A stretch of 62,599 nucleotides of DNA, filler included, from Mytilus trossulus (taxonomy: Eukaryota), in assembly GCF_036588685.1 (NCBI RefSeq). It is 2 parts of one record of this genome, joined end to end, with 100 filler letters (N's around TTAATTAATTAA, not from the genome) between each part and the next. Parts side by side here need not be neighbours in the genome. Positions count along the whole stretch, not along the records: positions 31,232 to 62,599 come from NC_086377.1; 1 more part is not named here. One strand, written 5' to 3'. A program made the position numbers and the translations under genes. A model generated the notes under the pieces. That model ran no database searches. It saw only the letters and a list, made by a program, of their open reading frames with translations, and was not told the origin of the DNA. The number at the start of each line of letters is the position of its first letter. Positions within the stretch are counted from its first letter, which is position 1. Positions 1-62,599 of the stretch are shown in pieces.

Positions 1-35
1 GGCAGGCGAGCATTCTACCACTGAACCACCGATGC
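1..35 (-). tRNA. tRNA-Gly(GCC), partial (cut by window edge)
   Basis: 5' half of the same gene as 1069-1139. Confidence 0.85.
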
Positions 36-664
36 TTATAACACATAATGTCTAACTCGATCATATAAGGACAGTACATGATTACCACGTGTTACATGGT
101 ATGTATGATAGATGGCATGTTTATTATTCAACATTGTCGGTACAACGTGTAGGAACACGAAAAACATGATTGACAAGAGACAAACGATGTGCATTTAGTA
201 CTTACTTAATTGCCAATCTGCGACATAATCTCGTGATTCAAATTCTATGCTTAGTGTGTATATGCCGTCGGTTTCGCGTCAGTAATTTAATTGAAACCGC
301 TTCACAATGGAAATCTAGATGTAAAAAGGGGGAGTGGTCGATTAATCCATTTCGGTAAATGAACATTAATTACGGCCACTGTAACATGTGTAATAAAGTA
401 TTTAGTTTTGGCGATTTTGCCGACAAACTACCTGTACATTACAATTACATTATTTCTTTACTTTTTTAAGATCGAACGAAATACACCTTCAGAACATTCC
501 TGCTATATGTTTGTATAAGAAAGGTAGACAGGGTTAGCTTTGAAATGATTTACTTTGATGCAGACTCACAATTATCATATGTTGACACAAACATGGTTTA
601 AGCACAGTGATCAAACAGTCGATTCCTGCTTATATGTAGCTTAAATTAAGCTTGTTATAGTAAG

Positions 665-736
665 TCCGATGTGGTCTAGTGGTTAGGATTTCTGGTTTTC
701 ACCCAGACGGCCCGGGTTCGATTCCCGGCATCGGAG
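665..736 (+). tRNA. tRNA-Glu(TTC)
   Basis: Acceptor TCCGATG/CATCGGA, A box TGGTCTAGTGG, anticodon stem TCTGG/CCAGA with loop TT-TTC-AC, T arm CCGGG-TTCGATT-CCCGG, TTTTT Pol III terminator a few nt downstream. Confidence 0.96.
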
Positions 737-1068
737 CTTTAGTTTTTGGTCATCTTTATCACATTACTGTTGTTGTAATACATGCCATTAGGAAAGAAAA
801 AGTTACAGATGAGAAGTGTATTTAGTTTAGACTTTTCCGACTTTCAACTGACATGATAGGAAATAGTTACATCATTTGGTATTCCTACATTTGTAAAAGG
901 ACATTTTCAAAAAGACTGTAGTAGTTGTTTGAATGTTGTAACATATCACCACAATTAATTTCAAACAACGTCCATAATTGTTACGTATTGAAACTATAAA
1001 ACTGTGCTATCCTCACTCTACATTGCCAGTTGGTACTTTAGAAAGTGGCAAAGATAAGAAAAAAGAAA

Positions 1069-1139
1069 TGCATCGGCCGGGAATCGAACCCGGGCCGCCC
1101 GCGTGGCAGGCGAGCATTCTACCACTGAACCACCGATGC
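1069..1139 (-). tRNA. tRNA-Gly(GCC)
   Basis: Reverse complement GCATCGGTGGTTCAGTGGTAGAATGCTCGCCTGCCACGCGGGCGGCCCGGGTTCGATTCCCGGCCGATGCA; anticodon loop CT-GCC-AC; followed by TTTCTTTTTT terminator. Confidence 0.96.
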
Positions 1140-1768
1140 TTATAACACATAATGTCTAACTCGATCATATAAGGACAGTACATGATTACCACGTGTTACA
1201 TGGTATGTATGATAGATGGCATGTTTATTATTCAACATTGTCGGTACAACGTGTAGGAACACGAAAAACATGATTGACAAGAGACAAACGATGTGCATTT
1301 AGTACTTACTTAATTGCCAATCTGCGACATAATCTCGTGATTCAAATTCTATGCTTAGTGTGTATATGCCGTCGGTTTCGCGTCAGTAATTTAATTGAAA
1401 CCGCTTCACAATGGAAATCTAGATGTAAAAAGGGGGAGTGGTCGATTAATCCATTTCGGTAAATGAACATTAATTACGGCCACTGTAACATGTGTAATAA
1501 AGTATTTAGTTTTGGCGATTTTGCCGACAAACTACCTGTACATTACAATTACATTATTTCTTTACTTTTTTAAGATCGAACGAAATACACCTTCAGAACA
1601 TTCCTGCTATATGTTTGTATAAGAAAGGTAGACAGGGTTAGCTTTGAAATGATTTACTTTGATGCAGACTCACAATTATCATATGTTGACACAAACATGG
1701 TTTAAGCACAGTGATCAAACAGTCGATTCCTGCTTATATGTAGCTTAAATTAAGCTTGTTATAGTAAG

Positions 1769-1840
1769 TCCGATGTGGTCTAGTGGTTAGGATTTCTGGT
1801 TTTCACCCAGACGGCCCGGGTTCGATTCCCGGCATCGGAG
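1769..1840 (+). tRNA. tRNA-Glu(TTC)
   Basis: Identical to 665-736. Confidence 0.95.
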
Positions 1841-2172
1841 CTTTAGTTTTTGGTCATCTTTATCACATTACTGTTGTTGTAATACATGCCATTAGGAAAG
1901 AAAAAGTTACAGATGAGAAGTGTATTTAGTTTAGACTTTTCCGACTTTCAACTGACATGATAGGAAATAGTTACATCATTTGGTATTCCTACATTTGTAA
2001 AAGGACATTTTCAAAAAGACTGTAGTAGTTGTTTGAATGTTGTAACATATCACCACAATTAATTTCAAACAACGTCCATAATTGTTACGTATTGAAACTA
2101 TAAAACTGTGCTATCCTCACTCTACATTGCCAGTTGGTACTTTAGAAAGTGGCAAAGATAAGAAAAAAGAAA

Positions 2173-2243
2173 TGCATCGGCCGGGAATCGAACCCGGGCC
2201 GCCCGCGTGGCAGGCGAGCATTCTACCACTGAACCACCGATGC
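2173..2243 (-). tRNA. tRNA-Gly(GCC)
   Basis: Identical to 1069-1139. Confidence 0.95.
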
Positions 2244-2872
2244 TTATAACACATAATGTCTAACTCGATCATATAAGGACAGTACATGATTACCACGTGT
2301 TACATGGTATGTATGATAGATGGCATGTTTATTATTCAACATTGTCGGTACAACGTGTAGGAACACGAAAAACATGATTGACAAGAGACAAACGATGTGC
2401 ATTTAGTACTTACTTAATTGCCAATCTGCGACATAATCTCGTGATTCAAATTCTATGCTTAGTGTGTATATGCCGTCGGTTTCGCGTCAGTAATTTAATT
2501 GAAACCGCTTCACAATGGAAATCTAGATGTAAAAAGGGGGAGTGGTCGATTAATCCATTTCGGTAAATGAACATTAATTACGGCCACTGTAACATGTGTA
2601 ATAAAGTATTTAGTTTTGGCGATTTTGCCGACAAACTACCTGTACATTACAATTACATTATTTCTTTACTTTTTTAAGATCGAACGAAATACACCTTCAG
2701 AACATTCCTGCTATATGTTTGTATAAGAAAGGTAGACAGGGTTAGCTTTGAAATGATTTACTTTGATGCAGACTCACAATTATCATATGTTGACACAAAC
2801 ATGGTTTAAGCACAGTGATCAAACAGTCGATTCCTGCTTATATGTAGCTTAAATTAAGCTTGTTATAGTAAG

Positions 2873-2944
2873 TCCGATGTGGTCTAGTGGTTAGGATTTC
2901 TGGTTTTCACCCAGACGGCCCGGGTTCGATTCCCGGCATCGGAG
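2873..2944 (+). tRNA. tRNA-Glu(TTC)
   Basis: Identical to 665-736. Confidence 0.95.
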
Positions 2945-3276
2945 CTTTAGTTTTTGGTCATCTTTATCACATTACTGTTGTTGTAATACATGCCATTAGG
3001 AAAGAAAAAGTTACAGATGAGAAGTGTATTTAGTTTAGACTTTTCCGACTTTCAACTGACATGATAGGAAATAGTTACATCATTTGGTATTCCTACATTT
3101 GTAAAAGGACATTTTCAAAAAGACTGTAGTAGTTGTTTGAATGTTGTAACATATCACCACAATTAATTTCAAACAACGTCCATAATTGTTACGTATTGAA
3201 ACTATAAAACTGTGCTATCCTCACTCTACATTGCCAGTTGGTACTTTAGAAAGTGGCAAAGATAAGAAAAAAGAAA

Positions 3277-3347
3277 TGCATCGGCCGGGAATCGAACCCG
3301 GGCCGCCCGCGTGGCAGGCGAGCATTCTACCACTGAACCACCGATGC
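3277..3347 (-). tRNA. tRNA-Gly(GCC)
   Basis: Identical to 1069-1139. Confidence 0.95.
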
Positions 3348-3976
3348 TTATAACACATAATGTCTAACTCGATCATATAAGGACAGTACATGATTACCAC
3401 GTGTTACATGGTATGTATGATAGATGGCATGTTTATTATTCAACATTGTCGGTACAACGTGTAGGAACACGAAAAACATGATTGACAAGAGACAAACGAT
3501 GTGCATTTAGTACTTACTTAATTGCCAATCTGCGACATAATCTCGTGATTCAAATTCTATGCTTAGTGTGTATATGCCGTCGGTTTCGCGTCAGTAATTT
3601 AATTGAAACCGCTTCACAATGGAAATCTAGATGTAAAAAGGGGGAGTGGTCGATTAATCCATTTCGGTAAATGAACATTAATTACGGCCACTGTAACATG
3701 TGTAATAAAGTATTTAGTTTTGGCGATTTTGCCGACAAACTACCTGTACATTACAATTACATTATTTCTTTACTTTTTTAAGATCGAACGAAATACACCT
3801 TCAGAACATTCCTGCTATATGTTTGTATAAGAAAGGTAGACAGGGTTAGCTTTGAAATGATTTACTTTGATGCAGACTCACAATTATCATATGTTGACAC
3901 AAACATGGTTTAAGCACAGTGATCAAACAGTCGATTCCTGCTTATATGTAGCTTAAATTAAGCTTGTTATAGTAAG

Positions 3977-4048
3977 TCCGATGTGGTCTAGTGGTTAGGA
4001 TTTCTGGTTTTCACCCAGACGGCCCGGGTTCGATTCCCGGCATCGGAG
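3977..4048 (+). tRNA. tRNA-Glu(TTC)
   Basis: Identical to 665-736. Confidence 0.95.
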
Positions 4049-4380
4049 CTTTAGTTTTTGGTCATCTTTATCACATTACTGTTGTTGTAATACATGCCAT
4101 TAGGAAAGAAAAAGTTACAGATGAGAAGTGTATTTAGTTTAGACTTTTCCGACTTTCAACTGACATGATAGGAAATAGTTACATCATTTGGTATTCCTAC
4201 ATTTGTAAAAGGACATTTTCAAAAAGACTGTAGTAGTTGTTTGAATGTTGTAACATATCACCACAATTAATTTCAAACAACGTCCATAATTGTTACGTAT
4301 TGAAACTATAAAACTGTGCTATCCTCACTCTACATTGCCAGTTGGTACTTTAGAAAGTGGCAAAGATAAGAAAAAAGAAA

Positions 4381-4451
4381 TGCATCGGCCGGGAATCGAA
4401 CCCGGGCCGCCCGCGTGGCAGGCGAGCATTCTACCACTGAACCACCGATGC
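4381..4451 (-). tRNA. tRNA-Gly(GCC)
   Basis: Identical to 1069-1139. Confidence 0.95.
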
Positions 4452-5080
4452 TTATAACACATAATGTCTAACTCGATCATATAAGGACAGTACATGATTA
4501 CCACGTGTTACATGGTATGTATGATAGATGGCATGTTTATTATTCAACATTGTCGGTACAACGTGTAGGAACACGAAAAACATGATTGACAAGAGACAAA
4601 CGATGTGCATTTAGTACTTACTTAATTGCCAATCTGCGACATAATCTCGTGATTCAAATTCTATGCTTAGTGTGTATATGCCGTCGGTTTCGCGTCAGTA
4701 ATTTAATTGAAACCGCTTCACAATGGAAATCTAGATGTAAAAAGGGGGAGTGGTCGATTAATCCATTTCGGTAAATGAACATTAATTACGGCCACTGTAA
4801 CATGTGTAATAAAGTATTTAGTTTTGGCGATTTTGCCGACAAACTACCTGTACATTACAATTACATTATTTCTTTACTTTTTTAAGATCGAACGAAATAC
4901 ACCTTCAGAACATTCCTGCTATATGTTTGTATAAGAAAGGTAGACAGGGTTAGCTTTGAAATGATTTACTTTGATGCAGACTCACAATTATCATATGTTG
5001 ACACAAACATGGTTTAAGCACAGTGATCAAACAGTCGATTCCTGCTTATATGTAGCTTAAATTAAGCTTGTTATAGTAAG

Positions 5081-5152
5081 TCCGATGTGGTCTAGTGGTT
5101 AGGATTTCTGGTTTTCACCCAGACGGCCCGGGTTCGATTCCCGGCATCGGAG
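5081..5152 (+). tRNA. tRNA-Glu(TTC)
   Basis: Identical to 665-736. Confidence 0.95.
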
Positions 5153-5484
5153 CTTTAGTTTTTGGTCATCTTTATCACATTACTGTTGTTGTAATACATG
5201 CCATTAGGAAAGAAAAAGTTACAGATGAGAAGTGTATTTAGTTTAGACTTTTCCGACTTTCAACTGACATGATAGGAAATAGTTACATCATTTGGTATTC
5301 CTACATTTGTAAAAGGACATTTTCAAAAAGACTGTAGTAGTTGTTTGAATGTTGTAACATATCACCACAATTAATTTCAAACAACGTCCATAATTGTTAC
5401 GTATTGAAACTATAAAACTGTGCTATCCTCACTCTACATTGCCAGTTGGTACTTTAGAAAGTGGCAAAGATAAGAAAAAAGAAA

Positions 5485-5555
5485 TGCATCGGCCGGGAAT
5501 CGAACCCGGGCCGCCCGCGTGGCAGGCGAGCATTCTACCACTGAACCACCGATGC
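5485..5555 (-). tRNA. tRNA-Gly(GCC)
   Basis: Identical to 1069-1139. Confidence 0.95.
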
Positions 5556-6184
5556 TTATAACACATAATGTCTAACTCGATCATATAAGGACAGTACATG
5601 ATTACCACGTGTTACATGGTATGTATGATAGATGGCATGTTTATTATTCAACATTGTCGGTACAACGTGTAGGAACACGAAAAACATGATTGACAAGAGA
5701 CAAACGATGTGCATTTAGTACTTACTTAATTGCCAATCTGCGACATAATCTCGTGATTCAAATTCTATGCTTAGTGTGTATATGCCGTCGGTTTCGCGTC
5801 AGTAATTTAATTGAAACCGCTTCACAATGGAAATCTAGATGTAAAAAGGGGGAGTGGTCGATTAATCCATTTCGGTAAATGAACATTAATTACGGCCACT
5901 GTAACATGTGTAATAAAGTATTTAGTTTTGGCGATTTTGCCGACAAACTACCTGTACATTACAATTACATTATTTCTTTACTTTTTTAAGATCGAACGAA
6001 ATACACCTTCAGAACATTCCTGCTATATGTTTGTATAAGAAAGGTAGACAGGGTTAGCTTTGAAATGATTTACTTTGATGCAGACTCACAATTATCATAT
6101 GTTGACACAAACATGGTTTAAGCACAGTGATCAAACAGTCGATTCCTGCTTATATGTAGCTTAAATTAAGCTTGTTATAGTAAG

Positions 6185-6256
6185 TCCGATGTGGTCTAGT
6201 GGTTAGGATTTCTGGTTTTCACCCAGACGGCCCGGGTTCGATTCCCGGCATCGGAG
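6185..6256 (+). tRNA. tRNA-Glu(TTC)
   Basis: Identical to 665-736. Confidence 0.95.
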
Positions 6257-6588
6257 CTTTAGTTTTTGGTCATCTTTATCACATTACTGTTGTTGTAATA
6301 CATGCCATTAGGAAAGAAAAAGTTACAGATGAGAAGTGTATTTAGTTTAGACTTTTCCGACTTTCAACTGACATGATAGGAAATAGTTACATCATTTGGT
6401 ATTCCTACATTTGTAAAAGGACATTTTCAAAAAGACTGTAGTAGTTGTTTGAATGTTGTAACATATCACCACAATTAATTTCAAACAACGTCCATAATTG
6501 TTACGTATTGAAACTATAAAACTGTGCTATCCTCACTCTACATTGCCAGTTGGTACTTTAGAAAGTGGCAAAGATAAGAAAAAAGAAA

Positions 6589-6659
6589 TGCATCGGCCGG
6601 GAATCGAACCCGGGCCGCCCGCGTGGCAGGCGAGCATTCTACCACTGAACCACCGATGC
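6589..6659 (-). tRNA. tRNA-Gly(GCC)
   Basis: Identical to 1069-1139. Confidence 0.95.
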
Positions 6660-7287
6660 TTATAACACATAATGTCTAACTCGATCATATAAGGACAGTA
6701 CATGATTACCACGTGTTACATGGTATGTATGATAGATGGCATGTTTATTATTCAACATTGTCGGTACAACGTGTAGGAACACGAAAAACATGATTGACAA
6801 GAGACAAACGATGTGCATTTAGTACTTACTTAATTGCCAATCTGCGACATAATCTCGTGATTCAAATTCTATGCTTAGTGTGTATATGCCGTCGGTTTCG
6901 CGTCAGTAATTTAATTGAAACCGCTTCACAATGGAAATCTAGATGTAAAAAGGGGGAGTGGTCGATTAATCCATTTCGGTAAATGAACATTAATTACGGC
7001 CACTGTAACATGTGTAATAAAGTATTTAGTTTTGGCGATTTTGCCGACAAACTACCTGTACATTACAATTACATTATTTCTTTACTTTTTAAGATCGAAC
7101 GAAATACACCTTCAGAACATTCCTGCTATATGTTTGTATAAGAAAGGTAGACAGGGTTAGCTTTGAAATGATTTACTTTGATGCAGACTCACAATTATCA
7201 TATGTTGACACAAACATGGTTTAAGCACAGTGATCAAACAGTCGATTCCTGCTTATATGTAGCTTAAATTAAGCTTGTTATAGTAAG

Positions 7288-7359
7288 TCCGATGTGGTCT
7301 AGTGGTTAGGATTTCTGGTTTTCACCCAGACGGCCCGGGTTCGATTCCCGGCATCGGAG
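7288..7359 (+). tRNA. tRNA-Glu(TTC)
   Basis: Identical to 665-736. Confidence 0.95.
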
Positions 7360-7691
7360 CTTTAGTTTTTGGTCATCTTTATCACATTACTGTTGTTGTA
7401 ATACATGCCATTAGGAAAGAAAAAGTTACAGATGAGAAGTGTATTTAGTTTAGACTTTTCCGACTTTCAACTGACATGATAGGAAATAGTTACATCATTT
7501 GGTATTCCTACATTTGTAAAAGGACATTTTCAAAAAGACTGTAGTAGTTGTTTGAATGTTGTAACATATCACCACAATTAATTTCAAACAACGTCCATAA
7601 TTGTTACGTATTGAAACTATAAAACTGTGCTATCCTCACTCTACATTGCCAGTTGGTACTTTAGAAAGTGGCAAAGATAAGAAAAAAGAAA

Positions 7692-7762
7692 TGCATCGGC
7701 CGGGAATCGAACCCGGGCCGCCCGCGTGGCAGGCGAGCATTCTACCACTGAACCACCGATGC
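7692..7762 (-). tRNA. tRNA-Gly(GCC)
   Basis: Identical to 1069-1139. Confidence 0.95.
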
Positions 7763-8391
7763 TTATAACACATAATGTCTAACTCGATCATATAAGGACA
7801 GTACATGATTACCACGTGTTACATGGTATGTATGATAGATGGCATGTTTATTATTCAACATTGTCGGTACAACGTGTAGGAACACGAAAAACATGATTGA
7901 CAAGAGACAAACGATGTGCATTTAGTACTTACTTAATTGCCAATCTGCGACATAATCTCGTGATTCAAATTCTATGCTTAGTGTGTATATGCCGTCGGTT
8001 TCGCGTCAGTAATTTAATTGAAACCGCTTCACAATGGAAATCTAGATGTAAAAAGGGGGAGTGGTCGATTAATCCATTTCGGTAAATGAACATTAATTAC
8101 GGCCACTGTAACATGTGTAATAAAGTATTTAGTTTTGGCGATTTTGCCGACAAACTACCTGTACATTACAATTACATTATTTCTTTACTTTTTTAAGATC
8201 GAACGAAATACACCTTCAGAACATTCCTGCTATATGTTTGTATAAGAAAGGTAGACAGGGTTAGCTTTGAAATGATTTACTTTGATGCAGACTCACAATT
8301 ATCATATGTTGACACAAACATGGTTTAAGCACAGTGATCAAACAGTCGATTCCTGCTTATATGTAGCTTAAATTAAGCTTGTTATAGTAAG

Positions 8392-8463
8392 TCCGATGTG
8401 GTCTAGTGGTTAGGATTTCTGGTTTTCACCCAGACGGCCCGGGTTCGATTCCCGGCATCGGAG
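8392..8463 (+). tRNA. tRNA-Glu(TTC)
   Basis: Identical to 665-736. Confidence 0.95.
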
Positions 8464-8795
8464 CTTTAGTTTTTGGTCATCTTTATCACATTACTGTTGT
8501 TGTAATACATGCCATTAGGAAAGAAAAAGTTACAGATGAGAAGTGTATTTAGTTTAGACTTTTCCGACTTTCAACTGACATGATAGGAAATAGTTACATC
8601 ATTTGGTATTCCTACATTTGTAAAAGGACATTTTCAAAAAGACTGTAGTAGTTGTTTGAATGTTGTAACATATCACCACAATTAATTTCAAACAACGTCC
8701 ATAATTGTTACGTATTGAAACTATAAAACTGTGCTATCCTCACTCTACATTGCCAGTTGGTACTTTAGAAAGTGGCAAAGATAAGAAAAAAGAAA

Positions 8796-8866
8796 TGCAT
8801 CGGCCGGGAATCGAACCCGGGCCGCCCGCGTGGCAGGCGAGCATTCTACCACTGAACCACCGATGC
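8796..8866 (-). tRNA. tRNA-Gly(GCC)
   Basis: Identical to 1069-1139. Confidence 0.95.
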
Positions 8867-9495
8867 TTATAACACATAATGTCTAACTCGATCATATAAG
8901 GACAGTACATGATTACCACGTGTTACATGGTATGTATGATAGATGGCATGTTTATTATTCAACATTGTCGGTACAACGTGTAGGAACACGAAAAACATGA
9001 TTGACAAGAGACAAACGATGTGCATTTAGTACTTACTTAATTGCCAATCTGCGACATAATCTCGTGATTCAAATTCTATGCTTAGTGTGTATATGCCGTC
9101 GGTTTCGCGTCAGTAATTTAATTGAAACCGCTTCACAATGGAAATCTAGATGTAAAAAGGGGGAGTGGTCGATTAATCCATTTCGGTAAATGAACATTAA
9201 TTACGGCCACTGTAACATGTGTAATAAAGTATTTAGTTTTGGCGATTTTGCCGACAAACTACCTGTACATTACAATTACATTATTTCTTTACTTTTTTAA
9301 GATCGAACGAAATACACCTTCAGAACATTCCTGCTATATGTTTGTATAAGAAAGGTAGACAGGGTTAGCTTTGAAATGATTTACTTTGATGCAGACTCAC
9401 AATTATCATATGTTGACACAAACATGGTTTAAGCACAGTGATCAAACAGTCGATTCCTGCTTATATGTAGCTTAAATTAAGCTTGTTATAGTAAG

Positions 9496-9567
9496 TCCGA
9501 TGTGGTCTAGTGGTTAGGATTTCTGGTTTTCACCCAGACGGCCCGGGTTCGATTCCCGGCATCGGAG
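9496..9567 (+). tRNA. tRNA-Glu(TTC)
   Basis: Identical to 665-736. Confidence 0.95.
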
Positions 9568-9899
9568 CTTTAGTTTTTGGTCATCTTTATCACATTACTG
9601 TTGTTGTAATACATGCCATTAGGAAAGAAAAAGTTACAGATGAGAAGTGTATTTAGTTTAGACTTTTCCGACTTTCAACTGACATGATAGGAAATAGTTA
9701 CATCATTTGGTATTCCTACATTTGTAAAAGGACATTTTCAAAAAGACTGTAGTAGTTGTTTGAATGTTGTAACATATCACCACAATTAATTTCAAACAAC
9801 GTCCATAATTGTTACGTATTGAAACTATAAAACTGTGCTATCCTCACTCTACATTGCCAGTTGGTACTTTAGAAAGTGGCAAAGATAAGAAAAAAGAAA

Positions 9900-9970
9900 T
9901 GCATCGGCCGGGAATCGAACCCGGGCCGCCCGCGTGGCAGGCGAGCATTCTACCACTGAACCACCGATGC
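9900..9970 (-). tRNA. tRNA-Gly(GCC)
   Basis: Identical to 1069-1139. Confidence 0.95.
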
Positions 9971-10599
9971 TTATAACACATAATGTCTAACTCGATCATA
10001 TAAGGACAGTACATGATTACCACGTGTTACATGGTATGTATGATAGATGGCATGTTTATTATTCAACATTGTCGGTACAACGTGTAGGAACACGAAAAAC
10101 ATGATTGACAAGAGACAAACGATGTGCATTTAGTACTTACTTAATTGCCAATCTGCGACATAATCTCGTGATTCAAATTCTATGCTTAGTGTGTATATGC
10201 CGTCGGTTTCGCGTCAGTAATTTAATTGAAACCGCTTCACAATGGAAATCTAGATGTAAAAAGGGGGAGTGGTCGATTAATCCATTTCGGTAAATGAACA
10301 TTAATTACGGCCACTGTAACATGTGTAATAAAGTATTTAGTTTTGGCGATTTTGCCGACAAACTACCTGTACATTACAATTACATTATTTCTTTACTTTT
10401 TTAAGATCGAACGAAATACACCTTCAGAACATTCCTGCTATATGTTTGTATAAGAAAGGTAGACAGGGTTAGCTTTGAAATGATTTACTTTGATGCAGAC
10501 TCACAATTATCATATGTTGACACAAACATGGTTTAAGCACAGTGATCAAACAGTCGATTCCTGCTTATATGTAGCTTAAATTAAGCTTGTTATAGTAAG

Positions 10600-10671
10600 T
10601 CCGATGTGGTCTAGTGGTTAGGATTTCTGGTTTTCACCCAGACGGCCCGGGTTCGATTCCCGGCATCGGAG
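10600..10671 (+). tRNA. tRNA-Glu(TTC)
   Basis: Identical to 665-736. Confidence 0.95.
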
Positions 10672-11003
10672 CTTTAGTTTTTGGTCATCTTTATCACATT
10701 ACTGTTGTTGTAATACATGCCATTAGGAAAGAAAAAGTTACAGATGAGAAGTGTATTTAGTTTAGACTTTTCCGACTTTCAACTGACATGATAGGAAATA
10801 GTTACATCATTTGGTATTCCTACATTTGTAAAAGGACATTTTCAAAAAGACTGTAGTAGTTGTTTGAATGTTGTAACATATCACCACAATTAATTTCAAA
10901 CAACGTCCATAATTGTTACGTATTGAAACTATAAAACTGTGCTATCCTCACTCTACATTGCCAGTTGGTACTTTAGAAAGTGGCAAAGATAAGAAAAAAG
11001 AAA

Positions 11004-11074
11004 TGCATCGGCCGGGAATCGAACCCGGGCCGCCCGCGTGGCAGGCGAGCATTCTACCACTGAACCACCGATGC
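11004..11074 (-). tRNA. tRNA-Gly(GCC)
   Basis: Identical to 1069-1139. Confidence 0.95.
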
Positions 11075-11703
11075 TTATAACACATAATGTCTAACTCGAT
11101 CATATAAGGACAGTACATGATTACCACGTGTTACATGGTATGTATGATAGATGGCATGTTTATTATTCAACATTGTCGGTACAACGTGTAGGAACACGAA
11201 AAACATGATTGACAAGAGACAAACGATGTGCATTTAGTACTTACTTAATTGCCAATCTGCGACATAATCTCGTGATTCAAATTCTATGCTTAGTGTGTAT
11301 ATGCCGTCGGTTTCGCGTCAGTAATTTAATTGAAACCGCTTCACAATGGAAATCTAGATGTAAAAAGGGGGAGTGGTCGATTAATCCATTTCGGTAAATG
11401 AACATTAATTACGGCCACTGTAACATGTGTAATAAAGTATTTAGTTTTGGCGATTTTGCCGACAAACTACCTGTACATTACAATTACATTATTTCTTTAC
11501 TTTTTTAAGATCGAACGAAATACACCTTCAGAACATTCCTGCTATATGTTTGTATAAGAAAGGTAGACAGGGTTAGCTTTGAAATGATTTACTTTGATGC
11601 AGACTCACAATTATCATATGTTGACACAAACATGGTTTAAGCACAGTGATCAAACAGTCGATTCCTGCTTATATGTAGCTTAAATTAAGCTTGTTATAGT
11701 AAG

Positions 11704-11750
11704 TCCGATGTGGTCTAGTGGTTAGGATTTCTGGTTTTCACCCAGACGGC
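11704..11750 (+). tRNA. tRNA-Glu(TTC), truncated by assembly gap
   Basis: First 47 nt of the gene, then Ns. Confidence 0.8.
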
Positions 11751-11850
11751 NNNNNNNNNNNNNNNNNNNNNNNNNNNNNNNNNNNNNNNNNNNNNNNNNN
11801 NNNNNNNNNNNNNNNNNNNNNNNNNNNNNNNNNNNNNNNNNNNNNNNNNN
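11751..11850. other. Assembly gap (100 N) inside the tRNA array
   Basis: N run; repeat phase jumps across it. Confidence 0.99.
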
Positions 11851-12234
11851 TCAGTAATTTAATTGAAACCGCTTCACAAATGGAAATCTAGATGTAAAAA
11901 GGGGGAGTGGTCGATTAATCCATTTCGGTAAATGAACATTAATTACGGCCACTGTAACATGTGTAATAAAGTATTTAGTTTTGGCGATTTGCCGACAAAC
12001 TACCTGTACATTACAATTACATTATTTCTTTACTTTTTTAAGATCGAACGAAATACACCTTCAGAACATTCCTGCTATATGTTTGTATAAGAAAGGTAGA
12101 CAGGGTTAGCTTTGAATGATTTACTTTGATGCAGACTCACAATATCATATGTTGACACAAACATGGTTTAAGCACAGTGATCAAACAGTCGATTCCTGCT
12201 TATATGTAGCTTAAATTAAGCTTGTTATAGTAAG

Positions 12235-12304
12235 TCCGATGTGGTCTAGTGGTTAGGATTTCTGGTTTCACCCAGACGGCCCGGGTTCGATTCCCGCATC
12301 GGAG
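12235..12304 (+). tRNA. tRNA-Glu(TTC) with two 1-bp deletions (probable sequencing error)
   Basis: Homopolymer deletions in anticodon loop and T stem; lies in the indel-rich contig end. Confidence 0.7.
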
Positions 12305-12634
12305 CTTTAGTTTTTGGTCATCTTTATCACATTACTGTTGTTGTAATACATGCCATTAGAAAGAAAAGTTACAGATGAGAAGTGTATTTAGTTTAGACTT
12401 TTCCGACTTTCAACTGACATGATAGGAAATAGTTACATCATTTGGTATTCCTACATTTGTAAAAGGACATTTTCAAAAAGACTGTAGTAGTTGTTTGAAT
12501 GTTGTAACATATCACCACAATTAATTTCAAACAACGTCCATAATTGTTACGTATTGAAACTATAAAACTGTGCTATCCTCACTCTACATTGCCAGTTGGT
12601 ACTTTAGAAAGTGGCAAAGATAAGAAAAAAGAAA

Positions 12635-12706
12635 TGCATCGGCCGGGAATCGAACCCCGGGCCGCCCGCGTGGCAGGCGAGCATTCTACCACTGAACCAC
12701 CGATGC
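12635..12706 (-). tRNA. tRNA-Gly(GCC) with 1-bp insertion (probable sequencing error)
   Basis: Extra base in the T-stem homopolymer. Confidence 0.75.
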
Positions 12707-13336
12707 TTATAACACATAATGTCTAACTCGATCATATAAGGACAGTACATGATTACCACGTGTTACATGGTATGTATGATAGATGGCATGTTTTATTATT
12801 CAACATTGTCGGTACAACGTGTAGGAACACGAAAAACATGATTGACAAGAGACAACGATGTGCATTTAGTACTTACTTAATTGCCAATCTGCGACATAAT
12901 CTCGTGATTCAAATTCTATGCTTAGTGTGTATATGCCGTCGGTTTCGCGTCAGTAATTTAATTGAAACCGCTTCACAATGGAAATCTAGATGTAAAAAGG
13001 GGGAGTGGTCGATTAATCCATTTCGGTAAATGAACATTAATTACGGCCACTGTAACATGTGTAATAAAGTATTTAGTTTTGGCGATTTTGCCGACAAACT
13101 ACCTGTACATTACAATTACATTATTTCTTTACTTTTTTAAGATCGAACGAAATACACCTTCAGAACATTCCTGCTATATGTTTGTTATAAGAAAGGTAGA
13201 CAGGGTTAGCTTTGAAATGATTTACTTTGATGCAGACTCACAATTATCATATGTTGACACAAACATGGTTTAAGCACAGTGATCAAACAGTCGATTCCTG
13301 CTTATATGTAGCTTAAATTAAGCTTGTTATAGTAAG

Positions 13337-13407
13337 TCCGATGTGGTCTAGTGGTTAGGATTTCTGGTTTTCACCCAGACGGCCCGGTTCGATTCCCGGC
13401 ATCGGAG
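13337..13407 (+). tRNA. tRNA-Glu(TTC) with 1-bp deletion
   Basis: GGG to GG in the T stem. Confidence 0.75.
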
Positions 13408-13739
13408 CTTTAGTTTTTGGTCATCTTTATCACATTACTGTGGTTGTAATACATGCCATTAGGAAAGAAAAAGTTACAGATGAGAAGTGTATTTAGTTTA
13501 GACTTTTCCGACTTTCAACTGACATGATAGGAAATAGTTACATCATTTGGTATTCCTACATTTGTAAAAGGACATTTTCAAAAAGACTGTAGTAGTTGTT
13601 TGAATGTTGTAACATATCACCACAATTAATTTCAAACAACGTCCATAATTGTTACGTATTGAAACTATAAAACTGTGCTATCCTCACTCTACATTGCCAG
13701 TTGGTACTTTAGAAAGTGGCAAAGATAAGAAAAAAGAAA

Positions 13740-13810
13740 TGCATCGGCCGGGAATCGAACCCGGGCCGCCCGCGTGGCAGGCGAGCATTCTACCACTGAA
13801 CCACCGATGC
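13740..13810 (-). tRNA. tRNA-Gly(GCC)
   Basis: Identical to 1069-1139. Confidence 0.93.
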
Positions 13811-14436
13811 TTATAACACATAATGTCTAACTCGATCATATAAGGACAGTACATGATTACCACGTGTTACATGGTATGTATGATAGATGGCATGTTTATT
13901 ATTCAACATTGTCGGTACAACGTGTAGGAACACGAAAAACATGATTGACAAGAGACAAACGATGTGCATTTAGTACTTACTTAATTGCCAATCTGCGACA
14001 TAATCTCGTGATTCAATTCTATGCTTAGTGTGTATATGCCGTCGGTTTCGCGTCAGTAATTTAATTGAAACCGCTTCACAATGGAAATCTAGATGTAAAA
14101 GGGGGAGTGGTCGATTAATCCATTTCGGTAAATGAACATTAATTTACGGCCACTGTAACATGTGTAATAAAGTATTTAGTTTTGGCGATTTTGCCGACAA
14201 ACTACCTGTACATTACAATTACATTATTTCTTTACTTTTTTTAAGATCGAACGAAATACACCTTCAGAACATTCCTGCTATATGTTTGTATAAGAAGGTA
14301 GACAGGGTTAGCTTTGAAATGATTTACTTTGATGCAGACTCACAATTATCATATGTTGACACAAACATGGTTTAAGCACAGTGATCAAACAGTCGATTCC
14401 TGCTTATATGTAGCTTAAATTAAGCTGTTATAGTAG

Positions 14437-14507
14437 TCCGATGTGGTCTAGTGGTTAGGATTTCTGGTTTTCACCCAGACGGCCCGGGTTCGATTCCCGC
14501 ATCGGAG
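14437..14507 (+). tRNA. tRNA-Glu(TTC) with 1-bp deletion
   Basis: One G missing in the 3' T stem. Confidence 0.75.
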
Positions 14508-14837
14508 CTTTAGTTTTTGTCATCTTTATCACATTACTGTTGTTGTAATACATGCCATTAGGAAAGAAAAAGTTACAGATGAGAAGTGTATTTAGTTTAG
14601 ACTTTTCCGACTTTCAACTGACATGATAGGAAATAGTTACATCATTTGGTATTCCTACATTTGTAAAAGGACATTTTCAAAAAGACTGTAGTAGTTGTTT
14701 GAATGTTGTAACATATCACACAATTAATTTCAAACAACGTCCACTAATTGTTACGTATTGAAACTATAAAACTGTGCTATCCTCACTCTACATTGCCAGT
14801 TGGTACTTAGAAAGTGGCAAAGATAAGAAAAAAGAAA

Positions 14838-14908
14838 TGCATCGGCCGGGAATCGAACCCGGGCCGCCCGCGTGGCAGGCGAGCATTCTACCACTGAACC
14901 ACCGATGC
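14838..14908 (-). tRNA. tRNA-Gly(GCC)
   Basis: Identical to 1069-1139. Confidence 0.93.
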
Positions 14909-15537
14909 TTATAACACATAATGTCTAACTCGATCATATAAGGACAGTACATGATTACCACGTGTTACATGGTATGTATGATAGATGGCATGTTTATTAT
15001 TCAACATTGTCGGTACAACGTGTAGGAACACGAAAAACATGATTGACAAGAGACAAACGATGTGCATTTAGTACTTACTTAATTGCCAATCTGCGACATA
15101 ATCTCGTGATTCAAATTCTATGCTTAGTGTGTATATGCCGTCGGTTTCGCGTCAGTAATTTAATTGAAACCGCTTCACAATGGAAATCTAGATGTAAAAA
15201 GGGGGGAGTGGTCGATTAATCCATTTCGGTAAATGAACATTAATTACGGCCACTGTAACATGTGTAATAAAGTATTTAGTTTTGGCGATTTTGCCGACAA
15301 ACTACCTGTACATTACAATTACATTATTTCTTTACTTTTTAAGATCGAACGAAATACACCTTCAGAACATTCCTGCTATATGTTTGTATAAGAAAGGTAG
15401 ACAGGTTAGCTTTGAAATGATTTACTTTGCATGCAGACTCACAATTATCATATGTTGACACAAACATGGTTTAAGCACAGTGATCAAACAGTCGATTCCT
15501 GCTTATATGTAGCTTAAATTAAGCTTGTTATAGTAAG

Positions 15538-15608
15538 TCCGATGTGGTCTAGTGGTTAGGATTTCTGGTTTTCACCCAGACGGCCCGGGTTCGATTCCGG
15601 CATCGGAG
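15538..15608 (+). tRNA. tRNA-Glu(TTC) with 1-bp deletion
   Basis: One C missing in the 3' T stem. Confidence 0.75.
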
Positions 15609-15938
15609 CTTTAGTTTTTGGTCATCTTTATCACATTACTGTTGTTGTAATACATGCCATTAGGAAAGAAAAAGTTACAGATGAGAAGTGTATTTAGTTT
15701 AGACTTTTCCGACTTTCAACTGACATGATAGGAAATAGGTTACATCATTTGGTATTCCTACATTTGTAAAAGGACATTTTCAAAAGACTGTAGTAGTTGT
15801 TTGAATGTTGTAACATATCACCACAATTAATTTCAAACAACGTCCATAATTGTTACGTATTGAAACTATAAAAACTGTGCTATCCTCACTCTACATTGCC
15901 AGTTGTACTTTAGAAGTGGCAAGATAAGAAAAAAGAAA

Positions 15939-16009
15939 TGCATCGGCCGGGAATCGAACCCGGGCCGCCCGCGTGGCAGGCGAGCATTCTACCACTGAAC
16001 CACCGATGC
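15939..16009 (-). tRNA. tRNA-Gly(GCC)
   Basis: Identical to 1069-1139. Confidence 0.93.
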
Positions 16010-16638
16010 TTATAACACATAATGTCTAACTCGATCATATAAGGACAGTACATGATTACCACGTGTTACATGGTATGTATGATAGATGGCATGTTTATTA
16101 TTCAACATTGTCGGTACAACGTGTAGGAACACGAAAAACATGATTGACAAGAGACAAACGATGTGCATTTAGTACTTACTTAATTGCCAATCTGCGACAT
16201 AATCTCGTGATTCAAATTCTATGCTTAGTGTGTATATGCCGTCGGTTTCGCGTCAGTAATTTAATTGAAACCGCTTCACAATGGAAATCTAGATGTAAAA
16301 AGGGGGAGTGGTCGATTAATCCATTTCGGTAAATGAACATTAATTACGGCCACTGTAACATGTGTAATAAAGTATTTAGTTTTGGCGATTTTGCCGACAA
16401 ACTACCTGTACATTACAATTACATTATTTCTTTACTTTTTTAAGATCGAACGAAATACACCTTCAGAACATTCCTGCTATATGTTTGTATAAGAAAGGTA
16501 GACAGGGTTAGCTTTGAAATGATTTACTTTGATGCAGACTCACAATTATCATATGTTGACACAAACATGGTTTAAGCACAGTGATCAAACAGTCGATTCC
16601 TGCTTATATGTAGCTTAAATTAAGCTTGTTATAGTAAG

Positions 16639-16710
16639 TCCGATGTGGTCTAGTGGTTAGGATTTCTGGTTTTCACCCAGACGGCCCGGGTTCGATTCCC
16701 GGCATCGGAG
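16639..16710 (+). tRNA. tRNA-Glu(TTC)
   Basis: Identical to 665-736. Confidence 0.95.
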
Positions 16711-17042
16711 CTTTAGTTTTTGGTCATCTTTATCACATTACTGTTGTTGTAATACATGCCATTAGGAAAGAAAAAGTTACAGATGAGAAGTGTATTTAGT
16801 TTAGACTTTTCCGACTTTCAACTGACATGATAGGAAATAGTTACATCATTTGGTATTCCTACATTTGTAAAAGGACATTTTCAAAAAGACTGTAGTAGTT
16901 GTTTGAATGTTGTAACATATCACCACAATTAATTTCAAACAACGTCCATAATTGTTACGTATTGAAACTATAAAACTGTGCTATCCTCACTCTACATTGC
17001 CAGTTGGTACTTTAGAAAGTGGCAAAGATAAGAAAAAAGAAA

Positions 17043-17113
17043 TGCATCGGCCGGGAATCGAACCCGGGCCGCCCGCGTGGCAGGCGAGCATTCTACCACT
17101 GAACCACCGATGC
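17043..17113 (-). tRNA. tRNA-Gly(GCC)
   Basis: Identical to 1069-1139. Confidence 0.95.
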
Positions 17114-17742
17114 TTATAACACATAATGTCTAACTCGATCATATAAGGACAGTACATGATTACCACGTGTTACATGGTATGTATGATAGATGGCATGTTT
17201 ATTATTCAACATTGTCGGTACAACGTGTAGGAACACGAAAAACATGATTGACAAGAGACAAACGATGTGCATTTAGTACTTACTTAATTGCCAATCTGCG
17301 ACATAATCTCGTGATTCAAATTCTATGCTTAGTGTGTATATGCCGTCGGTTTCGCGTCAGTAATTTAATTGAAACCGCTTCACAATGGAAATCTAGATGT
17401 AAAAAGGGGGAGTGGTCGATTAATCCATTTCGGTAAATGAACATTAATTACGGCCACTGTAACATGTGTAATAAAGTATTTAGTTTTGGCGATTTTGCCG
17501 ACAAACTACCTGTACATTACAATTACATTATTTCTTTACTTTTTTAAGATCGAACGAAATACACCTTCAGAACATTCCTGCTATATGTTTGTATAAGAAA
17601 GGTAGACAGGGTTAGCTTTGAAATGATTTACTTTGATGCAGACTCACAATTATCATATGTTGACACAAACATGGTTTAAGCACAGTGATCAAACAGTCGA
17701 TTCCTGCTTATATGTAGCTTAAATTAAGCTTGTTATAGTAAG

Positions 17743-17814
17743 TCCGATGTGGTCTAGTGGTTAGGATTTCTGGTTTTCACCCAGACGGCCCGGGTTCGAT
17801 TCCCGGCATCGGAG
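17743..17814 (+). tRNA. tRNA-Glu(TTC)
   Basis: Identical to 665-736. Confidence 0.95.
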
Positions 17815-18146
17815 CTTTAGTTTTTGGTCATCTTTATCACATTACTGTTGTTGTAATACATGCCATTAGGAAAGAAAAAGTTACAGATGAGAAGTGTATT
17901 TAGTTTAGACTTTTCCGACTTTCAACTGACATGATAGGAAATAGTTACATCATTTGGTATTCCTACATTTGTAAAAGGACATTTTCAAAAAGACTGTAGT
18001 AGTTGTTTGAATGTTGTAACATATCACCACAATTAATTTCAAACAACGTCCATAATTGTTACGTATTGAAACTATAAAACTGTGCTATCCTCACTCTACA
18101 TTGCCAGTTGGTACTTTAGAAAGTGGCAAAGATAAGAAAAAAGAAA

Positions 18147-18217
18147 TGCATCGGCCGGGAATCGAACCCGGGCCGCCCGCGTGGCAGGCGAGCATTCTAC
18201 CACTGAACCACCGATGC
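18147..18217 (-). tRNA. tRNA-Gly(GCC)
   Basis: Identical to 1069-1139. Confidence 0.95.
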
Positions 18218-18846
18218 TTATAACACATAATGTCTAACTCGATCATATAAGGACAGTACATGATTACCACGTGTTACATGGTATGTATGATAGATGGCAT
18301 GTTTATTATTCAACATTGTCGGTACAACGTGTAGGAACACGAAAAACATGATTGACAAGAGACAAACGATGTGCATTTAGTACTTACTTAATTGCCAATC
18401 TGCGACATAATCTCGTGATTCAAATTCTATGCTTAGTGTGTATATGCCGTCGGTTTCGCGTCAGTAATTTAATTGAAACCGCTTCACAATGGAAATCTAG
18501 ATGTAAAAAGGGGGAGTGGTCGATTAATCCATTTCGGTAAATGAACATTAATTACGGCCACTGTAACATGTGTAATAAAGTATTTAGTTTTGGCGATTTT
18601 GCCGACAAACTACCTGTACATTACAATTACATTATTTCTTTACTTTTTTAAGATCGAACGAAATACACCTTCAGAACATTCCTGCTATATGTTTGTATAA
18701 GAAAGGTAGACAGGGTTAGCTTTGAAATGATTTACTTTGATGCAGACTCACAATTATCATATGTTGACACAAACATGGTTTAAGCACAGTGATCAAACAG
18801 TCGATTCCTGCTTATATGTAGCTTAAATTAAGCTTGTTATAGTAAG

Positions 18847-18918
18847 TCCGATGTGGTCTAGTGGTTAGGATTTCTGGTTTTCACCCAGACGGCCCGGGTT
18901 CGATTCCCGGCATCGGAG
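18847..18918 (+). tRNA. tRNA-Glu(TTC)
   Basis: Identical to 665-736. Confidence 0.95.
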
Positions 18919-19250
18919 CTTTAGTTTTTGGTCATCTTTATCACATTACTGTTGTTGTAATACATGCCATTAGGAAAGAAAAAGTTACAGATGAGAAGTG
19001 TATTTAGTTTAGACTTTTCCGACTTTCAACTGACATGATAGGAAATAGTTACATCATTTGGTATTCCTACATTTGTAAAAGGACATTTTCAAAAAGACTG
19101 TAGTAGTTGTTTGAATGTTGTAACATATCACCACAATTAATTTCAAACAACGTCCATAATTGTTACGTATTGAAACTATAAAACTGTGCTATCCTCACTC
19201 TACATTGCCAGTTGGTACTTTAGAAAGTGGCAAAGATAAGAAAAAAGAAA

Positions 19251-19321
19251 TGCATCGGCCGGGAATCGAACCCGGGCCGCCCGCGTGGCAGGCGAGCATT
19301 CTACCACTGAACCACCGATGC
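19251..19321 (-). tRNA. tRNA-Gly(GCC)
   Basis: Identical to 1069-1139. Confidence 0.95.
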
Positions 19322-19950
19322 TTATAACACATAATGTCTAACTCGATCATATAAGGACAGTACATGATTACCACGTGTTACATGGTATGTATGATAGATG
19401 GCATGTTTATTATTCAACATTGTCGGTACAACGTGTAGGAACACGAAAAACATGATTGACAAGAGACAAACGATGTGCATTTAGTACTTACTTAATTGCC
19501 AATCTGCGACATAATCTCGTGATTCAAATTCTATGCTTAGTGTGTATATGCCGTCGGTTTCGCGTCAGTAATTTAATTGAAACCGCTTCACAATGGAAAT
19601 CTAGATGTAAAAAGGGGGAGTGGTCGATTAATCCATTTCGGTAAATGAACATTAATTACGGCCACTGTAACATGTGTAATAAAGTATTTAGTTTTGGCGA
19701 TTTTGCCGACAAACTACCTGTACATTACAATTACATTATTTCTTTACTTTTTTAAGATCGAACGAAATACACCTTCAGAACATTCCTGCTATATGTTTGT
19801 ATAAGAAAGGTAGACAGGGTTAGCTTTGAAATGATTTACTTTGATGCAGACTCACAATTATCATATGTTGACACAAACATGGTTTAAGCACAGTGATCAA
19901 ACAGTCGATTCCTGCTTATATGTAGCTTAAATTAAGCTTGTTATAGTAAG

Positions 19951-20022
19951 TCCGATGTGGTCTAGTGGTTAGGATTTCTGGTTTTCACCCAGACGGCCCG
20001 GGTTCGATTCCCGGCATCGGAG
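19951..20022 (+). tRNA. tRNA-Glu(TTC)
   Basis: Identical to 665-736. Confidence 0.95.
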
Positions 20023-20354
20023 CTTTAGTTTTTGGTCATCTTTATCACATTACTGTTGTTGTAATACATGCCATTAGGAAAGAAAAAGTTACAGATGAGA
20101 AGTGTATTTAGTTTAGACTTTTCCGACTTTCAACTGACATGATAGGAAATAGTTACATCATTTGGTATTCCTACATTTGTAAAAGGACATTTTCAAAAAG
20201 ACTGTAGTAGTTGTTTGAATGTTGTAACATATCACCACAATTAATTTCAAACAACGTCCATAATTGTTACGTATTGAAACTATAAAACTGTGCTATCCTC
20301 ACTCTACATTGCCAGTTGGTACTTTAGAAAGTGGCAAAGATAAGAAAAAAGAAA

Positions 20355-20425
20355 TGCATCGGCCGGGAATCGAACCCGGGCCGCCCGCGTGGCAGGCGAG
20401 CATTCTACCACTGAACCACCGATGC
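20355..20425 (-). tRNA. tRNA-Gly(GCC)
   Basis: Identical to 1069-1139. Confidence 0.95.
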
Positions 20426-21054
20426 TTATAACACATAATGTCTAACTCGATCATATAAGGACAGTACATGATTACCACGTGTTACATGGTATGTATGATA
20501 GATGGCATGTTTATTATTCAACATTGTCGGTACAACGTGTAGGAACACGAAAAACATGATTGACAAGAGACAAACGATGTGCATTTAGTACTTACTTAAT
20601 TGCCAATCTGCGACATAATCTCGTGATTCAAATTCTATGCTTAGTGTGTATATGCCGTCGGTTTCGCGTCAGTAATTTAATTGAAACCGCTTCACAATGG
20701 AAATCTAGATGTAAAAAGGGGGAGTGGTCGATTAATCCATTTCGGTAAATGAACATTAATTACGGCCACTGTAACATGTGTAATAAAGTATTTAGTTTTG
20801 GCGATTTTGCCGACAAACTACCTGTACATTACAATTACATTATTTCTTTACTTTTTTAAGATCGAACGAAATACACCTTCAGAACATTCCTGCTATATGT
20901 TTGTATAAGAAAGGTAGACAGGGTTAGCTTTGAAATGATTTACTTTGATGCAGACTCACAATTATCATATGTTGACACAAACATGGTTTAAGCACAGTGA
21001 TCAAACAGTCGATTCCTGCTTATATGTAGCTTAAATTAAGCTTGTTATAGTAAG

Positions 21055-21126
21055 TCCGATGTGGTCTAGTGGTTAGGATTTCTGGTTTTCACCCAGACGG
21101 CCCGGGTTCGATTCCCGGCATCGGAG
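21055..21126 (+). tRNA. tRNA-Glu(TTC)
   Basis: Identical to 665-736. Confidence 0.95.
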
Positions 21127-21458
21127 CTTTAGTTTTTGGTCATCTTTATCACATTACTGTTGTTGTAATACATGCCATTAGGAAAGAAAAAGTTACAGAT
21201 GAGAAGTGTATTTAGTTTAGACTTTTCCGACTTTCAACTGACATGATAGGAAATAGTTACATCATTTGGTATTCCTACATTTGTAAAAGGACATTTTCAA
21301 AAAGACTGTAGTAGTTGTTTGAATGTTGTAACATATCACCACAATTAATTTCAAACAACGTCCATAATTGTTACGTATTGAAACTATAAAACTGTGCTAT
21401 CCTCACTCTACATTGCCAGTTGGTACTTTAGAAAGTGGCAAAGATAAGAAAAAAGAAA

Positions 21459-21529
21459 TGCATCGGCCGGGAATCGAACCCGGGCCGCCCGCGTGGCAGG
21501 CGAGCATTCTACCACTGAACCACCGATGC
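21459..21529 (-). tRNA. tRNA-Gly(GCC)
   Basis: Identical to 1069-1139. Confidence 0.95.
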
Positions 21530-22158
21530 TTATAACACATAATGTCTAACTCGATCATATAAGGACAGTACATGATTACCACGTGTTACATGGTATGTAT
21601 GATAGATGGCATGTTTATTATTCAACATTGTCGGTACAACGTGTAGGAACACGAAAAACATGATTGACAAGAGACAAACGATGTGCATTTAGTACTTACT
21701 TAATTGCCAATCTGCGACATAATCTCGTGATTCAAATTCTATGCTTAGTGTGTATATGCCGTCGGTTTCGCGTCAGTAATTTAATTGAAACCGCTTCACA
21801 ATGGAAATCTAGATGTAAAAAGGGGGAGTGGTCGATTAATCCATTTCGGTAAATGAACATTAATTACGGCCACTGTAACATGTGTAATAAAGTATTTAGT
21901 TTTGGCGATTTTGCCGACAAACTACCTGTACATTACAATTACATTATTTCTTTACTTTTTTAAGATCGAACGAAATACACCTTCAGAACATTCCTGCTAT
22001 ATGTTTGTATAAGAAAGGTAGACAGGGTTAGCTTTGAAATGATTTACTTTGATGCAGACTCACAATTATCATATGTTGACACAAACATGGTTTAAGCACA
22101 GTGATCAAACAGTCGATTCCTGCTTATATGTAGCTTAAATTAAGCTTGTTATAGTAAG

Positions 22159-22230
22159 TCCGATGTGGTCTAGTGGTTAGGATTTCTGGTTTTCACCCAG
22201 ACGGCCCGGGTTCGATTCCCGGCATCGGAG
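22159..22230 (+). tRNA. tRNA-Glu(TTC)
   Basis: Identical to 665-736. Confidence 0.95.
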
Positions 22231-22562
22231 CTTTAGTTTTTGGTCATCTTTATCACATTACTGTTGTTGTAATACATGCCATTAGGAAAGAAAAAGTTAC
22301 AGATGAGAAGTGTATTTAGTTTAGACTTTTCCGACTTTCAACTGACATGATAGGAAATAGTTACATCATTTGGTATTCCTACATTTGTAAAAGGACATTT
22401 TCAAAAAGACTGTAGTAGTTGTTTGAATGTTGTAACATATCACCACAATTAATTTCAAACAACGTCCATAATTGTTACGTATTGAAACTATAAAACTGTG
22501 CTATCCTCACTCTACATTGCCAGTTGGTACTTTAGAAAGTGGCAAAGATAAGAAAAAAGAAA

Positions 22563-22633
22563 TGCATCGGCCGGGAATCGAACCCGGGCCGCCCGCGTGG
22601 CAGGCGAGCATTCTACCACTGAACCACCGATGC
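22563..22633 (-). tRNA. tRNA-Gly(GCC)
   Basis: Identical to 1069-1139. Confidence 0.95.
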
Positions 22634-23262
22634 TTATAACACATAATGTCTAACTCGATCATATAAGGACAGTACATGATTACCACGTGTTACATGGTAT
22701 GTATGATAGATGGCATGTTTATTATTCAACATTGTCGGTACAACGTGTAGGAACACGAAAAACATGATTGACAAGAGACAAACGATGTGCATTTAGTACT
22801 TACTTAATTGCCAATCTGCGACATAATCTCGTGATTCAAATTCTATGCTTAGTGTGTATATGCCGTCGGTTTCGCGTCAGTAATTTAATTGAAACCGCTT
22901 CACAATGGAAATCTAGATGTAAAAAGGGGGAGTGGTCGATTAATCCATTTCGGTAAATGAACATTAATTACGGCCACTGTAACATGTGTAATAAAGTATT
23001 TAGTTTTGGCGATTTTGCCGACAAACTACCTGTACATTACAATTACATTATTTCTTTACTTTTTTAAGATCGAACGAAATACACCTTCAGAACATTCCTG
23101 CTATATGTTTGTATAAGAAAGGTAGACAGGGTTAGCTTTGAAATGATTTACTTTGATGCAGACTCACAATTATCATATGTTGACACAAACATGGTTTAAG
23201 CACAGTGATCAAACAGTCGATTCCTGCTTATATGTAGCTTAAATTAAGCTTGTTATAGTAAG

Positions 23263-23334
23263 TCCGATGTGGTCTAGTGGTTAGGATTTCTGGTTTTCAC
23301 CCAGACGGCCCGGGTTCGATTCCCGGCATCGGAG
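23263..23334 (+). tRNA. tRNA-Glu(TTC)
   Basis: Identical to 665-736. Confidence 0.95.
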
Positions 23335-23666
23335 CTTTAGTTTTTGGTCATCTTTATCACATTACTGTTGTTGTAATACATGCCATTAGGAAAGAAAAAG
23401 TTACAGATGAGAAGTGTATTTAGTTTAGACTTTTCCGACTTTCAACTGACATGATAGGAAATAGTTACATCATTTGGTATTCCTACATTTGTAAAAGGAC
23501 ATTTTCAAAAAGACTGTAGTAGTTGTTTGAATGTTGTAACATATCACCACAATTAATTTCAAACAACGTCCATAATTGTTACGTATTGAAACTATAAAAC
23601 TGTGCTATCCTCACTCTACATTGCCAGTTGGTACTTTAGAAAGTGGCAAAGATAAGAAAAAAGAAA

Positions 23667-23737
23667 TGCATCGGCCGGGAATCGAACCCGGGCCGCCCGC
23701 GTGGCAGGCGAGCATTCTACCACTGAACCACCGATGC
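23667..23737 (-). tRNA. tRNA-Gly(GCC)
   Basis: Identical to 1069-1139. Confidence 0.95.
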
Positions 23738-24366
23738 TTATAACACATAATGTCTAACTCGATCATATAAGGACAGTACATGATTACCACGTGTTACATG
23801 GTATGTATGATAGATGGCATGTTTATTATTCAACATTGTCGGTACAACGTGTAGGAACACGAAAAACATGATTGACAAGAGACAAACGATGTGCATTTAG
23901 TACTTACTTAATTGCCAATCTGCGACATAATCTCGTGATTCAAATTCTATGCTTAGTGTGTATATGCCGTCGGTTTCGCGTCAGTAATTTAATTGAAACC
24001 GCTTCACAATGGAAATCTAGATGTAAAAAGGGGGAGTGGTCGATTAATCCATTTCGGTAAATGAACATTAATTACGGCCACTGTAACATGTGTAATAAAG
24101 TATTTAGTTTTGGCGATTTTGCCGACAAACTACCTGTACATTACAATTACATTATTTCTTTACTTTTTTAAGATCGAACGAAATACACCTTCAGAACATT
24201 CCTGCTATATGTTTGTATAAGAAAGGTAGACAGGGTTAGCTTTGAAATGATTTACTTTGATGCAGACTCACAATTATCATATGTTGACACAAACATGGTT
24301 TAAGCACAGTGATCAAACAGTCGATTCCTGCTTATATGTAGCTTAAATTAAGCTTGTTATAGTAAG

Positions 24367-24438
24367 TCCGATGTGGTCTAGTGGTTAGGATTTCTGGTTT
24401 TCACCCAGACGGCCCGGGTTCGATTCCCGGCATCGGAG
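24367..24438 (+). tRNA. tRNA-Glu(TTC)
   Basis: Identical to 665-736. Confidence 0.95.
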
Positions 24439-24770
24439 CTTTAGTTTTTGGTCATCTTTATCACATTACTGTTGTTGTAATACATGCCATTAGGAAAGAA
24501 AAAGTTACAGATGAGAAGTGTATTTAGTTTAGACTTTTCCGACTTTCAACTGACATGATAGGAAATAGTTACATCATTTGGTATTCCTACATTTGTAAAA
24601 GGACATTTTCAAAAAGACTGTAGTAGTTGTTTGAATGTTGTAACATATCACCACAATTAATTTCAAACAACGTCCATAATTGTTACGTATTGAAACTATA
24701 AAACTGTGCTATCCTCACTCTACATTGCCAGTTGGTACTTTAGAAAGTGGCAAAGATAAGAAAAAAGAAA

Positions 24771-24841
24771 TGCATCGGCCGGGAATCGAACCCGGGCCGC
24801 CCGCGTGGCAGGCGAGCATTCTACCACTGAACCACCGATGC
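24771..24841 (-). tRNA. tRNA-Gly(GCC)
   Basis: Identical to 1069-1139. Confidence 0.95.
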
Positions 24842-25470
24842 TTATAACACATAATGTCTAACTCGATCATATAAGGACAGTACATGATTACCACGTGTTA
24901 CATGGTATGTATGATAGATGGCATGTTTATTATTCAACATTGTCGGTACAACGTGTAGGAACACGAAAAACATGATTGACAAGAGACAAACGATGTGCAT
25001 TTAGTACTTACTTAATTGCCAATCTGCGACATAATCTCGTGATTCAAATTCTATGCTTAGTGTGTATATGCCGTCGGTTTCGCGTCAGTAATTTAATTGA
25101 AACCGCTTCACAATGGAAATCTAGATGTAAAAAGGGGGAGTGGTCGATTAATCCATTTCGGTAAATGAACATTAATTACGGCCACTGTAACATGTGTAAT
25201 AAAGTATTTAGTTTTGGCGATTTTGCCGACAAACTACCTGTACATTACAATTACATTATTTCTTTACTTTTTTAAGATCGAACGAAATACACCTTCAGAA
25301 CATTCCTGCTATATGTTTGTATAAGAAAGGTAGACAGGGTTAGCTTTGAAATGATTTACTTTGATGCAGACTCACAATTATCATATGTTGACACAAACAT
25401 GGTTTAAGCACAGTGATCAAACAGTCGATTCCTGCTTATATGTAGCTTAAATTAAGCTTGTTATAGTAAG

Positions 25471-25542
25471 TCCGATGTGGTCTAGTGGTTAGGATTTCTG
25501 GTTTTCACCCAGACGGCCCGGGTTCGATTCCCGGCATCGGAG
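25471..25542 (+). tRNA. tRNA-Glu(TTC)
   Basis: Identical to 665-736. Confidence 0.95.
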
Positions 25543-25874
25543 CTTTAGTTTTTGGTCATCTTTATCACATTACTGTTGTTGTAATACATGCCATTAGGAA
25601 AGAAAAAGTTACAGATGAGAAGTGTATTTAGTTTAGACTTTTCCGACTTTCAACTGACATGATAGGAAATAGTTACATCATTTGGTATTCCTACATTTGT
25701 AAAAGGACATTTTCAAAAAGACTGTAGTAGTTGTTTGAATGTTGTAACATATCACCACAATTAATTTCAAACAACGTCCATAATTGTTACGTATTGAAAC
25801 TATAAAACTGTGCTATCCTCACTCTACATTGCCAGTTGGTACTTTAGAAAGTGGCAAAGATAAGAAAAAAGAAA

Positions 25875-25945
25875 TGCATCGGCCGGGAATCGAACCCGGG
25901 CCGCCCGCGTGGCAGGCGAGCATTCTACCACTGAACCACCGATGC
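25875..25945 (-). tRNA. tRNA-Gly(GCC)
   Basis: Identical to 1069-1139. Confidence 0.95.
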
Positions 25946-26574
25946 TTATAACACATAATGTCTAACTCGATCATATAAGGACAGTACATGATTACCACGT
26001 GTTACATGGTATGTATGATAGATGGCATGTTTATTATTCAACATTGTCGGTACAACGTGTAGGAACACGAAAAACATGATTGACAAGAGACAAACGATGT
26101 GCATTTAGTACTTACTTAATTGCCAATCTGCGACATAATCTCGTGATTCAAATTCTATGCTTAGTGTGTATATGCCGTCGGTTTCGCGTCAGTAATTTAA
26201 TTGAAACCGCTTCACAATGGAAATCTAGATGTAAAAAGGGGGAGTGGTCGATTAATCCATTTCGGTAAATGAACATTAATTACGGCCACTGTAACATGTG
26301 TAATAAAGTATTTAGTTTTGGCGATTTTGCCGACAAACTACCTGTACATTACAATTACATTATTTCTTTACTTTTTTAAGATCGAACGAAATACACCTTC
26401 AGAACATTCCTGCTATATGTTTGTATAAGAAAGGTAGACAGGGTTAGCTTTGAAATGATTTACTTTGATGCAGACTCACAATTATCATATGTTGACACAA
26501 ACATGGTTTAAGCACAGTGATCAAACAGTCGATTCCTGCTTATATGTAGCTTAAATTAAGCTTGTTATAGTAAG

Positions 26575-26646
26575 TCCGATGTGGTCTAGTGGTTAGGATT
26601 TCTGGTTTTCACCCAGACGGCCCGGGTTCGATTCCCGGCATCGGAG
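26575..26646 (+). tRNA. tRNA-Glu(TTC)
   Basis: Identical to 665-736. Confidence 0.95.
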
Positions 26647-26978
26647 CTTTAGTTTTTGGTCATCTTTATCACATTACTGTTGTTGTAATACATGCCATTA
26701 GGAAAGAAAAAGTTACAGATGAGAAGTGTATTTAGTTTAGACTTTTCCGACTTTCAACTGACATGATAGGAAATAGTTACATCATTTGGTATTCCTACAT
26801 TTGTAAAAGGACATTTTCAAAAAGACTGTAGTAGTTGTTTGAATGTTGTAACATATCACCACAATTAATTTCAAACAACGTCCATAATTGTTACGTATTG
26901 AAACTATAAAACTGTGCTATCCTCACTCTACATTGCCAGTTGGTACTTTAGAAAGTGGCAAAGATAAGAAAAAAGAAA

Positions 26979-27049
26979 TGCATCGGCCGGGAATCGAACC
27001 CGGGCCGCCCGCGTGGCAGGCGAGCATTCTACCACTGAACCACCGATGC
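26979..27049 (-). tRNA. tRNA-Gly(GCC)
   Basis: Identical to 1069-1139. Confidence 0.95.
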
Positions 27050-27678
27050 TTATAACACATAATGTCTAACTCGATCATATAAGGACAGTACATGATTACC
27101 ACGTGTTACATGGTATGTATGATAGATGGCATGTTTATTATTCAACATTGTCGGTACAACGTGTAGGAACACGAAAAACATGATTGACAAGAGACAAACG
27201 ATGTGCATTTAGTACTTACTTAATTGCCAATCTGCGACATAATCTCGTGATTCAAATTCTATGCTTAGTGTGTATATGCCGTCGGTTTCGCGTCAGTAAT
27301 TTAATTGAAACCGCTTCACAATGGAAATCTAGATGTAAAAAGGGGGAGTGGTCGATTAATCCATTTCGGTAAATGAACATTAATTACGGCCACTGTAACA
27401 TGTGTAATAAAGTATTTAGTTTTGGCGATTTTGCCGACAAACTACCTGTACATTACAATTACATTATTTCTTTACTTTTTTAAGATCGAACGAAATACAC
27501 CTTCAGAACATTCCTGCTATATGTTTGTATAAGAAAGGTAGACAGGGTTAGCTTTGAAATGATTTACTTTGATGCAGACTCACAATTATCATATGTTGAC
27601 ACAAACATGGTTTAAGCACAGTGATCAAACAGTCGATTCCTGCTTATATGTAGCTTAAATTAAGCTTGTTATAGTAAG

Positions 27679-27750
27679 TCCGATGTGGTCTAGTGGTTAG
27701 GATTTCTGGTTTTCACCCAGACGGCCCGGGTTCGATTCCCGGCATCGGAG
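27679..27750 (+). tRNA. tRNA-Glu(TTC)
   Basis: Identical to 665-736. Confidence 0.95.
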
Positions 27751-28082
27751 CTTTAGTTTTTGGTCATCTTTATCACATTACTGTTGTTGTAATACATGCC
27801 ATTAGGAAAGAAAAAGTTACAGATGAGAAGTGTATTTAGTTTAGACTTTTCCGACTTTCAACTGACATGATAGGAAATAGTTACATCATTTGGTATTCCT
27901 ACATTTGTAAAAGGACATTTTCAAAAAGACTGTAGTAGTTGTTTGAATGTTGTAACATATCACCACAATTAATTTCAAACAACGTCCATAATTGTTACGT
28001 ATTGAAACTATAAAACTGTGCTATCCTCACTCTACATTGCCAGTTGGTACTTTAGAAAGTGGCAAAGATAAGAAAAAAGAAA

Positions 28083-28153
28083 TGCATCGGCCGGGAATCG
28101 AACCCGGGCCGCCCGCGTGGCAGGCGAGCATTCTACCACTGAACCACCGATGC
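28083..28153 (-). tRNA. tRNA-Gly(GCC), last copy of the array
   Basis: Identical to 1069-1139. Confidence 0.95.
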
Positions 28154-28470
28154 TTATAACACATAATGTCTAACTCGATCATATAAGGACAGTACATGAT
28201 TACCACGTGTTACATGGTATGTATGATAGATGGCATGTTTATTATTCAACATTGTCGGTACAACGTGTAGGAACACGAAAAACAAACAGGAAAAATTGAC
28301 GATTGATATTTCCAGCTGTCCTGTGATTGAGTGTTTACGGATGGAACTATATTATCTTACATGTATGAATATGGAACTCTTTTACAGGATGCCGACCTTA
28401 CATTGACCCCGCTATGTATGTATGTTCCGTATCTCCCTCCTTTAGTAGGAGCACCACCATGGCTTATGTT

Positions 28471-28719
28471 TATCTTGTAGATAGTATATTGTAGATAGTA
28501 TATCTTGTAGATAGTATATTTTGAAGATAGTATATCTTGTAGATAGTATATCTTGTAGATAGTATATCTTGTAGATAGCACCTTGTAGATAGTTTAGCTT
28601 TCAAATAGTATTTGCAGATATCATCGATCAAATAGTATCTTGTAGATAAAATCTTGTAGCTAGTATTTTGTAGATAGTATCTTGTAGATAGAATCCTGCA
28701 GATAGTATCTTGTAGATAG
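28471..28719. repeat. Minisatellite, ~16-18-bp unit ATCTTGTAGATAGTAT
   Basis: More than 10 degenerate tandem copies. Confidence 0.9.
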
Positions 28720-28809
28720 TTTATATTGGAGACAAATCTTGCGTACTGGAAAAGTTTATTGATATTGAACTATGGTATAGACACCTGCATGTTGGTAAAG
28801 GCTGTATGG

Positions 28810-29190
28810 GAGGGGCGAAAGATACCAAAGGGACAGTGAAACTCATAGATCAAAAGTAAACTGACAACGCCATGGCTAAAAAAGTAAAAGACAAACAGAC
28901 AAATAATAGAACTCAAGACACCACATAGAAAACTAAAGACTAAGCAACACGAACCCCAACAAAACCTGGGGGTGATTTCAGGTGATCCGGAAGGGTGAGC
29001 AGATTCTTTTCCACATGTGGCACCCGTTGTGGTGCTTATGTTATTACAAATCCGGTAAATAGTCTGATTCGGTAGGTCAAATTCGGGAAAATGGAAGGGA
29101 ATTGTAGTTCCGAAATAAGGAACATAACTGATATCATCTGTGAAACGGTAATTCAATAACGGTCAACCAACTCGTGATGGCGTCCGTAAA
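28810..29190 (+). mobile_element. Interspersed non-autonomous repeat beginning AGGGGCGAAAGATACCAAAGGGACAG
   Basis: Same head recurs at ~44620 and ~61063 (+), and at ~53570-53600 and ~57410-57677 (-); right boundary approximate. Confidence 0.6.
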
Positions 29191-30020
29191 ATTTACGAAG
29201 GGAAGATTTGAACTTCACCATTTGGAACTCTGGGTTTAATAGCTTCATTGTGAGCAACAACTCTCTATCATGGGAATCATGATAGGAAACACAAGCCCGG
29301 GAATATCGTATCAATTGGGAGATATATATTTCGTATGCATGCGCTATTGGAATGTTGCTACATAGATATGGAAAGTCATAATTGGGAAACTGAAATCATC
29401 TCTGTGTATGTTGCCTTTTTGATGTCCTTCTGGTTAACTTTGCATTCTGTATCATGTACGTTTATCCTGCGTCTCCATCTATTCACATTAAAATTACAGT
29501 TCACATGCAATACACAGAAAATTAAAGGCTTACCAACACGAAACTCGCCAAAAAGAATAATCCAGTGCTCCAGTGGTGGCAAATTCAATCGGGAAAACCG
29601 AAGGAATAATCTATATACAAAACAATATAATAAAACAGATATGACAGACAGCAGCTTATGACAATCACAAAATAACAAGCTCAATAACGAGATGGGATTG
29701 GGGTTAAACATTTTTTCCAGTTCCACTGAAGTTACAGCACAACGTAATAATAAACTTTAAAACTTAATTGAAAAAGAAAAAGGCTGGACCCATCAGTTCG
29801 ACACAAAGTACAGCAATAAAAAAGAAAATTAAGACTTAAAGTTCTGCTGTAAGGGTACTATTTGTCACTAAAAGGTAGTTAAAAGCATAATTAGAATGTT
29901 GAACAAATGCTTTATATTTTTTTTTACCTGTTTATTGACAAAGTTATATATTACAACACAAACTCCATTTAACCACCACTTTTTCAAACTGTTTTGAGCA
30001 ATTAAACAGACAGCTAATAC

Positions 30021-30350
30021 TTTTGTATGCCCCATTTATGGACATTAATTTTTCTGGTTTGTGCGTCCGTTCGTCCGTGCGTCCATCCGTTCGTTCGTTC
30101 GTTCGTTCGTTCGTTCGTTCGTTCGTTCGTTCGTTCGTTCGTTCGTTTGTTCGTTCGTTCGTCGCTTCAGGTTACAGTTTCTGATCAAGGTAATTATTGA
30201 TGAACTTGAAACTTAGAACACATATTTCCTATGATATGATCTTTCTTTTTTTTATGCCAAATAAGAGGTTATATCCCATTTTCACGGTTCACTGAACAAA
30301 GAAAATGATAGTGCGGATTGGGCATCCGTGTACTATGGACACATTTTTGT
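30021..30350 (+). mobile_element. Helentron-associated non-autonomous element (HINE / DINE-1-like) with (TTCG)n and GTCC microsatellite
   Basis: 5' TTTTGTATGCCCC...GGACAT palindrome, microsatellite, 3' GGGCAT subterminal IR, GTGT-..-ACAC hairpin and T-run. Confidence 0.65.
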
Positions 30351-30593
30351 TTTTCCTGGGTTTGATAGACTTGAACATATCATGAGTACAATACATATAT
30401 GATTTAAACACTTATACACATATTTGAAGACAAGCTACATCTAAATTTCATTTTCATGTTTATTTGACATTAATACATTATAGAACAATCCATATTTTAA
30501 CACTGTTTGTAACTTTTGATGAATGAATCTTACATAATATGTTTTTCTAATTTGATAGACACTATTATATTGTACAAAACATATATTGTTTAA

Positions 30594-30839
30594 AGTAGTA
30601 CCAAACACTTTCACTTAAACTAATTTGGCTCGTTTAATTTTCATAAATTAACAAAAATATAAAAAAAATCAAAAATTTGGAATCAACCGTTTAGTTAGAA
30701 AAATTATACTGATTATATAGCAGTTTGACAAACACCATTTTTTTTTATTGAGAAGCTTAATATTCCTTTTACAACAAAACGTAATTAAAACGTTTACCTG
30801 ACTTTACAGAGTTATCTCCCTGTAGTGTTAGGTACCACC
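30594..30839. mobile_element. MITE with TTAA target site (Kolobok-like)
   Basis: TTAA|AGTAGTACCAAACAC ... GTGTTAGGTACCACC|TTAA; second copy at 50787-51060. Confidence 0.75.
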
Positions 30840-30884
30840 TTAAACAAATCCGACATTTACTTTTCGAATTTTAATTAATATAAC

Positions 30885-31131
30885 TATATTCTACAACATG
30901 TAAACTATTTTTAATAACAATGATTCAAACTATTTTTAATAACACTTACTCAAACTATTTTTGATAACACTGATTCAAACTATTTTTAATAACACTGATT
31001 CAAACTATTTTAATAACACTGATTCAAACTGTTTTTAACATATTCTACATATATTCTTCCCAGTTTTAAAAAAACAAGCATAACTGTATTGTAAAACCCA
31101 TTCACTGAATAACACTGGTTCAACCTGTTTT
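30885..31131. repeat. Minisatellite, ~25-bp unit AACACTGATTCAAACTATTTTTAAT
   Basis: About 6 tandem copies, with a further degenerate copy abutting the gap. Confidence 0.8.
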
Positions 31132-31231
31132 NNNNNNNNNNNNNNNNNNNNNNNNNNNNNNNNNNNNNNNNNNNNTTAATTAATTAANNNNNNNNNNNNN
31201 NNNNNNNNNNNNNNNNNNNNNNNNNNNNNNN
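31132..31231. other. Assembly gap with artificial TTAATTAATTAA linker (44N-12-44N)
   Basis: Symmetric N runs around a six-frame-stop spacer at 31176-31187. Confidence 0.95.
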
Positions 31232-31399
31232 GGACTTAATTTGATAAAAGCTGTACCATAAGTGGATCAAACATATGCAACCATGGTTATTTGACTTATT
31301 ATTAATTGCCCTTCCGTGGCACGTGATATCACCTCTACTTTTTGTCAGCTTATTTTAAACTTATGAGTTTAAATTTCCCTTTGGTATCCTTTGAAACTA

Positions 31400-31570
31400 A
31401 GGCTTTTCAACCTCATGAATAGATTACCTTACCTGTATTTGGCAAAACTTTTAGGAATTTTGGTCCTCAATGCTCTTCAACTTCGTTCTTTATTTGGCCT
31501 TTTATAACTTTTTTGATTGGAGCGTCACTGATGAGTGTTTTGTAAATTTATTCCTGGTATCTATAATGAG
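31400..31570 (+). mobile_element. Retrozyme-like repeat remnant with a deleted hammerhead core
   Basis: GAGCGTCA-CTGATGAG present but GAAA/stem III half missing; upstream sequence resembles 56720-56820. Confidence 0.55.
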
Positions 31571-32514
31571 GTTTTTTGCCTTCTTCTTATAAAAACCAAT
31601 ACTACTAAGCAGAACGTTTCACTATGGTATTTTGATAAACAATGAGTATTTGTCGGAATCATGTCGATACTTGGTTTTTTTTCAAAGAGATTTTCCATAT
31701 GTATGGCGAATAGAAAAACTAAGAAAATTCTGATGATGTTATACACTTACGATTAGAATATAGACACAACAAAACGATAGGCATTAGATAGATCTTGGTT
31801 TAGTCTGAAATTGTCTCGACCAAGGCTAGACCAGTGTCGACCAGTCTCGACCTATCTCGACTAGTCTTGACCTTAAATTGTTTTTGTCTTGACCGGTCTG
31901 AAGCAGCCCATCTCATTAAATTAAATATAGATGTTATAAAATTCTAGGTTATTTGGTTGTTTAATTCATTGCTGTTATATAAAAGAATTAAATCAATACA
32001 TAAAAAAAATGATTAAATTTAGATAGTCATCTTTTGATTATTACTATAACTTTTTCAAGTCAACTTGGATTTTCATAAAACTCTACAGCTATCTTAATTA
32101 TTCTTTGATCTTACAGAATACGAGGTTGTTTGGGGCTATTGGTACTTTACGGAACGGAACGGAACGGAACGGAACGGAACGGAACAGAATTTCATTTAAG
32201 GTATCCAAAGGGGGCATTTATCAAAATTTCGAAAAATCTTTAAAACAAAACAAACTTTAAAATTTCTGTGTTTTACGGTTTTCCATATACAAAGAACACA
32301 AATGTACTATAATCTCATCTTCACAGGTGAAATGTGCAATAATGTATAACATCGGGAACTATTCTGTAAATAAATATGTCGGATTGTCCTGATAAATTAT
32401 CATGAAATTAACGCATTTGCAAGTCATGCATTATGATATCTAGACTGACCTCACGTCGTCCTTTCCGACGATGATTAGACACATTGGTTCTGATTTTAAC
32501 TTTTTAAATTTATT

Positions 32515-35500
32515 ATTCCGTTCCGCAAAGTACCAATTGCTCTGAGGAATTGGTATTTAACGGAATCGAACGGAACCAGACATTTATAATGAAATAAAAG
32601 TAGTATGATAAAAAAAAAATGTGTCTGACACCCCTTTTTGCAGAAGAAATAAGTGTTTTAGATAGCATTCCCGACCAGATAAATAATTTATTTACCAATG
32701 GAAGGAGTAAGATTTTTTGTTTTTGTCTAAGCTGCCTTTGTTTTAAATTCTTAATAATTAAGAATTTAAAACAAAGGCAGCTTAGACAAAAACAAAAAAT
32801 CTTACTCCTTCCATTGGTAATTATATTTTTTAAAAGAGGCCTTCCACCTCTCGTGCCGACGAGAATTAGAAACAGTAATCAAGTTGAATCTGATTTAAAC
32901 TTTTTAATTTATTATTCCGTTCCGTTCCGTTCCGCAAAGTACCAATTGCTCTGAGGAATTGGTATTTAACGGAATCGAACGGAACCAGACATTTATAATG
33001 TAATAAAAGCAGTATGATAAAAAAAATGTGTCTGACACCCCTTTTTGCAGAAGAAATAAGTGTTTTAGATAGCATTCCCGACCAGATAAATAATTAAGAA
33101 TTTAAAACAAAGGCAGCTTGGACAAAAACAAAAAATCTTACTCCTTTCATTGGTAATTATATTTTTTAAAAGGCCTTCCACCTCTCGTGCCGACGAGAAT
33201 TAGAAACAGTAATCAAGTTGAATCTGATTTAAACTTTTTAATTTATTATTCCGTTCCGTTCCGTTCCGCAAAGTACCAATTGCTCTGAGGAATTGGTATT
33301 TAACGGAATCGAACGGAACCAGACATTTATAATGTAATAAAAGCAGTATGATAAAAAAAAATGTGTCTGACACCCCTTTTTGCAGAAGAAATAAGTGTTT
33401 TAGATAGCATTCCCGACCAGATATATAATTAAGAATTTAAAATAAAGGCAGCTTAGACAAAAAGTCTTACTCCTTCCATTGGTAATTATATTTTTTAAAA
33501 GAGGCCTTCCACCTCTCGTGCCGACGAGGATTAGAAACAGTAATCAAGTTGAATCTGATTTAAACTTTTTAATTTATTATTCCGTTCCGTTCCGTTCCGC
33601 AAAGTACCAATTGCTCTGAGGAATTGGTATTTAACGGAATCGAACGGAAACAGACATCTATAATGTAATAAAAGCAGTAGGATAAAAAAAATGGGTCTGA
33701 CACCCCTTTTTGCAGAAGAAATAAGTGTTTTAGATAGCATTCCCGACCAGATAAATAATTAAGAATTTAACACAAAGGCCGGATAGACAAAAAGTCTTAC
33801 TTCTTCCATTGGTAATTATATTTTTTAAAAGAGGCCTTCCACCTTTCGTTCCGACGAGGATTAGAAACAGTGATCAAGTTGAATCTGATTTAAACTTTTT
33901 AATTTATTATTCCGTTCCGTTCCGTTCCGTAAAGTACCAATTGCTCTGAGGAATTGGTATTTAACGGAATCGAACGGAACCAGACATTTATAATGTAATA
34001 AAAGCAGTATGATAAAAAAATGTGTCTGACACCCCTTTTTGCAGAAGAAATAAGTGTTTTAGATAGCATTCCCGACCAGATATATAATTAAGAATTTAAA
34101 ATAAAGGCAGCTTAGACAAAAAGTCTTAATCCTTCCATTGGTAATTATATTTTTTAAAAGAGGCCTTCCACCTCTCGTTCCGACGAGGATTAGAAACAGT
34201 GATCAAGTTGAATCTGATTTAAACTTTTTAATTTATTATTCCGTTCCGTTCCGTTCCGCAAAGTACCAATTGCTCTGAGGAATTGGTATTTAACGGAATC
34301 GAACGGAACCAGACATTTATAATGTAATAAAAGCAGTTTAATAAAAACATGTGTCTGACACCCCTTTTTGCAGAAGAAATAAGTGTTTTAGATAGCATTC
34401 CCGACCAGATAAATAATTAAGAATTTAAAACAAAGGCAGCTTAGACAAAAACAAAAAATCTTACTCCTTTCATTGGTAATTATATTTTTTAAAAGAGGCC
34501 TTCCACCTCTCGTGCCGACGAGAATTAGAAACAGACTGTCAGTAATCAAGTTGAATCTGATTTAAACTTTTTAATTTATTATTCCGTTCCGTTCCGTTCC
34601 GCAAAGTACCAATTGCTCTGAGGAATTGGTATTTAACGGAATCGAACGGAACCAGACATTTATAATGTAATAAAAGCAGTATGATAAAAAAAAATGTGTC
34701 TGACACCCCTTTTTGCAGAAGAAATAAGTGTTTTAGATAGCATTCCCGACCAGATAAATAATTAAGAATTTAAAATAAAGGCAGCTTAGACAAAAACAAA
34801 AAATCTTACTCCTTCCATTGGTAATTATATTTTTTAAAAGAGGCCTTCCACCTCTCGTGCCGACGAGGATTAGAAACAGTAATCAAGTTGAATCTGATTT
34901 AAACTTTTTAATTTATTATTCCGTTCCGTTCCGTTCCGTAAAGTACCAATTGCTCTCAGGAATTGGTATTTAACGGAATCGAACGGAACCAGACATTTAT
35001 AATGTAATAAAAGCAGTATGATAAAAAAATGTGTCTGACACCCCTTTTTGCAGAAGAAATAAGTGTTTTAGATAGCATTCCCGACCAGATATATAATTAA
35101 GAATTTAAAATAAAGGCAGCTTAGACAAAAAGTCTTACTCCTTCCATTGGTAATTATATTTTTTAAAAGAGGCCTTCCACCTCTCGTGCCGACGAGGATT
35201 AGAAACAGTAATGAAGTTGAATCTGATTTAAACTTTTTAATTTATTATTCCGTTCCGTTCCGTTCCGTTCCGCAAAGTACCAATTGCTCTGAGGAATTGG
35301 TATTTAACGGAATCGAACGGAAACAGACATCTATAATGTAATAAAAGCAGTAGGATAAAAAAAAATGGGTCTGACACCCCTTTTTGCAGAAGAAATAAGT
35401 GTTTTAGATAGCATTCCCGACCAGATAAATAATTAAGAATTTAAAACAAAGGCAGCTTAGACAAAAAGTCTTACTCCTTCCATTGGTAATTATATTTTTT

Positions 35501-35760
35501 AAAGAGGCCTTCCACCTCTCGTTCCGACGAGGATTAGAAACAGTAATCAAGTTGGATCTGATTTAAACTTTTTAATTTATTTTTCCGTTCCGTTCCGTTC
35601 CGCAAAGTACCAATTGCTCTGAGGAATTGGTATTTAACGGAATCGAACGGAAACCGACATCTATAATGTAATAAAAGCAGTATGATAAAAACAAGTCAGA
35701 CCCTTCTTTTTTGAATGAGTGGTAAGTGTTTTAGATAGCATTTCGACTTGATCAATATTT
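32515..35760 (+). repeat. Left-arm tandem array of ~330-bp units (10 junction motifs)
   Basis: GTACCAATTGCTCTGAGG recurs near 32530, 32939, 33273, 33604, 33934, 34263, 34606, 34943, 35277 and 35607. Confidence 0.92.
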
Positions 35761-35762
35761 AA

Positions 35763-36952
35763 ATAAACAGCTGCGCCATGAGCGCATGATACGCCCGTCG
35801 TCTTGTGAAAAAAACAGAAATCTTTTTTGAATAACACAGGGTTGTACAGGATGTCATGCTTAGTATATCCTGACTCCTTCCTTATTCCCGCTCAATAGGA
35901 AGATTCATCATTGTACAAGATGTATTTGGAAACCCGACGCAACATTAGCCTGTTAAGTTTTAAGCAATAGAGATACAGCGCAACATGTGAAAAAAACCTC
36001 TTTTTTTTACAAAAAACTCAATAACTCGAAAATATAAAAATGAATCATCACCAAAAAGTATACAGATCCTTAGATTAATATAAAGAAGTGTGTAAAGTTT
36101 TAAGCAATAATCATAAATCGTTTTTGAGATATGGTGCGACATGTAAACCCCCCTTTTTTTTTTTACAAAATACTCAATAACTCAAAAATGAAATTTTGAA
36201 TCATCACCAAAACGTATACAGATTTTAAGATTAATATAACAAAGACATGTGTAAAGTTTTAAGCAATAATCATAAATCGTTTTTGAGATATGGTGCGACA
36301 TGTAAACCCCCCCTTTTTTTTTTTACAAAATACTCAATAACTCAAAAATGAAATTTTGAATCATCACCAAAACGTATACAGATCTTAAAATTAATATAAC
36401 AAAGACATGTGTAAAGTTTTAAGTAATAATCATAAATCGTTTTTGAGATATGGTGCGACATGTGAAAAAAAACACACCCCTGTTTTAGTTACAAAGTGCC
36501 GTAACTCAAAAAGTTGTAATCTTATTTTCACAAAAAAAACCTCCCCCTTTTTTACAAAATACTCAATAACTCAAAAATTAAATTTTGAATCATCACCAAA
36601 AAGTATACAGATATTAAGATTAATATAACTAAGAAGTATTTAAAGTTTAAAGCCATAATCAAGAATCGTTTTTGAGATACGGTGCGACATGTGAAAAAAA
36701 CACACCCCTGTTTTAGTTACAAAGTACCGTAACTCAAAAAGTTGTAATCTTATTTTCACAAAAGAGTATACAGATCATTTGACCATCATAAGAAACAACT
36801 ATGTTAAGTTTCATGAAATTTGGATAAGTCGTTCTCAAGTTACGGTGCGACATGTTTACACCGGACAGACGGACAGACGGGCGGACGGACGGACGGACAC
36901 TGGACATTTGTATACCATAATACGTCCCGTCAAAATTGACGGACTTTTAAAA
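35763..36952 (-). mobile_element. Helentron-associated non-autonomous element (HINE) nested in the Foldback arm
   Basis: TGCGC-CATGA-GCGCA hairpin plus ATACGCCCGTC at one end; ATACGTCCCGTCAAAATTGACGGAC palindrome at the other; GGAC microsatellite; internal ~120-bp tandem repeats; the host 330-bp unit resumes at ~36953. Confidence 0.8.
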
Positions 36953-37097
36953 AATAACACAAAGACAGGTTAGACAAAAGGTCTTTCTACTTCCATTGGT
37001 AATTATAAATTAAAAAAGGGGCCTTCCGAAGATGATTAGAAACAGTGATCAAAACTTGACAGACAAAAGATTGACGTGCGAGTTTAAGACAATGTAA

Positions 37098-37269
37098 TGT
37101 GATGCCTGAAACACTTCTCAAGCAACGTGGGTCCTATTTGGCACCACAAATAGCAGAGATCTACAAAAAGCTTGGCTGTGACAAAGAGACGTCTGCAGTA
37201 CTCAAACTTTATTTATAGAACGAACAACATAAAAACAAGTACACAATCCCGAACCTTATAACCGTTACA
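37098..37269 (-). repeat. 3' LTR
   Basis: Direct repeat of 41026-41197 with 7 substitutions by manual count; preceded on - strand by PPT AAAGAAAAAGGGGGATAG (37270-37287). Confidence 0.93.
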
Positions 37270-37343
37270 CTATCCCCCCTTTTCTTTATAAACAGACAGT
37301 TCTCAATAAGAATATCTCTTATTTTTTTGCACAAATGTTTTTG

Positions 37344-38500
37344 TCAATCTTTGAAACGTAAGGGTTGGTTTATTTTGCGTCCATATCGACTGATTTTAGG
37401 TGGGTGCTTTTCTTTTGTCATCTGATGATTCCCAGGTAAGCCTGGAGCCTGTGTCCTCGACTCACTGGAATCTGAACTGTCATCCATCTTGGGTGAAATC
37501 TTTGGATTTAAGGCATCATTGAGAGACCCTATCTTCTTGGTTACGTTTGCATGGGTCTTGCTACCACTTGAGACTGGACTCAGTGTCTCCGAATCACGTG
37601 ATATAATCTCCTTCTGTTCTGATTCATCATCTTGTTTGGTTGAATTCTTGCCCGAATCTAAACTTTGTATCGTCTGTTCTAATGAACATATGATATAGTC
37701 TTCAAATAGTGAATTCTCTTTCTTTGAACTATCAGATTTATCGTCGTTAGCCGCATCATAAGCATCTGAAATTTCGACAACAAATTCTTGCGATAGCTTA
37801 ATATTCTTGTTCTCAAACCAACCTGAGTCTGGAGCCTGTGTCCTCGGCTCATGTGGCACATTTGAACCAATCGCACTTACCTCGTCCATGTCTGAAACAT
37901 TATCTTTTTCAAGATTATCCTGTAGGCGAGTTTCCACTAAAACCGACCCAGTGTTGTTATTGTCTTGTAAGGAAGCTGGGTCTAAAACATCAACAATACT
38001 TTCTTTTAGACTTTCAACTCCTCCATATACATCTGTCTCGTCCATGGGCTTTAAAGTATCTAAAGTGGGTTCCATTCCAGCCGTCACTCTTGATATTTGG
38101 CAATCATTTTCTGTTCGATACCGTCCTGGTATCAGCTCATTATTTATCAGCAGATCACCTTATTTGGCCATTATGATACCATCTACTTCTTTCAGTAAGT
38201 CTATTCCAATCAAAATATCATCTCTTATGGGGGCAATGCATACTCTCCAAATTATCTCCTTTTTACCCAGTTGAAGCTTTGCAACAATATTCATGTCAGC
38301 CTCCATTTCTTTCCCATTTTCTGCATTCAATAAGCAAGCTTTTATACCGGTAGTACCGCTCAAACCAATACAATTTGCAAAGGATCTTGAAAGTACCGTT
38401 ACATCTGCTCCTGTATCAACAATAGCATCGACCTTATTGCCATTGACTTGAATTGGAATGAGTAAATCTTGTCCTCTGCCAATTTGATAATATATCTCCT
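37344..38500 (-). pseudogene. Retroviral-type aspartic protease followed by an acidic low-complexity tail; in-frame stop at 38160-38162
   Basis: Manual translation LLIPIQVNGNKVDAIVDTGADVTVLS ... DDILIGIDLL; same frame continues through TAA into the 247-aa ORF ending SRYGRKINQPLRFKD. Confidence 0.85.
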
Positions 38501-40343
38501 TTCACAATCAGCACCAGTATCTTGTCTTCTCATAGGGCTGGGGGATCGTGATCTTTTTGGACAATCACGTTTGAAATGGCTTTTATCGCCACAAAAATAA
38601 CATCCCGTTGACTGTGCTGTCAAGGTAGCTGGTTTTGAATCATGCAGCATGGCCCTTTCTAAAAGACCTCTTAGTGCTTTGATTTCATTCTGTAATGTTT
38701 GATTATCTGGTTTCCGAAATGAATTTACCAACTGCCTAACGCTGTCCATCCCTTCATATTGGTCAGTACTCTTTTCCTCTTCATCTTTCCACGTAACGCG
38801 TCTGGTCCTTTGTTTTGTATTATAATCAACATCCCTGCCCAACGTAGCATGATAATTGTGTTGTAGTTGTACAACAATATCTAGTGCTGAAGATACAGTC
38901 TAAGGTTGGTGGTTTAAAGCTTCATATGCTATTTTGGCGTTCTTGTGGCCCTTCAAAAAGTGTTCCGCTGCAAGTTCCTCTTGTAACTCGATACTACTTG
39001 TTGGGTATGCTCTTGAGACTAATCGTCTTACTTCTTCAGCAAACTCTTCATTCTTTTCATTGTGTTGTCTTAAATCAGATAGTTTTTTTCGTGCAGTGGA
39101 TGGGGGCTCTTTTCGGTTGAACCTGTTTTCCTTGTGACGCGAATTGGATTCAAAAGTATCTCTTTCCTGTCGAGGAATTGCGGTCATAAATTTACTCGCC
39201 TGTCCTCGCAGGCATTCAATGTACCTATCTAACTTTTCCTCCTCTGTCCATTCGTTTCTCCTAGCTTCCCTGTTGAATGGGATAATAAACCCCTCATAAT
39301 CATCCTTCCCGTCGAATGTTGGAAGTTTTTGGTGCGGAACGTCACTATTTGGTACTTTTTGTCTTGTCTGCTGTGTATTGTTACTACTGTGCATAGCTTC
39401 AATATCACTAGAAAACGAAGGTTGTATGTTTCTTATCAAATCTTGTCTATTATTAGTGTTCATAGACCTCGACCTAGACTCCCATCTTTCTATAGTGCTT
39501 AACAACGGTTTAAAAGGGGGGAGTGTTGTGGTATCCCTTGGTGTTGATGACAATGGTGTGTGTGAATTAGCATTTAGTCTGGGACTGTTCCCGCGACCAA
39601 ACTGCAAACTCCCGTTCTGTCTGTCATCATCTAAATTCTGTGTTGTTGTATCCCTTTGTGTTGATGACAATGGTGTGTGTGAATTTGCATTTGGTCTGGG
39701 ACTGTTCCCGCGACCAAACTGCAAACTTCCGGTCTGTATGTCATCATCTGTATTCTGGGACGATGGCCTGGGACTGTTCCCTAGACCGAACTGCAAATAT
39801 CCTATTGGTTGATTATCTAAACTAAATGAAGGTGGTCTGGGACTGTTCCCACGACCGAACTGTAAAACCGATTTCGGCTTGCTATCTTGACCGAACAGAG
39901 ATTGTCTGTGACTGTTCTCTTGGTCAACCTGAAAACTGTCAACTGGTTTGTTTTCACCTAACTTAGGGTCTAGGTGTTCATTATTTCCATCATATAATCC
40001 ATACTTTGGACAAATAGAAGACCCAGAAAAATCGTCAACTGTGTAACCGGAAGTATTAGTTCCTGTGCTCTTAATGTCGGATTTCGATGTCTCCCGGTTC
40101 TGCAAAAACGTATTGTTCATTTCTTCTATACTTCTACTTTGTTGGTAGAGTAGCTGCATTGTATTGGCAGAAACCTCATCCTGTTTTCTAAACATATGTC
40201 ATGGTGTCAGCCAAGGTTCCCATGTCGTTCCCCATTCTTTCTAACACGTTAAGCATTTTTATGCCAAACTGATCACCATTTGGCGGGGAATCTTCGCTGA
40301 CTTTTCGATCAGAACCCGTCTCTACTACTGTATCGTCATTCAT
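38500..40343 (-). pseudogene. gag: gag (capsid-like region and CCHC zinc knuckle), disrupted
   Basis: KLPTFDGKDDYEGF...W...LRGQA and LRQ..E..EEFA motifs; CYFCGDKSHFKRDC; in-frame TAG at 38900-38902 joins two ORFs; probable ATG at 40343 with a frameshift near 40195. Confidence 0.85.
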
Positions 40344-41010
40344 GTTTATTATTAAATTGCAATTTATAAAAGATTGTAATTTTCAATCCTGTGGATCGAC
40401 GTGTACTGAAAATGATTCCCTATCTAACCAATACTCTTGGCATATGTCAAGTGGTAATCTTCTAAACCACTTTTGTGCCCATATTCTTTTAGGATGAAGC
40501 CCGTCTCTTAGCAGGTGAAAATTAATATTTTGTCTGTTGTGTGATGACGAGTGGAATAGACCTGAGATAGTTGTGTAGAACAGTTTCACTCATAAGTCCT
40601 TTATTTTCTAAATTCGATCTGTAATACTTAAAAAACACGTATTACATGAAACAGTCTAAAAATATGCAAATTATTATGATACAAAATGCAAATCTTGACT
40701 AAAATAAAATAAAAAATAAAAAATAAAAATGTTTTTGTATGTCCAGTAATTTGGTGACGAGGTCGGAGCCACCGGAATTATTTTTTTTCAAATACAAATT
40801 TTCGTCAGCTAAATTTTTTGTAAAATTAAAACAATTTTCAGTATTTAAAGTATAAAAATCATACGATCTCACCGGAATAATTATGTTTGGGTTGTGATTG
40901 ACGGGGATCCGCTTCTGGATCGCCCAATCGTCGACTCACGTGGTTTTCCAAACTGGCAACTTTCCGATGAATTTTCAAACTTCTCAGTCGAATAAATTCA
41001 CAATAGTCGA

Positions 41011-41024
41011 CACTTCTGACACCA
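41011..41024 (-). promoter_or_regulatory. Primer binding site complementary to the tRNA-Leu 3' end
   Basis: TGGTGTCAGAAGTG, 1 nt inside the 5' LTR boundary. Confidence 0.85.
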
Positions 41025-41025
41025 G

Positions 41026-41197
41026 TGTGATCCCTGAAATATTTCTCAAGCAACGTGGGTCCTATTTGGCACCACAAATAGCAGAGATCTACAAAAAGCT
41101 TGGCTGTGACAAAAAGACGTCTGCAGTACTCAAACTTTATTTAAAGAACGAACAACATAAAAACAAGTACACAATCCCGAACCCAATAACCGTTACA
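41026..41197 (-). repeat. 5' LTR
   Basis: TGTAACGG...TCACA on - strand; matches 37098-37269. Confidence 0.93.
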
Positions 41198-41619
41198 GTA
41201 ATTAAAAAATTGACACTGTCATAGTTTAAGTACACTTGTATTTCTACATCAAAAGCTTATGTCATTCGCACTGTATATTGTCAAAGTTGCGGACTTCTAA
41301 TTTAATAAAAGGTTAATTTTGATATTTTCATTTGTAACCACTGTAATGACGCCGGGTATAATTGACGAGAGCTTTGTTTTTATTCAAGACATTTTTTTTC
41401 ATTTTTTTTTTTAACTTAAATACACATGCATGATATTCATTAGCACAATTTAAAACTTACATTCAAATGAATTCCAAGAGGATCAACATTACTTTAGACA
41501 TACAAATGTAGCAACTCATTCCGAACTGTAATAATTAACGACAACATTTTTTTGCCCATTTCATCATTTTTTTTCCCGAAAATTTTAAAATATAATAAGG
41601 AATGGATGGATTTTGGGTA

Positions 41620-43490
41620 AACCTGCATTTGTGTTAAATTATTTATTAATGATCAGGTCGAGAATGCTATATAAAACAATTACCACTCATTCAAAAAAAG
41701 AAGTGTCAGCCTTTTTTTATCATACTGATTTTATTACATTTGTAGATGTCTGTTTCCGTTCGATTCCGTTAAATACCAATTCCTCAGAGCAATTGGTACT
41801 TTGCGGAACGGAACGGAACGGAATAATAAATTAAAAAGTTTAAAATCAGATTCAACTTGATCACTGTTTCTAATCATCGTCGGAACGAAAGGTGGAAGGC
41901 CTCTTTTAAAAAATATAATTACCAATGGAAGAAGTAAGACTTTTTGTCTATCCGGCCTTTGTGTTAAATTCTTAATTATTTATCTGGTCGGGAATGCTAT
42001 CTAAAACACTTATTTCTTCTGCAAAAAGGGGTGTCAGACACATTTTTTTTTATCATACTACTTTTATTACATTATAAATGTCTGGTTCCGTTCGATTCCG
42101 TTAAATACCAATTCCTCAGAGCAATTGGTACTTTGCGGAACGGAACGGAACGGAATAATAAATTAAAAAGTTTAAATCAGAAACAACTTGATCACTGTTT
42201 CTAATCCTCGTCGGAACGAAAGGTGGAAGGCCTCTTTTAAAAAATATAATTACCAATGGAAGAAGTAAGACTTTTTGTCTATCCGGCCTTTGTGTTAAAT
42301 TCTTAATTATTTATCTGGTCGGGAATGCTATCTAAAACACTTATTTCTTCTGCAAAAAGGGGTGTCAGACACATGTTTTTATCATACTGCTTTTATTACA
42401 TTATAAATGTCTGGTTCCGTTCGATTCCGTTAAATACCAATTCCTCAGAGCAATTGGTACTTTGCGGAACGGAACGGAACGGAATAATAAATTAAAAAGT
42501 TTAAATCAGATTCAACTTGATTACTGTTTCTAATCCTCGTCGGCACGAAAGGTGGAAGGCCTCTTTTAAAAAATATAATTACCAATGGAAGAAGTAAGAC
42601 TTTTTGTCTATCCGGCCTTTGTGTTAAATTCTTAATTATTTATCTGGTCGGGAATGCTATCTAAAACACTTATTTTTTCTGCAAAAAGGGGTGTCAGACA
42701 CATTTTTTTTATCATACTGCTTTTATTACATTATAAATGTCTGGTTCCGTTCGATTCCGTTAAATACCAATTCCTCAGAGCAATTGGTACTTTGCGGAAC
42801 GGAACGGAACGGAATAATAAATTAAAAAGTTTAAATCAGATTCAACTTGATTACTGTTTCTAATTCTCGTCGGCATGAGAGGTGGAAGGCCTCTTTTAAA
42901 AAATATAATTACCAATGGAAGGAGTAAGATTTTTTGTTTTTGTCTAAGCTGCCTTTGTTTTAAATTCTTAATTATTTATCTGGTCGGAAATGCTATCTAA
43001 AACACTTATTTCTTCTGCAAAAAGAGGTGTCAGACACATTTTTTTTTTATCATACTACTTTTATTTCATTATAAATGTCTGGTTCCGTTCGATTCCGTTA
43101 AATACCAATTCCTCAGAGCAATTGGTACTTTGCGGAACGGAACGGAACGGAATAATAAATTAAAAAGTTTAAATCAGATTCAACTTGATTACTGTTTCTA
43201 ATACTCGTCGGCACGAGAGGTGGAAGGCCTCTTTTAAAAAATATAATTACCAATGGAAGGAGTAAGACTTTTTGTCTAAGCTGCCTTTGTTTTAAATTCT
43301 TAATTATTTATCTGGTCGGGAATGCTGTCTAAAACACTTATTTCTCGTGCAAAAAGGGGTGTCAGACACATTTTTTTTTTTATATCATACTGCTTTTATT
43401 ACATTATAAATGTCTGGTTCCGTTCGATTCCGTTAAATACCAATTCCTCAGAGCAATTGGTACTTTGCGGAACGGAACGGAACGGAATAA
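41620..43490 (-). repeat. Right-arm tandem array of the same ~330-bp unit, inverted (6 junction motifs)
   Basis: CCTCAGAGCAATTGGTAC near 41782, 42114, 42443, 42773, 43111 and 43446. Confidence 0.92.
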
Positions 43491-43860
43491 TAAATTTAAA
43501 AAGTTAAAATCAGAACCAATGTTTCTAATCATCGTCGGAAAGGACGACGTGAGGTCAGTCTAGATATCATAATGCATGACTTGCAAATGCGTTAATTTCA
43601 TGATAATTTATCAGGACAATCCGACATATTCATTTACAGAATAGTTCCCGATGTTATACATTATTGCACATTTCAACTGTGAAGATGAGATTAAGTATAC
43701 ATTTGTGTTATTTGTATATGGAAAACCGTAAAACACAGAAATTTTAAAGTTTGTTTTGTTTTAAAGATATTTCGAAATTTTGATAAATGCCCCCTTTGGA
43801 TACCTTAAATGAAATTCTGTTCCGTTCCGTTCCGTTCCGTTCCGTAAAGTACCAATAGCC

Positions 43861-44385
43861 GTTGTTTGGTAGTTTGATTTATTGCTTTCAAATTTGAGAA
43901 TTTAATTAATAGATAAAAAAAAAGCTAGAATTTTCAGTCGGACTGAATTCAGACAGTTAACTTTAAATTTGTTTATTATTTTTTCAAATTATTTTCGATT
44001 TTCATAAAACTGTACAGCTATCTCAGTTATATATTGAATGTCAGGTTGTTTGGTACTTTAGTGTATTGCTGTCAAATCTAATTATTTGATTGATAGGTAA
44101 TTAAATAAGCTAGAATTTTTAAGTTCTGACAGAATTCTGATAGTCACCTTTAAAAAAAATCGTTTTCAAATTAACTTGGATTTTCATAAAACTATACAGC
44201 TAACTCAGCTGTATATATATATTAATGTTACTGAATCCCAGGTTCTTATGTTGTTAGTCATATTGCTGACAAATTTAAGGATTTATTTAATCAAGGTAAA
44301 AAAGCTAGAATAATTATTTCGGACTAAATTCAGATAGTCATCTTTAGATTCGTTTATAACTGTTTCAAAGCAACTTGGATTTCAT
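43861..44385. repeat. Old degenerate ~165-bp tandem repeat (also ~31920-32133), split by the Foldback insertion
   Basis: GATTTTCATAAAACT-TACAGCTA and AAGCTAGAAT recur; the unit continues across the insertion. Confidence 0.7.
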
Positions 44386-45108
44386 TTTTGGCCTCACCCT
44401 ATTGATTTTACTAAACATCTATGGAATCGTACGGGGTCAATAGCAAACCATATAATGTAAGGTATATTGTTTTACCCAAAGACAAAAATTAAAGAATGAA
44501 AAAAAATTGTAATAGTATGTGACACTAATATCCCGTACCGGAAAAACTGTCATGATACTATCCATAAATACTTGTTTTATAGGAAAGGGCAAACAGTTTA
44601 TTAATCTTGCCTTTAAAAAAGAGGGACGAAAGATACCAAAGGAAAAATTCAACTCATGTACTCTTTAGGCATTTCTGATCTTTATGAGAATGTGTTATGT
44701 CACTTGCTTTATTATAACAGGGTTGTGAAGGGCGAACTCATGTATAGTCGTATTCTCATTTGAATTTGTTTATCTATCAGTGCTTCCTTGCAATGGGGGA
44801 TGTCCATCTAACTCTGAGAGCTGTTTATATAAACAGTCATGTCTGATTGCAATTAAGAAGTTTAATTGTCTGCCCGAAATGAGGGAGAGTGCAAAATGAA
44901 AATAACACTAAATGAGTTTGTTGATATTAAAGACATTTTCTTGATTTACCTTCATCAAGTACAATCATACCAAATAAAATTGATATCCGACTACCTAAAC
45001 ACGCATATGACTATATTTCGTTGGGTTGGTGTATCGTTGACATATACTAAACATTTCCTTTTAGTCAATTACAAATTATCAGATAGACATGCACATTAAA
45101 GCAAAGAA

Positions 45109-46822
45109 TTATTTAAAACATTCAAATATAAACATAGACCTGACACCTGCAGAAAGTTTTTGTCGAAACTGCTGACCCATCACTAGATATACTATAAAGT
45201 TCATTGCAAAGCCTATCGATAGACTAAGATGTCTGTATGGTATCAGCTTTCCGTGTAATGTCTCGTTTGAAGAAAGGAAATACAATATACAAACTGCACT
45301 GTTTAGTATTTCCGACAAAATGAAAACAATGCATATGAAAGCAATAGTCAATGCAGATATTCGATTTCTACGTGTTACAGTTGGATGATCTATCCAAGGT
45401 AAGTTTTTTCTTATGATAGTTAATTTACATATGATGTACATTGTACAGATTAAAACTAAGGACACACATAAAAGTATCAAGTTGGTAACGACTAGAATTG
45501 AATATCTGTATGTGCTTTTGAGTTGTTTTTTAATTCTAAATCTAGACAACAATGACCGTCAATCTCTCTCATCCAGTGAAGCGGCAACATAATTAAAAGT
45601 ATGGTCAAGGCTGTAGCTAGCATGACTGACAAAATTATGCATATTAGGATGACCCTATTGGTTAGGTATTCCCTCCTCCATAATGGAAACATCAGAACTG
45701 CTGTTTTCTGTAGACAAGAGATTATTGTGATTAAAATGGACAATAAATGAAAACCATCAGAAATAATATTGACAATGCTATACCAAACACAGAACGGATA
45801 ATCCAATAAAAGACGTATTAGTTTGCCATTTGTAAAACCCATTTGATGATAGTAAAATGAATAAGATATAAATTCTGAACCACACCAAATTAATGCTGAT
45901 AAAGTATCTGATATTGCCAAAGCAGAAAGGAGAATGACCACTGGTGATCTATTTTCCTTTCGTAGAAATATCGATAGTACAAAAATATTAAAAATAGTTA
46001 CAACTACGACTAATACCATTTCTGCATAGGACATTGGGGATTCTAGGATCGATATACTTATAATTTTATATGAGTCCCCTATACATTGGTAATAAATTTT
46101 AAGACAGTCGAATTCTGATTTAAATTCCATGATATTGCCTATACTTAGGAGATATTCTGTTTCATTTTTCTGGTAACCTTGTAATTGAACATACTGATAA
46201 AATGGTTTTATACACGAATCGTCTGCTAACAGAATTAGCTGATGCCGATGGTAACCTTGACTCATTCCCGATAACATTCTTCCTTCAAATAAAACAGGGT
46301 TGTCAATGTGATTATCATGTAGAGATATGATAAATACTTGTTGATTTGTAAAAGACAAATGCTCCCAGCAAGATGTCATGTTCAGAAGGAAAAATATCAT
46401 ATCATCTTGATTTAGACGATATTTTTTCAGGCATAAAAAATTTTGGAACTTCATCGTACACTGCTCAATTTCATCTGTAAAAAAAATATCCAAACCTTTG
46501 AAATATGGAACTTCAAAATCGTCTGTATAAGTGATATTGTATGTTACTAACGAGTCACAAAACAGTTTCCGGAAAGTCACGTCTGTACAGTATTCGAGTT
46601 CCTCCTTTAACTGTGAGACATGAAAGTAGACATCCCCAACAATCTTATTCAGATCTGTTGTTTAGGAACAATTATAGCCTAGTTCTACAACTAAAAGCGT
46701 TGAATCTTGAAATCTAGCCAGGAATGACTGACCTTTATCCAAAGATACCATCTTTCCTAAAACATGAGGGCATACAAGTTGGTATAAGTCGGTAGACTCA
46801 CACATTGTCCTACTTTTAGGAT
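45109..46822 (-). pseudogene. Class A (rhodopsin-like, peptide-receptor/chemoreceptor-like) GPCR, long terminal exon, disrupted
   Basis: TM1 ..IFNIFVL, TM2 LSALAISD, TM3 ending CLQK..V..P, TM7 AMNFIVY..MGQQFRQKL; frameshift probably at the A6 run 45526-45531; in-frame TAA at 46662-46664; candidate acceptor TTTCAG at 46823. Confidence 0.8.
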
Positions 46823-49800
46823 CTGAAATTTGAAAAAGTTTCTATCATTTACTCAAATCCATTCTTATTCAAATAATTTGATAAAACTAATACTTATTCA
46901 TATTAATACCAAAAAGCCTCTTTACGATTATGTTCAACTTTATATAAAATAAACACAAGCCATATTTATCATATGTATCGTTCTTTTAGATTGTTTCAAT
47001 TTTGAACCAATCTGTCTGTTTTACTATATACGAGTATGCTTTTAAGTTGATATTTTGAAATCAGAACTTCGATTTTAAAAATGTAATCATAGATGCGACT
47101 GGTAGCCAAGATTCAAAAGATACAGTATGTTTGAAAGTTCCCGTAACAACTTAAACTTATATTATTTCATAATTATTTTAAATTTCTTTATATTCCTACT
47201 GCTTATGCCTTTCGTATCTAATGATCTTATGTCCATATTAACTGATCTGATATTCGAACGCTACTATTTAGACACTCGCGTTTGGCGTTCTCAAATTACA
47301 ACCCTGGTATGTAAGACGATAATATAGTACTACATGCTGTATAAATCTGATAGATCAATATCACCCAAAAGGGCCAAAGTTTTAGAAGAGCTAATATCGA
47401 ATGCGCGTTGGTACAGCACTCGGTATGTGAATATTTGATAGGACTTATTTGTAGTATGTATATCAGATGTTTAAAGGATTGTCAAGAATTGAATATACGA
47501 TAAAGCTATTATCCCTGTAATATGCACATATTTCTAGTACTTCATTTGTCAAACATCGATCTAAAATAATTATCACTGGAACTTTTAGATTTTTTTTTGC
47601 CGAAGAAGAAAAACATCTATGCGATTCATAATACACACATTTTCATTGTCCACTGTTTCCGTCAACAATTCATTATTAGTTTCAATGTGGCATTGAATTA
47701 TTTTTATTCGTAAAACTAAACTATCATTACATTATAGCACCACTAAAATCACAAGCATATCTTTAGTGAGATGTTTTTCAAATGTGAAGGAACTATGTGA
47801 CAGAATCATGTTGAGCGTGTACTTGGTTATTCATATGACACCATGTTTTGTCACAGCTTTTATTGCGATAACAAATTCACATGGTTTTATTTTTATTCTT
47901 GTTTTTATTATGCTTTGTTTACTACTGTTTGTCTTTTCATAAATGTTTTTATTTGACTTGGAGTTGTCTGCTTTTCTACGTCTTTTTTACGAAGTCAATG
48001 AACATGTTTGTTTTATTGTATGCCCTTTTTTAAGAGTTATTTGTTTCCTTTCACTTGCAAACTGTTAAATTGGAACGCCATTGTAGCATATGATATCGGT
48101 TGAAATTACATATCTAACTATTATCGTATGTTGAGGTAGCCGCAATTTCCGTTCTTAACGAAAAAAATCAGAAAAAATATATTTTTTGTTGTGAAAGAAA
48201 AAAGTACTTACAACACAATGACTCATCTAAGCCATCAGGACAATCAAATACACAATCACACACCTTGCTTTGATCAATACAATAATCACCACATTGAAAT
48301 TGTCCTTGGCATGCTGAAAAAAATCAAAAGTTTTTCATTTAATTAGGACTTATCTTGAACAAGATCTATTTATTGCATTCACAATATTTACAGCAAATGA
48401 TCAGTCTTTTAACGCTTTATATTTAAACTGTGTTTGTCACTTGAATGCATGTAAAATGTTCATCAAACTTTCTGTTGTCTAAGACAAACAGCAATTAATT
48501 GCGGAGTTCTTTTGTAATCTTTTTTTTGGCGTTTAAAGTAAAAAAAAAATGTTATTATTTAGCTATTTAACTGTTTTGGTCATTATACATCCTCAGCTTT
48601 CATATATTTGGCTTTAGACGTTCTTGGAGAAGGTAACCCAGAAAAGCGCTTCGAACGCATGAAATTGACAACGTGCACGTGTTGTTCTTATTTGTTTTAC
48701 AGCACTAGGTAGATACCACTGCTGGTGGACTATTGGTCCCCAAAGGTATCATCAGCTCAGTTGTCAGTACTTTTGTACTGACATGATTTATATCAAACCT
48801 TTTGCAAATATACCTTAATGTCTTATCTTTTAAAAAATAAAATCACAAAAATACTGAACTGCGAAGAAAATCCAAAACTAAAATTCCATAACCAAATGAC
48901 AAAATCAAAAGATAGAACACATCAAAAGAATGTACAACAACTGTCATATTCCTGACTAGGTACAGTCATTTTCATTTGTAGAAAGAGGTAGATTGAACCT
49001 GGTTTAATAGTGCTTAACCTCTCACTTATATGACAGTCGCATTAAATTCCAGTATATTGACAACGATGCGTGAGCAAACAGACATAATAGGTACAATTGT
49101 CAAATAGGGGTACAGCAGTGATCACCGTGTCACCGTGCCACAATTACAATCTTATGTTAAAATATTTCAATTTGAATTTTGCTACATCATGATATTAACA
49201 AACCTTAATTTCCAACACTTTTCCGAAAAAATGACACAACTCTGTTTGTTCCAAATTCTTAATTCTTATTGATAGTTCGTATAGAAAATCAATAACATAA
49301 AGACTGAATGCGAAAACAAATGTGAAAATCTTGGCAATAGAAAATCGCTATTTTTTTCTTGCAATTTCGATATGTCTTTTTTGGAAGTAGTACATAGGCG
49401 ATTACAAAAATAATAAATGGGGTTCCATGTGCTCATTTGTTATGTAGGAATAGAGAACCTTTGCTTTCTTTAACGCTAATGATAACAATTCCGTTTTTGG
49501 CGCTAAAAAGTAAAATAACAAAACTACCGATCCCCAAGGGAAATTCAGAACGAAAGTCACTTATCAAATGGCAAAATCAAAAGCTCAAACATATTTGCGA
49601 AATGGAAAACAACTGTGATACTACTGACTTGGTACAGGCATTTTCTTATGTAGAAAACGAAAATTACGTCGCAATGTATTCCAAATACAACAACGTCGTG
49701 CGCTATTCCTGCTATACACCAAACAGATATTGGAATTTCTGTCAAACGAATTTTCTCAAAATAAAAAGTAAACAGTTTACGTAAGCCTCGAGATTTATGC

Positions 49801-50786
49801 CCCGCAATAGATTTTGAATGCCTAAATATTCAAAATGTTCTTTGCAAATACCGATTTGATGACCTTAATGATTTTTCGCAACTTTTGAATGATATTCATT
49901 ATCAAAGTTTAGAAAAATCAGCGTATTATATGAATGGATCATTATCTGGTCTTGCTTCTTTATCGTATGCTCCTAAATTTTATGAACTATGTCAAAGTAT
50001 TATTTACAAGTTATAATGTTCTTTTTAAATGCTTCCGTTCACTTGAGGTTTGCACGCTACTGTCTGTCTAATGATGTAAAGTTTCAAAAAGTTGAGAGTA
50101 CTCATATAGACCTCTCAGCGTTATTGAGGCAAAAAAAACAAAATTGTCACATCAACATATACTTGTTCTTTATATTCCTTAATGCGAACAATATTGTAAT
50201 GCCACTATTTTTTGACGTTTTGACCAAGTCAGTGTTTTATATGTATACTAGGAGACAGCTACTTTACTGGTTTCTGAATTCTATATATTTATTTCTTTAT
50301 TTGTTTGTATTGTATTGTTAATGACAATGGATATTGATTAAGGTGGCTCGATTTATTTTCATAAAATTTGACAAAAAAATTACTTTGACCTTTTGACAAA
50401 AATATAAAAATTTCAAAAAACTTTATCGGAAAAAAATAATTAAAAAAAATAATCACAGAGAAGAAAATCGATTTTTAAATTCGTACAAATAAACTCGTGT
50501 GCATTCAGATGCTTATGGAAGGTATGTAGTTCTAGCTACTCTAGAAGAATACCTCGTGTTGTTAAGATAAGGTAAGATAAGTAAAATTCTGTTGATAAAT
50601 TGCATTCGGGGATCCCGAATTTTCAGAGACAGTTATCATGTATGTTTGAAAATAAAACCAAAGATAAGCGATTGCAACAATGAACTCTGGAAGACAGGGA
50701 GCATCTAATTAATACTATTATAGTTCATTTATGTTTTTATTTAAATCTCCTATGATTTTCTACCTCATAATCTGGTTTTCATTTAA

Positions 50787-51060
50787 GGTGGTACCCAACA
50801 TTTTCTTTAAAATTAATTTGGCTCGTTTAATGTTCATAACATTTTGACAAAGTATTTACTTTGACCCTTTTACCAAAATATGAAAAAATCAAAAAATTTG
50901 AACCTAGCGTTTTATCAGAAAATTTAGAATGGTTATATAGCAGTTTGACAAACACTAATTTTGATCATTGAGAAGCTTTTACATTGCCTCCACAATGCAA
51001 CGTAGTCAAAACGTTTAGCTGATATTACAGAGTTATCTCCCTGTAGTGTTAGGTACCACC
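50787..51060. mobile_element. MITE with TTAA target site (Kolobok-like)
   Basis: TTAA|GGTGGTACCCAACA ... TGTTAGGTACCACC|TAAA; homologous to 30594-30839; further fragment near 50340-50430. Confidence 0.78.
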
Positions 51061-52334
51061 TAAATGAAATGTCAGACACATAGTTATTTTACCATATCAG
51101 AATAACGTATCTGTATGGTTTGCTTTTATCATTACTCGATATCTCATTTTTCCATTGTTTATATTTCAAATTTTGTGGGTTTGTACAAACGTCACTTATC
51201 GGCAATTTATGAATTTTTAAATTAACATGCAGATAAAACTAGTCACTCGATATCATAACAATTTTCTAGTTTGTATACTATACAATATAGCGAAAATTCA
51301 AATGAAATATGCGTCGTCTGTTGATTTTATCATAGAGTGATGCAGTTTGTAATTAAAAGTCCTGAAATTTTAATCACGCACTTAACAAAACAGTTTCAAA
51401 TATCTATAAATTTAAATAAACTTCTCATTTTGTTCCTCTTGCAATGAAATGATTCTTTAGATAGAAAACTTTGTTTACACACCTTGGGAATTTGTCGTCA
51501 TATTTGAAAAATTTAATTTAAAAGATTGGTATTACTAATTAACTATTCTTGTCGATTTTGATAAAATCATTTATTTGATAAATTTTGCTTGTATTTCTAT
51601 ATGGACATTCAAATACTTTTCATATTGTAGAAGATCCCGTAGTCATACTTAGTTCCAAGTCAGGAGCCTGTAATTCAGTGGTTGTCGTTTGTTGCTGTGT
51701 TAAATATTTTTTTTTTTGTTCATTATTTTGTGCATAAATTAGGCCGTTAGTTTTTTTCGTTTGAATTGTTTTACATTTGTCATTTCGGGGCCTTTTATAG
51801 CTAGCTATGCGATATGGACTTTGCTCATTTATGAAGGTCGTATGGTACCCTATAGTTGTTAATTTCTGTATCATTTGGTCTCTTGTGGAGTTGTCTCATT
51901 GACAATCATCCACTGTTTCTTTTTAATATTTACATAGGAATATAAGAAACGTATTGAAATTGTGGCGATTTCAAATTTTCGCTTATTTGTTTTTGAGGCT
52001 TCATTTATTATGAATGTATATTTATATTATAAAATTTAGTCGTATACGTAGGGAACTCTATTTCGCGATTTTGTGTTACATGTTAACAGAGTAAAATGAA
52101 TACATGCAAAATGACGAGTTTTCCAAAGTTATCTTCTTACACCAAAAAATCATTCATTTACATTGGCATACACGCTTTACATGTTTCTATAGCCATTCAA
52201 TTTTTAGATAATGCCGATACTTGGTCGCCATGATCCTGCTCATACACTCTTCATACAGCAAGCGGTAGAAAGAAAAAAAAAACTTGTTTAGTCAATGTCG
52301 ATCGGTCCTAATAAATTGATCAGGCTTTTAAACA

Positions 52335-52498
52335 AGTGAGACAAAACGACCACCAGTCTCTGCTCTTACACATAACTGTCGCTGGCTTCGCGGAGAAGCT
52401 GCAGATATCAATCTATACTTTTTTATTTAATCCGGTGAAGTTCGAACCCACGACCCCTCGCACTGGAGGCGAGGAAGGTTATTACGAGACCACCGAGA
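52335..52498 (-). mobile_element. Decayed tRNA-derived SINE
   Basis: - strand tRNA-like head with B box GGGTTCGAAC, followed by a GCTTCTCCGC..AAGAGCAGAGACTGG body recalled from mollusc SINEs. Confidence 0.55.
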
Positions 52499-55158
52499 TA
52501 ACACATTGGCATATATGATGATCTGTTAAAAGGGAAACCCAAACAATTGGATCCAAAAATTCGAAAGAAGCACAATGACATTAACGCCCAATTCTGTCAG
52601 TAGAACGAAATTAGAAACAATTATCACACAAGTGTGAGGTTTAGCTGGCTATAAAACCAGGTTGAACCAAAAATTTTCTATGGACAATGCCTGTTCAGAC
52701 TGGCAATTGTTTTTCACTAGTTCTGTTGAATAAAAGTGTTTGATTTTGGTAGCCTTTATGGAGTTCCCCTTTTTTTTAACTTGTCTTGTTGTTTGGTGTT
52801 TCTGCTATACTCTTTTATTGTACGATGGAGATTCTGAGAAATTTTAAGTAATTCTGATTGGGGGTATAGGAGAACTATATAGAAATGTGGTCGGTTATGT
52901 GCGGAAATGACAAAGTCCGTTTCGTTCCAAAGTAAAACTCCATAAAGAATTCAAATGGAGAAACGAAGAGAAGAAAGAGTTTAACAAATTCAGTTAAGCT
53001 GTAATGGGTAGTAGCGGATACAACATTTGAGCAGGATGACTGTATGTATTAAGACAAGATGTTCAACAATGGGTCAGTCTTTGCTCTGAATCGACTCGAA
53101 TATAAAAAAAATACTCTTAACAAGAGATCACAAATTTATGAAAATAAAATTCTTTTAAGTAAAAAAAAATATATATAAAATAAGTTAAAGGAAGAGATAC
53201 TCAAAGTTTTTATTTTTAGGAAATTAGAATATCAAAGCTAAGTAAAACGCAGCATTTCAAAATCACAATACAAATTTTGACTTTCGAATTATCAAGAGAC
53301 TATCATCGAACGACCACATTATCCGTTGTTACTCAAACAAATAAAAGAATAGAAACAGCTATAACTAGTTTCAACCCTTCACGATGTAACTGACTTGGCA
53401 CAGGTACACGGAAACGTTGCGGAATGGTTTTATTTCTGTTTATTTATTCTAAGATAGAGGTATATGAACAGCTATAACTATAGTTTACTTTGATTTGGTA
53501 ATTGACTTGGCACCATGTGCACGAAAACGTTGCGGAATGTATTCTTAGATTTGAGCATCTTCACTCGATGTTTAAGTTTTAATGTCCCTCTGGTATCTTT
53601 CAGCTTTATAAATTAACTTCTGTTTTCAGATATATTAAAAGTAATGTACACATAGATGTTATTATAAATAAACAAATTACAAATATGACAACACTTACCA
53701 TCTACGTACCAGAAATGCTGCATCAGAACAAAAGTTACAAAAAACCTAAGCATACTGAACTTTTCGGAATCAAAATTAAAACTAAACTGATTAACAGAGC
53801 AGCGCTGTAACAGATATGTAACGTAAATATCTTTATTAATTTTTAATGAACTGCCATTAGTCTGCTGTTTCAAAAATAATGGCATTGAAAACATATATAA
53901 GGTTGAATATTATATCATTATTCCACTGCATATAAATATTGATAGCTGAAGCAACATTTGAAATGGTTGAAAATGTTTCACCTGACGTTGAACACAACTT
54001 CATATTCACCTGTGAGTATCATATTCCCCTCTGAACATCGGGACTGTCTTGTGCGACGTTACACCCGATTAATGTATATAACGTTAAAAAAAAGAGATAA
54101 ATTTTGTTAAAAATAAAAAAAATATGAATAATTTTTGTTGATAGATGCTGATTATCATGTTTAAGTTATAAAACAAGCGGATTAAAAAATAGTTAATATT
54201 CTATTTCACAGGATGAACAAAAGGTATTGACGCATTCCGTTTCCATTCTCAATGTCAAAGGCAGTGGAATAAAACATTCCTTATCATTGAGTTGTAAATT
54301 TGTTCACCCTCGAAAAGTCATATTTCCATCCATCGATGTCCTGGTGAAATGTTTTTACTTTGTGTGAACACATCTTCATATATCAGAAACGATGCATTCT
54401 CCAATTTTCTTTTGCCAGTTTAGTCTACTCATTATGTCATCCGTCTGAATTTCGCTTTTAATTGTTTGTTGTTAGTGTTTTCAGGATCTAAGCTGACAAG
54501 ATGACGTCTTCTTCATTTATTTGTAACTTACAAATGATATCCCCCTTCCTGGTGTTAAGGGAGGTTCGAGGTCCTCGGTCTTCAGTAATCTATATTGTGT
54601 TTTGTAATTTGTTGTTTGACAAGATTACCAAGTGTTACACGGTATGTATGATAGATGGCATGTTTATTATTCAACATTGTCGGTACAACGTGTAGAAACA
54701 CGAAAAACACGTTCGACAAGAGACAAACGACGGGCATGTGATACTTACTCAATTGCCAATCTGTATCATAATATCGTGGTCTTAATATATATATGCCGTC
54801 GGTTTTGCATCAGTAATCTAATTGAAACCGCTTCATAATGAAAATCTTGATGTAAAAAAGGGGGGGTTGATTAATCAAATTAGGTAAATGAACATTAATT
54901 TACTGAACATAGTTTTTAGTTATGGCAATTTTGCCGCAAAAAACATCCTGTACGTTACCAATGCATTTTATTGATTTATTTAAGATCGAAAGAAATAAAC
55001 TTTCAGAGCATTACTGCTATATGATTGTGTAAGAAAGATAGAAAGGGTTAGTTTTGAAATGATTTACTTTGATGCAGACTCACATTTATATGTTGACACA
55101 AACATGGTTTAAACACAGTGATCAAGCATTCGTTACCTGCTGATATGACCTTAAATTA

Positions 55159-55216
55159 AGTGGTTAGGATTTCTGGTTTTCACCCAGACGACCGGATTCG
55201 ATTCCCGGCATCGGAG
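55159..55216 (+). pseudogene. tRNA-Glu(TTC) pseudogene, 5' end deleted
   Basis: Lacks TCCGATGTGGTCT; T stem mutated. Confidence 0.88.
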
Positions 55217-55545
55217 CTTTAGTTTTTGGTCATCTTCATTTTGTCACTGTTGTTGTAATATATGTCATTAGGAAAAAAAAAAATACAGATGAGAAGTGTA
55301 TTTAGTTTTCCGACTTTCAACTGACATGATAGGACATAGTTACATCATTCGATATTCATACATTTGTAATTGGCAATTTTGAAAAAAAAATGTACATGTA
55401 GTAGTTTGTCTGAATGTTGTAACGTATCACCACAATTAATTTCAAACAACCGTTCATTATTGTTAAGTATTGAACTTATACAACTATCCTCACTCTACAT
55501 TGCCAGTTGGTACTTTAGAAAGTGGCAAAGATAAGAAAAAAGAAA

Positions 55546-55713
55546 TGCATCGGCCGGGAATCGAACCCGGGCCGCCCGCGTGGCAGGCGAGCATTTTGTT
55601 GTAAGTTTTATTTAAATCTCACTTCTATATGCATTTCGAAGATAACAATTACACATATATAAAACGGGCCGCCCGCGTAGCAGGCAAGCCTTCTTCCACT
55701 GAACCACCGATGC
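55546..55713 (-). pseudogene. tRNA-Gly(GCC) pseudogene split by a 69-bp insertion with a 28-bp duplication
   Basis: 55568-55595 repeated at 55665-55692 around an AT-rich insert. Confidence 0.88.
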
Positions 55714-56818
55714 TAATAACACATGATGTCTAACTCGATCATAGTTGGACAGTACATGATTACCACGTGTTACATGGTATGTATGATTGATGTCATGTTT
55801 ATTATACAACATTGTCGGTACAACATGTAGAAACACGAAATACATGTTTGACAAGAGAAAATCGACGGGCATTGGTTTCATCTGTCTTGTGTTTGAATGT
55901 TTACGTATGAAACTATATTACTTAGATATATGAATATGGAACTCTGTTACAGGACGCCGACCTCCCTCTCTATAGGATTTGAAATACATTTCTTTTCCTT
56001 TCGTTAATTTGATCTTTTAATTTACCGATTAAAACCATGATTTCTTTCTTGTGTTTTTTTTTAAATAACCTTTTACTTCCACTTTAACTGACATTATAAG
56101 AAATGGACGATTGAAAAATATATATATTGTATCTACTAGTATATCATATTAGGTGTATGTATAGTCAATAATGATGTTTCAGACAGACAGACATGAACAT
56201 CTTAAAATCTTTCCTTAAAGGTTTAAATAGACAATATACGTATAGTGTCTTGAAATATTAGATTTATTTGTATGAGGCTTAGAAACGGGAAAATGCGAGG
56301 TTCTACCGAGCATTTTCCCGGTTCGTGCCGAATACAAATAAATTTCATATTTCAAGACACTTTACGTATATTGTTTTTAAACTGAAATCGATATAAAACA
56401 AAATGAAAAAAATGAAAAAAATATGCAACAAAAATTGTTATAAAAAGTGTTTGGAATTTCCCTCTTGGTGTACCATTTTGGGGTATTTCCCTATGAGCGT
56501 AGTCCAGGCGGTAAGAAATTGTCATTTTAAGGAATAAGAAAGGGAAAATGAAATCAATTAATAACATTTGATAAACATGGTATGTAAATAACCAACATGA
56601 AGACATAACAATTTTAAATTCATAAAAGTTTGACCATTGTTACTTTACGTTGTTATGGTCGTGACGTGACGTTGTTAATGAAATACAGTAGTTCCGGTAA
56701 GTAGGCGGGTCTCATAGGTTGGACTTGGCTATACTTTTTGGCTATACTTTTTGGACCTTTTGGATTATAGCTCTTCATCTTTTATATAAGCTTTGGATTT
56801 CAAATATTTTGGCCACGA

Positions 56819-56862
56819 GCATCACTGAAGAGACATGTATTGTCGAAATGCGCATCTGGTGC
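56819..56862 (+). ncRNA. Type I hammerhead ribozyme in a retrozyme-like repeat
   Basis: Stem I GCATCA/TGGTGC, core CTGAAGA, stem II GACA-TGTAT-TGTC, GAAA, palindromic stem III ATGCGCAT, AUC cleavage triplet ending at 56856. Confidence 0.85.
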
Positions 56863-58004
56863 AAGAAAATTGGTACCGTTAATGTTATTAGATGAGGTCA
56901 TTGACATATAAAGCTGACGTTTATACGTATAGCTTTATCTGTATAGTAAAACAGCTGATTGCAGTATAATGCACCATTATTACATTAGGAAATGTCTGCA
57001 TCAAGTAAGGAATATGGAAGTTGTTTTCAATTCGTTTGATTTGTTTGAGTGTTTGATTATGCCTTTTGAGAACGGACTTTCCCTTTTGAAACTTCCATGT
57101 AGTTCGACATTTTTTTTTATTTTACTTTTTAAAGGTAGTTTTTGATAAAATTTTAAGTCGTTTGCATGGTTCTATCAAAGACTTGGTGGTACTCAGTAGT
57201 GACTGGCACCTGTATGGCCATCAGCAATAAGAACAACTCATAATCAATAGTCAGCACTCAGACGAACTGACATAAATATGTGACACAGGCGTTACTTGGT
57301 GCAGTGATTATGTCGAAACGCGCGTCTGGCGTATTAAATTATGATCCTGGTACCTTTGATAACTATGTAACATTCCATGTGTCATAGCTTTAATCCCCTT
57401 CCAATTCACAAATATGACCTTTCGAATAAGTTTATTACCCGGGTGTAATAACATGAGAACACGACGGGTTCCACATGTGGATGAGGATGTACTTTCTCTC
57501 CCTGAAAACCTGATACCACCCCTAGTTTTTGACGGGGTATTGTTGCTTAGTCTTTGGTTTTCTATGTTGTGTCTTGTGGACTATTATTTGTCTGTTTGTC
57601 TTTAATAGCAATGACGTTGTCAGTTTATTTTCGATCTATGAGTTTGAATGTCCCTCTGGTATATTTCGCCCCTCTTTCACATCATAATAACAGGCTATAA
57701 ATGAAGGCAACAGTAGTATGCTGCTGTTCGAAACTTATAAATCGATAGAAAACCAAACAAATCCAGGTTTCAAACTAAAACTGAGAAAATGCATTTAATA
57801 TAACAGGAGAACAACGACACAACATTAAAATGTAACACACACAGAAACGAACTAAGCATTAGGCAAATTCCGATGAGAATAACAAATATAACATCAAAAC
57901 TAAATACAGGAATTTGGGATAGAAAAGTACCGTGACAAGTCTTCTAGTAATGTGAATTCACACTCAAATATATTAGGAAACAAACGACACAGCAGAAACA
58001 ACTT

Positions 58005-58500
58005 AACTAGAGTCTCTTAAGAGCCTGTGTCGCTCATCTTGGTCTATGTGCATATTAAAAAGGACACAGACGGATTTTTGAAAACATTGTGTTTTGGTGA
58101 TGGTGATGTGTTTGAAGTTCTTACTTTACTGAACGTTCTTGCTACTTACAATTATCTCTATCTATAATGCACTTTGCCTATTAGTAACAGAGGAAATTAT
58201 TTTGTAAAAATTTACAAAAAATAACCAAATTAATGTAAAAAAATTACTATAAAGGGTAATAACTCCTTAAGGGGGCAACTGACCGTTTTGGTCATGCTGA
58301 CCTATTTGTAGATCTTACTTTGCTAAACATTATTGCTGTTTACAGTGTATCTCTATCTATAATAGTATTCAAGATAATAACTAGAAACGGCAAAAATTCT
58401 TTAAAATATACCAATTGGGGGCAGCAACCCAACAACATGTTGTCCAAATCATCTGAAAATGTCAGAGCAGATAGATCTTTACTTGATAAACAATTTTACT
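58005..58500 (-). mobile_element. Partial HINE-like element with internal ~200-bp tandem repeats
   Basis: AACTAGAG-CTCTTAAGAG hairpin end; CTTACTTT-CT-AAC..TCTCTATCTATAAT repeated at ~58120 and ~58315. Confidence 0.5.
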
Positions 58501-58874
58501 CGATGTCAATCGGGAGACAAAATTTAATAAGAAACAAGGTGATGAATAATAGGCTTTTGAAATGAATTTCTACGTTATTTGTAAATAAATCAATCTAAAA
58601 GCTTGAAATAGGTTCCATTTTGTATTTTCCACATATTATGTTCATGTTATCTAATATATTAATTTATCTAAATGAAAATTTCAAATTCTTTTTGTGGTTT
58701 ATGCAAAAATATAACGATTTAAAAAAAAAGTGTTCTTCAATGTATAGGAAATACCAGGAAAAAAACTAGAAAAAATTATATATTATACAACATTTGTCCA
58801 AACTGTGCGTATCTTTCAATTTCGTATTTCCTTGTCTTTATAATGCGTAGTTATAATGTCAACTTCAAGCAAAT

Positions 58875-59615
58875 TTAAGACTTTCTTTCATACTTATCGG
58901 TTGCGTCCTGGATTTTCTGGATATACACATTTAATCGCCAATATGCATCTTGTTTTTTCTTTATGTCCTTGATTTCTCCAAGAACTCTTTCGTTCGTAAT
59001 GAGCAGACTGTTTAATAAATTTGGCAAAGAAATTTCAAAAATACTTTCAATCACCTTACCGTATTCAACACCGAACGAGTTTTCGAAACATTTCGTCAAA
59101 TCAGACAATGACATCTGTGTAAGACATTCATCATATATATTATCAACCAATTGGCGGTGAGATTTCGAACTGTCGAGCAAAACCTTAATCAAGAATATAG
59201 GATAAAACATCACAACAAGGAAAGTCGCGTATATAATTGTTGAAGGTAGAATCAAACGTCCAACCAAAAAGGTAGTAACGAAGTTACTGTATTGCACCCT
59301 TTCATTTTTTCCTGTCAGAGCGAACTCAATTTCCTGTACTCTAGTACCGACTTCTTTGACAAACAATCTGATTTTTGTGTCTGCATCTTCAATGATTAAT
59401 TTCACTTCATGTCCCCTGCACCATTGTTTAATTCCAGACTTAATCCGTGATCGCACTGCTTGCACAAGTGACAAGTACATGACGTTATTGATTTTTTCTT
59501 TACCAGGAGGATTTAAAATCTCTTCCCGTCCATCATCTGAACGTAGGTAAGCATACAACTTCTCCGTGAGAATTGCAATGGTCTCGGTTTTATGCATTTC
59601 TATTTCTGTTCTTTT
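58875..59615 (-). CDS. Terminal exon of a helical protein with a central hydrophobic segment (possibly the C-terminus of a dynamin/mitofusin-like GTPase)
   Basis: 246-codon open frame in AT-rich DNA; in-frame acceptor TTCACAG at 59616; coiled-coil-like ends flanking FVTTFLVGRLILPSTIIYATFLVVMFYPIFLIKVLL; family assignment is inference. Confidence 0.7.
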   Translation of the reverse strand, partial: KRTEIEMHKTETIAILTEKLYAYLRSDDGREEILNPPGKEKINNVMYLSLVQAVRSRIKSGIKQWCRGHEVKLIIEDADTKIRLFVKEVGTRVQEIEFALTGKNERVQYSNFVTTFLVGRLILPSTIIYATFLVVMFYPIFLIKVLLDSSKSHRQLVDNIYDECLTQMSLSDLTKCFENSFGVEYGKVIESIFEISLPNLLNSLLITNERVLGEIKDIKKKQDAYWRLNVYIQKIQDATDKYERKS

Positions 59616-60009
59616 CTGTGAATATGAATAAATACAGATATGATAAAATAAAAATTGATTTTTTAACTACTCTACGCTATACTGGAAATGTGTAGATTTT
59701 ATATTTTTTTTATCTGAAATTCTGAAATTTCTTATTTCTTTTGTTGTATTTTCTAATCAATAATTTCTGCGATAAACAGTTCCAGAGTTTAATCGAGATT
59801 GTTTGGCTATGTTCATATTTTTGGGAATTACTTCTCTTTTCACAGTCCCATTTAGATTACGAAGAGATATCGTCCGCTTTGTAAAAAGAAAGATTAGAGA
59901 TCCCTTTCTCCAAGATTTCAAGATTTCAAGATTTATTGATAACGCTCAGACACATAAATGTGTAATACATAAACAATTGAAAAACGAAATGAGCATGCAG
60001 TACTCTAAC

Positions 60010-60740
60010 CACATAGACATATATTTGTAAATATTTAAGAATAAACAATCAATTTTCTTAATAAAAAATATCAATCGTTTGTAAACTTTCATCTTACATA
60101 TGGACAATAATCCTTCCAATTTAATGTATTGCGAAGTAATAGTATATATATCTAGGTAAGTATTGATTTCTATAATTAACAATAAAATCATGTTGACATA
60201 CAAATAAAACATGATATTCATCCCCAAAAAAATTATGACATAAAGTACATATTCTCTCTGGTCTATGTACATTTTGCCAACGGCCTGTCTCGATTGGAAT
60301 ACGCAAGTTCGATGTCCTTAATTTAGTTACCCACCCTCTGATCGGTTCAGATAGTCTGATCAGATATTTTTCTAGTTCAAAGTTCTTTTGAAATGTCCCA
60401 TAAAATTGTCCCCGAGATGAATTTTCTATATCGCCAAACCAGGAATTAATAAACTGATCACACGATATTCGATCGAGATAATTTTTATAATAGAAGTCTG
60501 TACAAAGAACTAGTGAGTTAACTTCTATTATTTACAACTTTACACCAATACAAAATAATTCTACATTTCACTCGAATTTGCAGATGAAATCTTCACAATT
60601 CTCCATACATCATAAAATTGGGTGTAGTATTTCGAACTTTTAAAATTCTTTTGAAAAATTTCGATTGCATCTGTTCAATAAATTTTCAAATTCTCAAAAC
60701 CCCAAACTTCAGAACCATATAAAAAAATTGGTAATCACAA
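60010..60740 (-). mobile_element. Decayed 3' fragment of a non-LTR retrotransposon ORF2 (RTE-X/CR1-group-like)
   Basis: LPIFLYGSEVWGFE..., TTPNFMMYGE and IPIETGRW...RICTLC...GDEYHVLFVC motifs with frameshifts. Confidence 0.75.
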
Positions 60741-62599
60741 TACATGAATGACGATACGCTTTGATAAAAAAAATGTGCCGCATATTATTCACCATCAATC
60801 TATCTTTTTTTAAGTATTTACTTTCCTGTTATTTCTAGGTTCTTAAGTTAACGCAGAGACATGTCACTTTGTATTTCTAGTTAACGACATCAACTATATA
60901 AAGAACTGAATCTTATGGGACTTACCGTTCATCTCTGTCTTCTGTTTTATGTTTTGTTTTTCTTTTGGTAGGAACATAAACTTTGTTAGATATGTTTGGG
61001 GTTTTTTTGGGGGGGGAGGGGGAGATGGCGTGCTTGAGGTCAAGTCTATCGAAAGTTACAAAAGAGGGACGAAAGATATCAAAGGGACAGTCAAACTCAT
61101 AAATCCAAAACAAACAGACAACGCCATGGCTTAAAAATAAAATAAGAGCGTTTTTTAATGAATTTACAAAAAATAATTCTGTTCGTTGATGAAGTTTTCT
61201 TTTCTTTTTCAGTTAAGTGATTTAAATTGAAAAATTTTGTGAAAATTTAAATCGTTCCGGCAATACACCATCAGAGACTCCTCTAAAATCTTGATTAGTC
61301 ATACACTACAATCATTAACATTTTCTTTGCATTTATACATTCAGTATTGGTAGTAAATAACCTGAACATTTACCGATATAACAGAGCTACTTGTATATCA
61401 CCTGTATGTGGTTAGGTGTCGTCCTATAAGGTCTTACGTATACAGTTTCACATTTATAGTGGTTTCTGATATAACAAATTTAATGACATTCACACTTCTT
61501 CATTTTTGTATACCACATTCGTATCTTATTTTCAGAAATTTAAGTAATTATCTTCCAGGAAAAATATTGAGGATCAAAGTATCAGTTTAATTTCGAGATG
61601 TTTTTCTTTCTTGGTATTTGATAACAGTAATTTAAAGATTACAAACTGCTTGTCCGCTTTGGGAGTATTCTTGTCAGTTAAAACAGCTAAACTTATAATT
61701 ATATGTATATATATGTTGTGTACAAGATGTAAGTTTGTACAAGTTATAATTTGTACAGGGTTTTTGTACAAGTTATAAGTTTTTTTACACCTACCTTCTT
61801 GCAAAAGGTGATACAGGTTTAACTTATAAACTGTACCAGTGTAATGTTTTAAATTAAAAACAAAATACTTCAACCTAACATTTAGTGCTATTCTCCTTGT
61901 CTTCAAACTGGAAATGAGGATATCTGTATGGTTTAAATTCTATTTTTAATATTTTCCTTATACCATATTCATATCCATACAAAATCTTTGTGTGGTCTCA
62001 TAATGTTTCAATGCTATTTATTAGACTGTATCATGAAGTTGTGAAATTATAACAGAAATATCCGAGGCAAAAGACTGTGTGCTTGCATCGTCCATTTTTG
62101 TTCAGCAGGTCATAAAATACTGATAACTTGTACACAAAATCTGTACAAATTATAACTTGAACAACATTACAACTTGCACACCTCATATATATATATATAT
62201 ATGTCTTTAGTATAGACATGGTTTATAAATGAATTATAAATCCTGCAAAAGGTACAATATATTAAACACATTAAAAAATGATTCCACCGGTCTGCCTGCA
62301 TTCAAAAATAAGGAAAATTGACGCTAAATTGAATTGTCTTCTCTTTTTTTTTTACATCGTTGGACAAATACCTAAAGTTGTGAGACTTGAAATAGTTTAA
62401 TAAGGACATTCCCAATTACATCATTTCTTTATGTTTTTTCACACATGAAAAGATTATGTTTTCGTATTTATCGATTTAATGCAAGAAGGACCTTAAATTT
62501 CATACGAGTCAAATTGTTAAACTCTTTTTCCAAATAGCTGATGTATTTAAACGTTTTTAGATTTGAAATATTACGATGACAACATTAATTCCCGAATAT

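Follow-up and report, generated by a model that had tools for sequence, protein, structure and literature searches.

Foldback elements are typically met as few broken copies, and in Drosophila FB the terminal inverted repeats (TIRs) are modular, composite and variable in length. An element of this kind was studied in a 62,599-nucleotide stretch of Mytilus trossulus DNA, filler included (the window, along which positions are counted), together with its family. Described systems are compared with it as far as the available parts of the cited reports cover them.

The closest known element is Tetris of Drosophila virilis. Like the present family it is non-autonomous, with an outer flanking domain, a variable number of related tandem units, 8-10 bp target-site duplications (TSDs) and no partner found, and Mutator was proposed from the TSDs (PMC4079207). 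Tetris has three complete copies with TIRs of up to 1735 bp, compared with 64 intact copies and arms of up to about 13 kb here (PMC4079207). The 220-bp units of Tetris escaped into long arrays, whereas about 95% of the family's unit junctions lie within elements (PMC4079207). Unlike Tetris, the family has a 331-bp unit flanked by two opposed terminus motifs, and dead-element cargo common to its copies (PMC4079207).

Muta1, a MULE of Aedes aegypti, is similar in having 8- and 9-bp TSDs in one family (PMC5225508), a foldback-type TIR that combines a terminal motif with subterminal repeats, and non-autonomous derivatives with captured interiors (PMC5225508, PMC5499845). Muta1 has a known transposase and TIRs of 145 bp that contain 12-bp repeats, whereas the family has kilobase arms and no transposase was found (PMC5225508, PMC5499845). 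Tm1 of Meloidogyne shares composite, modular TIRs of variable length, a 9-bp TSD and mostly non-coding copies, but has repeat motifs of ~14 bp and one copy with a Phantom-class transposase; fixed retrotransposon cargo is not mentioned in the available part of that report (PMC3169594). In Galileo internal ~210-bp repeats make TIR length variable, each side varying on its own, and TIRs can take up adjoining internal sequence, but the TSD is 7 bp, the transposase is P-type and the TIRs are much shorter (PMC3573991). Outside subscription journals, supplements, Repbase and Dfam, the literature searched held no description of the family or of an LTR cargo carried throughout a foldback family.

Structure of the Element

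The initial annotation described a Foldback-type transposon at 32134..43860. The observation was confirmed, while its interpretation was supported in part. The features of the locus are as follows.

31948..32124, plus strand: target DNA, the old ~185-bp tandem repeat on the left side, in register with the right-side units
32125..32133, plus strand: left 9-bp TSD, GTTGTTTGG
32134..32545, plus strand: left outer domain, with 19-nt terminus, (ACGGA)n tract, ~300 bp body and a degenerate inverted terminus copy at its end
32546..35760, plus strand: left arm array, ten unit starts, unit ~331 bp
35761..36953, minus strand: non-autonomous Helentron (HINE-like) insert, ends approximate
36954..37052, plus strand: remainder of the last, degenerate arm unit, cut off by the Helentron insert, 70-78% like the units
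37053..37097, no strand: unique core, left piece, its terminal 4 bp (37094-37097) being the Gypsy TSD GTAA
37098..37269, minus strand: Gypsy-type 3' LTR of 172 bp, with a polypurine tract ahead of it on the minus strand
37270..41025, minus strand: internal region of a defective Gypsy-type LTR retrotransposon
38160-38501: aspartic protease of the Gypsy cargo
38399-38899: zinc knuckle of the Gypsy cargo
38900-40198: gag-like frame of the Gypsy cargo
41026..41197, minus strand: Gypsy-type 5' LTR, 172 bp, with the primer-binding-site-like TGGTGTCAGA next on the minus strand
41198..41586, no strand: GTAA TSD, second copy (41198-41201), then the right piece of the unique core
41587..43448, minus strand: right arm array with six unit junctions, in opposite orientation to the left arm
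43449..43860, minus strand: right outer domain and terminus
43861..43869, plus strand: right 9-bp TSD, GTTGTTTGG
43870..44382, plus strand: continuation of the old tandem repeat right of the element

The termini were exact as reported, the 19-nt terminus occurring once per strand (starting at 32134 on the plus strand and ending at 43860 on the minus strand), and GTTGTTTGG was duplicated at 32125-32133 and 43861-43869. The old ~185-bp repeat continued in register across the insertion, with alignment scores of 172.5 and 179, where shuffled sequence reached at most 79 and 73.5. The outer domains were near-identical as claimed (93.7% alignment with gaps over 570 columns; 1.5% substitution difference). 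The left arm has ten unit junctions and the right arm six, in agreement with the annotated unit numbers, and the period was 329 by TRF. The unique core was indeed small, with ~0.43 kb left (37053-37097 and 41202-41586) after the Helentron-like piece, the Gypsy element and the split degenerate unit were subtracted.

The ~331 bp arm unit carries a degenerate terminus motif at both its start and its end, and has a head and a tail in common with the outer domain. The first left unit contains an 80-bp inverted duplication, missed earlier, which forms a palindrome at 32680-32832.

In two public sequencing runs (X19 and X20) a 317-nt contig followed the left flank to exactly 32133 and then continued with 119 other letters. 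This fits an empty site as judged from the left flank; an empty allele at 32134..43860 is only suggested, not established.

Copies, Termini and Target-Site Duplications

The 1.3-Gb genome contained 158 exact termini, which were matched by eye to give 64 inverted pairs, each 3-32 kb long. All 64 pairs were flanked by TSDs, with 63 distinct sequences among the 64. The TSDs were exact over 9 bp in 31 pairs and over 8 bp in 30, and had one mismatch in three. Thus the 9-bp TSD of the initial annotation holds at this locus but not for the family, in which lengths of 8 and 9 bp are about equally frequent (9 bp in 33/64, 7 bp in none). In a chance control only 9 of 3660 mismatched left/right flank pairs agreed with at most one mismatch over 8 or 9 bp. 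The length of the TSD showed no relation to core orientation or to the 215-bp arm variant.

The intact copies total 0.90 Mb at a divergence of roughly 1%. In the 61 mapped copies arms were 0.7 to about 13 kb long with 0-39 unit junctions each. The outer domain is 412 bp, and a mini copy (L217) measures 231 bp. Long inverted arms, an outer domain, internal tandem repeats and a variable repeat number, which define the Foldback structural class, were all present. The family is young, multi-copy, non-autonomous and Foldback-type. The initial proposal of a non-autonomous family was upheld by 64 copies with distinct TSDs and no transposase in any of them.

Long inverted arrays are difficult to assemble, and the copies are described here from the assembly. 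An artefact of assembly is nevertheless extremely unlikely, as is an inverted satellite spread by segmental duplication. The 64 loci lie on 14 large and three small contigs with unrelated flanks and TSDs of their own, the flanking repeat keeps its register from one side of the insertion to the other, and contigs matching the outer domain were present in four public sequencing runs.

Variant-terminus patterns gave one chance-level match and two places that were known already. DNA searches with two diverged relatives (L214 and L215) returned an old duplicated cluster on contig C2 only and no further copy.

Nested Cargo

The initial annotation called these elements nested; they are fixed cargo of the family rather than insertions unique to this copy. 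The Helentron junction was found at the same site in 60 of the 64 copies and is family-wide cargo; the Gypsy junction was at the same site in 56, and three had an empty GTAA site.

The 1.2-kb Helentron insert contains subTIR and IR sequences, a (GTCC)n microsatellite, ~160-bp tandem repeats and a 3' subTIR with palindrome. The bivalve non-autonomous Helentrons Cg_HINE, pearl and MgE have the same features (PMC7492417, available part). The marks of a HINE, namely a 5' subTIR with IR, a microsatellite, central repeats and a 3' subTIR with palindrome, are all found in the insert when it is set against that account (PMC7492417). The likeness covers one cargo piece only, which here rides in a TIR element.

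The second cargo has the features of an LTR element: TG...CA LTRs, a 4-bp TSD, a primer-binding site, a polypurine tract, and gag and protease. The primer-binding-site-like TGGTGTCAGA is presumably of the tRNA-Leu type. The reverse transcriptase (RT), RNase H and integrase of the Gypsy order were lacking, with no match to RT or integrase families in the four frames scanned and RNase H likewise absent. The cargo is labelled Gypsy because of its gag-protease order and 4-bp TSD. A relative 87-92% identical to it (L291) has RT-like frames, as judged by eye.

The LTR pair of the locus copy diverged by 4.1%. Across the family the two LTRs of one copy were 2.75% apart, compared with 1.4% and 1.0% for same-side LTRs of different copies, and in all 29 copies scored the left LTR had its closer match in the left LTR of another copy, not in its own partner. 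This pattern points to a single Gypsy insertion that was later multiplied by DNA transposition. Of 91 LTR-motif matches, 89 were inside family loci, as assigned by eye.

Spread of the cargo by its own retrotransposition, with repeated targeting of the element, would be the alternative. The same defective Gypsy also occurs free (L290, 94.7% identical) with its own 4-bp TSD, so the defective form did retrotranspose at some time. However, 56 copies share one insertion site, one TSD and one orientation with respect to the core. Fresh retrotransposition yields two identical LTRs, and within-copy pairs were never identical (minimum difference 1.7%). Together with the same-side pattern this largely refutes self-spread, which we regard as very improbable beside a single insertion multiplied with its carrier.

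Arm Dynamics

Outer domains differed by 0.70% within a copy and by 1.3% between copies (48 copies). Only 16 of 40 copies had their own partner as the strictly closest sequence, so shared subfamily ancestry accounts for part of the arm-copying signal, and arm homogenisation is partial. At times the sequence of one arm has been copied onto the other, probably during gap repair. At L172-173 the right end is followed by a 100/100 inverted copy of the element's own left flank, and at L059-060 the right core is duplicated onto both sides.

Dispersal of satellite arrays, as put forward in the initial annotation, was overstated. About 95% of exact unit junctions (1457/1532) fell in 92 terminus-anchored loci, so no free satellite array is evident in the assembled sequence; unassembled arrays are possible. 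Long arrays independent of a transposon, which define satellite DNA, were not found in the assembly.

The multi-kb inverted arms are plausible substrates for rearrangement, but the 9-bp swapped-TSD test gave no inversion product: no cross-element TSD partner was found among the 158 ends, and TSDs matched within the element in all 64 pairs.

The Mobilising Transposase

Mutator is the likeliest superfamily for the mobilising enzyme because coding Mutator foldbacks of similar design occur in the genome. These MULE-coding foldbacks of the CG-1/MULE type (L319, L324, L325 and L336) resemble the family in GG ends, arms with ~190-bp repeats and 9-bp TSDs (exact in L319 and L325, two mismatches in L324). 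In L324 and L325 a subterminal motif is repeated in each ~190-bp unit. They differ from the family in terminal sequence, in arms of 0.55-1 kb and in a transposase gene in the core, and are an architectural analogue, not shown as its partner. Every MULE TSD read in the genome was 9 bp, not mixed. Mixed lengths are on record elsewhere, as one Muta1 transposase produced 21 8-bp and 39 9-bp TSDs (PMC5225508, available part). The family's TSDs lie within the 8-11 bp given for MULEs (PMC6446971) and its TIRs exceed the 100 bp given (PMC5499845), as stated in the available parts of these sources.

A transposase-bearing partner with the same termini, as envisaged in the initial annotation, was not found among the part of the candidates scored (150 of 266 MULE and 150 of 225 FLYWCH candidates). 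No coding partner was present between the paired ends of the 64 elements, nor up to 10 kb away from 28 unpaired ends. Copies with an alternative core (L168, L171, L229 and L301) had no long frame and no tblastn match to the transposase frames in hand. Family ends were absent, within 1.5-kb flanks, from 30 MULE loci (of 96 matches) and 30 FLYWCH loci (of 55), and there was no partner in 25 wider loci (20 plus five from the CG-1/MULE clade). Two candidates were set aside. The MULE fragment in the C2 cluster is degenerate and without a tie to the family termini, and the MULE-like frame in L161-164 belongs to a separate nested insert.

A Merlin (IS1595-related) transposase could have mobilised the family with the cargo history unchanged. 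Merlin is defined by GG termini together with TSDs of 8 or 9 bp, and tandem repeats occur in some members (PMC8101967, available part). The family too has a terminal 5'-GG with an 8- or 9-bp TSD, and young Merlin copies occur in the genome. These form a compact 1.6 kb family, however, with TSDs of 8 bp in 7 of 10, of 7 bp in one, none in two, and no 9-bp case. Reported Merlin TIRs are 24-462 bp (PMC8101967), a range outside which the family's arms of 0.7-13 kb fall, although two lengths would suit it, 412 bp for the outer domain taken by itself and 231 bp for the mini copy. None of 30 Merlin loci (of 38 matches) had family ends within 1.5 kb. A Merlin mobiliser is therefore judged unlikely.

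The third candidate is a P-superfamily (Galileo-like) or other DDE transposase. The P element has an 8-bp TSD. Galileo TIRs are long and internally repetitive with a variable unit number, but half of the family's TSDs are 9 bp and none have the 7 bp of Galileo (PMC3573991, available part). Such a mobiliser seems unlikely on TSD length, and a MULE transposase remains the preferred enzyme.

Discussion

The data probably reflect a non-autonomous Foldback family of 64 TSD-flanked copies, likely moved in cut-and-paste fashion by a MULE transposase encoded elsewhere, in which most copies carry Gypsy and Helentron pieces that were each likely inserted once in a founder and then multiplied. An ancestral mini-element with short inverted ends may have been tandemly amplified into the arms, and each junction would then contain two further terminus-like motifs. 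By analogy with Muta1, in which subterminal repeats increase binding and excision (PMC5499845, available part), these are predicted to be extra transposase-binding sites. The Helentron would have inserted into the innermost unit and the Gypsy derivative next at GTAA, after which the resulting lineage may have expanded. Unit number may have changed by unequal exchange, with arm-to-arm copying probably during gap repair.

A bolder and rather doubtful reading is that the arms are arrays of mini-transposons whose head-to-head junctions form a tunable landing strip for transposase, letting composites of 10-30 kb jump, and that the dead Gypsy is kept because it benefits its carrier, for example as a promoter or silencing decoy. 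If true, a retrotransposon would have been turned from RNA copying to a DNA-transposon vehicle, existing nearly as a passenger only (89 of the 91 LTR matches).

The 64 intact copies with 0-39 units per arm provide a natural series for the role of foldback repeats, arm growth and arm copying. A retrotransposon derivative has been multiplied about 56-fold without reverse transcription. Cargo multiplied in this way would mislead LTR-based dating and repeat annotation, giving a false recent Gypsy burst.

The element in the window

The element at 32134..43860 lies within the part 31232-62599 and corresponds to C5:46037535-46049261 (genome G000; C numbers are contigs, L numbers the loci examined). 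The genome surveyed comprised 1.30 Gb in 541 contigs, and the stretch has a GC content of 33%. The termini, the 9-bp duplication at this copy and the outer domains were all found as the initial annotation described them, and its count of 10 versus 6 unit junctions was reproduced. The small unique core and the flanking repeat, in register across the insertion, were also borne out.

A 317-nt contig in two public runs matched the left flank up to 32133 and continued for 119 further nt. The match covers the left flank only and is consistent with an empty allele.

Family size and target-site duplications

The 19-nt terminus had 158 matches genome-wide, 79 per strand, with none for reversed-pattern controls. 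Pairing by position and by eye gave 64 inverted pairs, two extra ends within pairs and 28 unpaired ends. All 64 pairs were inspected, as were 8.5-10 kb from every unpaired end. Target-site duplications (TSDs) were exact over 9 bp in 31 pairs and over 8 bp in 30; the remaining 3 had one mismatch over 8 or 9 bp. Mismatched flank pairs reached this level (one mismatch or fewer) in 9/3660 cases. A TSD was present in 64/64 pairs, and its length is 8 or 9 bp, not simply 9 bp.

Copies ranged from 3,041 to 32,049 bp with a median of 13,631 bp (61 copies), and the summed family length was 901,772 bp. Two unpaired ends belonged to short copies, with one mismatch in the right end and a 9-bp TSD, the smaller being just 231 bp. 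The other unpaired ends were truncated, extended past the examined stretch or were old diverged relatives. Local hopping is suggested by two clusters of copies that have separate TSDs: three copies within 90 kb at C12:6160777-6250786 and two within 100 kb at C13:15756715-15857557.

Arm architecture

A degenerate terminus opens the ~331-bp unit and an inverted one closes it, so each unit junction is a head-to-head terminus pair. The junction folds as a hairpin of -21.3 kcal/mol (a single value, without a shuffled baseline). The outer domain (terminal ~412 bp of each arm) has the head and tail of the unit and a diverged middle. Because unit and outer domain share head and tail, the arm may have arisen from mini-element-like modules repeated in tandem.

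Arms contained 0-39 junctions. The genome had 1532 exact unit junctions; the 64 pairs contained 1306 of them and the unpaired loci 151, so free satellite arrays were not evident in this assembly.

In the arm at L149-151, triplication of a 1568-bp insert also took in adjoining units, which shows that arms expand in multi-unit blocks. An alternative-core subfamily comprised L229 (C3:4.11 Mb), L301 (C8:62.37 Mb), L168 and L171. Another inverted array, of 74-bp units, was nested in this subfamily. The two ends of L229/L301 had ~30 bp of outer flank in common, as did L213 and L226 (33 bp).

Mirror positions were more alike inside one copy than across copies. Outer domains differed by 0.70% within a copy and about 1.3% between copies (48 copies; 13 pairs identical), and first units by a median of 0.9% and 3.5%, respectively (49 copies). 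A stricter test gave a weaker signal, the own partner being strictly closest in 16/40 copies and nearer than the median in 35/40. Two copies show arm-to-arm copying directly. In L172-173 the inner right end is followed by an inverted copy of the left flank (100/100 match), and in L059-060 the right core is duplicated onto the left side.

No swapped-TSD product of inversion was found among the 158 ends compared for 9-bp TSDs, so the suggestion that the element can cause inversions remains a prediction. The expectation comes from Galileo and DAIBAM (discussion of PMC4079207).

Nested elements in the core

Two elements sit in the core: a HINE-like Helentron of 1.2 kb and an LTR retrotransposon of 4.1 kb, which has 172-bp LTRs and a GTAA duplication. 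The retrotransposon had gag, zinc-knuckle and protease matches, of which protease scored above the Pfam cut-offs and the other two below; no RT or integrase was found in it. Among the 64 pairs, both LTR junctions were at the same site in 48, one in 8, and an empty single-GTAA site was present in 3; in 5 the region was lost or another core was present. The nested elements are not peculiar to the window copy, since a same-site LTR junction occurred in 56/64 pairs and the Helentron junction in 60/64.

The two LTRs of one copy differed by 2.75%, never by less than 1.7% (29 copies with both LTRs picked up by the pattern). Between copies, LTRs on the same side differed by just 1.4% and 1.0%, and in 29/29 copies the left LTR had a closer match in the left LTR of another copy than in its partner. 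Internal regions had 97.5-99.2% identity to the window copy (31 alignments over 3 kb). Of 91 exact matches to a 26-nt LTR motif, 89 were inside family loci (assigned by eye from coordinates). Of the remaining two, one was in a free copy flanked by a separate 4-bp TSD and the other in an older relative that has RT-like frames. One old insertion, subsequently multiplied by DNA transposition, would explain all of these site counts, LTR differences, identities and motif locations.

Source of transposase

No transposase was encoded by the family copies examined. A MULE-like frame in L161-164 was rejected as the element's own transposase as it sits in a separate nested insert. The search proposed for a transposase-bearing partner with the same termini found none among the part of the candidates covered (90 loci with short flanks, 25 with wider flanks).

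The same genome contained MULE foldback elements whose arms measure 0.55-1 kb and whose TSDs are 9 bp:
L319, C10:34.88 Mb (716-aa frame tandemly duplicated)
L324, C9:9.17 Mb
L325, C19:2.19 Mb (CG-1 and MULE domains)
L336, C8:56.64 Mb

A MULE transposase probably mobilises the family. Mutator is favoured because Muta1, a MULE transposase, makes TSDs of 8 bp (21 events) and 9 bp (39 events) in the available text of PMC5225508, because the local MULE-coding foldbacks have a similar design (GG ends, arms with ~190-bp repeats, 9-bp TSDs), and because none of the 10 copies scored of the young local Merlin family has a 9-bp TSD. Subterminal repeats raise Muta1 binding and excision (PMC5499845, available text). 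Against a MULE, every local MULE TSD read was 9 bp and the termini of the local foldbacks are unlike those of the family. Mobilisation by Merlin, which has the GG ends and 8/9-bp TSDs of the family (PMC8101967, available text), is unlikely, as the young local family had 8-bp TSDs in 7/10 copies and 9-bp TSDs in none. Other transposases have at least a slim chance.

Other features of the window and genome

The following were also recorded:
Window 1-28284: tandem array seen by self-BLAST, 1104-bp unit, over 99% identity, each unit with two tRNA genes, one on each strand; Rfam gave 50 tRNA matches
Window 54619-55963: diverged ~82% copy of the 1104-bp unit, without tRNA match
Window 45109-46661 and 58875-59666, minus strand: three open frames (149, 389 and 263 aa), none matching Pfam at E 0.01
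L322:3078-7313: long CG-1/MULE frame with a weak Ulp1-like protease match
L323:3630-7343: long CG-1/MULE frame with NADAR (E 6.6e-15)
L305-L309 and L214, C2:51.67-51.73 Mb: duplicated region with four old same-strand relatives of the outer domain
L075-L087 and L094: young Merlin family, 1.64 kb, about 99% identity, short imperfect TIRs, 8-bp TSDs
L314, C11:24.45-24.46 Mb: long inverted duplication spanning at least 9.5 kb, two MULE matches in opposite orientation

By eye, the 149- and 389-aa frames look like a multi-pass membrane receptor. In the C2 region there is also a 203-aa frame, duplicated, which matches DUF7587 weakly and has a putative ADP-ribosyltransferase-like motif.

Comparison with known elements

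No published description of the family was found in the open-access literature searched. It differs from the elements in the papers compared in copy number and arm length. Further differences are the opposed termini at the two ends of each unit and the dead retrotransposon carried family-wide as a passenger. Its structure is that of a foldback, it works in the manner of Tetris and FB-type elements, and it likely belongs to Mutator.

Follow-up and report, generated by a model that had tools for sequence, protein, structure and literature searches.

The window, by which we mean the whole stretch of 62,599 nucleotides of Mytilus trossulus DNA that was analysed (NCBI RefSeq assembly GCF_036588685.1; positions 31,232 to 62,599 come from NC_086377.1), carries a foldback transposon of 11.7 kb at positions 32134-43860. 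Its true tips are identical over 30 bp, and the 9-bp target-site duplication (TSD) GTTGTTTGG flanks it on both sides. Each arm begins with an outer domain of 408-409 bp and continues in repeats of ~330 bp (Table 1), which gives the long inverted arms with internal tandem repeats that are typical of foldback elements; no transposase frame was found in 10 copies, and the element is a non-autonomous foldback-type TIR transposon. Two further elements are nested within it: one at 35762-36940, which from its structure we take to be a Helitron-like non-autonomous element, and an LTR retroelement that retains only broken gag and aspartyl-protease frames. The insertion site is itself an old repeat of ~190 bp (window 31948-32133 and 43861-44302), and the target motif is repeated in the flanks. 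Elsewhere in the window, a frame of 389 codons at 45492-46661 (minus strand) has hydrophobic stretches resembling a fragment of a seven-helix receptor, with no Pfam match at 1e-3.

Table 1. Features of the foldback transposon and its borders, in window coordinates.
Feature	Position	Strand	Remark
Left 9-bp TSD copy	32125..32133	+	Identical to 43861-43869
True left terminus (16-bp tip plus GGAAC repeats)	32134..32163	+	153 exact genome copies
Left outer domain, 408 bp	32134..32541	+	Only the last ~105 bp match the monomer
First junction: A (inverted end copy), CTG, B (direct end copy)	32512..32574	.	Quasi-palindrome, recurs each period
Left arm array: 9 monomers of ~330 bp	32545..35618	+	10 junctions including the first
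Fold-back duplication, fresh, 73 bp	32680..32832	.	Inside monomer 1, which becomes 406 bp
Inner-left diverged partial unit	35622..37052	+	Monomer positions 1-258, ~80% alike; split by nested insert
Nested insert	35762..36940	.	160-bp repeats, 4-bp microsatellite, terminal hairpin
Nested LTR retroelement	37098..41197	-	175-bp LTRs (TG...CA), 4-bp duplication GTAA
Inner-right diverged partial unit	41583..41784	-	Monomer positions 1-211
Right arm array: 5 monomers	41788..43448	-	6 junctions
Right outer domain	43452..43860	-	Ends in true right terminus
Right 9-bp TSD copy	43861..43869	+	

The element belongs to a dispersed family. The genome assembly (1.30 Gb, 541 contigs) contains 153 exact tips and 1571 exact junctions, corresponding to roughly 75 element copies, and among 100 listed of the 153 tips most pair at 3-30 kb. 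Twenty-seven loci were read, 21 of them holding complete copies, and all 21 carry distinct TSDs of 9 bp (12 copies) or 8 bp (nine copies), one 9-bp pair having a mismatch. The outer domains of different copies are only 1.0% apart, which indicates that the family spread recently, elements of 10-30 kb included. Ten copies mapped in full have a non-coding core in common, and each of these cores holds, whole or in part, the same two passengers, a repeat-bearing insert and the LTR element, the latter being spread by the DNA transposon; in one further copy (L085) the LTR element is reduced to a solo LTR. Arms vary in length, with 1-40 junctions in those read, and one arm of a complete copy, C1h, has a single junction and no monomer, which may reflect contraction. 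An extra unit of 290 bp, with an unrelated middle and a variant, A-like end, is found in eight of ten right arms and is absent from the window copy (41786-41790 region); it ends in the same junction node as the 408- and 330-bp units. A 231-bp miniature derivative (L089:516-746; G000:C4 near 94.419 Mb) has two true, working tips, a 9-bp TSD and no junction. At another locus (L074:826-1340) a left tip and its flank are tandemly duplicated (379 bp) beside an insertion in the outer domain. A search of the literature listed no paper on this family, which may already be catalogued, and none on arm monomers bearing head-to-head end copies.

The preliminary description had held that every unit of the arms contains a junction of two end copies, and this is borne out: the motif is present in all 10 junctions of the left arm and all 6 of the right, with the spacer CTG in 15 of these 16 and CTC in one. 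Against the 30-bp terminus the A half scores 27-28 matches (23 in the first junction, where the GGAAC run is shorter) and the B half 23. Over the 16 bases outside the GGAAC microsatellite, A matches at 13-14 and B at 11; among 3000 dinucleotide shuffles of the monomer, 0.33% reached 13 on one strand and 24% reached 11, while the A and B scores were attained together in a single shuffle. The likeness to the termini therefore holds without the GGAAC repeats for A and for the A plus B pair, B alone reaching significance only because it is in phase with the GGAAC repeats (fixed-position p 5e-4), and chance or a microsatellite artefact as the source of the junction is rejected by the shuffle test. 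The outer domain is likewise bounded by inverted ends, the true tip and the A half delimiting 32134-32541, and the inner copies have the altered tips attributed to them, A being changed at positions 1 and 4 and B at positions 1, 3 and 4. The two halves thus share their changes at positions 1 and 4 relative to the true tip; at five further sites A agrees with the true tip and B differs, and at one site the reverse is found. The more specific assignment of A to the right terminus and B to a degenerate left terminus stands only in part. For A the likeness is found within the 30-bp motif and is lost beyond it (p 0.38-0.87), and for B the motif is followed by a faint likeness to the true left end over 30-45 bp (p 0.01-0.02, uncorrected, 24 comparisons).

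How such junctions came to fill the arms is best approached through the array edges. In the outer domain, likeness to the monomer is confined to positions 222-326, whereas the inner-left unit corresponds to positions 1-258 and the inner-right unit to positions 1-211; the middles of the outer domain, the monomer and the 290-bp unit are unrelated (12 comparisons, all z < 1.7). The array edges accordingly map to monomer positions ~222 and ~258, which is ~70-105 bp short of a junction, so that the array starts ~105 bp before a junction and ends ~258 bp after one, that is, one period plus a 37-bp overlap. Edges of this kind are what would result if a stretch with one junction in it were amplified in tandem, and the reading that suits the monomer best is that of such a stretch, built around one ancestral junction and then multiplied. 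The single-junction arm of C1h, if it is not a contraction, shows the form that the arm would have had beforehand, and a like argument has been published for Tetris. We would picture the course of events as follows: an old duplication would put a second end ~410 bp inside the arm with a short inverted copy beside it; unequal exchange at a stretch of ~37 bp that outer domain and inner unit have in common would make the monomer; and the number of units would then change through unequal exchange and arm-to-arm repair.

Exchange between the arms, a possibility raised in the preliminary description, is visible in the outer monomers of 3 of 10 elements, which stand in mirror register, with distances of 0-0.009 in register against 0.011-0.037 off register. 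Outer domains are also closer within elements than between them, the window copy excepted, and together these two observations indicate that the arms copy from each other. In two elements (L076 and L070) the left-type inner unit ends both arms, from which it appears that such copying can reach into the core.

The ancestral junction itself may have arisen by fold-back or as an end-to-end joint. The three spacer bases are self-complementary, which makes the junction a palindrome with a 1-nt loop, with a predicted fold of -18.4 kcal/mol, and the spacer measures 3 bp in 257 of 257 junctions from ten elements. The usual centre stands in 365 of the 392 junctions read; in three it is replaced by its exact reverse complement (a single event, amplified), in two the loop base is flipped, and in four a deletion touches the centre. 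These hairpin-type changes, taken with the 73-bp inverted duplication in the first monomer of the window, make a fold-back origin plausible. The tip changes that A and B share are no proof of it, since a hairpin swaps letters between the halves, and the resemblance that B retains to the left end outside the motif is what a real joined end would be expected to show and counts against the fold-back reading. On balance we lean modestly towards fold-back over an end-to-end joint.

There are approximately twenty inner ends for each true end and none was found at an insertion border, which argues that inner ends are unused, or very rarely used, in transposition. In the foldback MULE Muta1 (PMC5499845, PMC5225508), cleavage and joining are reported to be reduced when bases near the tip are mutated, and excision to rise with the number of subterminal repeats; for Galileo, PMC3688188 describes binding of transposase by the TIR repeats. 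These data, together with the lack of free inner ends, make it likely that the inner ends are bound but not cut by the transposase: the tip changes would block cleavage, the subterminal motif would still bind, and a MULE transposase acting in trans would move the whole element. A change at position 4 alone may not block use, since one true tip of C1h carries it. Conservation of the junction provides only a weak signal. Common variants occur at 2 of the 62 sites in the junction and at 47 of the 269 outside it (p 0.003 raw, the variants being linked), and the depletion has a p of 0.09 once alleles of the inner units are removed. Taken as a whole, a history in which a 330-bp segment with one head-to-head pair was tandemly amplified, and the inner ends are bound and not cut, is in our judgement about evenly balanced between being right and wrong.

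The alternative that fares best grants the same origin and denies any function: the palindrome and the GGAAC runs would destabilise the arm, and gene conversion would keep the junction uniform. Several observations suit it. Rare variants are equally frequent in the junction and elsewhere (0.66 against 0.74 per site), the shortage of common variants loses its significance after correction, and the number of units ranges from 1 to 40 per arm; moreover, the array is not needed for movement, because the 231-bp derivative, which has no junction, has true tips and a 9-bp TSD. It accounts poorly for the B half, which is nearly unchanged in both inner units where these are otherwise ~75-80% alike, and for the persistence of an A-like end in the otherwise unrelated 290-bp unit; elements of 10-30 kb, in addition, still spread recently, and extra binding sites would help them, by analogy with what is described of Galileo and Muta1. 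We regard junctions that are mere passengers as a possible explanation, with the odds clearly against it.

The preliminary description favoured another history, in which a free mini-element lay between the end copies, a tandem dimer or a re-inserted circle produced the junction, the tips decayed, and whole units multiplied. It would explain why inverted end copies bound both the outer domain and the monomer, why B faintly resembles the true left end beyond the motif, and why three types of unit (408, 330 and 290 bp) end in the same node, and tandem dimers of DNA transposons, often with loss of ends, are known from the material consulted in PMC5932611. The traces that such units should have left were, however, not recovered. 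No solo 330-bp or 410-bp element with TSDs was found with exact patterns in two registers, patterns which would detect roughly two thirds to four fifths of random flanks and which old, diverged solo elements escape. Four exact-pattern scans in both registers, seeking a foreign neighbour, gave no free inner end among 27 variant matches, to be set beside the 1571 exact junctions, 26 of these matches being point changes in intact junctions and one an internal deletion (L029) that begins exactly at the A tip and is also explained by microhomology. No plus/minus tip pair ~410 bp apart occurs among 100 listed of the 153 tips. A narrow pattern for two true tips joined within 30 bp gave no match in the assembly; a broad pattern for such joints gave 1620 matches, swamped by the usual junctions. 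In contigs of four public runs the outer domain, junction and monomer are the same as in the genome and no loose end at an inner tip was seen, although contigs drop rare forms; the ratios of junction to outer-domain depth in these runs (12.5, ~10, 4.9 and 4.0) are not copy numbers and carry no weight as evidence.

What was recovered also tells against free units. The sole real mini-derivative found uses two true tips; the spacer, of 1-3 bp and self-complementary, falls short of the 8-9 bp expected; and on the 329-bp period the two array edges are no more than ~37 bp apart and lie off the junction, a coincidence that we estimate at ~1 in 9 by chance. With no solo unit, no true tip joint, edges off the junction and a spacer not of TSD length, an origin from tandem mini-elements or circles did not find support, and we consider it unlikely.

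Nor do the repeats appear to be leaving the element. Each exact tip corresponds to ~10 junctions, in line with an average of 12.9 for the ten large elements and lower values for smaller ones, so that a large free satellite would not fit into the count. Together the repeats amount to roughly 0.5 Mb, and the arms account for all of it. The earlier picture of a MITE becoming satellite DNA thus gives way, as element arms account for the number of junctions (1571 for 153 tips, with at least 100 junction places listed), and the array is transposon-borne, not an emancipating satellite, unless the assembly misses arrays.

Less probable again is a genuine end-to-end joint whose tips were disarmed, which was then kept as an uncleavable head-to-head dock for the transposase and, under selection, raised to as many as 40 copies per arm; if true, such a dock would let elements of up to 30 kb, with their passenger retro- and rolling-circle elements, keep jumping. 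Double insertion of a transposon leaves a spacer of target length (PMC5932611), so that a tandem dimer formed in this way is rejected by the 3-bp spacer of 257 of 257 junctions against a TSD of 8-9 bp, and the monomer or outer domain as a free MITE by the 0 free ends in 27 variant matches of the exact-pattern scans.

The identity of the transposase acting in trans can be narrowed from the features of the ends. TSDs within the 8-11 bp of MULEs and long TIRs agree with the definition given in the relevant part of PMC6446971, and the mixture of 8- and 9-bp duplications with long modular arms favours this class, which we hold slightly more probable than all others combined. Merlin, at roughly half that standing, is kept as a candidate for the GG tips and a partial likeness to two Merlin TIRs; 5'-GG tips, 8- or 9-bp TSDs and internal tandem repeats are features of that superfamily in what was consulted of PMC8101967, and two Merlin families of the same genome resemble the element tip in part, while all nine well-defined Merlin copies there have 8-bp TSDs and TIRs under 30 bp. 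Some other class seems improbable. An autonomous partner was not found near MULE or Merlin matches, 150 of 266 candidates having been scored: the element tip was absent near MULE-domain matches (20 loci at +-5 kb and 30 in a narrow search, among 96 listed matches) and near 38 matches to the Merlin domain (IS1595-type transposase) at +-5 kb. The search for a sister family sharing the tip core gave a chance-level result, 5 against 9 in the control.

Transposase-carrying elements of the same genome have inner end copies as a normal feature. MULE-domain elements (L102:1617-2164 and L106:580-1614) have long TIRs of ~200-bp units with terminal motifs. Among MULE-domain elements, one has a second end at +198, 27/30 alike with its first two bases changed, and no TSD was found for it; another has 1-kb arms built of ~190-bp units. 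A Merlin-domain element (L153:3417-7536) with an 8-bp TSD has tip-altered inner TIR copies near one end, five inverted and one direct. The L102 and L106 elements are candidates for the same kind of study with the transposase in hand. A young Merlin family of 1.64 kb (L140:3982-5617) was also encountered, with at least eight copies read, an open transposase frame, and left and right tips unlike each other.

The closest parallels are Tetris, Galileo and Muta1. Tetris of Drosophila virilis, according to the part of PMC4079207 consulted, likewise has long TIRs composed of an outer domain, a variable tandem array and an inner domain, a non-coding middle and TSDs of 8-10 bp, its repeats going back to a 37-bp segment of the flanking (outer) domain, and both families are without a known autonomous partner. 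The same part of that paper does not describe end copies in the Tetris monomer and reports that the 220-bp repeats of Tetris also form long arrays apart from complete elements, whereas the junction counts of the Mytilus family fit the arms alone. Muta1 of Aedes aegypti, a MULE type-2 foldback, shares the mixture of 8- and 9-bp TSDs within one family, a G tip, and a terminal motif followed by subterminal repeats, but its repeats, as given in the consulted parts of PMC5499845 and PMC5225508, are of 12 bp, direct and without the terminal motif, where the Mytilus element has whole 30-bp ends head to head every 330 bp and encodes no transposase. Galileo, of the P superfamily, is described in the consulted part of PMC3688188 with kilobase TIRs and long direct repeats carrying secondary transposase sites, these being short THAP motifs ~70 bp inside rather than copies of the tip. 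In tandem dimers and arrays of P, hobo and Bari1, right and left ends abut and damaged ends persist longer (PMC5932611, in part); there, whole elements are repeated, separated by TSD spacers or with their ends deleted, in contrast to an array that lies inside the arms and for which no free unit was found.

The general design is therefore one already described in fly and mosquito transposons (Tetris, Galileo and Muta1), and what sets this family apart is the head-to-head pair of tip-altered ends in the arm repeat. The family is not a case of a transposon turning into free satellite. Foldback arms are thought to gather transposase, and only short motifs have been tested so far; here each repeat holds complete ends with two to three terminal bases different from the working tip, and the family forms a natural series, with 0 to 40 junctions per arm, ~75 young copies and arm assemblies at long-read scale. 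Which bases distinguish an end that is cut from a site that is bound, and whether the size of the array pays for the length of the element, are questions that can be tested through this family.
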